A stretch of DNA of 63,304 bases, filler included. It is 12 parts of 12 records of this genome, joined end to end, with 100 filler letters (N's around TTAATTAATTAA, not from the genome) between each part and the next. Parts side by side here need not be neighbours in the genome. Positions count along the whole stretch, not along the records: positions 35,027 to 39,434 come from SRR7504441_10756; 11 more parts are not named here. One strand, given 5' to 3'. Both the position numbers and the translations under genes were made by a program. Below are positions 1 to 63,304 of this stretch, one piece after another (position 1 is the stretch's first letter; the number at the start of each line of letters is the position of its first letter). The notes under the pieces were generated by a model. That model saw only the letters and a program-made list of their open reading frames with translations. It did no database searches and was not told the origin of the DNA.

Positions 1-26
1 CGGCCTCCGTTGCTCGATCCGAGTCG

Positions 27-445
27 ATGTGCTGCCCGCTTCAATTGTACTTTGTGAACCTGGAATTCACGTCTGTGTGCCGGCTCGCTGCCCGTGATCC
101 CTGGGTGAGCGGTTCGGACAAGGCGGCCGCCCAGCAAAGGATCACCAACTACAAGAAAGAAGTCACGCGTCTGACCGAAGAGATCAAGGTCTCCGGGCTA
201 GAACGGCCTTCCATGAGCCCCGGCAGTACCAACGCAACGCGCGCAGCAACGCGGATAGCCAGGCTCTGTTTGTCGAACCTTTATCGCCAGGGGTACCCCT
301 CCGGGCGACCAGCGCTCACCCGCGAGGTGCAGAACCCGGCGGAAGAGAAGTCGCTGGTGTTTGAGCAGCAGCGCGCCAAGCTAGCCCGCGGTGCGTTGCA
401 ACCGCTGTTATTACTCAGTGTTAAGCCATCTATTAAGCAGATTAG
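27..445 (+). CDS. Possible VTI1-like SNARE N-terminal fragment (spliced, apparently truncated)
   Basis: After removing short GT-AG introns the frame reads ...GSDKAAAQQRITNYKKEVTRLTEEIK|YQRNARS...EQQRAKLAR, resembling the VTI1 Habc/linker. No SNARE motif or TM segment was found downstream. Confidence 0.3.
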
Positions 446-1146
446 GGATTGTCAGCTGGGAGAGTTAGCCAACTAGGTAATTTGTCATTGTAATAAAACG
501 CCTTCCCCTAAAAAAAGCCGCCGCCGGGCGGCTGTTGAACTGCCTGAACACGCCTGAACACTGACCCCCTGGCTCACGGGAACCATGGCCAGGGGTTTGG
601 CCAAAATGACATGAATTACATGCTGAAAATCATATCGAACTTGAGGCAAAAGTATGGCTGGGACAGCAGGGTATACTGTATCGGGTACTCCCATGGATCT
701 GCTTTCTGCCACAAGTTAGCCATCCGGCGTACGCGTGTCAAGCCGGATCTGGACCTCTGATGACGGTAGGACGCCGAGGTAATGGGTTTACGCTGTTGTA
801 CGGCATACCTAGCTAGTTCGAGGCTAGATTTAGGCCGTTGGAAAACGAAATAATTAGTGATCTGTCATGAACAGAAAAAGAAATTACAAGTAATAGTTTG
901 AGACTTGTGGATCCATGATCTAGATATCGTCGTCCTAATCGTCGTCTTAGTACATGTGTGGACTGATTACTACTAGATTACTACAACGTCAGGCGGTTAA
1001 CTCGCTGAGCTTGTGACGCAAAATCTATCGTATTGCTGTCAGATTTTTGTTGCCTATTCGCCATATTTGGCCTATGATTGTCAAGTACAGCCAAACGTGT
1101 CGTGCCGGTCTTCGTACCTTAATTTAAATTGAGGGTAACCCATACA

Positions 1147-2949
1147 TTATAATGCGTTGATCATTTCGCCATAGTCCTTCTCTCCGTACTTTTGGCGATC
1201 TTCATGAATCAGGTCGCATACCTTTTTGTGCCCCTCCCACGCCCCAACCTGGCACTCACGGCTACAGTACCTACCACCACGCCTCAGCAGCCGCCCACAG
1301 CCAGCCAGCCACCACTCGTTCTTGCACCGGCTGCACCGGTTGGTGGCCACATCGCCGCATTTTGCACACCTGGGCTCCTCCAGCAGCGAGTCGCAGTCGA
1401 ACTCCTTGTACCACGCGGCCATTTTGTTCATCTCGTCCCGGAAAGCCTCGTCGGTCTGGCTTAGAACCGTCGCCCTCATGTGTTCGGCCACCGCATCCCA
1501 GTCCTGATCCATCAGCCCTTCACGCATGGTAGCTACCTGCCTCCCCCGCTCGCCGCCGCCGCAGCCGGCCAGCTCGCCTGCTCCAGCACGAAAAAGCTCT
1601 TGTTGGCCGCCTCTGGTGCTTCGACCAGATTCAGCTCCTCTAGGGTTCGCTGCAAGTCAGCTGCAGTCGGCTCAGCAGCTGCAGCGGCCCCGGCGCACCG
1701 AGCACTGGCAGCTGATCGATCAGGGTCGCGTTGAAATACCGGCGGAGCATGAGCAGCGTGCTCTTGCGATGCGAGTTCAGGTCATACCTGCACAAACGCA
1801 CTGAGTACTAGGGCACGGACCGGCAGGCTCACTTGGCGCGCATGTTGTTGTCCATCACCAGGTTGTATACCGCCAGCCATACCTGGGCCTGGTACTTGTT
1901 GAGTCGCAGCGCGTCGTCCGCTGTCACTTCCTCCCATTTGTTTTCAATAAACCGCTGTCACACCCGTCACGGCAAGCTCACCGCTTTCGGGACACCTTAA
2001 TCACTCCCTCGGGGGTGCGGTGGTCCCACGGAGCGTTCTGGAGCAACGGCACCAGCTGCATCGGCACGTCGTTCGGGTTGATCAGCCTCGACATGACACT
2101 CATCTCCAGCCCATTCATATGGTCGGAGATAAACCTACGCTCAGCTCAGGACTGCGCACCTGGCCGCCCCACGCACCGCAGAATCGAGAGCGAGGTCATG
2201 CACACCGAGAACTCCACCGCGTTCTGCTTGGTGGCCAGGTCCTGCGGCCGGTCAGCCCCAGGCCTGCGCGCGCCGCACTGAGCCGCCACTGCCCTCGGCC
2301 GCCATCTCCTTGAGCTCATCCACTGAAAGCTTCTTGTGCGGCTCCTCGATCAGGCGGGTGCTCATGCCGTTCAGGTAGGTGCACTTGCGGGTGCAGTAGT
2401 CGGTGAGCTCCACCATCCCGAGCTCGCCCACCGCCTCGCAGGCCGCCAGCGAGAACAGGCTACACTCGAGCAGGTTGCAAAGCACCGCCTCGTGGTACAT
2501 CTGCCCGCCAGCTCGGCCTAGCCCCACCCGGCCGGCACCATCAGGTACGGCTTGATGTTGGACTTGGCGACCGCGAAGTCCTGCTGCAGCTTGGGCATGC
2601 AGCAGGCCTTCCAGCTCTCGATCAGCACCAGCTCGTGAACCAGCACCGGCAGCTTGTCGAACGAGATGAGCGCCTCCACAACGAATTCATCGGTCTGGCT
2701 GGCCACGTTGTGGTGCGCCTGCACGTTCAGCCTGCCCCGCCGGTCGGCCCGGCCAGTCGACGGTTCGAAACCGGTCGAGCGCCCGGTGCTGGTCGAGCCA
2801 GCTGCTCGAGCCGACCTCGAGCGGGGTGGTGGGCTCGAGCGCCTCGACCAGCCGCTCGGCCTCGTACACGTCCAGAACTCCGCCCGCGCCTGCCCACCGC
2901 CCGTGAGCCCACGGCGCCGGGTCCCGCCGCTCGACGCACCTGGCTGCAT
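1147..2949 (-). CDS. ZMYND10: Zinc finger MYND domain-containing protein 10 (axonemal dynein assembly factor), 10 short introns
   Basis: Spliced protein has LNVQAH...VEALISFDKLPVLVHELVLIESWK, YHEAVLCNLLE, ELTDYCTRK, QVWLAVYNL, LIDQLPVL and a C-terminal MYND finger (CAKC..[26 protein letters not shown]). Includes a GC-AG intron at 1537-1577. Confidence 0.93.
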
Positions 2950-3037
2950 TGCTACAGGCTTGTTTGCTAAATCGGGATGCGCTCTAATCTCGATCACCAG
3001 CTGTAGAGTAGTAGGCTATTCAGAGATCTGATCACTC

Positions 3038-3137
3038 NNNNNNNNNNNNNNNNNNNNNNNNNNNNNNNNNNNNNNNNNNNNTTAATTAATTAANNNNNNN
3101 NNNNNNNNNNNNNNNNNNNNNNNNNNNNNNNNNNNNN
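3038..3137. other. Artificial contig linker (N-run + TTAATTAATTAA + N-run)
   Basis: Same 100-nt spacer also at 10866-10965, 14596-14695, 20210-20309, 27513-27612, 34927-35026, 39435-39534, 43056-43155, 49251-49350, 54252-54351 and 58810-58909. The core gives stops in all six frames. Confidence 0.99.
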
Positions 3138-3445
3138 GGGCAAATGATGGCATTTGACCTGTACTACTTGCCGGTTCTCCGCATCAACCCCTCACGCGAC
3201 GCCGATCGGAGCGTCAGCGATGGCTTGGCGATACATCTGGGCTCGATCCGGCTCCAGCGGACAGCCAGTGCCGGGCCCAGAAGTGAGCACCACCGCCCGC
3301 TCCCCCAACTCTCCCCATCGCGCCACCGCTTGTGCCACCAGCTGCTCCTGGGCCTTTCCGTCCGCGTCCGCCGGGAATGTGCGTGCCGTCTGTTGGACAC
3401 GGCACCAACAACTGCCCGGAAGGCCCCTCTGAGGTTCCCGAGAGC

Positions 3446-6337
3446 ATGTCCGGAGCCCGTGCCCGCGGCGCGGCCTGGCGGGCTGCCCGACCGGCCGTCC
3501 CAGCCCCGATCCCCGAAGAGGCGGGCGAGAGCCCGACCTACACCCTGGCCCGGACCGGCACCCTGCACGATGTATCGCTAGGGCCGCGCCAGACGCTGAT
3601 GGACATTGACATGGGCAACGGCTCAATCTCGGGCACTGCCCCGGACGTGGAGCACCCGAGTGTTGTCCGGAACAGGGACATCCCGCAACAGACGGCCCCG
3701 CGGCTCTCCGTCACCGACCTGCAGGAGCTGAGTGAGAAAGGGCTGCAGCAGACCAACCGGCGGTCCAAGCGGCGGGAGCAGCGCCGGAGCTCTGTGTCCA
3801 AGATGAGCAAGATCGAGCGGATCCGGATGGAGCGGTGCCGGCCTGGCCACCGGGGCCGGAGCGCTGGGCAGTTCGTTGATGGACGAGTTCGGCAAGAAAA
3901 AGAGCAACCAGGAGCATCCGGAGCAGAACCGGCTGCGCGACACGCTGTTCACGCTGATGCAGCAGCTGCCGGCGGCAAACCTGCTCGGAGTCAACCCAGC
4001 GGTTGTCAAGGTGCGGTCGGTGCGGAGTGGAGTCGAGCGCGATGGGCCAGGTGGACGCGGACATGCCGATTGCTGAGGCGTTCCGCCTGATGCTTAGGAA
4101 CAATCTTCTCTCAGTGCCCGGTGCCCGGCCGCCCGGCTGGCTGCCAGCATCGGCCAGTGTGGGAGGAGCCCAAGCAGCAGTGGATTGGGTTCCTATCTCT
4201 GATGGACCTCGTGGGCTACACAGTGCTGGTTCAGCACGAGCGGGACCTGCAGGCTGGCACCTCCACCCTCGACACTGTACTTTGCCGCGAGACCTCGTGG
4301 CAGCAGGACCTCCGCCGGCACGTCTCCACCAAGCGCGACTTCCCTGCCGGCCAGCTGCTCCCGCGGGCGTCGGGTGTCGGCCTGGAGCTGACACACGAGG
4401 GGATTTCGGACGCGGCAGCCCAGTTTGGGAAGAAGTTGGTCAAGGTCTTCGCCAAGCGGCGACCAATCGGGATGCTAAAGTGCGGCCCGGCCCCACTGGG
4501 CCACTGACCGAGGGGGCAGCTACGATGCCGATGCTTTGCAGGCGGCGCACATGCTAGCTGATCAGCACCGACGGATTGCGCTAGTGAAGGACAACCAGAT
4601 CGTTGGAATCCTATCACAGTCGCGGTCCTTCTGAAGGCGGCTGTGGCTGAGGCGGGAGGCAGGTTTGCTGCATTTGTGGCGCTCGAGTCCAAAATATGGA
4701 GCATCTACCTACAGCGCGACGTACTCGCACTCTGATTGCCGGCCTGATCGGCTCTTCAGGTGTTGCAGGGCACTCTGACAGACTGGGGGTTCAAGCCGAA
4801 CCGATTCGTGCAAGCCACCACCGCCATGACCGCACTGGAAGGCTTTGAGCTCATGAACAAAGCCAATGCGCTCTCTCTGCCCGTAACCGACCATCAGACT
4901 GGCCAGCTGGTTGGCGCGCTCACTCCCGATTCTCTCAAGGGCATGGTGTCCAACCCCGACCAGACGCCGGAGCTAACCCTCGAGGCGCTGATGCTCCCCA
5001 TAATGAACTTCATACAGGTGAGCCTGGCCCCAGCCGCGGGCTGAGCCGGTGCAGACTGCCGCCCAGGAGCAGAGCGCTCCGGCCCCGACCACGATCAGAA
5101 TGCACGACAAGTTCCAGATGCTGTTCGAATTATTCCAGCAGAAACCGATTCGACGGGTTTTCGTAGTGGACGAGAATAACATCCCGATCTTGGTGTGGTC
5201 TGTCGGGTGCGAGCTCTCAGGGTCCGGGGCAGGCGTGCTCTCTTAAGGACGCGATCGCCGCGCTTGTTTATTGCGAGGACGAGGTTCCACAGGCGAGGCC
5301 GTCGGGGTGGATTGCTGTGCTCAGCTGCACCGGCAGGTCTACTCCACTCAGGAGCTGGATCTGTCCCCGAATAAGTGCGAAGGGGTCCAAAAGCTACTCG
5401 AGCTCTGCACGATATCGATGGATAAACCATCTCGCATTGTGAATTTCGTTGACCTGAGTTGGTTGTGGATTAATCTGCCAGGTCCCAACAGCCCTCTCAC
5501 CAGCTTTCATTGATGTTGCTCGCCACAGGGAGGCTGATCCACTTTGGTTGGCGGCTCGCATATTCATTCGAAGAAGACGGTGCTTCGGTGAGCTATTGCT
5601 GCGCTCTAGCGGCGCTGATCTTGGAAGCAGATGCGGACAATGCTTGCCAACTGCTCTCATTTTAAGGCTCCGATTGTGACTCTGGTCCGGGACGATCACG
5701 GCTTTGTGTTTGGTGAGCCCTGCGAGTCCGTCTGCCAGCTCATGTCTGTGTTGCTACAGGTTGCTACACCTCCGAGCCCTGGAAGGTCCCGACCGTGCCT
5801 CGTCTCGCTTGAGCGCCCTGTTGGCAGAGCCATGGCGATGTTCATGGCAACGGGACCTCCTTTGTGTTTAGTTACGGCTACCATCAGCCCCTTACGCCTA
5901 CATCGACTGAAGGTGTCTTTGGCCGTGGCTAAATTTATTCACAATGCGTGCCAGGCCTGAGGGCCAGTGGCGAATGTTTCTCCTCACCGGGAGCCAGAGG
6001 CGAGCAAGGCGGGGAAGATTTCTCCATCTTTGAATTCACTGGAGCTAACACCGTCCTGATGAGTTGCACGGGGCAAGAGTTTTCTATCGGTGACAAGCAC
6101 TTAGGGCCAGCTAGATGGCCGTACGCGAGCAAGGTCTCAGGCGGCGGCGGCGGCGGCGCTGCGATATCAATAGACCATGAAATGCTGCATGGTTCATCGA
6201 TGCCCTGCGAGACATTCGGCTCGCCCACGCTGTCGGGTGAACCACAATTCAAAGTCGTCGCACTTGAGGTATCGGCGCTATCTAGCCGCCTTTATGCCAT
6301 GATCATCCGGCAGGTTTGGCACCTGGGGAACTCGTAA
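3446..6337 (+). CDS. Four-CBS (two Bateman modules) + C-terminal TLDc domain protein, many short introns
   Basis: CBS motifs include VDADMPIAEAFRLMLRNNLLSVPVW...IGFLSLMDL, QAAHMLADQHRRIALV...IVGILSQSR, LEGFELMNKANALSLPV...LVGALT and FELFQQKPIRRVFVVDE. TLDc: LPGRLIHFGWRLAYSFEEDGAS...LVRDDHGFVFGCYTSEPW...GNGTSFVF...IGGGGG...CETFGSPTL...LEVW. Start codon is uncertain. Confidence 0.75.
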
Positions 6338-6607
6338 CATCTCTGATCGTGAAGCTCATGCTTTCTTGATTCGGCATGCACCTTGCACTTGCGCTAACAG
6401 AGCTTTATTAATAATGACTTGTTACAATCATCCACTACAGTATTAAGTTAAAACTACTTCAAGTCGCGAGTAAGGTGGGGTCGGCCCGCCATGATATGCG
6501 GTGGCAACATGTTGCAGGTCTCTTACAAGTCTCTCTGCAGCCCACTCTGCCGCTCTGCTCTCTATGCATGCAGTGCACAAAACCGGTCGGTGCCGTTGCT
6601 CGCTGAG

Positions 6608-7399
6608 ATGCCTTCGGACGGCTTTGTGGAGGAGTTTGACACCACTTCCGACGATGAAGCCGGGCCAGCAGTCCAGCAGTACGAGAACGATGGCTCATTC
6701 CTCGCGCAGTTCCTCCAACAGCAGCAGCCCGAGCGGCACCAGGGGCAACCAGGCGAGCAGCAGCCGCCCGAGCAGCCCGAGCAGCGGGTGCTGCACAGCG
6801 TGACGGTCTCGAGCGCTCATGCCGGTGCTCGGCTGGCCAAGTTCACCTCCGAAGCCTTCCAGTCTGAACTGCAGTGGGGCCGGAACCGGGCGGCGGCCTG
6901 TGCACGCGATGGTCGGTTGCGGGTGAACGGGGAAGCTTCCGGCGCGAACAGACCTCTCCAGGCCGGAGATGTAGTGACTGTGCACGCCCGGCCGCCGTGT
7001 ACATTGACAGTGGAGGAAATTGTAGCCATGCTGCGCGGCCGTTGTGAGGCCAAAGCTGCCAAGGACTACGAGACTGCGGACAGCTGGTACAGTAAGCTGC
7101 AGCAGGCCGGTGTGTCAGTCCAGGACAAGCAGGGCACCTGGAGCACCCCCGAGGGCCGATCTGGGGCCATACCAACCGCGCAGCCGAATGCCGCTGCAAA
7201 CGGAGCTCGTGATCGAATGGAAATGGAGCGCCGAAGGTTGCGGAACAAGAAGAAGAGAGAAGCGAAGGAGAGGAAGGCGGAGCGGTTAGCAGCGGCAGAC
7301 GATGACAATGAGGGCACGGCAAAAGCCCCTAAGCAAGCGAGGAAGGACACATTAGATGCTGTATTAGATGGTGAGGAGATTGGGTCTACCGGGGCATAG
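6608..7399 (+). CDS. S4-like RNA-binding domain + CysRS C-terminal-like helical domain protein
   Basis: GARLAKF...GRNRAAACARDGRLRVNG...LQAGDVV (S4), then IVAMLRGRCEAKAAKDYETADSWYSKLQQAGVSVQD (CysRS C-terminal-like). Basic NLS-like tail; intronless. Confidence 0.6.
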   Translation: MPSDGFVEEFDTTSDDEAGPAVQQYENDGSFLAQFLQQQQPERHQGQPGEQQPPEQPEQRVLHSVTVSSAHAGARLAKFTSEAFQSELQWGRNRAAACARDGRLRVNGEASGANRPLQAGDVVTVHARPPCTLTVEEIVAMLRGRCEAKAAKDYETADSWYSKLQQAGVSVQDKQGTWSTPEGRSGAIPTAQPNAAANGARDRMEMERRRLRNKKKREAKERKAERLAAADDDNEGTAKAPKQARKDTLDAVLDGEEIGSTGA

Positions 7400-7562
7400 T
7401 ACAATTAATCAGTTGGCAACTGAAGCTATGGACCGTTGAGAGGCACAAGGCATTAATTTTCTACAATAGACGTCAATAGTTATATATTGTAATCACGTAT
7501 CAACTTTTTCACGTGGTTTACTATTCCGCATCCGGCTAAGCTTATAATTATATGGTTAGCAT

Positions 7563-8927
7563 CTAGCCCGCATCACAGGCCGGTGAGCGCTCCAACAAAT
7601 GCTTCCTAGCCTTCGAGCACATCTCCCTCAACCGCTCAGCACGCGCCTTCGCCTCCGCCTGCTGCTCAACAAGCGCCTCTTGAACATCAGTTTCCCAATC
7701 AGCGGACGAATGTAAAGACAAGGATTGCGTGTGAAGTCGCCTCGATATAAAGTCATCTCGTAAAATCTCAAGATCGATTGTGAATCCAAGATCCTCACTT
7801 TGCTGAGTTTCCTCTATCCACAGCACCTCTGCGTTAGAAGGAGTTCGATAAGTGCTAAACCGGTTGTCTATCAGGATCACATCATTGCTGAGCCGTACTG
7901 CCAGCTCGACACTTATGCCGGACTCTGCAGGTCGACAGCTCTGCTGGACAAGCTCCGGGGTCGACTCTGCCGAGCCGTTGCAGGAGGCTGCCGAAGCTAC
8001 AATCCAGGTCGACTCTGCAGGAGCGGCGAACAGCACCAGCCTGGCCAGCACGCGCGCCGGGATCCGCTTCCACAGAGGATCTATCACTAGGTCGGTGAGC
8101 CCAGGCTCTGGATGTCCAGAAAGCCTGAGCGCGCACAACCCAGAGATTTGTCCAAGGTCTGGCCAAGCGCTACGCACCCACCAGTCGCCGCGCCTCTGTG
8201 CCATGCTATGTGCCATCGCCAGCCCCTGATACGCGCGGCAGTTCCTCCAACTGTCGAGTGTCGGGTCGGTCCGATGAAACACCTCCTCAGTCCAGCTCCC
8301 GGCCTCGATGTCCAGCGGGCTGCCGAGCGCGCTCCGCTGGTAGCGAGCTGTCCGCCCATTGCGTGCGACCACCGAGAAGGCAGCTGCTGCAAATAGCTCT
8401 ACCTGCTCCCGGTCGGGCTGCGGGCTGTGGCAAGAGCGCAGGTGGTGCACCGCCGCCTCAAGTGGGTTGCGCGGCCTCGCGAGCACGGCCGCTATGAACC
8501 GACTGGCCAGCGCCAGCCAGTCGTGGTCATCAATGCTCGCCACAGCCGCCGCCCCAGCCCGGCCCACGAGCGCGAGGTTGATTAGGTCCCCGAGCGGCAG
8601 CCAGGGCAGCAGCAGCCAGAGCAGCTCGGCCAGCCCGTCCGCTGCCGAACCCTTCGTGGGCGGGGCGTGGGCGGCCAGTTTGCCAGGCGAGGGCTGCCAC
8701 GCCAGGCGCGGAGCAACCTCCTGCGGGGCGGGGCGCGGGGCGGCGCTACTCCGGTGAGGCCTTCTGGCCCGCCGCTCCATGTTGTATTCCCAGAGCTCCT
8801 GCTGCTCAGAGAGACACTTGAGCTCGAGCCCCCGGTGCACCAGCTGCGGCAGGCGAAGCCCCGAGACTGGATCGGGCTCGTCGGAGCTGCTCTCCACCTC
8901 GAGCAGCTTGGACCGCGCACACCCCAT
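7563..8927 (-). CDS. Hypothetical protein with F-box-like motif
   Basis: Long open frame; LAELLWLLLPWLPLGDLINLALVGR...W resembles an F-box. N-terminus MGCARSK fits a myristoylation/palmitoylation pattern. Confidence 0.5.
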   Translation of the reverse strand: MGCARSKLLEVESSSDEPDPVSGLRLPQLVHRGLELKCLSEQQELWEYNMERRARRPHRSSAAPRPAPQEVAPRLAWQPSPGKLAAHAPPTKGSAADGLAELLWLLLPWLPLGDLINLALVGRAGAAAVASIDDHDWLALASRFIAAVLARPRNPLEAAVHHLRSCHSPQPDREQVELFAAAAFSVVARNGRTARYQRSALGSPLDIEAGSWTEEVFHRTDPTLDSWRNCRAYQGLAMAHSMAQRRGDWWVRSAWPDLGQISGLCALRLSGHPEPGLTDLVIDPLWKRIPARVLARLVLFAAPAESTWIVASAASCNGSAESTPELVQQSCRPAESGISVELAVRLSNDVILIDNRFSTYRTPSNAEVLWIEETQQSEDLGFTIDLEILRDDFISRRLHTQSLSLHSSADWETDVQEALVEQQAEAKARAERLREMCSKARKHLLERSPACDAG

Positions 8928-9024
8928 GCCCACAGGCAGCGCCGAGCAGCCGCCTGGGAGATCTGGCCGCCGGCAATTTTCAGTTCAGTTCAAGACGCCG
9001 GCTGGCACGCTGCGCTGGGCGTGT

Positions 9025-10239
9025 ATGGCGGGGCTGGCAGCAGCAGCCCGGCAGCGGGCCACCGCCGTGTCGCTGCGCCAGCTGTTCGAGTTCGGCGGCA
9101 GCCCGCAGCCGGAGCAGCGCCTGCGGAATGCCCGGTTCCTGCTGCGGGAGCTGCCAATCAGGCTGGCCCAGCGGGTGCAGGAGCTCAAGTCGCTGCCGTA
9201 CGGGCTGGGCCAGACCGAGCAGGTGGGCAACGTGATCGGCTGGTACAAGAGCTACTTTGATCAGCTGTCCCGCGTCTCGCCCCCCGGCAGCCGGGCGGAG
9301 GAGCAGCAGTTCACGCAGCTGCTCGAGGAGATCCTGCAGGACCACAACGCGGTGATTCAGACGATGGCGCTCGGTGTGATCGAGATGCGCCAGCGCCTCC
9401 CGGGCGGGTACTCGCCGGATATGCGCACCGAGGTGGACAAGTGGCTCGACAGGTTCTTCATGGCACGGATCGGGCTGCGATTCCTCATCTCGCACCACAT
9501 TGCGGCCGACGCCAAGCGTGCTGGGTTCGCGGGGATTATCCAGGAGGCCTGCTCGCCACTCGCGGTGTGCGAGCGCGCAGCCGCCGACGCACGTTATGTG
9601 TGCGAAAAGCAGCTTGATGTGGCGCCGGAGATTGAATTCGAGGGCGTGGGCGAGACCGTTAGGTTCTGCTACGTGCCGATGCACCTGCACTACATTATGA
9701 CAGAGTTACTAAAGAACTCGCTGCGGGCGACGGTGGAGCGCCATCGCGGGCTGGAGGAGCCACCGCCTGTGCAGGTGGTGATAGCGCAGGGGCGGCACGA
9801 CATAACGATTAAGGTATCCGACCGAGGAGGGGGGATTCCGTTCACTCAGATGGACAACGTGTGGAGCTACGTGCACTCCACCGCCACCAACCCGAGCTCC
9901 GCATGGGCACGCCCTGCCCCGCAGACCAAACCTAAATGGCGCACGCCCTCAACAGAGATGGTGTCGTCGGGCTTGGAAACCCCATTAGCTGGTTTCGGAT
10001 GCGGCCTGCCGTTGAGTCGTCTGTATGCGAGATACTTTGGCGGAGGGCTGCAGCTGATGAGCATGGAGGGGTTCGGCACTGACAGCTACCTGCACCTGAA
10101 CCGGTGGCTGCCGCTAGGCTGCCGCCTAGGTGCTTTGCCTGAGTGAAATGGGTCCAGGTTAGGCAACCAATGCGAAAACTTGCCTCATGGCGTACTACAA
10201 AGCCCCTCGATGGGAGACTCATCCTTACAAGCACCTTAG
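9025..10239 (+). CDS. PDK: Pyruvate dehydrogenase kinase / BCKDK family kinase
   Basis: VSLRQLFEFG, FLLRELPIRLAQR, LDRFFMARIGLRFLISHH, ELLKNSLRAT, IKVSDRGGGIP, LAGFGCGLPLSRLYARYFGG. Intron 10104-10157 gives HLNRLGNQCENLP...stop at 10239. Confidence 0.93.
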
Positions 10240-10414
10240 CGCCTAGCGAAATGGTTCTATACTTAGTTACAAATACATTTAATACATTGGACCATGCTCG
10301 GATTCATGCAATTAGATTGAGCCAATCGCGCACGTCTACACAGTATGACATCTTGGTACAGGTCACACGTTCTATTCAACGAGAAAAGAGTCCATGAACG
10401 TTCGAGTCTAGCAC

Positions 10415-10865
10415 CTAGCTCCTCTCCCTCTCCTTCTCTTCTGCAATCCTTGCTTTGATTGCATCCCAGTCTATGGCGACCTCGGAGTGCTGGAGGAACG
10501 ACTGGCTCGTTTCTTCCTTATTGAAAGACTTCAGGTACCGTTGCCTGTAGGCCAGCACAGTGTCGACGTGCACCTGATTCCGTACAGCAAGGTCCAGGGC
10601 CCTTTCCCAGTTAAATAGCTTTATGTTGAGCTTGATGGCACGGTAGTGCAGCCCAGCTGAGAGCAGGATCTGCTCTGCTTCTTCGGGTCGTCTACGGAAG
10701 AGTGCCAACTCGGCAGCCACCCCTTCGGCTGAAGGGATGTCTTTAATGTGCAAGATGTATTGCAGCTTGTCCACCTCGTCGATGGCGGCAAACGCAATCT
10801 CCACGGTGTCGAGCATCTGGCCGTTGATCGCCATGGCCCCCAGGCACGCCCAGATCTTCTGATCC
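10415..10865 (-). CDS. IFT80: Intraflagellar transport protein 80, C-terminal part (5' end cut at contig edge)
   Basis: WACLGAMAI...LDTVEIAFAAIDEVDKLQYI...AEQILLSAGLHYRAIKLNIKLFNWERALDLAV...HVDTVLAYRQRYL matches the IFT80 C-terminus. Confidence 0.9.
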
Positions 10866-10965
10866 NNNNNNNNNNNNNNNNNNNNNNNNNNNNNNNNNNN
10901 NNNNNNNNNTTAATTAATTAANNNNNNNNNNNNNNNNNNNNNNNNNNNNNNNNNNNNNNNNNNNN

Positions 10966-11125
10966 AGGCTGCGGCTGGGCGGCACCCCACTGGTTAGCCG
11001 CTGGCTGCACTGGCTGAGGCTGCGGCTGGGCGGCACCCCATTGGTTGACTCCTGGCTGAACTGCCTGGGGGGCCATTGGCTGGGCCATTGGCTGCTGAGG
11101 CTGTGCAGCGGCACCCCATTGGTTG
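10966..11125 (-). repeat. Coding tandem repeat NQWGAA(A)QPQ x3 in the SEC31 proline-rich region
   Basis: Repeated GGCTGCGGCTGGGCGGCACCCCA-type units running into the contig edge. Confidence 0.8.
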
Positions 11126-14079
11126 GCTCCTGGTTGCACTGGCTGCTGGAATGCAGTGTTCACTGCCGTCTGTGCAGCTTGCTGCTGCGCTTGAATGGCG
11201 GCCTGCTGGTCAGCCAGTTGCTTCTGGTAGGCATCCTGCTGGGCTTGATACTGGGCCTGGGCCGCCTCTTGCTGCCTCTGGTACTCGGCTTGCTGAGCAG
11301 CCACCTGAGCTGCCTGTGCGGCCTGCTGTGTGGCCGCATTCATCGCGTCCAGAGTGCAGTTAGGGTCGTACGGCCAGGCCGGTGCCTGGAATTGCGCCTG
11401 CGATGTCTGTGGCAACGCGCAGAAGATCCTGTGCTGCAGCTCCTGCTCTGTTGGATCGGCGCTGGGCACCAGGTATCTCATTGCCTCGTCCAATTGTCCC
11501 ACACTCACGAGCATCTCAGCATACTTTGAAAAGTACTGGGCAGCCTGATCAGGTGGCGGGCATTGTTTGTCTTTGGCCTGCAGGAACACCATGGTCCGCT
11601 CGACTAAGCTCTGGACGGCCGGGGTGGACTCGTCCGTTGAGCTCGTCTGGAGAGTTTGTATCCAGTAGCTCACGACTTTCTCGATGTTGCCACAGCACAT
11701 GTAACACGAGACTGCGGCTTGGCTGAGTCCAAGCCTCTCCATGTGCGCAGCCAGCTCGTTGCAGAGTGAGTTGAACTCCTCCCCTTGCACATACACCACC
11801 AGCAGAGCGAGCACCTGCTCACACTCGTCACTCTACAATTCGACCAAAGATCTAGCCCAGGCTCCTGACAATCCGCAAGCTCTACATGGCCAGCACAGTC
11901 ACCTCCATCCAGCTGTCACAGGTAGTCCCCCGGATGATGGCGGCGTAGTCCCGATCCACTACAGCCGAGGCGATGGACAAGTAAGGCTTCTGCTGGTGAG
12001 CCTCTAAGTACCTCCTTATTGTCCTGTTGAACAGGTCCGAACCTTGGCCATCGATGGACGCAATTACCAAAGCATCAGCGTGATTCCCCATAGCAAAGCA
12101 GGCCTCCACAGCTGCGTCCATATCGGAAGCGATCAGCGCTCGAGTCACAATCTCATCACTGCCCTGTAGCATCGCCACAGCAGGGAGGTTTAGCACCCTA
12201 TTGGCTGCAGGCGCAGACGCCTGCTGTGGCTGGACTGCCGCCACCGGCTCCACTGGCTGTGGCTCAGCCGACAGCCCTGCCGCAAAGTCTGCTGTCTGTT
12301 GCTCTAGCACAGCGCCAAAAGCTGACTCTCCAGCCCCAAACATGTCAGGTTGATCGGATCCACCCGGGAAACCCTCCGCTGCTGGTGCCACCGGTGGTTC
12401 CGCCGCCGGAGTGGGCTCGGCCAGCGAGGCCTCGAACGCCGAATCGAGCGGGTCTGGCTGTGGCGCAGTCTCCTCGACCGGCTGGGCTGGGGGCGGGGCG
12501 GCAGCCTGTGCCAGCTGCGGGATGGCGGAACTGTCAAATTTGAGATGCTGCAGCAGCCGCCTGCGCGGCTCCTGCTCGAGAAGCACCCGCAGAAACGACC
12601 AGGCGTCCAGCTCCTCGGGAGAGCACGAAGGGTTGGTTGCTCGCTCCGCACAGTAAGACGGCAGCTGGTTCACCTAAACCCAGCTGTCGGCCGGTGGCTG
12701 AGCGAGCAGGTTGCCTGGACAGCCTGCTGCAGCTTGGAGAAACGGGTGTACAGCGCCTCGTCGTCCACCACCTGCGCCGGATCAGCCGACTGGAAGCCGG
12801 CGAACCACCTTTGAGAGCGTGGTCTTGGAAAGTCGCTTCTCCCCGCATCGATTGAACCCAACCAGTCGGCCACCAAAGCCAAACGTGGCCCCGCACGGGC
12901 GCTGCAGCCACTTGGGCGGTGGCGCGCCCGGTCCTTCCTGTGCTCCCACGCCGAGGTCTGCTATCCCTCCTGAAGTCGCTCGATCCACTTGTCCTGTCAT
13001 CTGGTGAATCGCGAGCTGGCCGTCGAAGGAGCAGCAGCTGAACATGGCCGGATGCTTCCTGGACCACTGGACGTCGTAAATGTCCTGGTTGGCTGTGGCC
13101 ACAGTGCACAGATACTCCCCCGTTCCGGGGTTCCACAGGTTGCAGTTGCGGTCTTTGGATGCTGTGAGCAGCATCGATTCGTCGGCAGCACACCAAGAAC
13201 TAGAAGTTACACCGGCACTGTGCCCCTTGAGCTCCCGGAGCGGCGAGCGCGCGTTGCGTAGATCCCAGACCTGTCGGTCTGATGAGCGCTTGGGATCGCG
13301 GGGCAGGCACCTGGACCACTGGGTAGTCGTCAGAGGACGAGGCCACGACAAGAGTCATCTGATCAATCGGCGACCAGGAGACGCTCGACGGGCACATCCG
13401 ACGCGCTGGATCGGCGAAGGTGACCACCGAACGCTTTTGCTTCAGGTCCCAGACCACGCAAGAGCCACTGGCTGAGGCTGAGGCTAGAACATATTCCACC
13501 TGTACAGAGTCCTCAGAGGCCTGGCACGGCCGGCACCTTGCGATTCCACGCGACACAGGTGATGTCCCCGACCGACTTTCCGGAGCTAGCCCCGGGGCTA
13601 AACACCCGCGGACTCGCTGTGTTGGCAAAATCCCAAATGTAAGTAGCGCTGTCGCCCGCGCCCGAGGCTAGGAGATTCGGCAGCGAGGGGTTCCACTCCA
13701 GCGCGTAGAGGGGGCCGTCGTGCTGCTTCTTGCTCGAGAGGAGCGAGCTCGAGCCCCCGGAAGCCACGGCGTGAGCGTCCCACAAATTGAGTGAACCATC
13801 GGCCAGCCCGCCCGCCACGATGCCCCAGGGGTGGGCCCCATCCGAGCCCAGCGAGCCCCAGGCGACGCTGTAGAACTTTTCTACCGACTCGGCCGTTCCG
13901 AGGGGCTTCACTTCGGCAGCTGAATCGAACAGAGCCACATCGAGGATCTCGAACGTGCCGGTCACGCCAAACGATGAGTCGACCGAGCCTGCGACGGTCC
14001 CCGAGGCCAGGAGCGAGCTTGTCTGGTTTGTAGGGCCCCATGCCACAGAAGCAGAGCGGGCGGCACCCTTCAACCGCAT
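10966..14079 (-). CDS. SEC31: COPII outer coat protein SEC31 (3' end cut at contig edge)
   Basis: MRLK..ARSASVAW, LLASGTVAGSVDSSF, WD40 repeats (LLASGA..YIWD, VVWDLKQKR, VWDLRNARSP), PPKWLQRPCGATFGFGGRL, ACE1 region (ADALVIA, CYMCCGN), then a P/Q-rich region. Confidence 0.93.
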
Positions 14080-14695
14080 CGCCGCTGGAGGCGCTGTCAG
14101 GCGCCCTCGGACCTCGCTCGCGGCTTCCCCCACGCGAGCCGGTGGCAACGACCTCGGATATCGAGAGAGTCGAGAGAGCAGTCAAGCATACAAGCACTCG
14201 AGCGGGGGAGCGGCACTCGCGCACTCGCTTTCTACACCCGAGTAGATCTACAAGTAGAACAAGTGGGACGAGGCATCGCGCGGATAGTGGAGCCACTTGC
14301 TGCCGGGGAATGACACTTAGCAGCACGGTGCCAGTAAGATCCTCAAAGCTGGAGCCCCCGGAGCCCTCGTACATAAGCTTAGTGTAATTAGAGCCCTCCG
14401 CATCAATATCACTGATCTGATCGCAATCTCGCGGCGTCGAGTCGGTTTCATCTATAGTTCCATCACTACTGCGACTCGGCTGATGAGTTTTCACGACACG
14501 ATGATGGTCACTGCTGATCCATCGGGTTGCGGGCCCTGTAGTACACGACAAGTCGCAAGAACTCTGTGTGTTTTGCATTTTTGCGCCCCCCCCCCNNNNN
14601 NNNNNNNNNNNNNNNNNNNNNNNNNNNNNNNNNNNNNNNTTAATTAATTAANNNNNNNNNNNNNNNNNNNNNNNNNNNNNNNNNNNNNNNNNNNN

Positions 14696-17600
14696 GCGCA
14701 TCAGCCAGCACCCCAGCGCAGTGCATCATGCTGCCACTCATGCTACTGTCCGACCTTGCCGAGGCTGCTACGTCGCGCTGCTCAATCCGTGCGCTGCAAT
14801 CATGCGATTCAGCTAAGAAGTCTGCCCAGCTTCTCTCAGACCCTCGGTTGATCTGGGCTCTACGGGATAGCAGCGTGAGCTGGTCGGATTTGTGCACAAG
14901 TAGCCACCTGGCAACTACGAGTCCGACCCCTCCTGTGCCGCCAGTGAGGCTCTCGTTTCGATTTGACATCGCGATTGCGCTGTTTAAGATTGAGTTGGAG
15001 AGCTGATGTAGTTGAAGGGAGTGCATGCGACCGTTGCGCACATCCAGCTCTGCGACGGGTACTCGGGCAGGCAGCACTGCAAGCGATGCATAGTCTGCTA
15101 CAGTTGAGTCCACGTCAGCGCATACACACTGATGCCAGCGCTCAGCCTTGGCCACTTTAGTCAATCCCGAAATTCCCATGTGTGGACTTGATCCGAGCCA
15201 ACCAGCGTGGCGGATACCAAAGAAACGGACTTGGCACGACCCCCCAACACTAATAAGCCGCTGGAGCAGCATAATCACAGATCCAGTGACCACAGCAGGG
15301 CTGTCTAACTGCTTCATGTTCAGCACAAGCTTGCGAAATTGAGTATTATGCACTACTGTCATGAGTTCTTGAAGGCTGCTAACACGCATCGCGGCGATGC
15401 TTTCCAGGCTTATTCCTTTGTTACTGTCCCAAAGCTGAAGCACACACTTACGACATACTTCTCTTGATGCAGTAGAGAATTCTTCGTTGAAGTCGGGCCT
15501 CGAAAGGCTCCATTTTGTGCAGTAAAGGTGCCTTTCCACGCGTTTTTTCTCGAGCAAGAAAGTAGAAAACAGAGCTGGCAAGCGAATTTCTCCTCCGTGA
15601 AGCCGCCACGTGCCACAGTCCACTGCAGTCTCTTCTTCAAAAGTCCAAGCCCTCTTCCCTGTTTGTAGAACCAGGGGAATGTGACACTGTAGCACTGGCT
15701 GTCTTGCCGCCCCGGTGAAACCAAACCAACATCGTCCTGAGGGTACGTTCGTGCATACACCAGCAGATGCAACGATTACTGTGGCATTTTGCAGCCATTG
15801 ACGTCTAATTGCTGCCACCGAAGAATCAACGTTCATGATGCAATGCTCTCCGATTCGGTATCGAGTCATGGTCATTCGCAAGAATACTCCTACTGGCTGG
15901 TCAATGAAAACTATTGCCGTAAACTGTGCTGTCACCATCTTTCCCACGTCATTTACCATACACCTAGAACGCATCTGGTCTGCTAGACAGAAAAATCCAG
16001 CGCAAGGGACCACCGGAACACACCCAGCCCGATGGTGAGCAAGATACCTACAGCATAAGTCCGTCAAGGGTCGCTCCCATGACCTTGAGCCTCCATCTCC
16101 AGATAGCACCGGTGGCAACGAGCTCTGATGGGACATTTTCCAGCTAAATGTTGATTGACAGTAACAAGTCCTAGGAATACTAAGCAGGAGAGAGTTTGTA
16201 CTCTCCGAGCTTTTCCGAGAAGCTGTAGAAAATTGGTGGGCAGTCAGTATTGCGTGAGCATTAGTCCCAGTGTATCCAAAAGAACTTATTCCACCGTGTG
16301 TGTGACCTTGTTGGTGACACTGCAGCAGACTGAGCTGAGCCAGTGGCGTCTGGCCTTCTTCCAGTTCGATTGCACAGTTCAGACATTTCAAATGGAGATT
16401 GCCTGTTGCGACAGCCACATCTTGCATCATCAGCATCTTTATAACCCCTATGGCTCCAGCAGCTCCTTCAGCATGACCAAAAGATGTCTTGGCAGCAGTG
16501 AGCTTCGGGCCATAGGCACCCCGCCAACATTTGCTGCTTACTCGGCTGATGGCTCCCATCTCAATTGAATCGCCAAGTGCAGTGCCTGTACCGTGCACTT
16601 CGAGCGCATTGCAAGACTGGTCACACAAACTAGCCCATGCTAATTCTAGGAGTTGCGCCTGGGCAATACCACTGGGTGCCATGAAACTCGCACTTCGGCC
16701 ATCTTGGTTGACAACTGTGTTTTCGATAGAAACAACAGCGCTCACATCATGAAGGCGGCATTGCATGAATAGTGTGGCGCAGGCTTCCGACCGACCAAAG
16801 CCATCCGCACATGCATCAAAAGTCTTACATTCGCCATTAGGTGATAGGCCACCCAAGGCCGACAAGGCGAAAAAGTAGGTTGCATGCAGATTCAAACTCA
16901 CACCTCCAACTAATGCCGCCATACAGCGCTGCCTTTTCAAGTGTTCACAGCCAGAGTGCAGCGCCACAGTTGTGGCAGAGCAGGCAGTGTTAATCGACAA
17001 ACAGGGCCCTCGTAGTCCCAACACGAACGAGACCCGACCTGCAGCTGCGGCAGAATCGAACCCATGGGCTGAGAAAACCGAAAGTGTTTTGCCTTGCTGC
17101 TGAAGAGCCCAATCGTTTACGTTGGCAAATCCGACAAAGACTCCAAGGTGATTGTGCTGCAAATTTTCTCGAGTGTGATACGCAGATGTCGCAGCTGCAA
17201 ACATGGACTCGAGTAAAACTCTGTGGTTGGGATCCATATACCCTGCTTCAGACGCACTGATCTCAAAAAAATTGGCATCAAAGAGTTCAATGCCCCGCAG
17301 GAAGTGTGCGCGAGATACAGGAAAAGTCGTCTCCAGCATATCGCCTTCAAATCTCCACCAATGGGACGTAATCTCATCAGCTGTTCCATGGCCTTGAGAG
17401 CAAGACCGGAAAATTCCTTCTGATGTGGTGCAATCTAGACCTGGAGCTAGAGCTGCTCTGGCCATCATGCAGACCTGAGCTTCTGCAGAACTCCCCCCCT
17501 CACATGGGCCAGGAGCCGGTTGAGGGGACAAGGATGTACACTCTTGTATGTAACGTATCATTTCATTGACTGTTGGGTAGTCAAATAGCAATGTCTGTGG

Positions 17601-20209
17601 TAAAAGGGTCTTAAAACGAGTCTGGAGCGTGCTTTGCAGAGCTTGTGCTGCCTTAGAAGTAAGTCCATGGGCAACAAGAGGAGAATCGAGCAGAGGCTCA
17701 CTTCCCACCAGCTCTCTGATGGTGTCTACCATAATCTCTGCCGCATGCCTGTCTACCTCGACGCGATGCGCGCCAGCATACACCTGCAAGCACTCTACAG
17801 TGTCCTGTAGAGATGATGGACAGTTCACTGGAATAGGCTGGCGAATGGCTAATGCGCACTCGTAAACACATTCACGGAGGACGAGGTGGATGTTATCCCC
17901 AGAAAGTGCGTGGCAATTGATCCCAGCCATCACACTTCTACCATCAGTCCTCTCGAGCCTGACTGGTCGGTTGATTGGCAGGAGAGCAGTTCGAGTGAAC
18001 TTCAATGTGCGCACCAGGTCTCGCACACAAGTCTGTGGTGGCACAGTTGCGTGGCAGAGGGCCAAACTAGTGCTGACAGCACTCAGCAGTCCAGATGCAT
18101 TTTCAGTGTGTCCAAAGCTTGCCTTGTGTCCAGTAAGCAGCAGCAGGTTTGAGCGCTCCTCGCACTCAAGGGCTTGCAATACCTGGTACAGGCACAGGCG
18201 TTAGAGCCATACTTACAATTATACTTATCATTCTATTCAACGCAGCCGGGAATCATAACAGGTTACTCACAGCTCGAAGTTCAGGAGTGTCAGCTGCGGG
18301 ATTTCCTGTTGAGTGAAGGTGTAAAAATGTCGCATCACGAGGTGACGAGAAGGCTTGCTTGATGACTGAACTCATAGCGAGTTCGTCGGGCACGCCTAAC
18401 GCCCCCCGGGCATTCGAACGATTCTTTACCCAAGTGACTACTTCAGCACAACCCTTATCTCTTTCATCTGATGACAACAGCATTGCAATTGCGCACCCCC
18501 CTTCACTGATGATTGCACCATTTGCTGCAGCATCAAGTGGAGGAAGACAACTGTCTGGTGCGAGGATCCGAGATTGAAGCAACTTGACATGGGCATTCGC
18601 TTTCAGGCTTAGCGCCACCCCGACTACAATGCAGCCAAGTGCAGTGCTCTCATTCGATAACATTTCTGCAGCTGAGCAAATGCTCATGTACGCTGAAGCA
18701 CAAGACACATCGAAATTCTGATGGGTCCCGGTCAACTCTAGCAGGTTGGCGAGGACCCAGGACACTTTCCAGGGTTCCACAGGTTGGACCATCCTCTCAC
18801 ACTCAAGAGCTGAAAATAATCCCCATTGCGCTTTATCCATTCCAGCGTCTTCCAGACATTCGAATGCAAGGTTACCTGCCAGGCAAAAATGGCAGTCTAG
18901 TGCATTCTCCATGTTCTCAGGCAAGCGGCCGAGCAGCGCTGGCAGGAGCCGCTCATTGACGTCAACAAAACTGCCTGGAAGAGACCTGCGGAGTTGAGCG
19001 GCTTTGCATGCTTCAACCCAACGTCGTGGAGGCTTTTGCTCCAAAAAGCGCTTCCCTTGAAGTAGCGAAGACCAGACTGCAGCAGGCGTTGAAATAGAGC
19101 TGGGTAATCGGCAGGCCGTTCCTGCAATTTTGATGTGCTTAACTCGAATTTCGTCCTGTACGATCTGTGGTGGTCGTGTCTCCTCTCGAATCATCGATTC
19201 GATGTAGGCAGTCAAGGTTTCAATATTGGTATTCTCGTACGTAGCGTTGTTTGGTACCACTATGTCAAGTTTGAAGCTGAGTTGCTCCACTAGATTGAGT
19301 AGGTCAAATGAATCAAAACCAAGATCTGTGAACGAGATCGTCATAGTGTCAGCACTTCCAAACTTCGATGGCACATCCGGTTTAAGCTCCCTGATTAGTT
19401 CAACGATGATGCTCTGTACTCTATTGCCACAAGGGAAATCTAAAGGAGCGGTTTCTGCAAGGCTGTAGACAACCAACACACCAATTCCATCATTTTGTAC
19501 ATCTTCTGGGCGATACTGTGGAACAAGCCCTAGTATGACAGCACCACGAAGGGTGTGAAATCGTATTCCTGGGTCACTAGAACAATGACGTTCCATTACA
19601 GCACTGATGAGTAAGTGATCTCCTGGGGGCTGGAACTCTCGACATCTGGTGACAGCAGCTATGCTCTTTAGGCCACACGTGCCCGCCTGTGCAAATGCAT
19701 GATCTAACAGCAAGCCAGCGGAGCCAGATTGTAGACTTTGATCTACCTGTACTCCCAGCAATTGTAAAGTTTCACCATTGATCTCATGTAAATCGGTGAG
19801 TCGGGCATAGGTCGCGTCCAGAAGGTCTTCGGGTTGTCCAATCCGCTGTGTATACAATGACCCGAGCACTTCGATTTGACGGTTACTCCCCTCAAACATG
19901 ATAAACTGCCAAGAGGGGGCTCTTTGGATCCGCTCTCGCAGGACGTGCCGCCCCTGCCGCATAGGACCAGGCCAGACTTTTTCAAGCCGCTCGAGCTGAG
20001 TCAGAAGATCATCCATGTCGATGTCGAGTTCACGAACAGAGCAGACATGATTTCGGGTAGCGTCTGTGCACTTGTGTTTTGAAAAATGCTCGATGCGCTG
20101 CTTCGCTGGACTACGCCACGAATACCACAACTCAGGCCAACCTGCCGCACCAGTCACCGTGAGCCGGCGGCCAAATTGTACAGTCACCGTGGCAGAAGAG
20201 CACCAGCGG
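14696..20209 (-). CDS. Modular type I polyketide synthase fragment: GNAT-ACP-KS-ACP-KS-DH-like-KR (both ends cut)
   Basis: GNAT (AVTRC...DPGIRFHTLRGA...YRPEDVQNDGIGVLVVY); ACP1 GFDS; KS1 DVSCAS/HSTG/GHTE; ACP2 GLTS..LLFDYPT; KS2 NTACS/EVHGTGT/GHAEGAAG; DH HHRAGCVPVVP; KR TGGTGGVG..HCAGVL. An 88-nt GTGAGT..CTAAC..CAG intron (18183-18270) joins the two ORFs in phase 0. Confidence 0.92.
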
Positions 20210-20518
20210 NNNNNNNNNNNNNNNNNNNNNNNNNNNNNNNNNNNNNNNNNNNNTTAATTAATTAANNNNNNNNNNNNNNNNNNNNNNNNNNNNNNNNNNN
20301 NNNNNNNNNGGGGGGCGCATGTGATCTCGGAGTCGCAACCCTACAATTATTCTTCATTGCGCGAACATTTTCAAGCATTTCCCCATTTCCCCATTCAGGC
20401 CTGCAGTATTGACAAGCAGTGAAGGTGAAGACGCTGGGACTCATCAGCATGGTGATTCCGGACAGAGGCGGGGTTCTCTGAAAGCGTGTCGTAGGCACTG
20501 AGCTGCGAACCGATCAAC

Positions 20519-21372
20519 ATGGCGCCAATCGATGAGATGGAGCTCGATCAGCCTCCAGCCAAGCAGCAGCGCGTCGAGGTCCATCTCCGCCGAGCGCGCC
20601 TGCGTCCGAACCGGGCCCGCAGGATGCCGTCGATGTCCACAACGTGCCGTCGATGATCGATTCAAAGGCGGTCGAGTTTGAGAAGATCTGCCAGGGTGCT
20701 GGCTCTCGTACCGCCGACTGACTGAGCCGGCGGGAGCAAGACTTGTTGGATCGGCGCGAGCAGCTCCAGCGCGAGAACGATAAGGACTCCAACGAGTTGC
20801 AAAAGTACGGCGCGCACGCCTCAGGCATTCAATGTCTGCAGGTTGACGGCAGAATACGCGAGAATCGGCCCACGTGTCGAGCAGCTCAAGTCAGGCATCG
20901 ACGAGCGGCAAGCCCACCTGGCACAAGTGAACGGCGTGATCGAAATTGCGCACCAAGGAGTAGCAGCGGTAGTCAGCTCGGGTGAACAGCGTAACAGCTA
21001 CCCCTATCTCAGGTGAATCAGGCCGCGGATGTGCTTCTGAATACGGCACGGGACTCTGGCGAAGAGCTGCAAACCAAGCATGCATACGTGCGCGACCGGT
21101 GATCAGAGCTGCCGCCTGCACCCTGGAAACATGCTGTGTCTGCAGAACCCCGCAATGCGCCTGATTGCACCTGAAAGCTTGTCCTTCTGGCAACACCATC
21201 CGTCGTTTCCTCACTATAGCCGATTCTTGACCCTGCAGCGTCGCAGAGAGAATTTCTCCATCCAGCTGCCGCGATACCGCGATAGCAGCAGAAAGCCACT
21301 ATACTTTCACATCATCTTCGGGCCCGCCTTCCATTTACAGCGGAGACTCGACTGCTCAGAGAAACCTGATTG
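20519..21372 (+). CDS. Hypothetical coiled-coil protein (spliced; 3' end uncertain)
   Basis: MAPIDEMELDQPPAKQQRVE|DAVDV...EQDLLDRREQLQRE...RVEQLKSGIDERQ, separated by ~40-nt GT-AG introns. No family recognised. Confidence 0.35.
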
Positions 21373-21667
21373 AGGCTGGGCTTGCCGTGGCCGGCAATTC
21401 CGCAATCCGTACACATTTGCACAAGCAATAACTCAGCATGCGCACGCTTCGATCCGTACCGTTGCTCTAGCTCGAACCGTGATGCGAACTCTATCGAGCT
21501 CTAAAGCTTTAGCTTCGAGCCATGGCTGGTCTCAATAATAAACTCAATCGTGATGTCAGCTTAATTAGACGCGTGCTATGCTCGTATAAAGAGATTACAC
21601 GTGCGAGCGCGCAAGTGATCAATGTGTGTAATTAACCAAACCGGGAGTCTGAATATAATCGTCACAG

Positions 21668-23292
21668 CTAAAGCCTCCATTGCGCTTTCTGTGCTATCAC
21701 GGCCTGGCACCTCTGCTGCAGCCCCTTGGCAGTGGGTCGAGCGCGTACATTTTCAGCAAAGCAAGGCGCCAATGCCTCTTTCCAGCCAGGCAGTGGTCGC
21801 AAGAGCTTCTCTGCGCCAGGCCAGCACGAGCCACCTTGCCAAACCATTTCTGGGCTCTCGCACAGCGCTGTCTCGAGCGCATTATTGTCCAGCTGGGCCA
21901 GTGCCTCCACCCCACTCCAGAGCTCAAGCAGGGTGATCCCACACGCCCATATGTCTGCTGGCTCACTGTATTCCTCCCCTCGGAGCATCTCCGGGGACAT
22001 GTACTGCACCGTACCAGGGGCCGAGCTGTCACTGCCCGCCATGCAAGCAAACCCGAGATCGGTGAGCACTGCCTTCACCACCGTGGCTTCATGCGGCGGG
22101 CCCGGGCTCAGCTGTAGCAGCAAATTGGCCGGCTTGATATCCCTGTGCAAGACTCTCAGCCGATGCATTGCCGCAATCGCATCGACCAGCCCAGCCGCCG
22201 CCGTGCAACGGTCGGCATGCCACCGCTGCCTGGCCGAATTGCCGCCGGGTACTGCCTTGGCTAGGGTTTTCTGCCACCATTCTGCCAGCCACGCCTCCAG
22301 GCTGGTAGAGTAGCAATCCATCACGAGCGCGTAGTGGTGCACCGAAGTCTTGAACGAGCCGTGAAACCCCACAATCGAGTGCGCCCTGCGGAAGACCTCG
22401 AGCATGCATATCTCGAGCAAAATCTCCGACTCGGACGAGCCTGGGCCATCCTGGAGCATCTTGAGCACGACAGGCCGCCCGTCCGACACGCGCTCCGCTT
22501 TGAATATCCGGCCGAAACTGCCGTCCCTGGCGCTTTTCAGGGTCTGGGACGTGGTGTAGTCGCGCTCAGTTGCCTTGATCTGCGGCTGACCTGCCGCCGC
22601 CAGCCTATTCAGGCGCGCAGGCCGGGGGAGCGCGCACCAGGGTGCAGTCCGCCGGTCCGTGTTCGCACCCAAGCTTGAACGTTCTTGGACGAGGCGCGCG
22701 AGGTGGGCGAGAAGCCTCGCCCGAGGTGCTCGCGCTTCGGACTCCGCGGCGACCGCGGCGACCGCGGGTTGGCCTGCCAGTTAGCCGGGTCGCGGTCGAC
22801 CGGTTTGGCTGCTGGTTTGGCTGCCGGCTTGGCTATCGGCTTGACTGCTGGCTTGGCGGCCGGCACGGCAGCCGAAAGCACCGGCGAGATCAGGTGTTTG
22901 GGCTGCGCCCGGTGCGGCGCGGTGCTGTTCTGGGTGGTGCTGGTGCAGACGGCCAGCTGACCCATCTTGTGACGCACCTTGGTCAAGATCTGCTTGTTCA
23001 GGCTGCCTTTGGTCGGCCGGACTGGCTTGGCGGCTGGCCGGGTCCTATCGCCGTCCCAGGCTGCCAGCCAGCCCTCGGCCTTGGAGGCGCGGGCGGTGGC
23101 CGGTCTGCGGGTGGGCGAGGTGCTGACTGTCTTGGGCCGCACAGCGCCGTATTTGCTCCGAACTGCAGGCCGGCCGGCGGACGGAGTGGCTGGTTTGGCG
23201 GGGGCAGCCGGTTTGGAGCACCATACCTCCGCCCGACGCTTTGCCTCGGCCTCCCGCTCCTTTTTCCTCTGGAACCCGGCACCAAAGGGCAT
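21668..23292 (-). CDS. Ser/Thr protein kinase with basic Pro/Ala/Lys-rich N-terminal extension
   Basis: DGSFGRIFKA, VVLKML, HRDIKPANLLL, DLG, GTVQYMSPE, DIWACG, RPTA. The N-terminal exon 23292-~22670 is joined by an inferred intron. Confidence 0.85.
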
Positions 23293-23396
23293 CAGCGGCC
23301 TGATCTCCTTGGCAACTCAGAAGAGTGCCGTTGTGATCCGGAGTGATGTTGCCGTGAAGTCAGTTGGGTTGGGGTATTTTCGCGCGGGACTTGGGG

Positions 23397-25454
23397 ATGC
23401 AGATCCTGGTGGTGGACTGCTACCCGACCAAGGGCGGCAAGGCGTTCGCCGAGTTCCTCGGGTTCATCCAGGCCGGACTCGAGCCGGTCCGCGGCCACAT
23501 CCCGTGCGAGATACGCACAGCCCACTTCAGCGAGCTGGCCGAGTACGTGTTTCGGCGCAAGCCCGACGCCGGGCTGGACCCTGTGCTGCGCGAGGCGGCC
23601 GAGACTCTGTTTGAGGAAGCCGACGCGGATAATAACGGGCGCCTGGACGAGTATGAGCTGCTTATGATGCTCGACCGCTTCCTGCAGAAGGTCGGGAACC
23701 CCGTCAAAACGGAGGACCTGCCCAAGCTCAAGGAGGAAGTGCGCACTGCCATCCGCCGATTCGATGAGAATAAGAACGGCACGCTAGAGTTTGAGGAAGT
23801 GTGCGACATGCTGTGCGTAGATCCGTGGCGGCACATGCTGCCTATGGACTCGAGGCAAAAGGAGCGCGCCCGGGCGGCGATGAAGAACTTCTGCCTCATC
23901 GACATGGTGCTGGTGGACGGCGCACCAGATCTCATGCCTTGGCTGCCAGAGTGCGGTGACCTGCTACAGCTGATTGCTCAGCTGGTGTACGCACAAAAGT
24001 GGGACGGAGTCCCGGGTATCAGCTTGTTTGGGACAACAGTTGCTTGCCAGTGCATACAGTACCTTGCTGTTGCTGGGAACCAGCAGCTGGGCATCTTCAA
24101 TGGCCAGCGGCTCGACAGGCTACACGGTGACTCGATGCGTGGCCATTCCAGAGCACTGCACGAGGTAGATATCACAGATCCGTGTGTCAAAGAGGGTGGC
24201 ATGTTCCTTGATAATTCCACTGGCTCAGTCTACGAGCATAAACCCAGGTTGGAGGGTGTCTGCAGGCCAGTTGGCGCAGCGGCTGTGGCGACCACCGGGC
24301 CTGGTATCGGGGCCTACCATTGTGTGGATTGCAGCTGGAAGCGGATTGCTCATGTTGGATTGGTGGCAAATGCGTCGCGAGTGGATGGCCTGAGGACGCC
24401 TTACAGACCGACGCCAATATCAGGATCGAGTCTCGAAGACTCGTGCATCACTAGAGCTAACTTGCGGTCCTCTAAGTTTCAGCACTGGCTTTTTGAGGGC
24501 ATTCCGGGGGTCTCCATTGTGGCTCCGTGCACTCGCACCTTTGATATAGATCTCAAGGCTGGTAAAGGGTTAGATCCGCTTGCCATGGGTAAGCGAGGCC
24601 CTGAAATACTCGAGATGCACAAGATGCTGATAGGAGTAGAGTTCGTGGTCCACAAAAATTTCCCAGAAACTGTTCAGCTTGTGAAAAACTTTGTACACAA
24701 GAGAGCGGTGGACTTTTCACAAGCACCCGAAGAGAAGCTTGAGTGGTTTGAATGGATGTTGAGAGCTGCTACCGGAAATAAGATGCACCTGACTTTTGCC
24801 CCAGAATTTGAGCCGTATGGGTCTCAGAAGGAACACAGGCTAGCAGGAGATGCTCCACAGGAACCATGCCAACTCCCAGCTGTGAACTCTGCCCAAAAGG
24901 TCGAACATTATCGGGTGCTTCCTCCTACAAAGTATGAAAGTCCAAAGCGAAAGTATGAGAAGCGGCTACAGACGCCGGTGAGGGGAGTTCCTGGATATCC
25001 TGCAACGCGTGGCCGTGGGCCAAACATGTCACCACGGCCAAAGTCTGTGAGGGAACACGCTCCTGTTCCAAGCTCTGCGAGGAGTCCTGCTCTTCCAGTA
25101 ACAGTGTTCGTTGAGGAATCAATGAGACTGATACACGAGGAGCGTATGGAGCGCCGCAAATGGGTTGCTGGTCCTTGGCTCGCCAACTCTTTGGTGCCGA
25201 GGGATCCTAAGGTTTACTTCAACCGACCGGGCATTCCAGATGCGCAGTACAGCACAAGACGGCCGGTGAATAAAGCATCCTGGATACGAAGATCGTCGAC
25301 GCATGGAGTTCCTGTTGATTTCAAGCGGTTCTTCCCGACTGATCCTGAAGGAATGCATCCGCTTGGGCATACACCACCTCCAGCAACACGACGAATCGTC
25401 CCAACTTGGCCGCCTCCCAGATCACGTCAACGAGGTACTAGCCGACGACGTTGA
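23397..25454 (+). CDS. EF-hand pair protein with degenerate class I glutamine amidotransferase-like fold
   Basis: EF loops DADNNGRLDEYE and DENKNGTLEFEE. Flanks MQILVVDCY, IDMVLVDG, LFGTTVACQ and IGVEFVV...LVKNFV echo GATase-1 strands. Intronless. Confidence 0.6.
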   Translation: MQILVVDCYPTKGGKAFAEFLGFIQAGLEPVRGHIPCEIRTAHFSELAEYVFRRKPDAGLDPVLREAAETLFEEADADNNGRLDEYELLMMLDRFLQKVGNPVKTEDLPKLKEEVRTAIRRFDENKNGTLEFEEVCDMLCVDPWRHMLPMDSRQKERARAAMKNFCLIDMVLVDGAPDLMPWLPECGDLLQLIAQLVYAQKWDGVPGISLFGTTVACQCIQYLAVAGNQQLGIFNGQRLDRLHGDSMRGHSRALHEVDITDPCVKEGGMFLDNSTGSVYEHKPRLEGVCRPVGAAAVATTGPGIGAYHCVDCSWKRIAHVGLVANASRVDGLRTPYRPTPISGSSLEDSCITRANLRSSKFQHWLFEGIPGVSIVAPCTRTFDIDLKAGKGLDPLAMGKRGPEILEMHKMLIGVEFVVHKNFPETVQLVKNFVHKRAVDFSQAPEEKLEWFEWMLRAATGNKMHLTFAPEFEPYGSQKEHRLAGDAPQEPCQLPAVNSAQKVEHYRVLPPTKYESPKRKYEKRLQTPVRGVPGYPATRGRGPNMSPRPKSVREHAPVPSSARSPALPVTVFVEESMRLIHEERMERRKWVAGPWLANSLVPRDPKVYFNRPGIPDAQYSTRRPVNKASWIRRSSTHGVPVDFKRFFPTDPEGMHPLGHTPPPATRRIVPTWPPPRSRQRGTSRRR

Positions 25455-25750
25455 TTTGGGTTTCTATTCATCAATAGGTCTTTACATGTAATTAAAGGTC
25501 TTAATTAAACCGATACATGACTTGTAGCAAGTCGGCAATAAAATAAAATTGTGTGCCACAATTACAATGGTCTTCGCATGACGATACTCAATCGAATTGA
25601 CCTTGAATTCGCAATTTTAATAGCTAAACGTATGTGCACGTAATCTCACACGCTAGTAATAAAGTCAGTCCGCGACCACATCCGTTGATTGGTTTCAGTA
25701 CTTAGTTACGTTTGACTCCTCATCCTCAGCCATACACCTTGCGCGCCAAG

Positions 25751-27512
25751 CTAGTGCCTTTGACAATATTCTTTCTCAAAGAGATTGTTGGATCCACCCG
25801 TATACATGTCAACGTGAATCTTATCTGCATGTCTCACTCCCAAGCTGTTTAGCATGTGTGTCGCCGACCTGTAGCAAAAGGCATGGACTGAAAACCAACC
25901 CAGAGGTTCACCTTCCTAGAAAGTATGGCGGTAAGCTCTTCTTAGCAACCCCGTTGGCCTCGCCATGTTGGGCGTTTTGAGTATACCAAATCGCGGAGTG
26001 TAACTGAGCAAAACACATCGTGAGCTCAGTGCAGCAGGCAAGGCTTCACCTTGTATGGTAAGTAGCCTATAAGTGGTAGCACTGCATGAGGCCCTCTCAA
26101 GTCTCTGTCCCCACGCGTTCGGCTTAGCTGTCATCGCAACGAAAGACCTCTCTGCGGGCTCGTCCATACTGTCTGGATCTACATTTGGATCCAGCACCCA
26201 GCAGCTGCCTTCTCCGGAGATCGGGTGCTTTGCATTCTGCAGCCGACAGAGCTCACGAGGCCAGATCTGCCGAGCCACCTCGTCGACCAAGATTAGGTGC
26301 GAGCCTCTGATGTCCTGTATCGCTGGGAATTGAAGCAGCTGATCGTACCCCCAGTGCCCCTGCAGCCGACTCAGGACTTGAGCACAACCCGAGCGCAGAC
26401 CTCACACTCCTCAGGATCCACTTCACAAAGAGGCACCACTTGATTCAGCCGCCCTCCAGCCCCTTCGCCAGCACTGCCCCCATGGCTCCATCGCGCAAGA
26501 GCGAACGCCGATCGTACCTGCCCGACGGCCGCGGTACATCCCAGCATTCAACACCTGGAGCCCGGTCTCAGGAAGCAGCCACAGGTCACGGGACCCTTCA
26601 ACCCCAGCACCGCGCCCGGAGCGCCATGCGCGACCGTGAGCGCGTGATAGGTGAGTATCGCACCCTGCCCAGCTTGTCACGGGCTCAATGTACAAGCTAC
26701 CATGATAGGTCGCATGTTGGCTTGAGAGCCGCACACGATTGGATACCAGCTAATGGCGTACCACGAGCACGGCGCTATCTCGCTGCTGCTAGCACCGACT
26801 AGCAGATCTGCCGTGCTTTGGTTCTGTGCAGCGAGCTCGTTTATCTGCGACAAACCGTCAGCCGCGAGGGGGCCAGCCCCGGTGCTCACTCGATCCACCA
26901 GCGGCGGCCGCTGGAAAGGCGTCTCAGTTTCATAGAACTCGAACGCCAGCCGAGGCCCACTGCTTGGCTGCAGCCGCCAAGCTCAGATGGGCCGCTCGGC
27001 AGCGGACCTCGGAGTCGGCAGGAGGGCGGGTCCAGATCTGAATGGCGGAGATGAACGGGTTGTAATACACCTGGGCCGGCTGCGGCGGGTACGGACTGCT
27101 GGCCCGACCTCTCTCTGCTCGCCCTCCAGCAGGATCGGGACTCCAAAGCCGTACGGTGCGTCGTAGAACCGCCAGACGTCCTGGAGATGAAACCCGGGGC
27201 CTGCGCCAGCTGAGCGCCCGAGCCGAGGGAGCGGGGACCGTTGCTGGTCTGGTGGATTGGCAGCACCGGGTTCGTGGTGGTCAGGAACAAGTGGAAGTTG
27301 GTGCCGGCGGGGAGCTTGCTGGCGCTGGCTGCGGCTGCAGCTCTCTGGTCGGCCGGGTCTCGGCTCCCGCGCCGAGCTTTGGTTCTGGCCCTGCGCCCAT
27401 GGGTGCTCAGGGGCCGGCGGCCGGGTTTGCACCTGTCCCCTTGCGCCTTGTCTGCCTCCTCGGCCGGCACAGGAGCCAGCTGAGCCGTCATGTTCATTGC
27501 GCACTTCACTCC
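25751..27512 (-). CDS. DUF789-family protein (5' end cut, many short introns)
   Basis: Spliced motifs NFHLFLTTTNP, FHLQDVWRFYDAPYGFGVPI, YYNPFISAIQI, LAFEFYETETPFQRPPLVD, SWYAISWYPI, LTYH, LPLIGYLPYK, LNSLGVRHAD follow the DUF789 pattern in order. Confidence 0.75.
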
Positions 27513-28012
27513 NNNNNNNNNNNNNNNNNNNNNNNNNNNNNNNNNNNNNNNNNNNNTTAATTAATTAANNNNNNNNNNNNNNNNNNNNNNNNNNNNNNNN
27601 NNNNNNNNNNNNAGATTACGATAGCTGACTAAACAAATAAACCATTTTAGATTATAGTACCTTACTCTCTATGTACTCTCCAGTCTGATGATTCGTACCC
27701 GAAACACATTATTACTACGACCAACAGGGCCGGTCCTTACTGTCGAGGTTACCAGTGCACAGTCATTAAGTAGCTCAAAAATGCGATGTGCAAAGTTTGA
27801 GCGAATTTTGCGACCCCCCCAAAATCGACCTATTGGACGATAAGGAGGTACAGCCGTACTTTAGGGCACTTTAGTAGACGTCTACAGCACTGTGCATACT
27901 GTGCTGTACAGGTAGAGTCTACTTGAATTTTTTTTTTTTTTTACCTCTAAAAGTAGAGAAACTGCATCTCATCCTCGGCCACAGGGTGGAGTGCTGAGTG
28001 CGCTTGCCCGCA

Positions 28013-28888
28013 ATGCGGTGGGCCGTGCTGCTCTCGCTGGCAGCGCTGTGTCCCACTGCCAGCAGCCTGAACGTGACCTCTCTCGTCATCGGTGGCTACA
28101 CCGGGATGACCGGCTGTCACAGCGCGGGCGGCAAGGAATCCTCCGCAATGGCCACGTTCCCCGCGGACGCCTCGGCCGGCAGGACTTACCCGCTGCTGGC
28201 GTTCTCGCACGGGATGAATTGCGACCCCGCAGCTGTCTACACGGCGATGCTGCGCAAGCTGGCCAGCAGCGGGTATATCGTGATCGCCCCGAATGGGGAT
28301 AACAAAGGCTGGTGCGTCACAATGTACAAAGACACCCTGCGCGGGATAGATGTCGCCTACGAGCGGCGGACCGAGTTCCCGTTCAGCGCAATTGACTGGA
28401 GCAAGGGCGTCGGGCTCCTAGGTCATTCGATGGGTGCGCACGCCACCGTTCAGGCAGCAGGGATGCACCCAGCCTCACCCGTTGCTGTAAAGGCGGCCGT
28501 GGCGTTCGCCCCGCAATTCTTCCCCCCGGGGCAGCCCTCGTTCGCCGACAAGGTGAGGGTGCCTATATTCTACGTCAGTGCGTCTGGCGACAGGATTGTT
28601 GATCCACAAAAGGTCCAGCAACAATACAATGACACCAAGCCTGGGTTGAGCAAAGTGTTCGCGGAGCTCAAAGGTTACAACCACATGTCTGTATCGACCT
28701 CGGTCGCCTTCTCCTACTTTACAACTGCCTTCTTCGACTGTCACATGCTGAATCGAAAGAGCGGTTCGTCTAGTTGCGATTCTATTTACAATCATAGCGG
28801 GCGAGCATGGTGCCCGATCTGCGGTAACCAGGTGGGCTGTCCGTATGTGTGGCCTATGCAAGTCTGCCAGGATTCGTTCAAGGTGTGA
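28013..28888 (+). CDS. Secreted alpha/beta hydrolase (chlorophyllase/cutinase-like)
   Basis: Signal peptide MRWAVLLSLAALC; YPLLAFSHG, LASSGYIVIAP, GHSMG nucleophile elbow, SGDRIV (Asp), YNH (His). Intronless. Confidence 0.85.
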   Translation: MRWAVLLSLAALCPTASSLNVTSLVIGGYTGMTGCHSAGGKESSAMATFPADASAGRTYPLLAFSHGMNCDPAAVYTAMLRKLASSGYIVIAPNGDNKGWCVTMYKDTLRGIDVAYERRTEFPFSAIDWSKGVGLLGHSMGAHATVQAAGMHPASPVAVKAAVAFAPQFFPPGQPSFADKVRVPIFYVSASGDRIVDPQKVQQQYNDTKPGLSKVFAELKGYNHMSVSTSVAFSYFTTAFFDCHMLNRKSGSSSCDSIYNHSGRAWCPICGNQVGCPYVWPMQVCQDSFKV

Positions 28889-29252
28889 TCTTATTGATCA
28901 AGTCCAGAAGCACCATCATTACCGAAAGCTAACAACTTCTGACTTCGGACGGAGCTCTTGATCTCTTGTACTCGTATGAGTAGAAGGGGGCCTAAAGGAG
29001 GCCTGCAATGCGTGTCGGCCGCTTATCAATTGATGAGTTGAATGATGAAATCGATCGAAGCGTGACGAGCATACTCTTTAAATGTCCTTTAAATGACGCA
29101 TGTACGAGACTAGCTTGATAAACAATGAATGTACGGCTGCTCAGGAATGCAATGATCAATTTATGATCGATTCACCCCTCAAACTTAATTCGTCCACTGA
29201 TGGCTAAGCCACACTATTAAACGCGACACAATAGACCTGGGGATCGATTGTT

Positions 29253-32200
29253 CTAAGACCCCACTCTTGCGGCATTATCAAACTGCTGAAGCTCCTTGCG
29301 GTAGTCCTCGCACTCCTTCCGCAGCTTCTGCAGAGACGCTCCAGTCATCCGGAATGTTTCGGTGGCTCCGCCCACGTGTGGAGGCCGAAACGCCTGAGCA
29401 AACAAAATGAATCAGCGACACGTCGTATTTAGACTTACGTCTGACACTTGTGGCGAGGGCGACGGGTCGGAGTGGCCCCCATGCTGCTGGAACGGGTGGG
29501 CTAGTGCCTGGCTAAATGCATTCACAAATTCGTCTCTGTCGACCACGCCGTCTTTGTTGACATCGATCTTATCAAACGTCCTGTCCGCCTCCGAAGCCGT
29601 GACCCCAGACGGCAGCCACGGGTGCGGCAGGTAATTATGGACCTGCCTCAGCTCCCTGCACAATCGCATCACCGTCAAGCCCGGCTGCGACGACTTATTC
29701 ACCGAGAGAGCACGTCATTCTGTGTGTTTACGCGGGACATCTGGGTCGCCGCCAACTGGATGGCTTGCCGCTCCTGCTCGAGCTGCGCCATCTGCCACAC
29801 GCGCTCAGCCCACGCACCCGGCCAGCCGCACCAAGCGCCTGTTGGCCTCCGACAATTGAGCCGACTCTTGGTCTGATTGAATCAGCAACTCCCGACTCAC
29901 CTTATTCTCCTGAGCAGCCGCGCTCACCTCCCGCTCCCGTTCGAAAGCCTCTTTGAGTGAGCTTATCTGCTTAGCCAGCTCGTGTATGCTAGACTCCACC
30001 GCCAGGTGTCGCTGGGTGCTCGGACTGGGCTGCTGCCGCGGCTCTACTGGAGTATTGTACGCGCTGAGCGGCGACGGAGCAGACGAGCCTCCCGCCTGTG
30101 TGGGCCGTGTGGGCCGAGCCGGCTGATCGTGCTGCTGGAAGACCGAGAGACTCGCCTGGTGCGCGGCCCGCTGAAGCTCAATCACCTGCTGCTCCAGCCT
30201 GTGCAGGTCCATCGTACGGGTCTGGACCAGCTCGTTCAGCCCCTCAGTTTGGCTTTGCCAACGGCTTTCGCTCGAACGGAACAGGTTGAGCACACACTGG
30301 AGGGCGGCAAGCAGTCCGTCCTTCAGCATTATGAACTCGTCCTCCCGCCAGAGCAGCGGCCCGGCCCGCCCGGGAGGCACAAACGGCTGGGTCAGCTTGG
30401 CGGCCTGGGCAGTGAGCTTGTCTGTTGAGTGGAATGTAGACAGGAAAGACCTGCAGCGGCCGGTTAGCACTGGTTTTGAGTTTATTTTAGGACCGGAGCT
30501 GCTCGCCGACTTGGATGTGAAGCTCCTGGTGCTGAGAGACACGCTGGTGCACCAGCTGCCGCTCCTTGTAGCTGCAGTCACCTGCGGGACCGGATCAGAC
30601 GGTGCATCCCGCCGCGCGGCGACCTGCCATCGTCCTGAGCCACTGTTCGAACTCGAGCACAGTCGCCCTCTCGGTCCGCACTTGCTGCTGCAACGTATCT
30701 GCCGCCCAATCAGGGCACTGACCGGGCAAATACTCACCCGTTTCCTCGGTCTTGTGGCCCATTTTCTGCTCGAGATCCCTCTTGACTTGCACCAGTTCAT
30801 CTTGCGCCGCCTCGAGCTGCCGCTGAGCCTGCGCCTGGTGCCGGGCCAGCTTCTCATCGGCTAGCGTGCTCTGCCTCGCAAGCCTCTCCTCCGCATGCTC
30901 TTGCTCCTTCCGGAATTTCTCCTCCGACTGAGCGTGCAGCTGTTTGACCTTTTCTTCCAGCGTGCCGACCTGCACCGTCCCGATTAGGAGTCTCATAGCT
31001 TAACATGTTCCTAATCGGGAAATGCCATGGCTTGGCAGCATCTTACAAGCAAACCACACCTGTTTAGTCAGGTTCACTTCATAGTGCATCAGCTCCTCGA
31101 CGTGCTGATTCAAGCTCCGCGTATCGTCCCATCCGCGCCTCCCTTCAAACCGCTGCAGGTGCCACCCCCTGATCATCCCACACACGTCTTTCACCCGACT
31201 CTGCATCCGGTCCCGATCCTCGCCCGTCACACGGAGCAGCTCCTTCATCTTCCGTTGCGCCTCAGCCCGCTCCTCCAGCTCCGACGCCTGCTCTCTTATC
31301 AGCCGCTCGCAGTCATTCACTTTGCCCTTCAGGTTCGCGATTTGAGACTGGATCTGGCCCTCGTGCGCTATCCTCTCGTTCAACGACTGATTCAGCTCCA
31401 CCTCACGATGCTCCAAATGCTCTATTCTCTCAGCCGCAGTCGCCGCCTCCTGTGTCCGCACTTCTTCCAGCTGCCGCAGCTGCCGCCGTAGCTTCTTCTC
31501 TGTCTTTGCTGCCAGCTCATTCCGATGACTCAAGTCACTTCGGAGCTGGTTACAGATCTGGCTGCTCTGATCCAGCTCCCCTTTGAGCTGCTGGTCGCGC
31601 AGATCGGCCGCCTCCACTTGCGCCCTCAGCTGCCCCACCTCTCGGTGCATTTCCTCAAGCCGAGCCGACTCCTCCGCCAGCCTCCGTGATGTCTGCTCGT
31701 GAGCAGCCAGCGCCGCCTGCTCACCGTGATCTGCAGCTCGGAGCTTCTCGTGCATCGCCTCAATCTGCTCGGCCGTGTGCTGCTGCCGCTCGTCGGCCTT
31801 GGTCTGCAGATCATCATTCTGTTTCTCAAAAGTCTGGGCCCGCCGGCATTCGCCTTCAGTCGCGATTTCCTGCGCGACAAGCCTCTGCTCGAGATCTGCT
31901 ATCCGGAGGGTCATTTCAGCGTTCTGCTCCTCGAGCTGGGCCTTGCCGGCCATTTCCATCCGGAGCTTGCCCTCGGTCTGGTCTAGCTGGCTCTGAACCT
32001 CCTCTTCCTCCTCGAGTACCTGTCAAGTAGCCAGTAGTCAGTCAAATGACCTCTCAATACATGCAGGGCTAGGTTGGATTACATTCGCTATTATTAGTTC
32101 CAGCCGGGACCTTTTCCATGAAGTCCACCCGCTGCAGCAGGTCCAGCCGGGTCTTGTCCAGCTCTTTCTGCAGACCATCGATCTGCCGGCCTCGGTAAGA

Positions 32201-33305
32201 TCTCGACTCAATCCTTTAGAAGACGGCAACACGCGAGACACAGCGAGATGCGAAATCAAGGCACTAGTCAGGCACCCCTAGATCGAGCCCCTGATTCAAC
32301 TCGCGTATCTCGTGGATTTGGTTTTCAAGCCCAGCCACCTCTTGGTTGTGGCGCGCAGTGCAGATTCCAATCTCATTCCTCGCTGCGGCAAGATTCCGCT
32401 CGTACTCAGCCATCACACCTGCGGCCCCGGTCCGGCCGAGCACTGCGGCCACCCACCCTGCAGCCTGGCCTGCTCCTCGGCCCACCGCATGTCCTGCGAA
32501 CCCTTGGAGCTCCTAAGGCTCGTCACCTCTACTCCAACGAGCTTCAGCTCCTCTTGTTTCTGAATCAGCTGCGCCTGAGCGCCAACAGCGTCAGACCAGC
32601 CCCGGCCAGCCCGCGCCTGGAGCTCGTGCTGCGCGCTGACCGCGTCGGTTAGCTCGCGCTTGCACACGTCTAATTCCTTGGAAACGGATTCCATCTGAAG
32701 CTCCCGCACAGTAGAGTTCAGCTCATTCGCATGCCCGGCCTCCTGAAGCTTCCGCACCTCCTGTGCCCGGCTCGGCCCACCCCCCCGCGCGGGGGCGCTG
32801 CCTGGTCGTTACTCTGCTGCTGCTCACGCTGAGAGTCCACAGTGTCTTTCAGCCCGGCGAGCTGCTGCTCCAGTTCAGCCACCCTGCCCTCCCCACTCCA
32901 TACGGCCGCTGCACCCACCCACCGGGTCTCGGCCGCGCGCGTGCGCTGCCTCTCGGCCTCCACCGCCCCGTTCGAGTCGCTCTGGAGCTGCTGGATCGCC
33001 TGCCGAGCCTTCACCAGCAACACCTGCCAGCCGTCCCCATATGCGCAGCCCGGCCGCGCACCTTGTTGCCCTCGAGCTCGGCGGTGCGCTCAGTCAGCGC
33101 CCGCTCCTTGCGCCGGATGTTCTCGGTCAAGTCGTAAACCTGCCGACAACCTCAGCCGCCCGCCGGGTGCCCGGCTGGCCTGCATCTGCAGGTTGAACTT
33201 GGCGTCTTGCAGCTGGGTGACCGCCTCGCCCTCCTGGATGGCGTTGTACCGGCTGTCGCTCATCTCGCCGATCGAGAGCTCCGAGGCCGCGAACACATCC
33301 TCCAT
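29253..33305 (-). CDS. Large coiled-coil protein with C-terminal EF-hand (many short introns)
   Basis: Successive E/Q/L/R heptad-rich exons from MEDVFAASELSIGEMS to FDKIDVNKDGVVDRDEF. Exon structure is approximate. Confidence 0.6.
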
Positions 33306-33400
33306 CGCTCAGACCGTCCCTCGTCCAACAAGCCTGCGCTTCATTTGCCCAGCATCGAAATCAACCGAAAACGGCCGCGCGAGAGTGACGGCGAGACACG

Positions 33401-34566
33401 ATGTCGACGTCGCCTTCCCAGGAATCCCTTGTGAGCGCGGACCCTCCGGCCGAGGCCTTGGGCGCCGATTCGGTCGAGAGCCAGTGGCAGTCCTTCACAT
33501 CCACCGGTCCGCACCTGGTGGATAGCCTAGCCCTCCCGGCCTGCCTGGACATCGAGCCGCCCGACCTGGAGCGCGTCACGGCCCCATCCGCCTGCTGCGG
33601 CTGCCGGGGCGGGCTGTGCGACGCGTCGGGCATCCACAGGAACGGTACCTGCTACCTCCCCGCCGGAGTCACCGGGCCGTTGCCCGCAGTGGTGCTAGTA
33701 TCAGGCATCTCGAACAGCGCCGGCTCAATGGCCGGGTGGGCTCGATTCTACGCCAGCCACGGGCTGCTCGCCGTGACGATAGCCCCGCGCAACACCTACT
33801 GGAACTGGCCAGCCTCGCGGGCCGCCGCGGTCATCTCAGCGGTCAAGCAGCTGCGCCGGGAGACCGCAACCGAAGGCTCTCCGCTCCACGGACGTGTAGA
33901 CGTCGAACGAGTCGCCGCGCACGGATACAGCCTGGGGGGCGGCGGGGTCCAGCTGGCGGCGGTGCTCGAGCCGGAGCTGATCAAGGCCGTGATCGCTCTC
34001 AACCCGCACAGCGGTGGCTGTCCAGCGTGCTGGAACCAGTGCGAAGATCTGGATCACGGGTCGCCCACGCTGATAGTGGCCTCAGGGTGCGACTGCGTGG
34101 CCTGCACCGGGTGTCACGCCAGGCCCATGTTCGAGCGCACCCCGGCGGCCACCCCAAAGCTCTTACTCGAGCTGCCTGGAGACCATTGGACCGTACATGG
34201 ACCGCAGGGAGGCTCGCTGTGCACCTTTGTCTGCTGGAGTTGGGGTCTGTGCAGGGCTGGGGTTGGGCTCTGCTGCCCGTGCTGCTGCTGCGACAGCTGC
34301 GCCGACGAGTGCGCGGGCGATGTCGGCGACGGCCCACCCGATGATTTCAGCGGGAACGAGGTGATTGGAAGATGATAATCGGGCGCATTAAACGTTGCTT
34401 GTTGCAGGTACTCGGGCAATACGTGATGGGATGGCTCAAACTGTTTCTGCAAGGCCAGACTGACTTGACCGATCGCGTCTTCACTCAGCCAGAGGAGGCT
34501 CAATTGTTTTTGGCTAGTCGAGGCGAGGCTTCGGCTGCCGACACAGCGGCTGAGTCAGCTGTTTGA
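33401..34566 (+). CDS. Cutinase/PETase-like alpha/beta hydrolase with Cys-rich insertions
   Basis: PAVVLVSG..MAGWARFYASHG, SPLHGRVDVERVAAHGYSLGGGG, PTLIVASGCD, LLELPGDH. After intron 34361-34407: LGQYVMGWLKLFLQG. Confidence 0.8.
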
Positions 34567-35026
34567 ATTTATTCTCGTCATTCCGCACTAGCAGTCGTGA
34601 TGTCTTGCTCTTGATTGTGCTTTAAAGGTTATTCTTTAGGCACACTTGACTACCATAAATGACCGAGTGCAAGATAAATTCTCTTTTAAAACCTGCATTG
34701 CACATGGTGCAACCATGATTCGTGATCGATCGTGACAGTGGGTACAAGGTCGCCGTGAACGCAACGTGCCCAAGTGGGTGGGGATCGGCAAGCGTGTACA
34801 GTCACGTTTGCTCGGTGCTTGGTGTACACCGGCGCATACCGGTGTAGGTATGTGCGTTAGTGCGAGTGCGTGCATATATGCTTATAAATGACGTGAATGT
34901 GCCTCAAAGAACGCACGCGGCTAAGTNNNNNNNNNNNNNNNNNNNNNNNNNNNNNNNNNNNNNNNNNNNNTTAATTAATTAANNNNNNNNNNNNNNNNNN
35001 NNNNNNNNNNNNNNNNNNNNNNNNNN

Positions 35027-38000
35027 TGGAGACGCCTATGAGCCTCAACGATTACTACGAGCAGATCGGGAGGGCAGGCAGGGACGGGCACGAAGCGCAT
35101 GCACATACTGTCTTCTGCTTGCAAGACTGGAGCACATTTAGTAACGTAATTAACTACAATCGGCAGTGTGACTCTGCAACCAAACTAAAAGCTGAGCAGG
35201 ACTTTGCTGCAATGCTCAGATTTCTGCTCTGCTCCGATGTGTGCAGGCACCGTTACTGTGAAGACGCTGTCAGCGATTTCAAGCCGCAGCAGGAGCGGTG
35301 CGGGTCGTCTTGTGACAACTGCCTCGCCTACTTCGAACAGCCGGTTGGGCACAAAGATGTGGAGAATATCACAGAGCGGGTCCGGAGAGGGTTTGACGAG
35401 CTGCTGTCCAAATGGCAGAAGGCGGAGTCGTTCAATCCCAAGGAGTGTTTCGAGGGAATACCCGGCCCTATGAAGGAGCAGGTGCTGAGGGTGCTCCAGT
35501 ACGTGCTCAGACTGATCGAGAGGAACGGAGACTTGTACAGGCCGAGCGGGCTCACCGCGCAGGCCATCCGGACCTTGGAGCAGCATGCTTTCTACATTGA
35601 GCGCGCTGTCGAATCTGATGACTGTTTTGTGAGCGAAGACTGGTTCGACCCTAGAGTGATAGAGACCAAGGAGCCAGAAGGCCAGAATTGGGTACTGTCA
35701 TGGGCGTACGAGCACAGGGAGAGGGGGGGGTGGGTGCTGTATTTTCCGGATTCTGACGAGTATGAAGGATTGCCTAACCAGGACGAAAAGAAGGCAATCG
35801 GTGGGATGTTCCAGTGGAAGGATGGCAAGCAGCTGCTAGATCAGGACGGCAAGACGGTCGAATGGCGCGAGATCATGTGCCCGTACGAGAAGAGTAGAGC
35901 CGACAAGATCAAGGGTAATGAGCTTCTGCTGCAGCAACTCGATCTGGTCACTGGACCGGACGAGGCTCAAGCGCTCGATGACCTTTCAAACCACAGTCAG
36001 CTCACAGTGCACCAGCCGGATGAAGCAACTGAGAAAGCTCCATCGCAGGAGATGGGTGCAGAGGCGTTTGCTGAACCGATGAAAACGCGTGCAGTGACGA
36101 TTGAGAGCCGAGAGCACATGGATGGACCTCCTCTGGACGATTGTCTGCCTGGGATGGTTCACGGGAACGATCTGGCGTTTGAGGAACGGCACTGCGACCA
36201 TACCGGGTGCGCTACTATATAATTATCATGATAGCGCCGCTGATGAGGGACAGGTGTATTTTGAAGCGAGGCCATGATGGTAATCACATGTACCGGCCAA
36301 AGAGCGTTGGGTCTTGCTTGGTACCAGCTGGTGACGAGCCTGACGGTATCTGTAGGCTGCCGTTTGAGCTGCGGCTGGAGATCCTGGCCTGCATGCTGGC
36401 CGTTGGATACAGCCATTGGAGCCAGCTGAATGCAACCTTGCCAGGCCTATTGGAAGCCATTATCGACAAGGAGTTTCACAGCGGGGCTGCTGCTGGCTAC
36501 TTTAACGCTAAGCACGGGGCGGTGGTCGATGCAGCTGGCTGGGCGCGTCTGCAGGAATGGAAATCGGAGCCAGGCAGGTGTTACACGTTCAACGGTTCCA
36601 TCAGCAGATCTGACCGCGGCTTGCGCCTGGAGATCACGGCGCCGATGGTGTCCAAGCAGAAGCGACAATACCGGCAGTATAGCTGTGGAAGGTTCCTGGT
36701 TCTCACTGTGTTCCGTGAAGGAATGGAGAGCTGTCTGACTAAACTCCAGCGCTTTGGCGAAGAGGGCCTCTCAGTGGCTGGTCGGACCTACGAGTTGCTT
36801 TCAGTAGCTTCAAAGAGTGGCGACCACCGCGACGAGCGGAGTACTGAGACGGCTATGGGCACTCTGCGGATGTTTGCACGGGACGGCCCCGGGCTCAGCT
36901 CGGTCAGGGTGAGCGAGATCCACGAGTGGCACTTCCCCGCGAGCGCCCGAGGCCAACAGCTGAGTATGTCCAAGTTTCTGAAGCGACTTGACCTGAGCAA
37001 ATCGGACGCGGAGCCCTCGTGTGTTGTGAGCGACTACGAAGTGATCCCGGAGCTGATGGCGCAGTCAGATGGTGCGAGCCAGGTGTGCATGGAGGCGGAC
37101 GAGATGCTGGACGGCTGTGCGCCGTGCTCCAAGTACCAGATGCAGCAGATTGTGGCCGGGCTTCATCAAGACTCTGAACTTCGGAAGCAGTTTGAGGACA
37201 GCCGTGGGAATATTAATATCTCTGAATCGTTGCCCTCGTGTGCCCAGTTCAGGATGGGCGGCTTCAAGGGGGTGCTCTACGTCGACCACAGCCTGCCCAA
37301 GTCTTATCCTTGGACGTTCCGAGAGTCTCAAGAGAAGATCAAGAGGCTTTCTTCCAAGCAGATGCCTTGCACCGAAGAGCAGCAAAAGATCGAGGTCAAC
37401 AAGTTTGGTTTCTGCAAACGAGACGCGAACCTCAATGCATCCATGATTCAGGTGCTCACTGCCCCTATATACCACACAGTACACAGTATACTCTATACAG
37501 TAATAGTAGTAGTAGTCTACAGTAGTAGTCTACAGTAGCAGTGCTCATCTATGATTCAGGTGCTGACGTACAATGAGACGAGCGACAAGGGTCGAGCTCT
37601 CAAGCAAGAGATTCTAAACATGATGCAGAAACACATTGAAAAGCTCTGCAGTGCACTGGCCAGCGAGGCAGAGGCACGTGAACTGATCGGCGAGGCTCAC
37701 TTCAGCTCTGTTTCTTGCTCTGGAATGGAAGGCCAGGCCGCCCAGATGCTTTTGAACGGTTTCAAGATCGCAGAGTGCCCTTTCTTGTTCCATACTATCA
37801 AGCAGCTCGTCATCTCTAAACTCAAGCTGCTCAGAGAAAAGTTCCACCTGCCTGTGTATCAAGCTCAGACCGTCACAATCGTCGCCGATGCGAACGGCGA
37901 GCTAGAACAAAATGAATGCTTCCTGCGCACCAATGACGGCACGATTGAAGGCGAGGTGTTGCTCAAGAGAGATCCGTGTTACCACCCCGGGAATCTCCTC

Positions 38001-39084
38001 AAGCTCACAGCGGTCGACAGGCCTGAGCTGAACCAGCGATACCGCGGACGGAATCTGCTAGTTCTTTCGTCAAAAGGGCCTCGCAGGCTGGCGGATTACC
38101 TGTCGGAAGGAGACTATGACGGCGACATGGCGTGGGCGTGCTGGAATAGTCAGATCGTGGACCACTTTGAGCCGTGTGCGCCGCTTGATCACCAGCCGGC
38201 GCCCGAGCGGTCGCATTTTGTCCCGGCCGAAGCGTCGGAGATGCAGCGCTTCATGATGAAGTTCTTTGTTGATGTGATTCGCAACTCTAACATAGGTATC
38301 ATCGAACGACAGCTGCGCAGAGTGGCAGATAAAGAGGGCCCGGATTCGGAATCAGCGACTGCATTGGCTAAAGGGTGCCTGTTGGCCGTGGACGTGCCGG
38401 ACTGCCCCGTGCTAGTGGATGTGCCCGTTTGCAACAACTGGCAGCCGCACTGGCATCTGAGTAAAGACGGGCCCGGCAAGCAACAGTCCACAAGGACGCT
38501 CGGCCTGCTAGCCGACATGCTCGATAACGAGTTGGAGCGGCTCCGGGGGCTCAAGCCACCAGATTCAAAGTTGGACAAGGAGCTTGACACGGGCGACTTT
38601 GGCAAGTTTAAAGGTGAAGCAAAGCTGCTGCTCAAGCGGCTCCAGGAACACTACAAGGCCTCCAGAGAGAGGAAGCTTCCGACCAGCGCGCTGCGGTCAG
38701 AGCAGATGAAGATGGTCGATGAATGGCGGCCGCTTGGCCATCAAACCGACCACCCGCTGCACGACACACGGCTGAGCCTGGCTGCAGCGGCGTACAGAAT
38801 CACAGCTGACGGGCTTCAGAGTATCAGAGATAGCTATTCTTTCACTGACAATTACTCTTTCGAGCGGCCGGTGGCGCTCTGCACCTGCTGGCTGCCGTTT
38901 TTCAGGTGGATGCTGCTTGAATGTGCCTGACGTGGAGTGCTGCAGGTGGCTTTGTCGGCTGAAGGCCGATGCGCGCAGTCAGGCTCAGGGGCAAGGTCAT
39001 TTATTATTATTAATTATCATTTTATTTACTGTTTACACAGGTCCAGCGCCGACTTTGCTCAGCTCTCTTGCTAGGAAGGATTAG
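35027..39084 (+). CDS. RecQ helicase (C-terminal part) fused to a QDE-1-like cellular RNA-dependent RNA polymerase (5' end cut)
   Basis: PMSLNDYYEQIGRAGRDG and CRH...CGSSCDNC (RecQ motif VI/RQC), then RdRP motifs MLDGC, AQFRMGGFKGVL, RESQEK, NLN, GELEQNECFL, RDPCYHPG, LADYLSEGDYDGDMAWACW, WLCRLKA. GT-AG introns 36207-36253, 37452-37559, 38906-38945 and 38996-39040 give one frame of about 1270 aa. Confidence 0.82.
37438..37564. repeat. Insertion flanked by a 19-bp direct repeat that forms intron 37452-37559
   Basis: CATCCATGATTCAGGTGCT (37438-37456) vs CATCTATGATTCAGGTGCT (37546-37564). The AT-rich interior is bounded by CACTGC...GCAGTG. Confidence 0.8.
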
Positions 39085-39360
39085 CCGCCTAGGGAGGCAT
39101 CGACACCGCGCAATTCGGCACCACCCGGCTGTCTCTAATTCTTTAAGTGTGCCTCCAGTCATTACTTCGGTTTGGTGATGAACCGATGATCGTATTTCCG
39201 TATTTCCCTATTAAATTTTAGTTGAACGCGTCAGAGTCCGGTCGACTATTGGGAGAAGTAGCTATATAGTACTCGTATGTAATTATTAGGCCGAGCTTGA
39301 ATTTGGCTCGCAAATTGGCGATCGTTGGCGAATGGATGTAAGTAAGGACTTAGGTATTAA

Positions 39361-39434
39361 AAGTATTGAGTACAGGTAAAGTATTGAGTACAAGTATTGA
39401 GAACGAGTAAAGTATACATGAGAGTATACATGAA
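39361..39434. repeat. Short degenerate AT-rich tandem repeat at contig end
   Basis: AAGTATTGAG x3 and AGTATACATGA x2. Confidence 0.6.
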
Positions 39435-39534
39435 NNNNNNNNNNNNNNNNNNNNNNNNNNNNNNNNNNNNNNNNNNNNTTAATTAATTAANNNNNNNNNN
39501 NNNNNNNNNNNNNNNNNNNNNNNNNNNNNNNNNN

Positions 39535-40261
39535 GCCTAGCTCCTCCTCTGCTGCCTCCTCTTCCGCTGCCTCCTCCTCCTGCTCTTCTGCCGGCTGTTC
39601 TTCTGCCTCTTGTTCGTGTGCCTCCTGTTCTTGCTGGTCGGGCTGCGAGATGATCCCCGCGAGCCCCGAGGCCCGCAGCTCGGCGTCGGGCACCTCGTCC
39701 TCCTGCTCGGCCCGCCCGGCCAGCCCGTCAAAGTACTCGGCAAACTCGTCGAACGACACCTGCAGCCTTGGGTTGAGGCCCCGGGATGCGCCGGCTCGCT
39801 CGCCTTGCCGTCCTTGTCCGCGTCCAGGTGCCCAATCAGCTTGGCCGCCTCGCTCGCCTTCCGCTCGGCCGAGAGCGGGGCGTGCTGCGGCCGGAAGCTG
39901 GTCAGGATCCAATCGACCAGCCCTGCCGGCCGGTCAGCCGGCCCCGGGCTTGGGCACCCTCCATCTCCTGGCTGTCCAGAGTCCCGTCCCCGTCGGCATC
40001 GAGCGCCTTGAACCGCATGTGGGCCCGTCCGCCGATCTTGGCCCACTCCTGCACCATCTCGAGCTTTGCGCCGTGCAGTTGGTCCTGGCTCAGCTCGCCA
40101 CTCTCCACCCGCTGCACAACGCTGGCCGGCGCCTGCTCCACCGCCTGCTGGTGGGTGGCCAGCGAGGCCTGCTTGGCTCCGGAGGCGTGGCTGGTGGCCG
40201 TGTCCGCCCGGTGCCAGTGCCCAGTCCTCGGATCCATCACCCACTTTCCCTTGCTCGGCAT
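39535..40261 (-). CDS. EF-hand protein with Glu-rich tail (3' end cut)
   Basis: EF loops DADGDGTLDSQE and DADKDGK|VSFDEF, followed by an acidic EEQ/EEA run. Confidence 0.7.
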
Positions 40262-40383
40262 TTTTGGTCCTCGCCAGAGACCAGTGGTGCTCCCCTAGCC
40301 TACCGGTTTTTCAACGGAGCTCCACAAATAGGACCCCCTGCGACACACAGCTGGTGGGCACGCAGCGCGGCGGTCCTGGGACG

Positions 40384-41321
40384 ATGCCCAAGCCGCGGGT
40401 GGTGTACAAGGCCGCCAAGGTGGGGGGCTGCCGGTGGGCCCGGCTTAGCTGCTGGCCAGCCGGCCGAGCGGGCCCCGCCGATGTCGAGCAGCATGCAGCT
40501 GCCGGGCTACGGCGGTTACGTCCCGGGCTCACACAGTGAGTGCGGCCCAGGCCCGGCTGCTGAGCCCCGGGGCAGGCATGATCGAGCGGAACTTCTACAA
40601 GGTGCGCCGCTGCCGGGCTGGTCGATGATTGGTCCGCAGACGTCCGATTTATGCTACCAGCAGCAAAAGGAGCTGGTGCGGGACGAGGCGCTCTTCCGGG
40701 CCAAGGGGGCCCGACAAAGCTTCTCGAGCACAGCCGCGGTCAAGTCGGCCGGGTACAAGCATTACGATGTGCCGCGCTACCTGCCGGGGTGCCTGGCTCA
40801 GCGGGCAGCGGTGGCCTCACCGGATGGCAGCTACCAAGGCTTCGTGCCGCAGGCTCGATTCAGCTACGAGACCTCCGAGGGTAAGCTAGCCAAAAGCTGG
40901 GCGATCAAGAGCCCGCTGTGCGGACTTCCCGGGCCCGGCGAGGGTGCCGTGCGCGCTCGGGCGGTGCTGACGGGGTGTGCCAGCCACCCAGCTCAAATAC
41001 AGTCCGAACAAGGAAAAGTTCGCCAAGCCGCGGATGGACAAGTACATAGGCGGATACACCGGGCACCTGCCTGGGTTCGAAGGCCAGATGGAGAAGTCGT
41101 TCGCCCGGATCGCGCGCGGGGTCGAGACTGGCCAATACAAGCCCAAGACAGTCGGGGCGTCCCTGGAGCCCGAGCTGGCCCCTCCGAGCATGCACGCCGT
41201 GTACAAGCCGCCCGGCTGCCGCGAGAAGCTGCCCAATTACAAGCTGCCCGGGTACACTGGGTTCATCCCGCAGAACGCCTTCCAGTGCGAGAAGCGGTCC
41301 AGACTGGCACTCGAGCTGTAG
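40384..41321 (+). CDS. FAM166/CIMIP2-like ciliary microtubule inner protein (PGY repeats)
   Basis: Four repeats after splicing: LPGYGGYVP, LPGYQGFVP, IGGYTGHLP, LPGYTGFIP. Confidence 0.7.
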
Positions 41322-41737
41322 ACTGAGCCGGCCGCAGGTATGCACAGGCTGCAATCGACGCCGAGTTACAAGCCAAGCGCCTAAGAGAGGAGAATGCAAG
41401 GGAGGACTGAACACGGACCCGCTGCTCGTCGACACGGTTGAAAGCCGACGATTAGCAGGTGACCACGTGTGCTTCAATAACTCATATTTTCAATATTACA
41501 ACAATGACAATTATTAGACATTATCACTGTGTATCCACGCAATTTAATTTACTTTTGACAATCGATGTTTGTTGGTCCATACTCACACGAGTACCGTATG
41601 GTGATACCACTTCTTATCAATCGCGCCGCAATCACGCTATCAATCACTAGGTCACGCTAGTCAAAATGTCAACGTGGTGGTGTTGATAGTCAGTAGACTG
41701 TGCACAATTGCTGCGAGTGCGGTGCGAATGACCAAGC

Positions 41738-43055
41738 CTACACCGAGCCGCGCGAGTCTTGCATCTGAGAGCGGGACTGTGCGCATGCCAGGAAGATCCT
41801 TTGCACCTCCGGGCTGCGCGACTGGTGCTCAGCCAGCATTTCGGCCGTCCGGTTGCTGCGCGAGAGTGGGGTGAGCGGCTCGTCTGGCAGCTCGCGCGCC
41901 ACGCCTGACTCGAGCCACTCCTCAAGCTCGGACCGCGCGCTCATCAGCTCTCTCTCCTCCGGCGAGATCGGCTGCTCAACCGGCGCACCCTCCTCCGATT
42001 GGCGCTCCCGCTCCTTCCAGAGCTCGCTCTCGAGGAAATCGACCCGGGCCTGGGCCTGGTCCAGCTTCTGCTGCAGCTCTTGCACCACATCGAGCGCATT
42101 CGAGCCTGCGGGCCCCGGCTCAGCACAGACCGCAGCGACGGCACCTGTCTGGGCCGATCGGCTGAGCAGGTCCCGGAGCCAGCAGGCCTGGGTCTGGAGG
42201 GTCTGCACCTGCCCGTCCATCTTCTGCGCCTCCTGCACACGAGTCAGCAAAGCCCCTGGCTGTTTCACCTGCATCCAGCCCTCGCCCACCTCGCACGCAG
42301 CCTGGTTGAGCTGCGTCAGCTGCTCACGCTCCCCGGTCAGATCGGCCACACGCTGGCCAGCCTTGTGCAGCTCGTCCGTTAGCTGCTTGATCTGGCTGTC
42401 TGCCTCAGCCATCTGGTCTTGCAGCTCGCTCAGCTCATCATCTGCCCGCTCGCTCTCCCGCCGCCAGAACTTGGCGTCGCCCTCCGCCTCCTCGCATATG
42501 AGCGCCGCCTCCTCGGCCTGTGCGGCTGCGGCGACTAGTTGTTGCTTGAGCTCCGTCAGCTGCTCATCTGACTGCTCAGCCTGCTCCCTCCACTCCTCGG
42601 CCTCCTCCACCGCGTCCTCACACAGCTGCCCGGCCTGGGCCGCTTCGGCCCGGGCAGCCTGGAGCAGCCCGTGCGCGGCCTGGGCCTGCTCGCTCGACTG
42701 GTTGGCCTGGGTGCGCCACTGGCCGGCCTCGAGCACCGCCCGCTCGCAGAGCTCCTCCAGCTCCTGGTTCAGCCGGGTCCCGGCCTGCTCGGCGGTGGTC
42801 TGGCGCTCGGCGGCCTGGCGGGCCTTCTGCTCCCACTGCTCGGCCTGCCCGATCGCCTGCTCGAGGTAGCCGGTCACAAGCTCAAAGTCGGCGGCCAGCT
42901 TTTGCTGCTGCTCGGTGCCCCGGCTCACGTCCTGCTGCCAGCGCTGGCTCAGGCTGTTGAGCAGCAGATTCTGCTTGGTGCAATGCTCCTGCAGCTCGTT
43001 CAGGCTGCTCTGCGATACCGTGGCCTTGGCCTCCCACCCGGGCCTCCGCTCCGGG
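41738..43055 (-). CDS. Coiled-coil protein, C-terminal part (5' end cut)
   Basis: E/Q/A-rich heptads with recurring W-R/E-x-x-A. No family recognised. Confidence 0.6.
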
Positions 43056-43213
43056 NNNNNNNNNNNNNNNNNNNNNNNNNNNNNNNNNNNNNNNNNNNNT
43101 TAATTAATTAANNNNNNNNNNNNNNNNNNNNNNNNNNNNNNNNNNNNNNNNNNNNGTTGGCTGAACTCTCGTGGATGCGTCTAGACTGGCCGCTTGCAAT
43201 ATGAGGACTCGAT

Positions 43214-46200
43214 TCAAGTCTCGGACTCGACCGACTTGTAGAGATAAAGGTACCCGCAGTCGACCGGCGGATCCTGCGAGAGCAACACCTTCTCGTCGTT
43301 GAAGAATATCCACCTGCTGCCCTGCTCGTGCTCTTGCTTCATGTGCGCCACATAGTGCCCTACCCGGCACTCAACGCCCGGCGAGAGACCGGCGGCACCG
43401 CAGTTTGTGTTCATGCCCACGTGGCTCACGAACCCGACCAACTCGTACTTTCCAGGTCCGTCCGCCGGCTCCACACTCGCCGGCGCCTCGTCGCAGCCCG
43501 TGTCGTCCGGGTGCGCAAACATCCAGTCGACAGCTCGCTCCTGTGTCCGGCTCGCCTGCAGGAGGGGCGGGGGTGCGCACTTGGTCTCCATTGGTCTGCT
43601 GGAGTGCCTTGACGCACTTTGGTCGCTCGAAACCCATCCCCATCAGCATGCTCACCGCCTCCTCGTCCACCACGGCCGCGCCAGACGCCCCGCCACTGGC
43701 AGCGGCCGGCGGGTCCGCAAAGTCTGGGTCGTCCATGTGTTCCATCAGCCAGGCGCTTGCCGGCTCGGCTCCAGCGTTGCCTGCCCAGAATTGAATAGAC
43801 AAGCTTTCGGCTGACTGACCGGTGTTGATTACAGCCTTCCGGCACGCGTTTGCTGGGAAGCCCATGTCTACCAGTTGACTCACCTGCGCCATACATAGCA
43901 CCCAGTGTGCTGCCAGCATCACCACAGCCTCGTCGCACGCCGGCTTGGGCGCAGCCGCCTGGCTCTCTTCCATCTCCTGCTCTCCTGGCTGCAGTCCGGA
44001 GCTAGACCAGCCAGTCACTCACAGCCCGGGCAGGCAGCACCCGCGGAGCCCGCTCAGGTCGAGAGAGTCTGGCATCGGCACTTTAACGTCCAACTGCGCC
44101 GACGGTTAGAGCTGGAGCCCCAGCCAGCCACACCTTGATCGCCTTATTGGTCGGCACGTCAAACACTTCGCGCTTCACATGCACCAAAAGGAACGGCGGG
44201 AAGCTCGCAAACCTGCCCCGCCAGTCGGCGGCGGCGGGCCTGGCACGCACCGGGTCCTCTTGCTGAGCCCCTGGGCGCCCCAGTCGGCAAGGAGCTCAGG
44301 CTCACTGTTGTGTGCCAGCATCTGCTCGAAAGGCACTTCACGGACCACCACAGGCTCCTCGTTCTTGGTACCGGCCTGCTTGTGGGCGTCGCATCGTGCC
44401 TAGAGCCGCCGGTGACGCACGCCGCAAGGAGGATGCACCTGGTAGGCCTCCCACTCGGGCTGGTTCTGGGCGAGGTGCATCGGGATCTCCAGGCTGAACA
44501 CCTTGCGCAGGTCTTGCTTGTTGGTGTTGTACTTGACCTTGTGCGTGGCCTGGCATTCGAGCCGGTCTAGCCCATCCACTCAGACCGGCTCCGCCGCGGC
44601 TGCACCTTGCACCAAGTACTCGAACGCCCCCTCCAGGTGCCGCCCGGACCCCGCCGCCTTCTCAGCCCGCTCCAACCTTGAGCCAGGCTCACCACACACC
44701 GGCCAGTGGAGCCTGCAGGCACCTGGAGAGCAGGTGGTAGAGGTATTCGATCGCGTCTTGCTGCCTGGAGGAAGAGAACTCATCGTGGCCCTCGCCCACC
44801 AGCATTTTGAAGATCTTCGGCCGGATCCCCACCTGTCCAGCACTCGGGCTGTTCGGAACAATGCTGGGCGCACCTCGTCAGGCTGACAAGGCTCAGGCTG
44901 CGGGCCGGAATGCTGCCCAGAGAGCATTGCTCGAACAAGCTGGCCCACCCGGCTGACAGGGGCGCAATATGCTCGGGCTGCCTTGGTCATCTGGCAGCGG
45001 AGGTCTCTGGGAGGGTCGCTGGCTGCCAGCACGAGCCTGCGATTGTCTCAGCCGCTGCCGCAGGCCTCGCCCGCACTCATCACTCGCGCCGTAGGCCTCT
45101 GCGAACGGCTTGACACAGAGCAGCAGCTGGAGGATCGAGTTCATGTAGCAGGTGTTGCCCATGTTGATCAGCCCAGTCAGCCCTGGACCGTATGCTGGGA
45201 CGAGCTCCTTCCCGTCCTCCAGAATCCTGCACACAGCGTGTCGAATCCAGCCGCATCTCATTCGCGCGTCACCGGCCCCACTCGTACTGCTGGTTGAGCT
45301 CCAGTTCCTGCATGATTCCAGAATAATTCAATACGTAATCGGTTCTATTCACCATCTCCGCCATGGTCTTCTCGGTCTTCTCGAGCGCAGCCTGCATCCG
45401 GCCTCCAACAGACGCAATCGGCTGTACTCACCGCGTCAATCCCCCAGTGCTTCAGGTGCTCCTTCAGCTTGGGGTCGAGCACCTTCCAGCAGGATTAGGG
45501 CCTGTGCTGGGCCAAACGGGCACCATGTCGTCCTCGTCAGCTGCATAAGAGAACACGTCTCCAATCGCACCATCGCCCTCAGCTGTGATGGTACCTGCTC
45601 GCCCACTCAGACTCCTCGACCGCCCCCCCCGCCACCGAGTTTGACCGCCAACGGGAACTCGTGCCCCTGCGCCTTCATCTCGGCGTAGTGGTCCAAAGCT
45701 GTGTTGTTCCCGCCGCTCCCATCCCAGTTGCTGCCCCGGACCATCACGGCACTTAATATTGACTGATCCAGACCGACGGCCACCTCCGACAAACCCATCC
45801 GACAGGTTGAGCCAGAGCGACTCGGTCTGGCCGTCTCCTTTGCCGATGGTCATCCCTGTCGGCTGGCTCGACCAGCTGGCTGGCTGCTGAAGGACCTGTC
45901 GTATCGCACTTCCAGTCTGCAGGGTTACACGACTTGACTACGCCGTTAGTCGGCTGCTGGACCAGCGCGTCGGCGTACTTGCTCGGCCGTAACTCCTGCC
46001 CGGCCGTCAGGCTGCCCAAACCCAGTAGCCGCCTGGGTCCACTCGCCCAGATCTGCCGCCACCCCGACGTCGCTCGCACTGAGCACAGCGTCGATCGACC
46101 GCTGCACCTTACCCGGGAGGAGCGGCGCATCGGCCAGCGGCACCACCAGCCGGTCTGCCAGGTTGGTGAGGTCTGGGATCACTACCAGCGACAGCGTCTC

Positions 46201-46837
46201 GTCGTATTCGACTTTCTGCTCCTTGGCGCTCTTATTGATGGCGTCTGTGATCGATTTCACCTCCTCCGGCTGGTCGTCCGGCTTTGGTTTGCGCCGTCGC
46301 GTGATGTTGATAAAGCACTGCTCGCTGGTCCGCCGGCAGTGATGCTCGAGCATCGGTTCGCCCACCCCGACCAGCGTCTCGAGCCCCACCAACAGCCCAG
46401 GCTCCGAGCTCGGCCGGGCGCAGCTGTACACGCACTCCTCCTTGTACACCTTGTCCGCCCGGCCCGGCACCTGCCCGGCAGTTAGACCGGCCGATTCCAT
46501 CGACCCGCCTTGAGCCGGTCCAGGAACGGCTTGAGCTGCTCGGCGTACTCCCCGGCGTCGTCCGGCGCCCCGGGGGCCTCAGGGGGCGGGCCGGCCGTCC
46601 AGAAGCTGTCGGGCTGGTCGAGGTTGCCCCTGCCCCCGGGTAAGGACGGCTGGATTCGGCTGAGCGCACATGATGTAGTTTGCGGCAGCCTCAGCGTTGT
46701 CGCCGCACTCGGCCAGCGCCTGGGCAGGCCGGTCAGCCCAGGGGGGCGCGGAGGTCGGGCGGTGGGTGGCGCCGGGGGGAGGGGCGCGCCTTGGTGCACT
46801 GCTGCTGCGTGAAGCCCATCCCCAGTAGGAGGTCCAT
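43214..46837 (-). CDS. USP5: Ubiquitin-specific protease USP5/UBP14 (isopeptidase T) with extra N-terminal UBA
   Basis: VPGRADKVYKEEC, ZnF-UBP (LWLNLSDGFVGGGR..DGSGGNNTALDHY..PLAVKLGTIT), Cys box GLINMGNTCYMNSILQ, two internal UBAs (QLVDMGF, LMGMGF), His box GHYVAH...WIFFNDEKV. Confidence 0.93.
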
Positions 46838-46957
46838 TGTGTGGTTCTTCGGGTTCCTCACCGGGTTGTCCCTCCGGAGCAACGGAAAGCAAATTTCCTC
46901 CAAATTCGATGTCTGTCCGTGTGCGGCTGTAGTGTGCAGAGTGTGCTGTAGACAGAG

Positions 46958-48810
46958 ATGTACCACACGGGCGAGGCGGCGCAGCAGCTGGTGCGATCCC
47001 GGCACAGTAGCCTGCTCCCGCTGCTCTTTCAATGGCACCGCAACGCGTCCCACCACTGGATCCGGACGGTCCACCTCCCTCGCCCGCCGCCTCAGCTGAC
47101 CCGGCGGCCTCAGCTCAAGAGACAGCTGCTCGAGGCCCAGGCCCAGGGCAAAGCGCGCAAGACCGAGCTGGACGAGTCGAAGCGCATCGCCAAGGCCGAC
47201 CGCCGGGCTTTTCAGGTGCCTGCTGGCCCTCGGCTCATGCCAACCGGCCGGCCAGGTGGAGGTGGAGGCGCTAAAGCGGCTTCTCGCCCGCACCCTGAGC
47301 GAGACTCGACGGGCCGCAAACGAAGTCGGCACCCCGGGTGCTCTCCGTCCGCACCGGCCTGGGCCTCACCCAGCCGCAGGCTCGGTCTCGGCCCGGGCCC
47401 CGGCCAGAGACCCGAGTCCCGGGATTCGGCGCGCGCGCGGCCCGTCGAACCGAGATCCGAGCCCGGACAACCGGACCGGCCGGACACGCCGGGACAGTTC
47501 GCCTTCGAATGGGCGGCGCGACCCCTCGCCGCGACAGGTGCCGACAGCCGCGCCTGAAGAGCGAGTGCTGACGGGTTGGCAGGCGTGCAGCACCGGGCGG
47601 AGTGCTAGCCGGGACCGATCACCAGCGTACGGCAGGCGGGCGCCCTCGCGGGGCTCGTCGCCCAGCTGCCAGAGCTCAGCGACCGACCAGACCCCCCCAC
47701 AGACAAAGGCAGCCCCAGCTGCCTGGCCTGCGCTCAGCCACGGCTGCAGCCCAGACCGCGCAAGCCGCGACCTCCCAGCCGGGCCGATCTCCAGGCGGCG
47801 GGCCCGAGCCGGGTGCCTGGTTGCTCTGGCTGCCGCTCAGCCCGGGCTGCAGGCGTCTAGCAGGGAACGATCCTGCTCAGCCACACGACTCGAACACAGC
47901 AGGCCGTGGGGCGCGAACGTGCCCGGCAGACGGCTATCCAACCGACTAACGCGCGGGCAGGCCCCGACCCAACGGGCAAAGTCCCAACGGTCGCGCCAAC
48001 GGTCAGTGCCCGGGAGGAGCTCGTCGGCGCCTCGGGGCAGCCAGCAGCGGTGCGTGTGCCAGGCCCGGGCACAGCTCAGTGCGCTGCAGCGACTACTCGT
48101 GCACTCCGTCCGGATCGCTCTCGGCCAGCCCCAGCATGTCCTCGCAGACCTCGCCGCCACAGGACAAGCCTGAAACTAAGCCGCGGCCGGTATCTGAGCC
48201 GGAGGAGCCGCTGGTCGATGCAACGCTAGAGCGACTGCGCAGCCTGCTGGCCAAGGTGGCTCTTGGCTGGAGGTGGGCTGAATCCCAACCGCAGACCAAG
48301 CAGGACCGGCCCGAAGTGTCCGAGATACTCGCCCGGCCGGTGGAGCAGACAGCGCCCAGCTCGGTGGGCTTAGATTGTTTGCGCTCGGTTTTGCAATACG
48401 GTAGGCTGAGCAGCGCGGTGGCCACAGGTGAAGGAATTGTCCAATTTGGCGTCCCAGTTCTTCAACCCAGAGCCGGTGGCCAGGCTGCGCAAGGCATCGC
48501 CGGGCCTGTGGGCACAGCGGCTGAGCGGCCGGGTTAGGCCAAACAGTACGTTTCTCAAGTGGAGGCTGGCAACAACCTCAACGTTTCTATGTCCGTCCCG
48601 GCAGAAAACAAGGAGAACTCGTCCGGTCCCGGCCGGCCCCCGGGCCTGACTGACCCAGCTGCAGGGCTGGCTGCCGCTAGGCTGCTGGCTGCCCAGGCTG
48701 AGAAGATGTCTTCAGCCCTGCAAAAGCCGGCCGCTGCAGTTCCGTTGGCGGCACACACAAACCGATTCCTCAAGGAGAACGAATTTGGCGCACCGGTGCA
48801 GCTGAGATAA
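46958..48810 (+). CDS. Hypothetical protein: short coiled coil + Arg/Ser/Pro-rich region (spliced)
   Basis: LKRQLLEAQAQ...VEALKRLLARTL, RDPSP repeats, terminal exon ending FLKENEFGAPVQLR*. Confidence 0.45.
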
Positions 48811-50508
48811 TCAATATTTAGGCTGAGCGTGGTGGTACGTGCAGGGATGTTTTTCGGATTCGGCGAAACGGTTCCTGGCGGCACACCAAAAGATCAAAAG
48901 ATGAGGCCAACTGGTAGTCTACTCTAAGTTCTGAACATTATTTGGGCAGTGGTTCTGCGCAGATCTACAAGTACACGTGAGCAGCTTTAGAACTGCTTGC
49001 AGCTTCGCAATGTTAGTGGAATACCAATGGAAGTAGGGTCAGAGTTTATACACAATCATGTAATACTAGTGTAATTGTGCTCGTAATTGTGCACAAATGA
49101 GTCACAACGAAGTCAATAAATATTAAATTCAACATAAAAAATGCAACATTTGCAATCATAATTAAAATTGTAGTTTTTAAATAAACGAAATTCGTCATAT
49201 ATCAGTCATACACCCATTATACACCCATCATGGTCCACTTTAAATTCCATNNNNNNNNNNNNNNNNNNNNNNNNNNNNNNNNNNNNNNNNNNNNTTAATT
49301 AATTAANNNNNNNNNNNNNNNNNNNNNNNNNNNNNNNNNNNNNNNNNNNNGCGTTTCATTAATCATTACCGTACTCGTACGAGTATGATGAGTGTCGGCG
49401 TGTCGGGTACATATCGGGTACATGACTTGTACCAGTGCTGTACTAACAGCCCAAGATGGCGCGATGGCGTCAAGCCGTCCACCGTATCGGCCAGTCCAGA
49501 TGTGTGTTCAGAAGGTAAGAGCGTTTAGGATGGCAGACCGCAGTCCGCTGGCCGGCTGGCAGTAGGCTGGCAGTCCGCTAGCGCTGGCAAATTCGCGGCA
49601 ACCGTCCCGATTTGGATGATTCGGATCAAAGGCGATGGCTCCCCTGACGGCACGCCGGAACCCGCCCCCGGACCCGGCGGAGGGTCTGCGGGCGCGGAAG
49701 GAGCGCGAATTGGTCGAGGCCCAGCTGCCAGGAGAAATTCTGAAAAGGCCGAGATCGAGTTCGAGAAAATGTGCAGCCTAGTGGACCCAGGCGTGATGTT
49801 GGTCTGACAGGTACAGACAGCGGGAGGTGCGGCGGATAGCTCAGCACAACGAGGCTGTAGAAGGTGAAAACCAGCCGGAGTTGCAGCCCTGACCGGCTTC
49901 AGGGTCAAAGCTAAGGCGTGAACATTGGAGTAGCTGGGAAAAAGAGAAGTATGCCCGGCGGCCCCAGACCACGCCTGTCTGTATTCGGGATTCTGGCCGC
50001 TTCATCCGAGATCGCGACAGCAACCAGGTTGCTCAGGATAGCACTGTACAGCCCGCGTCCACGCACCTTGAGCCAACGAGTGGCAACATCGAAGCTCCAA
50101 CTGTCCACTCTGTTAACAACTCGCAAGCTGCACGTCCAGTAACGGTGCCCGTCAACGAGACGGCGGGACTACGAGCTCGGGAGCGAGCCTGCAACCGTGA
50201 TCACACGAAGCAGCCAGAGCTGGAGCTCGGTGCCAAGCCTTTTTATAATTTGCACGGCTACATGACTCGGATCTCAAACGAATAAAAAGATCGACCAGCT
50301 CGAGGACTGGTGGGGTCGTCATTCTTATATGATCAGTATGCGCATCCGGCACGAATAACCGCATGATCGATCGTCTGTGTTCATGATCAATTCAATTATT
50401 GATAGTATACGAGATTACGAGTACCGTACCTATGAATCGAACTCGAGAAGGAGACCACCGCTAGCGACCCGGCCCAGCTCCGCATCCTTGGTATCAAGCA
50501 GCTCCAGT

Positions 50509-51231
50509 CTATTGCTTCTCAATCCCCACCACGAACAGCACAGCGTAGTCCACTTTCGAGCAGCCGGGCACGGCCGGCATCTCCGCTCCGTGCGCCACCG
50601 GAAAATCCCGCGGGTTGGCTGCGGATGGCAGCCCGCCCGCGTAGCGGCCCGATCGACAGGGCCTGTGTGTGACGTCGTCAAGCGTCGCGCCCGCGTCGAG
50701 GCTCCAGCTGTCGCCCTCAACTGTCAGCACAGCGCTGCCGCCCTTTTGCGGGCCGTTGAGCACCGCCAGAGCGTAGCGCCCGGCCAGCACGCCCATCTGC
50801 GGCGCCTCCATGATCAGACCGTGCTCCTCGAGCCACCAGTCGTCTGGATTGAACCTCCAGCCTGCCGGGGCGGTCCCGCCGTTCTCCTCGAGCTCCGCAA
50901 ACCTTTCCAGCCGCACCCCGCGCGGGCCCGGGTCCAGCCGCCACAAGCCCCACTGCTGCGCGCCGCTTCCGCCCGTCGCCTGCGGGCTGCCCATGCCCGG
51001 GTCGGCCGCGATGAACTGGGTCTGCACGCGCTGGAACATGGCACACAGCCCGACGACCGGCCGACGACCCTTGGGAAAAGCCGTTGGAGGTCGCTAAACT
51101 GTGGAGGCGGTGTCGGCAGTGACCTGCCACGCGAAGGGCGAGTAGTAGAGGTTGGAGTCGTTGGGGGCGTAGATGGTGCACGACACCACTGCGGCCAGGC
51201 AAAAGAGCACCCCGAGACGTACCGGCAGCAT
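50509..51231 (-). CDS. Conserved-looking hypothetical protein (WGLWRLDPGPRGV / WWLEEHGLIME motifs), possibly with signal-peptide exon
   Basis: 176-aa intronless core at 50509-51039. An in-frame upstream segment (51231, MLPVRLGVLFCLAAVVSC) is separated by one TAG (51094-51096), removable by a 30-nt GT-AG intron (51094-51123). Confidence 0.6.
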
Positions 51232-51277
51232 GGCTGATTGAAGAGGTATACTTGACAGTGGTAGGTTGACTTTGTGA

Positions 51278-51450
51278 GCCGAAGCCGAAGGGGCACCAAT
51301 GGAAGGACAATCTCATGGTCTGGCTGGGCTGGCACCGGGCTGTCGGATGGTCGCGGTGGGTGGCTATGATGGCAATCATGTGCTCAATACCTCCGATGTA
51401 TTTGACGTGACCGGACACACTTGGCTTGACCCCGATGGCGAGTGGGATGC
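51278..51450 (+). pseudogene. Isolated single Kelch repeat (gene fragment)
   Basis: APMEGQSHGLAGL..MVAVGGYDGNHVLNTSDVFDVTGHTW, with an in-frame TGA just upstream (51275) and no further complete repeat. Confidence 0.5.
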
Positions 51451-51527
51451 AGTGGCTGAGAACACTCAGAGGGTTGAAAGGACTTCCGTTGGAGCGTCTA
51501 ATCCTGGGAGACTCGAGAGACGCTTGC

Positions 51528-52255
51528 ATGCCTGTGCGGCAGTCCGGCCCGGCGTGGGTTTACGACCGGGTGGAGTACCAGGACCCGCAAGCGAGCTCGC
51601 CGCTGCACCCTGGCTACCTCCGGCTCGAAGGCCCGCCGGACGGCGCCTACGAGGCCTACGAGCAGTGCATGGACGAATGGCTCGGCCCCACCAGCAAAAA
51701 GCCCCCCCAGTCTGCCCGCGCGCCGACCCCGGTCCAGCGGCCGAGCACGGCCCGGGCCCGCCGGCAGCGGTTCATGTGCGACACCACTAGCAGCGGGCTC
51801 AAGGTGACGGGCTCAGCCATCAGGTGAGCCGCCACCGCCCGCCGCCCCAGCCCGGGGGCAGCCGAGGGCTCCGGCCGACCAAACATGCGCCCAGTCCGGC
51901 CAAGCCGGTGACAACCGCGATGCGTCGGCGGCCTCAGTCGGCCCCCGCGTCCGGAAGGGAAGAGGGGGCACGCAGCAGCTACGCGCGAGTACAGCAGGCG
52001 CATCAACAGAAGCAGTGCGGGCTGTCAAAGGCAGCCACCAGGGGGGGGGAGGCTGGGGCGAGGGTCGGGCAGGGGCTGCGGCAGCTGGTGATGCGGAATG
52101 AGACTCCGCGGGGCGGACCCAGGCTGGATGCCAGGAGCAAGGAGCTGGAGCGGGCAGTCAGGCGGCCAGGGGCCCCGCTCTGGGACTTGCCCAGGGTTAG
52201 TGTGCTCAAAAAGTGCCGCTGGAAGCACGGGGTCTGGCTCGATCGAGCGGCCTAG
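51528..52255 (+). CDS. Hypothetical basic protein (one intron near 51824)
   Basis: GC-rich coding-like frames MPVRQSGPAWVYDR...FMCDTTSS and RPQSAP...WKHGVWLDRAA*. Confidence 0.4.
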
Positions 52256-52498
52256 CCGGCCCATGCGATCCCCTCATCTGTTATTAACGCAATCGGTCAC
52301 TACTCGTGTCTCGTGACATGAATTAAATACGTACCGTACGCGGTATATATATATATGCGAGTAATTCTCGAGAATGCAGTAATGAGCTTGGGTCATAAAA
52401 CCGAATCAGATTTCGGCGTGTTTCAGAGTTCTTGCCAATTGCGTTACAGCCGGCTATCAATCAGATCTTAATTGATCGGATCCATCGCCGACCTCCAA

Positions 52499-53136
52499 TT
52501 AGTTCTCCGTTCCCATAAAGTTTTGGGCGCTGATCTCGGCAGAGCTGATCGCCCCAAACTTCTCATGGCCCAGCTGCGTGGTCGCCGCGTCGCCGATCGC
52601 CTTGAGGCTCGGGACGTCCGCCCAGCGCGTGGTGACCTGCCCGCGGCTGGCCCGGCCAGACCGGCCTAGGGCGCCTTGTAGTCCAGGTGGGCTCCACAGA
52701 CCATCCGCTCCATGCTGATGTAACCGGGCTCGCTCTTGAGCAGCGGGAGGATCTCGTCGAACAGCACCTTGTCCAGCTTGCACGCCGTGTCCAGCGAGTC
52801 CAGCTGCCCGGACTCCCGGCCCCGCCCGAGCCCAGCCTGCACCTTCATCGACTCCACCCGGCAGAAGTACTTGGTCTCTGGGGCGCCGTCGGCCGCGTCA
52901 GCCACCGCATACTTGCGCTGCTTGGCCAGCATCTCGCTCTCCTTCTGCTTGAAGTACTCTTCCTCCATGTAGCTCTGCCCCCGGCTCGGCCCGAGCCCCA
53001 GGCCCCGCCACCTTGCGGTCCGACATATCCACGAACCGCCTGTCACCGATCAGCTCGCCCGGGGGGGAGGGCACCGGGCCACGGCCGGGCGCAGCAGGGT
53101 ACGCTGGCAGAGAGCACGGGTTCCAGTGGCGAGCAT
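52499..53136 (-). CDS. Mitochondrial protein: presequence + IF1 (ATPase inhibitor)-like helix + small alpha/beta domain
   Basis: Spliced: MLATGTRALCQRTLLRPAVARRF VDMSDRKSYMEEEYFKQKESEMLAKQRK...CRVESMK...PLLKSEPGYISMERMVC...QNFMGTEN*. Four short introns, one GC-AG (52637-52674). Confidence 0.6.
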
Positions 53137-53231
53137 GATGTGTGAGATGAGGCCGAGTGTCGGTTATTTCTCGAGCTGTTTGCGCGCATGGACACGCTTG
53201 AGCCAGCACGGTGCTTCACTCATCAGGGCTG

Positions 53232-54251
53232 ATGGACTCGTCGGGGCTAGACTGGGAGCAGGCGCTGCTCTTCGGGTGCTCGCGCCGCCCGGAGGCCTCG
53301 GCGCTGTTCGACCAGCTCGACACCAACGCGGACGGCGTGATTGACCGGCGCGAGTTCGTGACAGCTATGGTCCACGGCCAGCTCCGGCAGGCGGCCCGCA
53401 ACACCGCCCAGGCGCTCCAGGAGCAGCCAGCCAGCGAGCGGGCGGCAGCCGAGCGGGTGGGGGCGCGGCTGGAGGCCACAGTGAGCGAGGAGACTCGAGA
53501 GAGCATCAAGGCTGGGCTGGTGCGCACCCAGCTCGAGAGCGCAGTCAGCGAGGAGACCCGGCGGGGGCTCCGGGCCGGGCTGGAGGGCGCCCGGCAGAGC
53601 GGGGGCGAGACCGGGTCGCCGGAGCGGCTTGTGGCCAGCGGGGACTCTCTGGGTCCGGCCGAGGTGGGTCTGCTGCAGGCGGAGGCTGGGAGGCTCCGGG
53701 AGGAGCTGGGCGAGTTCATCCAGAGCGCCTCGGAGGAGCAGGCCCGGGCCGAGCAGGAGCGACGGGCGCTGGAGGCCGAGCTGGCGAGCAGCCGGTCCGC
53801 GGCGCTCGAGGCCGAGCGGGCGCTCGAGATGGTGCAAGGCAGCCCTCGGACTACTGCGCGCAGGAAGGCGCGCGGCGAGGCGGAGGCCGCGCGGCTGATG
53901 CGCGAGCGAGCGGAGATCGAGCTGAAGGCCGCCGAGCTGCTCAACCAGAGGGAGCGGCAGGCGGCCGAGCGCGAGCAGCGGCTGGAAGACGAGCGCGAGC
54001 GTGCCGAGGCCGAACGGGCAATGGCGACCGAGGAGGAGCGGCACAGGGAGAGGCAGAGTGAGATCGAGCGGAAGCAGCGCGAGCTGCGGAGCGGGCGGGT
54101 GCGGCTGAGTCCGCCGCGCGAGCAGGAGACGGCCGAGCAGTGCGCGGAGTTTGAGAAGCAGTGTGCGATCAGGGCGAGGAGAGCTGCGGCCGAGCTGGCA
54201 GCCATTCCGGACCGAACGCATAGCAGCCCGGGACGAGCGCACAGCAGCCCG
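53232..54251 (+). CDS. EF-hand + coiled-coil protein (3' end cut)
   Basis: LFDQLDTNADGVIDRREF followed by an E/R/A-rich coiled coil. Confidence 0.65.
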
Positions 54252-55001
54252 NNNNNNNNNNNNNNNNNNNNNNNNNNNNNNNNNNNNNNNNNNNNTTAAT
54301 TAATTAANNNNNNNNNNNNNNNNNNNNNNNNNNNNNNNNNNNNNNNNNNNNATTTCAAATTGTGTTTGTCACTTTTGAATTCAATTTAATTCAAATTTTT
54401 ACACGTGTTTTTACAGAGTTGTACATGTAAATCGTTTTCATGATTAATTACTCGCTTCGGATCAGCCACCGCGGCTTGCACGTCAGCAGTGAAGCTGCCC
54501 AAGGCTGACCTTGCCTAGGCCTTTTGGCCTGGCTCCTTGATGTTCTCCAGGTCGTCACAGCTTTGGTCCTTAATTTTTTCAGTTTTGCATACGCGTCGGA
54601 TGGCTGACACTGTATAATTTAATAATAATTTAATCAGTCACGGTAATTAATTTTAGGAGCCCTGCAAACTTTTATCTAAACGTTAGTACCACTATCGTAA
54701 TAGTTTCATCATCATATTGTCGCCCCCTCTATTCGTTGGCTCGAGCAGTGGCAATTGATGAGTGAATCTAGTTGCCCCGAAGTGTTCTGGCTCGAGCGGC
54801 TAGGAGTGGCTCGTAGTAATCCTCACTTGACCGATAGAGTCAAGAAAGAAGATTTCTGGACAAAGCATGAGAGGGGGAATATAGAAGCCGATCGGGTCTG
54901 CAACAAAATCAAGGCGAGGTACTGCAAGAATCCGAACAGAGGCGAGGAGACCAGAAGATTGGCACGAGTGCAGTGTTAGATCTGGACCCGTCAAACGGAA
55001 A

Positions 55002-56369
55002 ATGGCCACAGTACAGGCTGTAGGCCGGCGGCTGGCGGGCAAGCGCGCGCTGGTGGCCGGGCTAGCGGACGACAAGGTGGGCAGGACCGGCGCTGGGGAT
55101 GATCTGGTGGGCAGGGCTACGGCTGGGCCATAGCCAAGCGGCTGGCCGCGGAAGGGGTCTCCGATCTGACGCTGGCCAGGTGCCGCCGTCGGCCGGGCTG
55201 TTGGCCGAGGTGTGGCAGCTGGGTGCCGGCCTACCGGGTGATGTGCAAGCTCCAACAGCGCGGCAGACTCGACCCTGAAGCCCCCGGTGCGACCGGCCGA
55301 TTCCGGGCCGAGTGCTGGCAGGCTGCTCGGTGTCTGTTGTCCCGCTGGACGCCAGGTCGAGTGCAGGCCAGCAGGGGCTCAGCCGTGGGGCAGGTACGAG
55401 TATCCGTCAGAGGTGCCGGCGGAGCTGATGTCTGACCCTAAGTATGCCCAGACCAAGGCAGCCACCGGGCCTGCCGCGGGTGACTGAGCCTCGGCAGCGG
55501 TGGACCATTGCTGAGATGGCCTCGGAGATCAAGCAACGGACAGGCGGGCTGGACCTGCTCGTCCACTGTGTGGCATCAGCACCGGAGGGTTGGCCTGTCT
55601 ATCTGGCCCGGCTCAGAGCTCTGGCAGTGCAGAAGCCGTTGCTCGAGACCTCAAAGGAAGGATACCTCTCTGCTGTATCGAGCTCTGCGTTCTCGATGGT
55701 CATCACCCCGGGGCCTCTGCCAACCGGGGCAGGTGGCCATGATGCGGCAGTTCGGGCCAATCATGCCGCCGGGCGCGGCTGCAGTCAGCCTCTCGTACGC
55801 TGCGGCCGACAGGCCTCGTGCTCGATCTGATCAGAGCTGAGCTGTGGGTAGGGCAGTGCCTGGATACGGCGGTGGGATGAGTTCTGCCAAGGCGGCGCTT
55901 CAGAGCGACACGCGGCTGCTCGCATGGGAAGCGGCGCGTCTGTTTGGCTCGCCCGGGGTGCGAGTTGGTGCAGGGCCGGTTATGGGGCACCCGGGTGAAT
56001 TGCATCTCTGCGGGACCTTTGGCCACCCGGGCGGCGCGTGCTCTAGGCCAAAGGGACGATAAAGGTGCGCGCAGAGCGGCTCCAACGGACTGAGCCCGGC
56101 GGCAGATGTGATTGACAGTATGATAGAGGAGGCGGCGGTTCGTGTGCCGTTGCAGAGGGAAATGACTCGAGACGATGTCGCGGCCGCCGCGGGTGAGCCA
56201 GCTGTGTGGGGGGGCGGCTGAAAGGAGGGCAGCGTGGTTGTTGTCAGAGGAGGCGGTAGCGGTCGGTCCGTTTGCGGGCGCGAGCTGATGTAGGCCGCAG
56301 GTGACCGGCACTGTAATGTATGTGGACAATGGGTTACACGCAATGGCACCAGGAGCAAACAACTTATAG
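55002..56369 (+). CDS. fabI: Enoyl-ACP reductase, plant/apicomplexan/chlamydial FabI type, 12 short introns
   Basis: [111 protein letters not shown]. Confidence 0.92.
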
Positions 56370-56461
56370 TCGATGTATTTTCAAGCTTAACAAGCTTAGT
56401 GCGCGTGCTTTCTACATGCTTTCGGCTGAATACGCGGATAAAATAAGAACGTACTCGTAGC

Positions 56462-58809
56462 TCACATGATGCGGCAGCGGCAACCGTCTTTATCCACATC
56501 CCTCGAAAAGCTGGCCTTGCCTTCGATAGGCCAGTGCATCTGAATGGTCCCTTCGATTGTGCCGTATCGCTCCCCCAAGGACGTAACCTGCCCCAGAGTC
56601 ACCCAAGCATCTCAAGCCAGTTTACCTCCTCCTTGAACTTGCAAGGCTCACCGTCAACAACGTCAGCCAACGAGATGGCAGCAAACCCCATGTTATCGTT
56701 TGCATTGGTAATATCATGATCGAAAATGACAAGCTTCAAGCTTCTCTTGCTCAGCGCTGCCTTGTCGTTGATCATGCATTGAAGCAAAGGCACCTGATCG
56801 CCAGTCAGATCGGCACCTAGGCAGCAGGCAGATGAGCCACCTCTTGGTCTTTCCACTCGGGATCTAAAGTCGAGAGAACTTTGGTGGTTTGGGGCGGCGT
56901 GCCGTCTTGTACTGCAATCACTCCGCTGTCCACAAATACAACGAAAGGGTCGGACGACCCGTCAACGTCCTGTGGATGCAAGCCCTTGGCTGACCACCTT
57001 TATCACCAGTCAGACTCAGACCCGTCAGACCTTTGAGCTCGCTGATAGCAATCCGCGGGCAGACCGATGCTTGCTTGCTCGGCTCTGTCGCTGCAGGCAG
57101 AGCTTGTTCGGTTGTGATCAGCAGTGTGGACCGGACTGGTTTGTGGTCGCTTGTGAGGACATCCACACACCGCTCCAGCGAGGCCTGCCCCTGGCTCAGC
57201 CGTGCACCCGCCCGTCAGCTACCTGCGTGACGCTCTGTCGGACGGCTGGCATGCTCCGCCAGAGCACTCGGTCGCACCAGGACGGAGTCCTCTCTGGATT
57301 GTACGTGCCAAAGAACGGTTCGACCTTGAAAGTCGGGTTGAAGTTGTACTCGCCCTCCCGGAACCCATTCAGTGTCTCGCCGGCCGCAATTGCGTGGCTC
57401 AGCTCGTCCGACTTCCACAGCTCGGGCCTGCCGTCGGGCTGGCGCGGCGCGGGGGGTGGGCGGAGACCAATTGGCTTGGTCGATCAGAGGCAGAACGGTA
57501 GACTTTTGGAACTCTGAGAGCTCTTCCTTGGACATTTTATCGAGCTTGGCCTTGGTCTCCGGGCTGGACAGCCCCAGATTGAGCCGGTAGTTCAAGTCAC
57601 CCAGCCAGATTACGTGGTCGGTCTGAGTGAGCACCTGTGCACAGTTGGTGAGTTCGCCAGCAGCCAGCAGGCTCCTCACGTCGGCCTTGGTCCAGCCGAC
57701 CCTTGCCTCGTCCAGCACCTCCTTGCAGTCTTCACACCGGCGCTCGCAGTGCGACTTGCCCTCGTGAGCCGCCAGGTGGCAACTCACGAAAGCCATCGAC
57801 GTGCCGCGATACATGAACCGGATGCAAATCCCACCCTTGTTGCCGACCACGTGAGCAAGCCCGGTCCGCGAGGTGGCGTTCTCGATGTTGGTGATGGCGC
57901 CGTGCAGCGACTTCCTCGCAAACACTATCAGCCTCATCTCCCACACTTCGGCCGAGTCGAGCGGGGCCCAGTCGTCCCCGAGCGCCGCCTGGATGTTCCC
58001 AAACGCGTCGTGCAGCGAGGTTTCTCCGGACTTGTTGGACTGAGCGTGGTACTGGGCGGACCCGGCTGCAGTCGAGTCCTTCTTGGCCGTGTACGAGCAC
58101 TCCTGCATCCCAACAGCTACAATGTGTGCGCTCCCGCCGTTGGCAGGGATGAACTGGGCCATGTTCTGCTCCCCACAGTTAGCCCCGGCCAGCCCGCCGG
58201 ACGCACGTCAGGCGGCGGGGCGTTGCCCACGTTCCAGGTCCCCACCAGCACCTCCAGCGTGGCCGGGGGCTCGCCCTCGGCCGGCGGGGCCGCGGTGGGC
58301 TGGCTCTCGCCGTCGACGGCGGGCGGTCGGCCGGTGTTGGCGTGCAGCTGGTCGATGATGGCGGCCCAGCGGTGCTTCTTGGCCTTGATTGCCTTGGCCT
58401 GCTTCAGCATCACTTCCCGCCTGCCCCGCCCGCTCCGCCCCGCCTGCCCCGCCCCCGCACCACTGGTCCTGCGACAGCCCGTCGCTCTCGCCGGCCGCCG
58501 CCAGCAGGGCGTCAACCTGGATGGGGCGGAAGGCCTGGAGCAGCTCCTGGCGGGAGAGCTTTCCGTCGCCGTCCTGGTCCAGTTTATCGAACAGCCCCGA
58601 CTTCTCCAGCTGCTCGGCCTCAGCCATATCGTTTATTTGGCGGTGGGGCGGGGCGATCTCCGCCACTGGCAACTGCAATAGACCGTTGTCCACGCAAGGC
58701 TCGAGCTCCAAGGCTTTTGTCATTGGATGCAGGGCAGAGGCTACAGGTCCTGGCGTAGAATTCGTAGGTGAGGGCAGTTCGCTTTGAATGGCACCCTGCG
58801 CTGGCTTCA
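56462..58809 (-). CDS. Inositol polyphosphate 5-phosphatase with EF-hand, C2 domain and CaaX (5' end probably cut)
   Basis: DQDGDGKLSRQE; GTWNVGN, VGMQE, VGNKGG, FVSCHLAAH, WLGDLNYR, PSWCDRVL, TSDHKPV; C2-like IFDHD..ND.MG; ends GCRCRIM*. Confidence 0.9.
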
Positions 58810-59467
58810 NNNNNNNNNNNNNNNNNNNNNNNNNNNNNNNNNNNNNNNNNNNNTTAATTAATTAANNNNNNNNNNNNNNNNNNNNNNNNNNNNNNNNNNN
58901 NNNNNNNNNTGAGACCTTATTGGTGCATCGATATACACAAGTACACAAGTCTTATCACATAAGACTTTAATTAAGACGTGCTGAGGGTTAGCACGAGTAC
59001 TTGTACTTATCGTAATGTAATACATTTCCGTGATCAAGTGAAGATCACTTCAATGTCCCGTGCTGCCGCCCACGGTCGAGCGTCGCGGTCACCACACTAT
59101 GCAGAGCCAAGGGCGGCAGCGAGCAGCAGTCACCCAGCTTTGGCTTTGATACCACGTCCCGAGCTTGCAGGAGCAGCGCGCTGCCCGAGGTGCCCAAGTG
59201 CGCACTGTGGGCATTGGTGCACGTACCTCCTGGCCGAAGCCATTGAAACTGTGCATGCACGGGCTGTGCTCGGGCATTGGACTCAGCTGCACAGGCTGGA
59301 AGTCCCTCACCAGGTGAGGGGAGCCCAGCGAGTCGACCCCTTCAAGGGCTGTGGGGGGGGCAGCCACTCTGGGCTTTGTGGTCCACCAGAGCCAGTTCGT
59401 GCTGACCGAGGGCGTCGTCTGAGATTGATGCCCTTCAGCTCCTGCGGCCCGTGGAAGCGGCTGGTGA

Positions 59468-60052
59468 TCACGGCTCAGTGGCCTGATCGCCACTGCTAGT
59501 AGCCCCCCTTCTGAAGCTGAGGATGCTGATCCAGACCGCGCCAGCTGCGATGGTGGTGGGCACGCGCAGGTGGGCCGGATTGAGGGTAAAGTTGAAGCAC
59601 TGGACCGGCAAGAAGATCCCAGCCTGGGCTGCAACGTCCTCCCGCATGTTGGACCAGTAGTTATTCAGCCCCACGCGCGCCGCCTCGCCGGGCCCCAGGT
59701 GTGGGTTGGTCGCACTGGCCTGCAGCATGTAGAACGTGGGCAGGTAGCCCAGCGGGATGTGCACGAAGTTGTCGAACAGTGCGGCCCCGAGGGCAGAGCG
59801 CGTGGAGCGGCCGGACGCGCCCGGAGTGAGCCCGGGGAAGAGGCGTGGGAACAGCTTGTTGAAGAGCACCCACTGCCCGCCTCCAACCCAGAGGAACCCG
59901 AACCCCACGAAGATGCCGTTGCGCCGCCAGTCCACCCGATCCTCGAACGCCAACTGGACGCTCAGGTCGCAGATCCCGTTCTTGGCGCCGCCGATGAGAA
60001 CGGCGGCCACAAAGGGCCGCCGGGCGATGGCTGCCGAGGCCGCTCGGAACAT
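59468..60052 (-). CDS. Mpv17/PMP22 family membrane protein
   Basis: RRPF...CDLSVQ...DWRR..F..FG, DNFVHIP..YLPTFY, FLPVQCFNF..P.HLRVP...W..ILS. Confidence 0.88.
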   Translation of the reverse strand: MFRAASAAIARRPFVAAVLIGGAKNGICDLSVQLAFEDRVDWRRNGIFVGFGFLWVGGGQWVLFNKLFPRLFPGLTPGASGRSTRSALGAALFDNFVHIPLGYLPTFYMLQASATNPHLGPGEAARVGLNNYWSNMREDVAAQAGIFLPVQCFNFTLNPAHLRVPTTIAAGAVWISILSFRRGATSSGDQATEP

Positions 60053-60161
60053 GCGCGCTGAAAAGCAGGCGCCGTGGATGGGACAGTCTGGCCTGTCTTG
60101 GGTTCGGCCGATGTTGCCGTTAGATTCAGTTGGCCGTTGGCGATCTGACTGAGACTGGCTG

Positions 60162-61049
60162 ATGCGCAGCGCCATGTGCACGCTGCGGCAGCTGTTCGAT
60201 CGGAGCTCGTGCACCTACACCTACCTGCTTATGGACAATGCATCTAGGCAGGCGGTGCTGATCGACCCAGTGCTCGAGCTGGTAGATCGCGACATGGAGG
60301 CCATCACCGGGCTCGGGGCTGAGCTTGCCGTTGTCGCCAACACCCACGGTGCGTCCGCTGGGCGGCCCAGCTCACCGTGGCCAGTGCACGCCGACCACAT
60401 CACCGGATCGGGCAGAGCGTGGTCAGCGCGGCCAGCCAGGAGTGCAGAGCGTGGTCAGCGCGGCCAGCCAGGCCGTGGCGGACAAAGCGGTCGGACCTGG
60501 GGACACGATACAATTCGGCTCGCGATCGCTGGAGGTCCGGGCCACGCCCGGGCACACGGAGGGCTGCCTGACATACGTGCTCGACGACCAGAGCCTGGCC
60601 TTCACGGGCGATGCCGTGCTCATCCGAGGGTGCGGCCGGACTGATTTCCAGGGCGGCGACCCCGCAGTGCTATTTGATTCCGTCTGGTCGCAGGCCGGCA
60701 CCCGACTCGGGGCGGGGCTGACGGGCCGGGGCAGATCTTTAGCCTGCCAGATGCCACTGTGCTGTATCCTGCGCATGACTACTCTGGCAGGAGCTGGACT
60801 ACGGTTGCAGAGGAGAAGCAGTACAATCCGCGACTGAGCAAGAGCCGGGAGGAGTTCATCGAGCTAATGAACAAACGGTTCGACGGCTCGTCATATCCTG
60901 GGAAGATCGATGCGAGCGTACCTGCCAATATGGTATGCGGAGTTTTTGAGGGCGGGCTCTTTGAAGGCACGCCGGTGCCGCACCCGGGAGGGTTTCAATG
61001 GAGGCCGCGGGATGACGTCAAGCTTGAGACCGTGGGCGCCGCGGTCTAA
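60162..61049 (+). CDS. ETHE1: Persulfide dioxygenase ETHE1 (metallo-beta-lactamase fold), with a local duplication/frameshift
   Basis: [88 protein letters not shown] intron at 60694-60734. Confidence 0.92.
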
Positions 61050-61272
61050 TCCCTCTACTTACAAGTACCATGTATGGTACGCATTTTATACGAGTGTAGA
61101 CGACTCATTGTCTGGCTATGACAGCCTTACTCATAGCCCTAAGCTATGTTTATAGTGGGTGCCTCAGTCCCTCGCGAATTTCCGTGGATGTTTAGATTGA
61201 TACGTACTTGATTAATTAGAAAGGGATGAAGTAATAATAAACTTTATTGCACAGATTTCATCGCTCTTTAAT

Positions 61273-63075
61273 TTACCAAAGGTCCTCTGCAATACTTGCC
61301 AACACGGTCTCCTTCGATTCACTTTCATACGAGGAATTGAATAAAGGCCAAATAGCTCTCGCCACCCGAGATAGAGCTCCCACAGAAAGACCCTTGTATT
61401 CCGCTGCAAGGGAAGGCGCGGCATCATTTACCAGAGGAGCTCCGATGGTCACGTGGTAAAATCCAATTGAATGAGGCTGCACGACAACCACAGAGCTGCC
61501 ATCCGGCTGCATTACGACTCTTTCCAAATCAGCAGCACCACTCACAGCAACAGAGCTGTTCTTCAAGTGCGCAGGGATGTAGACCTCTGTTGGCTTGGCC
61601 CACTTGCCCACTACAAAAGCAGTCAGATGGAACGATCCTGCCAAATGGTCATATTCGTGCTTGACAATCCCACCAGCCACCGCCATGGCATAGATACGGC
61701 TGTTGATTTGCACGCGAACCTCCTTCAATGGCCCATTCGGGTCTGCATGAGTCTCGGGGCTCTCAAACATGCCCCAGTTTCCCCTCTCCTTCCAAGTCCA
61801 CATGGTCCCAGAAGTCCCCCTGTGCGCATCCAGCTGTGCAGTGATGTTCGCCACTTTGTCCGCTGAGCTGCTGGAACCCCCGAATTCAGTCACTAGAAGA
61901 GCAGCCTTGAGCAGCCTGGCTTCCAACCAAGCCGAGTCGAGGGCCAGCTGGTAGGGTAGATCTTTCTTGAAAGTAAAGAAGTTTGTGTATACGTGAGGGC
62001 AGAAGACAATGTTGCTGTATTCGGTGAACGGTTTGCTGATTTGCAGCGAGAAATCCAATTCATTCCGAAGTGCCATAGGCTCGAAGAATACGAGCTTCCG
62101 TGAGTTGAGGCGCATGGACGGGAAAGCGCAGTCGTCTCCTACAGGCTCCGAAGAGCTGCAGTCTTTCATTCCATCCCGCACCCCAGTAAAAGCCTGGATC
62201 CATCTTCGGTACATTGGGAAGAGGAATCTCGTAGAGAAGCCGAGCACCGGGATCTCACCCAGGCTGTCGAGTGTGGTCAAGATCCCCGGTGGGGGCTCGT
62301 TGATGATCTCATAGCCTACCACATTTGGGGCACTGTCGAATCGGGCGACGACCTGGTACCACGCCAGCATGAAATGCTCCTGTAGCCCTTTGCCTGTGCT
62401 ACGAACTATCTGATTGGTGTACAGCGCATCGAAAGCGAGCAGGACCTCCTTGGAGAAAGGGATTTGCTTGGAGATCTTTGGCCATAGCAGGTCGACCCAG
62501 GCTGGCAGCGACACGTTGAGGCACGCCCAGTCAGGAGCCCCGTCACTCCCAATACGAGGCCCATACTCATCCTGGTGCATGTCAATAATCACCTGAATGT
62601 CCTGCTCTGCGGCCCAGCTCACGAGCTGGCCGATCCTGTCCAGGTAGCTCGTCGAGTAGTTGAGGGGGGCGGGCTCGAGGAGGCTCCATGAGATCGCGAG
62701 CCGGATCAGATTAAACCCCAGCGCCCTCATTTGTGCGAGGTCGTTCTTGGAGTTCCAGCTGGTCGACTGATTCCACTTGCCGTGACCGGCCTCCACAGCG
62801 CACACCGGGGGCTGATTGATCGAGTCCGCAGCCGAGGGGCATCTGCCGTCAGCGTATGCTGCAGGGTCAGAGGGACGCCCATCGTTCCTCCAGATCTCGA
62901 CCCCCACGTTCACGCCCCTGAACACCACCTCCCTCCCTGCCGCATCGACGATCACGCTGCGGCCGCGTGCCAGGCTGTGGTCTACTGTATAGCCAGGCGA
63001 GCTGGATCCTGTGACGCCCGCTGCCGCAGGAGACCACGCCGCCGCCAATAGAGCGAGCGTCCGCAGTGCGGTCAT
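61273..63075 (-). CDS. Secreted GH5 endoglycoceramidase-like glycoside hydrolase
   Basis: Signal peptide; GREVVFRGVN, GFNLIRLAISWSLLEP, VIIDMHQD, DGAPDWA, GYEIINEP (acid/base), PHVY, VTEFG (nucleophile), C-terminal beta-sandwich (PTEVYIP). Intronless. Confidence 0.9.
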   Translation of the reverse strand: MTALRTLALLAAAWSPAAAGVTGSSSPGYTVDHSLARGRSVIVDAAGREVVFRGVNVGVEIWRNDGRPSDPAAYADGRCPSAADSINQPPVCAVEAGHGKWNQSTSWNSKNDLAQMRALGFNLIRLAISWSLLEPAPLNYSTSYLDRIGQLVSWAAEQDIQVIIDMHQDEYGPRIGSDGAPDWACLNVSLPAWVDLLWPKISKQIPFSKEVLLAFDALYTNQIVRSTGKGLQEHFMLAWYQVVARFDSAPNVVGYEIINEPPPGILTTLDSLGEIPVLGFSTRFLFPMYRRWIQAFTGVRDGMKDCSSSEPVGDDCAFPSMRLNSRKLVFFEPMALRNELDFSLQISKPFTEYSNIVFCPHVYTNFFTFKKDLPYQLALDSAWLEARLLKAALLVTEFGGSSSSADKVANITAQLDAHRGTSGTMWTWKERGNWGMFESPETHADPNGPLKEVRVQINSRIYAMAVAGGIVKHEYDHLAGSFHLTAFVVGKWAKPTEVYIPAHLKNSSVAVSGAADLERVVMQPDGSSVVVVQPHSIGFYHVTIGAPLVNDAAPSLAAEYKGLSVGALSRVARAIWPLFNSSYESESKETVLASIAEDLW

Positions 63076-63304
63076 CGCGTGGTTTTTAACGGAACTGCGT
63101 TTTAACGGATCCCAGATTGGCAACCTTTGGTTCGTACCAAGCCCGCGCCGCCACGGCCTGCCCAACCTGCCGCCCCACGCCCTCCCACCAAACCATCTCA
63201 CCAACATGTAAGCGCTCCCCCCGCCCGCTCGGGACTAGCGGAGCCCTGCGGCCCGTACCCACCCACCACCCCGCCGGCATGCACCCACCCACTGCACCCT
63301 CCCC

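Follow-up and report, generated by a model that had tools for sequence, protein, structure and literature searches.

In Neurospora, QDE-1 is an RdRP (RNA-dependent RNA polymerase) as well as a single-stranded DNA (ssDNA)-dependent RNA polymerase, and its interaction with RPA requires the RecQ helicase QDE-3, according to the accessible part of PMC2950127. The background used in an earlier note on this DNA, namely a RecQ helicase QDE-3 and a QDE-1 that copies ssDNA, agrees with that text, in which the connection between RecQ and RdRP rests on genetics and co-immunoprecipitation in one fungus. Helicases fused to RdRPs have been published for Dictyostelium, peronosporomycete oomycetes, Hydra and Nematostella, with an N-terminal SF2 helicase (Pfam DEAD + Helicase_C) and a C-terminal PF05183 domain, and these proteins belong to the RDR-gamma subgroup (PMC4791657, accessible part). 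The earlier note was thus right that a Dicer-like type of helicase-RdRP fusion is known, but the type extends beyond the Dictyostelium example it gave.

The window analysed here, that is, the whole stretch of DNA of 63,304 nucleotides with filler included, consists of 13 contigs joined by N/TTAATTAATTAA spacers. One of these contigs (35027-39434; 4408 bp; GC 0.54) carries the tail of a RecQ-family helicase followed on the plus strand by a QDE-1-type RdRP, the two being separated only by a typical-looking 47-nt intron, and they are therefore probably parts of one protein. Judged from the sequence, we favor one 5'-truncated gene whose product would be one polypeptide of 1248 aa or more. These two enzyme families also make up the QDE-3/QDE-1 pair, which acts in one pathway on ssDNA in the accessible part of PMC2950127; different from Neurospora, where QDE-3 and QDE-1 are separate proteins, the pair in the window is probably one chain, and the organism is non-fungal by gene content, since the window holds a flagellar IFT gene, a modular PKS and introns of 36-47 nt.

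Similar to the fusions from Dictyostelium, oomycetes and cnidarians, the helicase lies ahead of a PF05183 RdRP. Compared by description, the helicases of those fusions are Dicer-like DEAD-box proteins for which the accessible part of PMC4791657 mentions no RecQ Zn module, whereas the helicase tail in the window bears the RecQ-specific Zn subdomain. A RecQ-RdRP fusion was not found described in the literature searched, including the accessible parts of PMC4791657, PMC2950127 and PMC6396948, and what would be new is confined to the RecQ type of the helicase. The supplementary domain tables of PMC4791657 may also bear on the helicase type of the published fusions.

Exon A encodes the C-terminal part of a RecQ-family helicase

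A frame-1 ORF of 397 aa (35029-36219) ends at a TAA at 36220-36222, and its 392 codons upstream of the 47-nt intron form exon A (35029..36206, plus strand), whose 5' end is cut by the contig edge. Exon A has no stop in the RecQ frame, versus 12 and 24 in the other two frames. The contig starts at helicase motif VI, leaving motifs 0 and I-V outside it. Motif VI (Q-x-x-G-R-A-G-R, the end of the second RecA lobe) is found near the ORF start (35053-35088, ...YYEQIGRAGRDG), with Q11, G14, R15, A16, G17, R18, D19 and G20 invariant or nearly so in an alignment of 65 search hits, and a PDB alignment to WRN agrees. It is followed by a four-Cys Zn-binding subdomain (35242-35322), in which C72, C91, C95 and C98 are conserved in the alignment; the match to PF16124 (RecQ_Zn_bind) covers profile positions 2-66 of 66 at E 0.0017 and 19.5 bits, under the Pfam cut-off of 25 bits.

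Searches of structures and sequences gave the same assignment. In the PDB sequence search, 32 of the 39 matches at E<=1, including the top 30, were chains of WRN, RecQ, BLM or RECQL1, 4 or 5, mostly spanning residues 3-100. In a HMMER search of 1.84 billion representative sequences (best E 2.7e-6; no self-hit), 72 of 74 matches aligned to query residues of about 1-150, and all seven of these that were scanned contained helicase/RecQ_Zn_bind domains. The AlphaFold2 (AF2) model has pLDDT values of 82-95 for residues 1-110 and superposes on WRN at 1.9-3.2 Å over about 100-110 columns, and the Foldseek PDB matches listed are all RecQ-family helicases (for example, rmsd 1.9 Å over 107 columns; best E 2e-3). 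The earlier reading that the contig opens inside a RecQ helicase and continues into its Zn module is thus borne out. No match to the RQC winged-helix domain (PF09382) or to HRDC (PF00570) was obtained with Pfam at E<=10 in the exon A ORF, but neither domain is universal in the RecQ family, so their absence does not exclude membership.

Residues 110-195 are modeled as helices only (helical region at about 35314-35613). A lineage-specific module (about 35596-35967) follows, common to two unannotated proteins, P0012 (E 1.1e-5, query 190-313) and P0017 (E 2.6e-5, query 179-266), both unnamed singletons and the only sequences touching the linker in the scan of 1.84 billion representatives. The linker ORF matched just two bacterial RecQ proteins, weakly, when compared with longer proteins, and nothing in the Protein Atlas (score 0.75). 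Exon A ends with an acidic tail (about 35974-36206) that is predicted to be disordered, judging by the confidence and disorder values of the AF2 model. Over the final ~95 codons, GC3 of the RecQ frame is 0.54, with no excess, compared to 0.62-0.87 in the preceding windows over 35207-35926, and another frame outscores it, making the GC3 plot ambiguous as a coding test; what speaks for coding here is the count of 0 stops in the RecQ frame, versus 2 and 6 in the other frames.

The downstream exons encode a complete QDE-1-type RdRP

Two Pfam matches to PF05183, both above the cut-off of 23.8 bits, together span the full-length eukaryotic RdRP profile: positions 8-253 on 36255-37460 (E 7e-28, 98.1 bits) and 249-580 of 582 on 37539-38927 (E 5.6e-52, 177.7 bits). 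Exon B (36254..37451, plus strand) encodes a leader of ~126 aa without a known domain, followed from about 36633 by the N-terminal half of the RdRP. An F-box-like motif suspected by eye in the leader had no Pfam match at E<=10. Exon C (37560..38930, plus strand) encodes the C-terminal half, the catalytic loop and a C-terminal extension of ~130 aa. Between them, intron 2 (37452..37559, plus strand; 108 nt; GC 0.41) is in frame but contains a stop (37536-37538), and the profile positions abut across this gap. A 22-nt direct repeat, 91% identical, lies at its edges (37438-37459 and 37546-37567), with a spacing equal to the intron length.

The catalytic loop has the D-b-D-G-D form, as DYDGD, at 38112-38126. 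The best solved match is QDE-1 (2j7n/7y7p; E 3.4e-15), whose loop LSGGDYDGDMAWVCW aligns with LSEGDYDGDMAWACW of the window at 13 of 15 identical positions, including the Tyr of DYDGD; different from this near-identity, the proteins share low identity beyond the catalytic core, and only query residues 66-209 were aligned. The Tyr variant that the earlier note gave for Neurospora QDE-1 thus agrees with the PDB alignment, and its QDE-1-type assignment is upheld by the PF05183 matches, DYDGD and the best solved match.

Further placement came from a quick tree of 64 rows, from which 19 short rows had been dropped and which had no labelled alpha, beta or gamma references. In this tree, one branch (SH-aLRT 95) splits 10 DYDGD rows from 54 DLDGD rows, and the window falls, on a long branch, on the DYDGD side, in line with the QDE-1-type subgroup. 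The metagenome loci L077 and L020 and the Aspergillus clavatus RdRP (P0004) are on the same side, and L077 pairs with the window, both having long branches.

Removal of a candidate intron would join the two reading frames

The RecQ frame is interrupted by a single stop, the TAA at 36220-36222, which lies within the core of a candidate 47-nt phase-2 intron (36207..36253, plus strand; GTGCGC...GCTGAT...ACAG). The candidate has a GTGCGC donor, an AT-rich core, a CTGAT branch motif with its A at -11 and an ACAG acceptor followed by G, and its GC is 0.47 versus 0.55-0.57 in the flanking exons. Once it is taken out, the sequence reads ...HTG|CILKR... and runs without a stop into the RdRP frame; with intron 2 also removed, the frame extends over 1248 codons, its one stop being at the end. 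The RdRP-frame ORF opens at 36183, overlapping the RecQ-frame stop, which leaves no room for an intergenic spacer. In codon usage, the RecQ part correlates with the two RdRP exons at r 0.65 and 0.75, and the RdRP exons correlate with each other at 0.68.

A pair of splice sites that restores the frame means little in itself, since 189 GT/GC-AG pairs keep the junction frame open. The features of the candidate recur, however, in short introns of other window genes, deduced there from homology or from continuous ORFs. In an ETHE1-like gene, a 36-nt intron with a GTGCGT donor (60349-60384) is located at a 12-aa gap relative to human ETHE1, and a 41-nt GC-AG intron (60694-60734) keeps the spacing of the human protein. 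A WD40 gene on the minus strand has three introns, of 37 nt (13536-13500, GTGCCG), 40 nt (13310-13271, GTGCCT, CTCAT) and 37 nt (12808-12772), the last with GCTGAT and the A at -11 as in the candidate. The pattern GGTG-N18-48-CTSAY-N6-10-CAGG has 11 matches in the window versus 2.55 +/- 1.48 expected, a count reached in 0 of 100 shuffles. Because the candidate and two other introns were already known when the pattern was composed, independence does not hold for 3 of the 11 matches, but the remaining 8 are still above the 2.55 expected. Among these 11, it is the candidate that connects the longest ORFs, of 392 and 427 codons. By our own estimate, such a motif would occur by chance at the junction in the right phase with a probability of about 5e-4. 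Blind joining of ORFs over all GT/GC-AG pairs was uninformative, yielding more than 16,000 candidates in this GC-rich DNA.

The stop, the surrounding GT..GCTGAT..CAG stretch and the HTG-CILKR join in the RdRP frame are found as the earlier note had described them, and its view that the intron is typical of this genome matches the donor, branch and acceptor of the short introns deduced in other window genes. The typical intron signals, the 11 matches versus 2.55 expected and the stop-free frame of 1248 codons together make a fusion likely.

Relatives of the RdRP and the search for a second fusion

A relative in another sample, ~92% identical, came from one DNA run that gave three small contig pieces, of which one was informative (36233-36800). 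Compared to the window, it has 18 synonymous and 17 non-synonymous codon changes and no stops in the RdRP frame, versus 4 and 8 synonymous changes and 4 and 3 stops in the other frames. The segment 36233-36266, containing the branch site and acceptor, is unchanged, and a synonymous change at a first codon position, 36267, points to coding in frame 0 from there on at the latest, which is 13 nt past the acceptor and before the ATG at 36288. The resemblance ends at 36233, inside the candidate intron.

A first metagenome scan found no relatives of the RdRP, and a scan with an alignment found 80 distant RdRP loci. Using four RecQ proteins and the RecQ tail of the window as tblastn queries, we detected no same-strand RecQ upstream of any of the 26 metagenome RdRP loci that have >3 kb of upstream sequence. 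The one RecQ-like gene near these loci is at L072, about 8.3 kb upstream on the opposite strand, and is thus not a fusion. The nearest loci by tree or N-terminal match, L077 (1226 aa) and L020 (995 aa), are single uninterrupted ORFs with PF05183 as the sole Pfam family; different from the window, they stand alone, and their identity to it is 23-35%. Against longer proteins, the C-terminal half of the RdRP had 2 matches, from a spider and Aspergillus; the N-terminal half had none among proteins of similar length, and the Protein Atlas gave RdRP-type clusters only for the RdRP, with no helicase set. The protein, 1.84-billion-representative and metagenome searches thus contained no second RecQ-RdRP architecture. 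For the single polypeptide proposed earlier, the RecQ and RdRP domains are present at this locus in the expected order and on one strand, with no spacing between them and with intron-like signals in the correct phase, whereas a second instance was not found.

One gene, two genes or a mis-join

The locus could be read as two tandem genes, with RecQ ending at TAA 36220 and the RdRP starting at ATG 36228, 36243 or 36288 from an internal promoter or a polycistronic precursor. All three ATGs are in frame, and that at 36243 lies within 34 nt identical in the relative, whose upstream sequence is unrelated and AT-rich. A separate RdRP gene is also structurally possible, since L020, an RdRP that stands alone, has a leader of about 100 aa (RdRP domain from residue 101), L077 likewise has no helicase, and the searched loci yielded no RecQ-RdRP relative. 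We nevertheless consider two genes unlikely: the gap from stop to start would be just 5 to 65 nt, compared with the AT-rich stretches of 90 to about 370 nt directly past other long ORFs of the window, a donor, a branch motif and an acceptor of the local type are all in place in the one phase that joins both frames, and the change at 36267 points to coding sequence ahead of the last ATG.

An assembly chimera, in which two genes without relation to each other, from one genome or from similar ones, were joined inside AT-rich short introns, would fit the shortness of the contig and the fragmented state of its metagenome bin, and would fit the departure of the sole independent contig over the junction at 36233, in the AT-rich core. 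The bin may also be mixed, as codon usage in the PKS contig differs clearly (r 0.18-0.32, GC3 0.49). Codon usage of the RecQ and RdRP halves agrees, though, the intron that results is typical in length (47 nt; others 36-47 and 108 nt), and the correct phase would come from a random join one time in three. Moreover, the overlapping contig has an identity of only ~92% and stops 31 nt further on, so that fast intron divergence explains the break equally well. Such a mis-join appears improbable to us. We give even less credence, and very little overall, to a decayed or mobile-element-associated copy whose frames are remnants without a functional fused enzyme; a second, ~92% identical copy in another sample and the insertion-like repeat flanking intron 2 would suit it, but all three exons are open over 1248 codons, the DYDGD loop and motif VI are preserved, as are the four Zn cysteines, and the differences from the relative are stop-free and enriched in synonymous changes.

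Possible function and significance

If the single fused gene is correct, the visible RecQ portion (motif VI, Zn subdomain, helical region and lineage-specific module) would be linked by an acidic disordered tether of about 80 aa to a complete QDE-1-type RdRP. By analogy with QDE-3 and QDE-1, the helicase may open duplex DNA at repeats or at damaged or recombining sites, and the tethered polymerase may use the single strand so exposed to make aberrant RNA and, as a next step, double-stranded RNA for Dicer; the idea that the helicase feeds ssDNA to the polymerase is drawn from this analogy. The helicase may also strip the RNA from its DNA template, a step that RPA assists in Neurospora. Because the sole RecQ-frame stop lies inside the 47-nt intron, retention or removal of this intron could act as a switch. 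It is possible, although we put it forward tentatively and with some doubt, that in this non-fungal marine protist the initiators of quelling have been welded into one enzyme for unwinding, transcription and double-stranded RNA synthesis, with intron retention switching between RecQ alone and the helicase-polymerase.

A natural fusion in an unrelated lineage, if true, would be independent Rosetta-stone evidence that RecQ and RdRP form one physical unit on DNA, would suggest that DNA-templated synthesis of aberrant RNA is older or more widespread than quelling, and would offer a single recombinant protein for testing unwinding coupled to RNA synthesis. If the locus is two genes or a mis-join, an ordinary RecQ beside an ordinary QDE-1-like RdRP remains.

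The 3' end of the gene

The earlier note extended the gene to 39084, but the RdRP frame already stops at TGA 38928-38930. A third intron that would reach the TAG at 39082-39084 (GT 38907/AG 39040, 134 nt) was rejected, being in the wrong frame and having no GC3 signal; on reading the sequence, no splice up to this TAG fitted both frame and consensus, and the GC3 frame plot has no frame-specific signal in the 3' flank (38931..39434). This flank, which runs to the contig end, is AT-rich and contains a short tandem repeat (39358-39415), and it is similar to the AT-rich spacers after other long ORFs of the window.

A RecQ tail probably joined to an RdRP

The contig under study (35027-39434, 4408 bp, GC 0.54) is one of the 13 that make up the 63,304-base window, in which the joints are N runs around the TTAATTAATTAA spacer. 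As the earlier note had stated, it opens with helicase motif VI, at the start of a frame-1 ORF of 397 aa (35029-36219), and carries a RecQ Zn module, with the four cysteines at residues 72, 91, 95 and 98. PF16124 spans its full profile on this ORF with an E-value of 0.0017, but under the curated cut-off. In a PDB sequence search (E<=1), WRN, RecQ, BLM, RECQL1, RECQL4 and RECQL5 accounted for the top 30 of 39 matches and for 32 of the 39 overall, mostly spanning residues 3-100. A representative search placed 72 of 74 matches on query residues about 1-150, and the seven of these 72 that were domain-scanned all had helicase and/or RecQ_Zn_bind domains. The AF2 model (66 sequences) was confident for residues 1-110 and superposed on WRN at 1.9-3.2 Å across about 100-110 columns. 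Every listed Foldseek match of this model was a RecQ-family helicase, with E-values of 2e-3 at best, which are weak because the RecQ piece is short. These data indicate that the 397-aa ORF is a RecQ tail.

Past the Zn module, the AF2 model shows helices up to about residue 195 and then a poorly modelled module, and residues 316-397 form an acidic, disordered tail. Neither an RQC winged-helix nor an HRDC domain was detected past the Zn module by Pfam scan and in the AF2 model. Within this C-terminal extension, 35596-35967 encodes a module of roughly 70-125 aa that has no confident AF2 fold. Two metagenome proteins without annotation, P0012 (E 1.1e-5) and P0017 (E 2.6e-5), share this module and, read by eye, apparently carry it in tandem copies; in P0017 there is in addition an AP2 match, weak and below threshold.

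Downstream, PF05183 was matched on two ORFs in the same frame, with E-values of 7e-28 (profile 8-253) and 5.6e-52 (profile 249-580), and the RdRP identity is unambiguous. The DYDGD catalytic loop lies at 38112-38126, and its resemblance to the Tyr variant of QDE-1, as given in the earlier note, holds, since the PDB search ranks QDE-1 first (E 3.4e-15) with a nearly identical loop. A quick tree, calculated on 64 rows after 19 short ones had been dropped, showed a single branch (SH-aLRT 95) parting 10 DYDGD from 54 DLDGD sequences; the DYDGD side includes an Aspergillus clavatus RdRP and the window's RdRP, which sits on a long branch. Loop, PDB ranking and this tree, built without labelled alpha/beta/gamma references, together suggest a 'QDE-1-type' RdRP. 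In an Atlas look-up with 37560-38927, the nearest clusters by language-model features were proteins of about 505-514 aa, with PF05183 on only 20-28% of members; the few taxa recorded for them are for the most part phages (Uroviricota) or bacteria. This is a lead, not evidence, towards relatives of eukaryotic RdRPs in phages.

The candidate intron at the junction

Whether the junction is an intron decides the fusion. The 47-nt stretch at 36207-36253 has the donor GTGCGC, a CTGAT and the acceptor ACAG followed by G, and the A of CTGAT is at -11, the very position that it has in the intron 12808-12772 of the WD40 gene. It shares the features of the other introns inferred in this metagenome bin, so that its description as typical of this genome stands. 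Its removal joins the frames as proposed, giving 3744 coding bases, or 1248 codons, with one terminal stop.

A composite intron pattern was found at 11 sites in the window against 2.55 +/- 1.48 expected from dinucleotide-preserving shuffles, none of 100 of which reached 11; the pattern was written with three matches already seen, and the eight independent ones are still in excess. Five of the 11 sites join ORFs in need of splicing, and 36207-36253 joins by far the longest (392 + 427 codons). Calculated from the rate in the shuffles, the pattern would fall at this junction of about 70 nt, in the sole frame-joining phase, with a chance of roughly 5e-4.

Among the other putative introns of the bin, an ETHE1-like gene has a 36-nt GTGCGT...CAG stretch exactly at a 12-residue gap relative to human ETHE1, in the metal-binding motif, and a 41-nt GC-AG stretch whose removal mends the frame and leaves two conserved blocks as far apart as in the human protein. 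The WD40 gene has three frame breaks that can be repaired by taking out stretches of 37, 40 and 37 nt, chosen among listed candidates by ORF continuity and repeat motifs, with donors GTGCCG, GTGCCT and GTGGTT, acceptors CAG followed by G, and a CTSAY-like motif about 11 nt ahead of each end. RdRP intron 2 (37452-37559, 108 nt, GTGCTC...CAG then G) is fixed by abutting Pfam coordinates.

The introns inferred in 60349-60734 and, on the minus strand, in 12772-13536 thus measure only 36-47 nt (some perhaps 28-31 nt), with donors beginning GTGC or GTGG, GC-AG in at least one, and the CTSAY motif about 11 nt upstream of the CAG + G acceptor. Two tandem copies of a 28-nt sequence at 60412-60471 shift the frame of the ETHE1-like gene, and the protein is intact only with a 28-31-nt GC- or GT-AG splice of ambiguous boundaries. 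A 22-nt direct repeat (91% identical; 37438-37567) bounds RdRP intron 2 at a spacing equal to the intron length, with CAG + GTGCT in each copy and a 13-nt tandem duplication inside (37508-37533); this intron looks like the product of an insertion with target-site duplication, or of a duplication.

Weighing the gene models

A RecQ-RdRP fusion through the candidate intron is the best-supported gene model, and we consider it probable. Of the earlier fusion claim, both domains and the intron-like junction stood. Among the sequences searched, a second example was not found. Two abutting genes, RecQ then a separate RdRP, would be an unlikely arrangement: in-frame ATGs at 36228, 36243 and 36288 offer possible starts, and the closest loci, L077 and L020, have RdRP-only uninterrupted ORFs (1226 and 995 aa), but closely behind other long ORFs in the window come AT-rich stretches, 90 to about 370 nt in length, whereas the sole AT-rich piece at this junction is the 30-nt intron core. 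Same-strand RecQ was upstream of none of the 26 metagenome RdRP loci (of 80 distant loci) with >3 kb upstream. The metagenome locus L072 (420-1782, minus strand, and 10001-10405) combines a DYDGD-type RdRP with a RecQ-like gene that lies about 8.3 kb further upstream and runs in the opposite direction, probably a coincidence.

Also against the fusion, the final ~95 codons of the RecQ exon (exon A, 35029-36206) show no GC3 excess in the RecQ frame and are supported solely by the lack of stops, AF2 rendering them disordered. The linker had no relatives in the searches except the unannotated repeat proteins P0012 and P0017, and the RdRP N-terminal half had none among proteins of similar length or in a first metagenome scan. 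Furthermore, a relative's contig (599 nt, ~92% identical over 36233-36800) is no longer similar upstream of 36233, within the candidate intron, with only 31 further bases known; this break is explained equally well by divergence of the intron, by another upstream context or by a mis-join. An assembly chimera nevertheless seems improbable, as codon usage of the RecQ part and the RdRP exons agrees as well as that of the RdRP exons between themselves. A decayed copy is the least credible reading, very improbable in our view: read in the RdRP frame, the relative's contig differs by 18 codon changes that are synonymous and 17 that are non-synonymous, with 0 stops, whereas the other two frames give 4 and 8 synonymous changes and contain 4 and 3 stops. 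Also in favour of the fusion, the branch-to-acceptor stretch of this contig is identical to the window, and a synonymous first-position change lies at 36267, shortly past the acceptor.

Relation to known systems

As described in PMC2950127, QDE-1 acts as an RdRP and, more strongly, as an ssDNA-dependent RNA polymerase, its dsRNA output is promoted by RPA, and the QDE-1/RPA interaction needs the RecQ helicase QDE-3. Helicase-RdRP fusions are described in PMC4791657 from Dictyostelium, peronosporomycete oomycetes, Hydra and Nematostella, as DEAD-box + Helicase_C of Dicer-like type in the RDR-gamma subgroup. In our domain scan of matches, RecQ helicases score on the same two Pfam families, and the published label is therefore compatible with a RecQ relationship. 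Literature searches found no RecQ-RdRP fusion, and the words helicase and RecQ are absent from PMC6396948. If real, the fusion would add a RecQ form to the helicase-RdRP fusions already known and provide a Rosetta-stone link between QDE-3 and QDE-1; we infer its mechanism by analogy only.

Source of the contigs

A seawater metagenome was the only public run with words in common with the contig under study. The window's other contigs encode an IFT80/172/WDR35/WDR19 TPR domain (E 1.6e-62), WD40 propeller exons, an Exo_endo_phos2 domain of inositol-phosphatase type, EF-hands and a GH5 cellulase, a modular polyketide synthase and the ETHE1-like persulfide dioxygenase; from these eukaryotic genes, the source organism is a flagellated protist. 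The polyketide synthase (14696-20209, minus strand; modular type I, KS + ACP + KR, two long ORFs) may be a foreign gene, or its contig may belong to a different organism, since this contig deviates from the rest in GC (0.51), in GC3 (0.49) and in codon usage, where r is 0.18-0.45 against the other genes.
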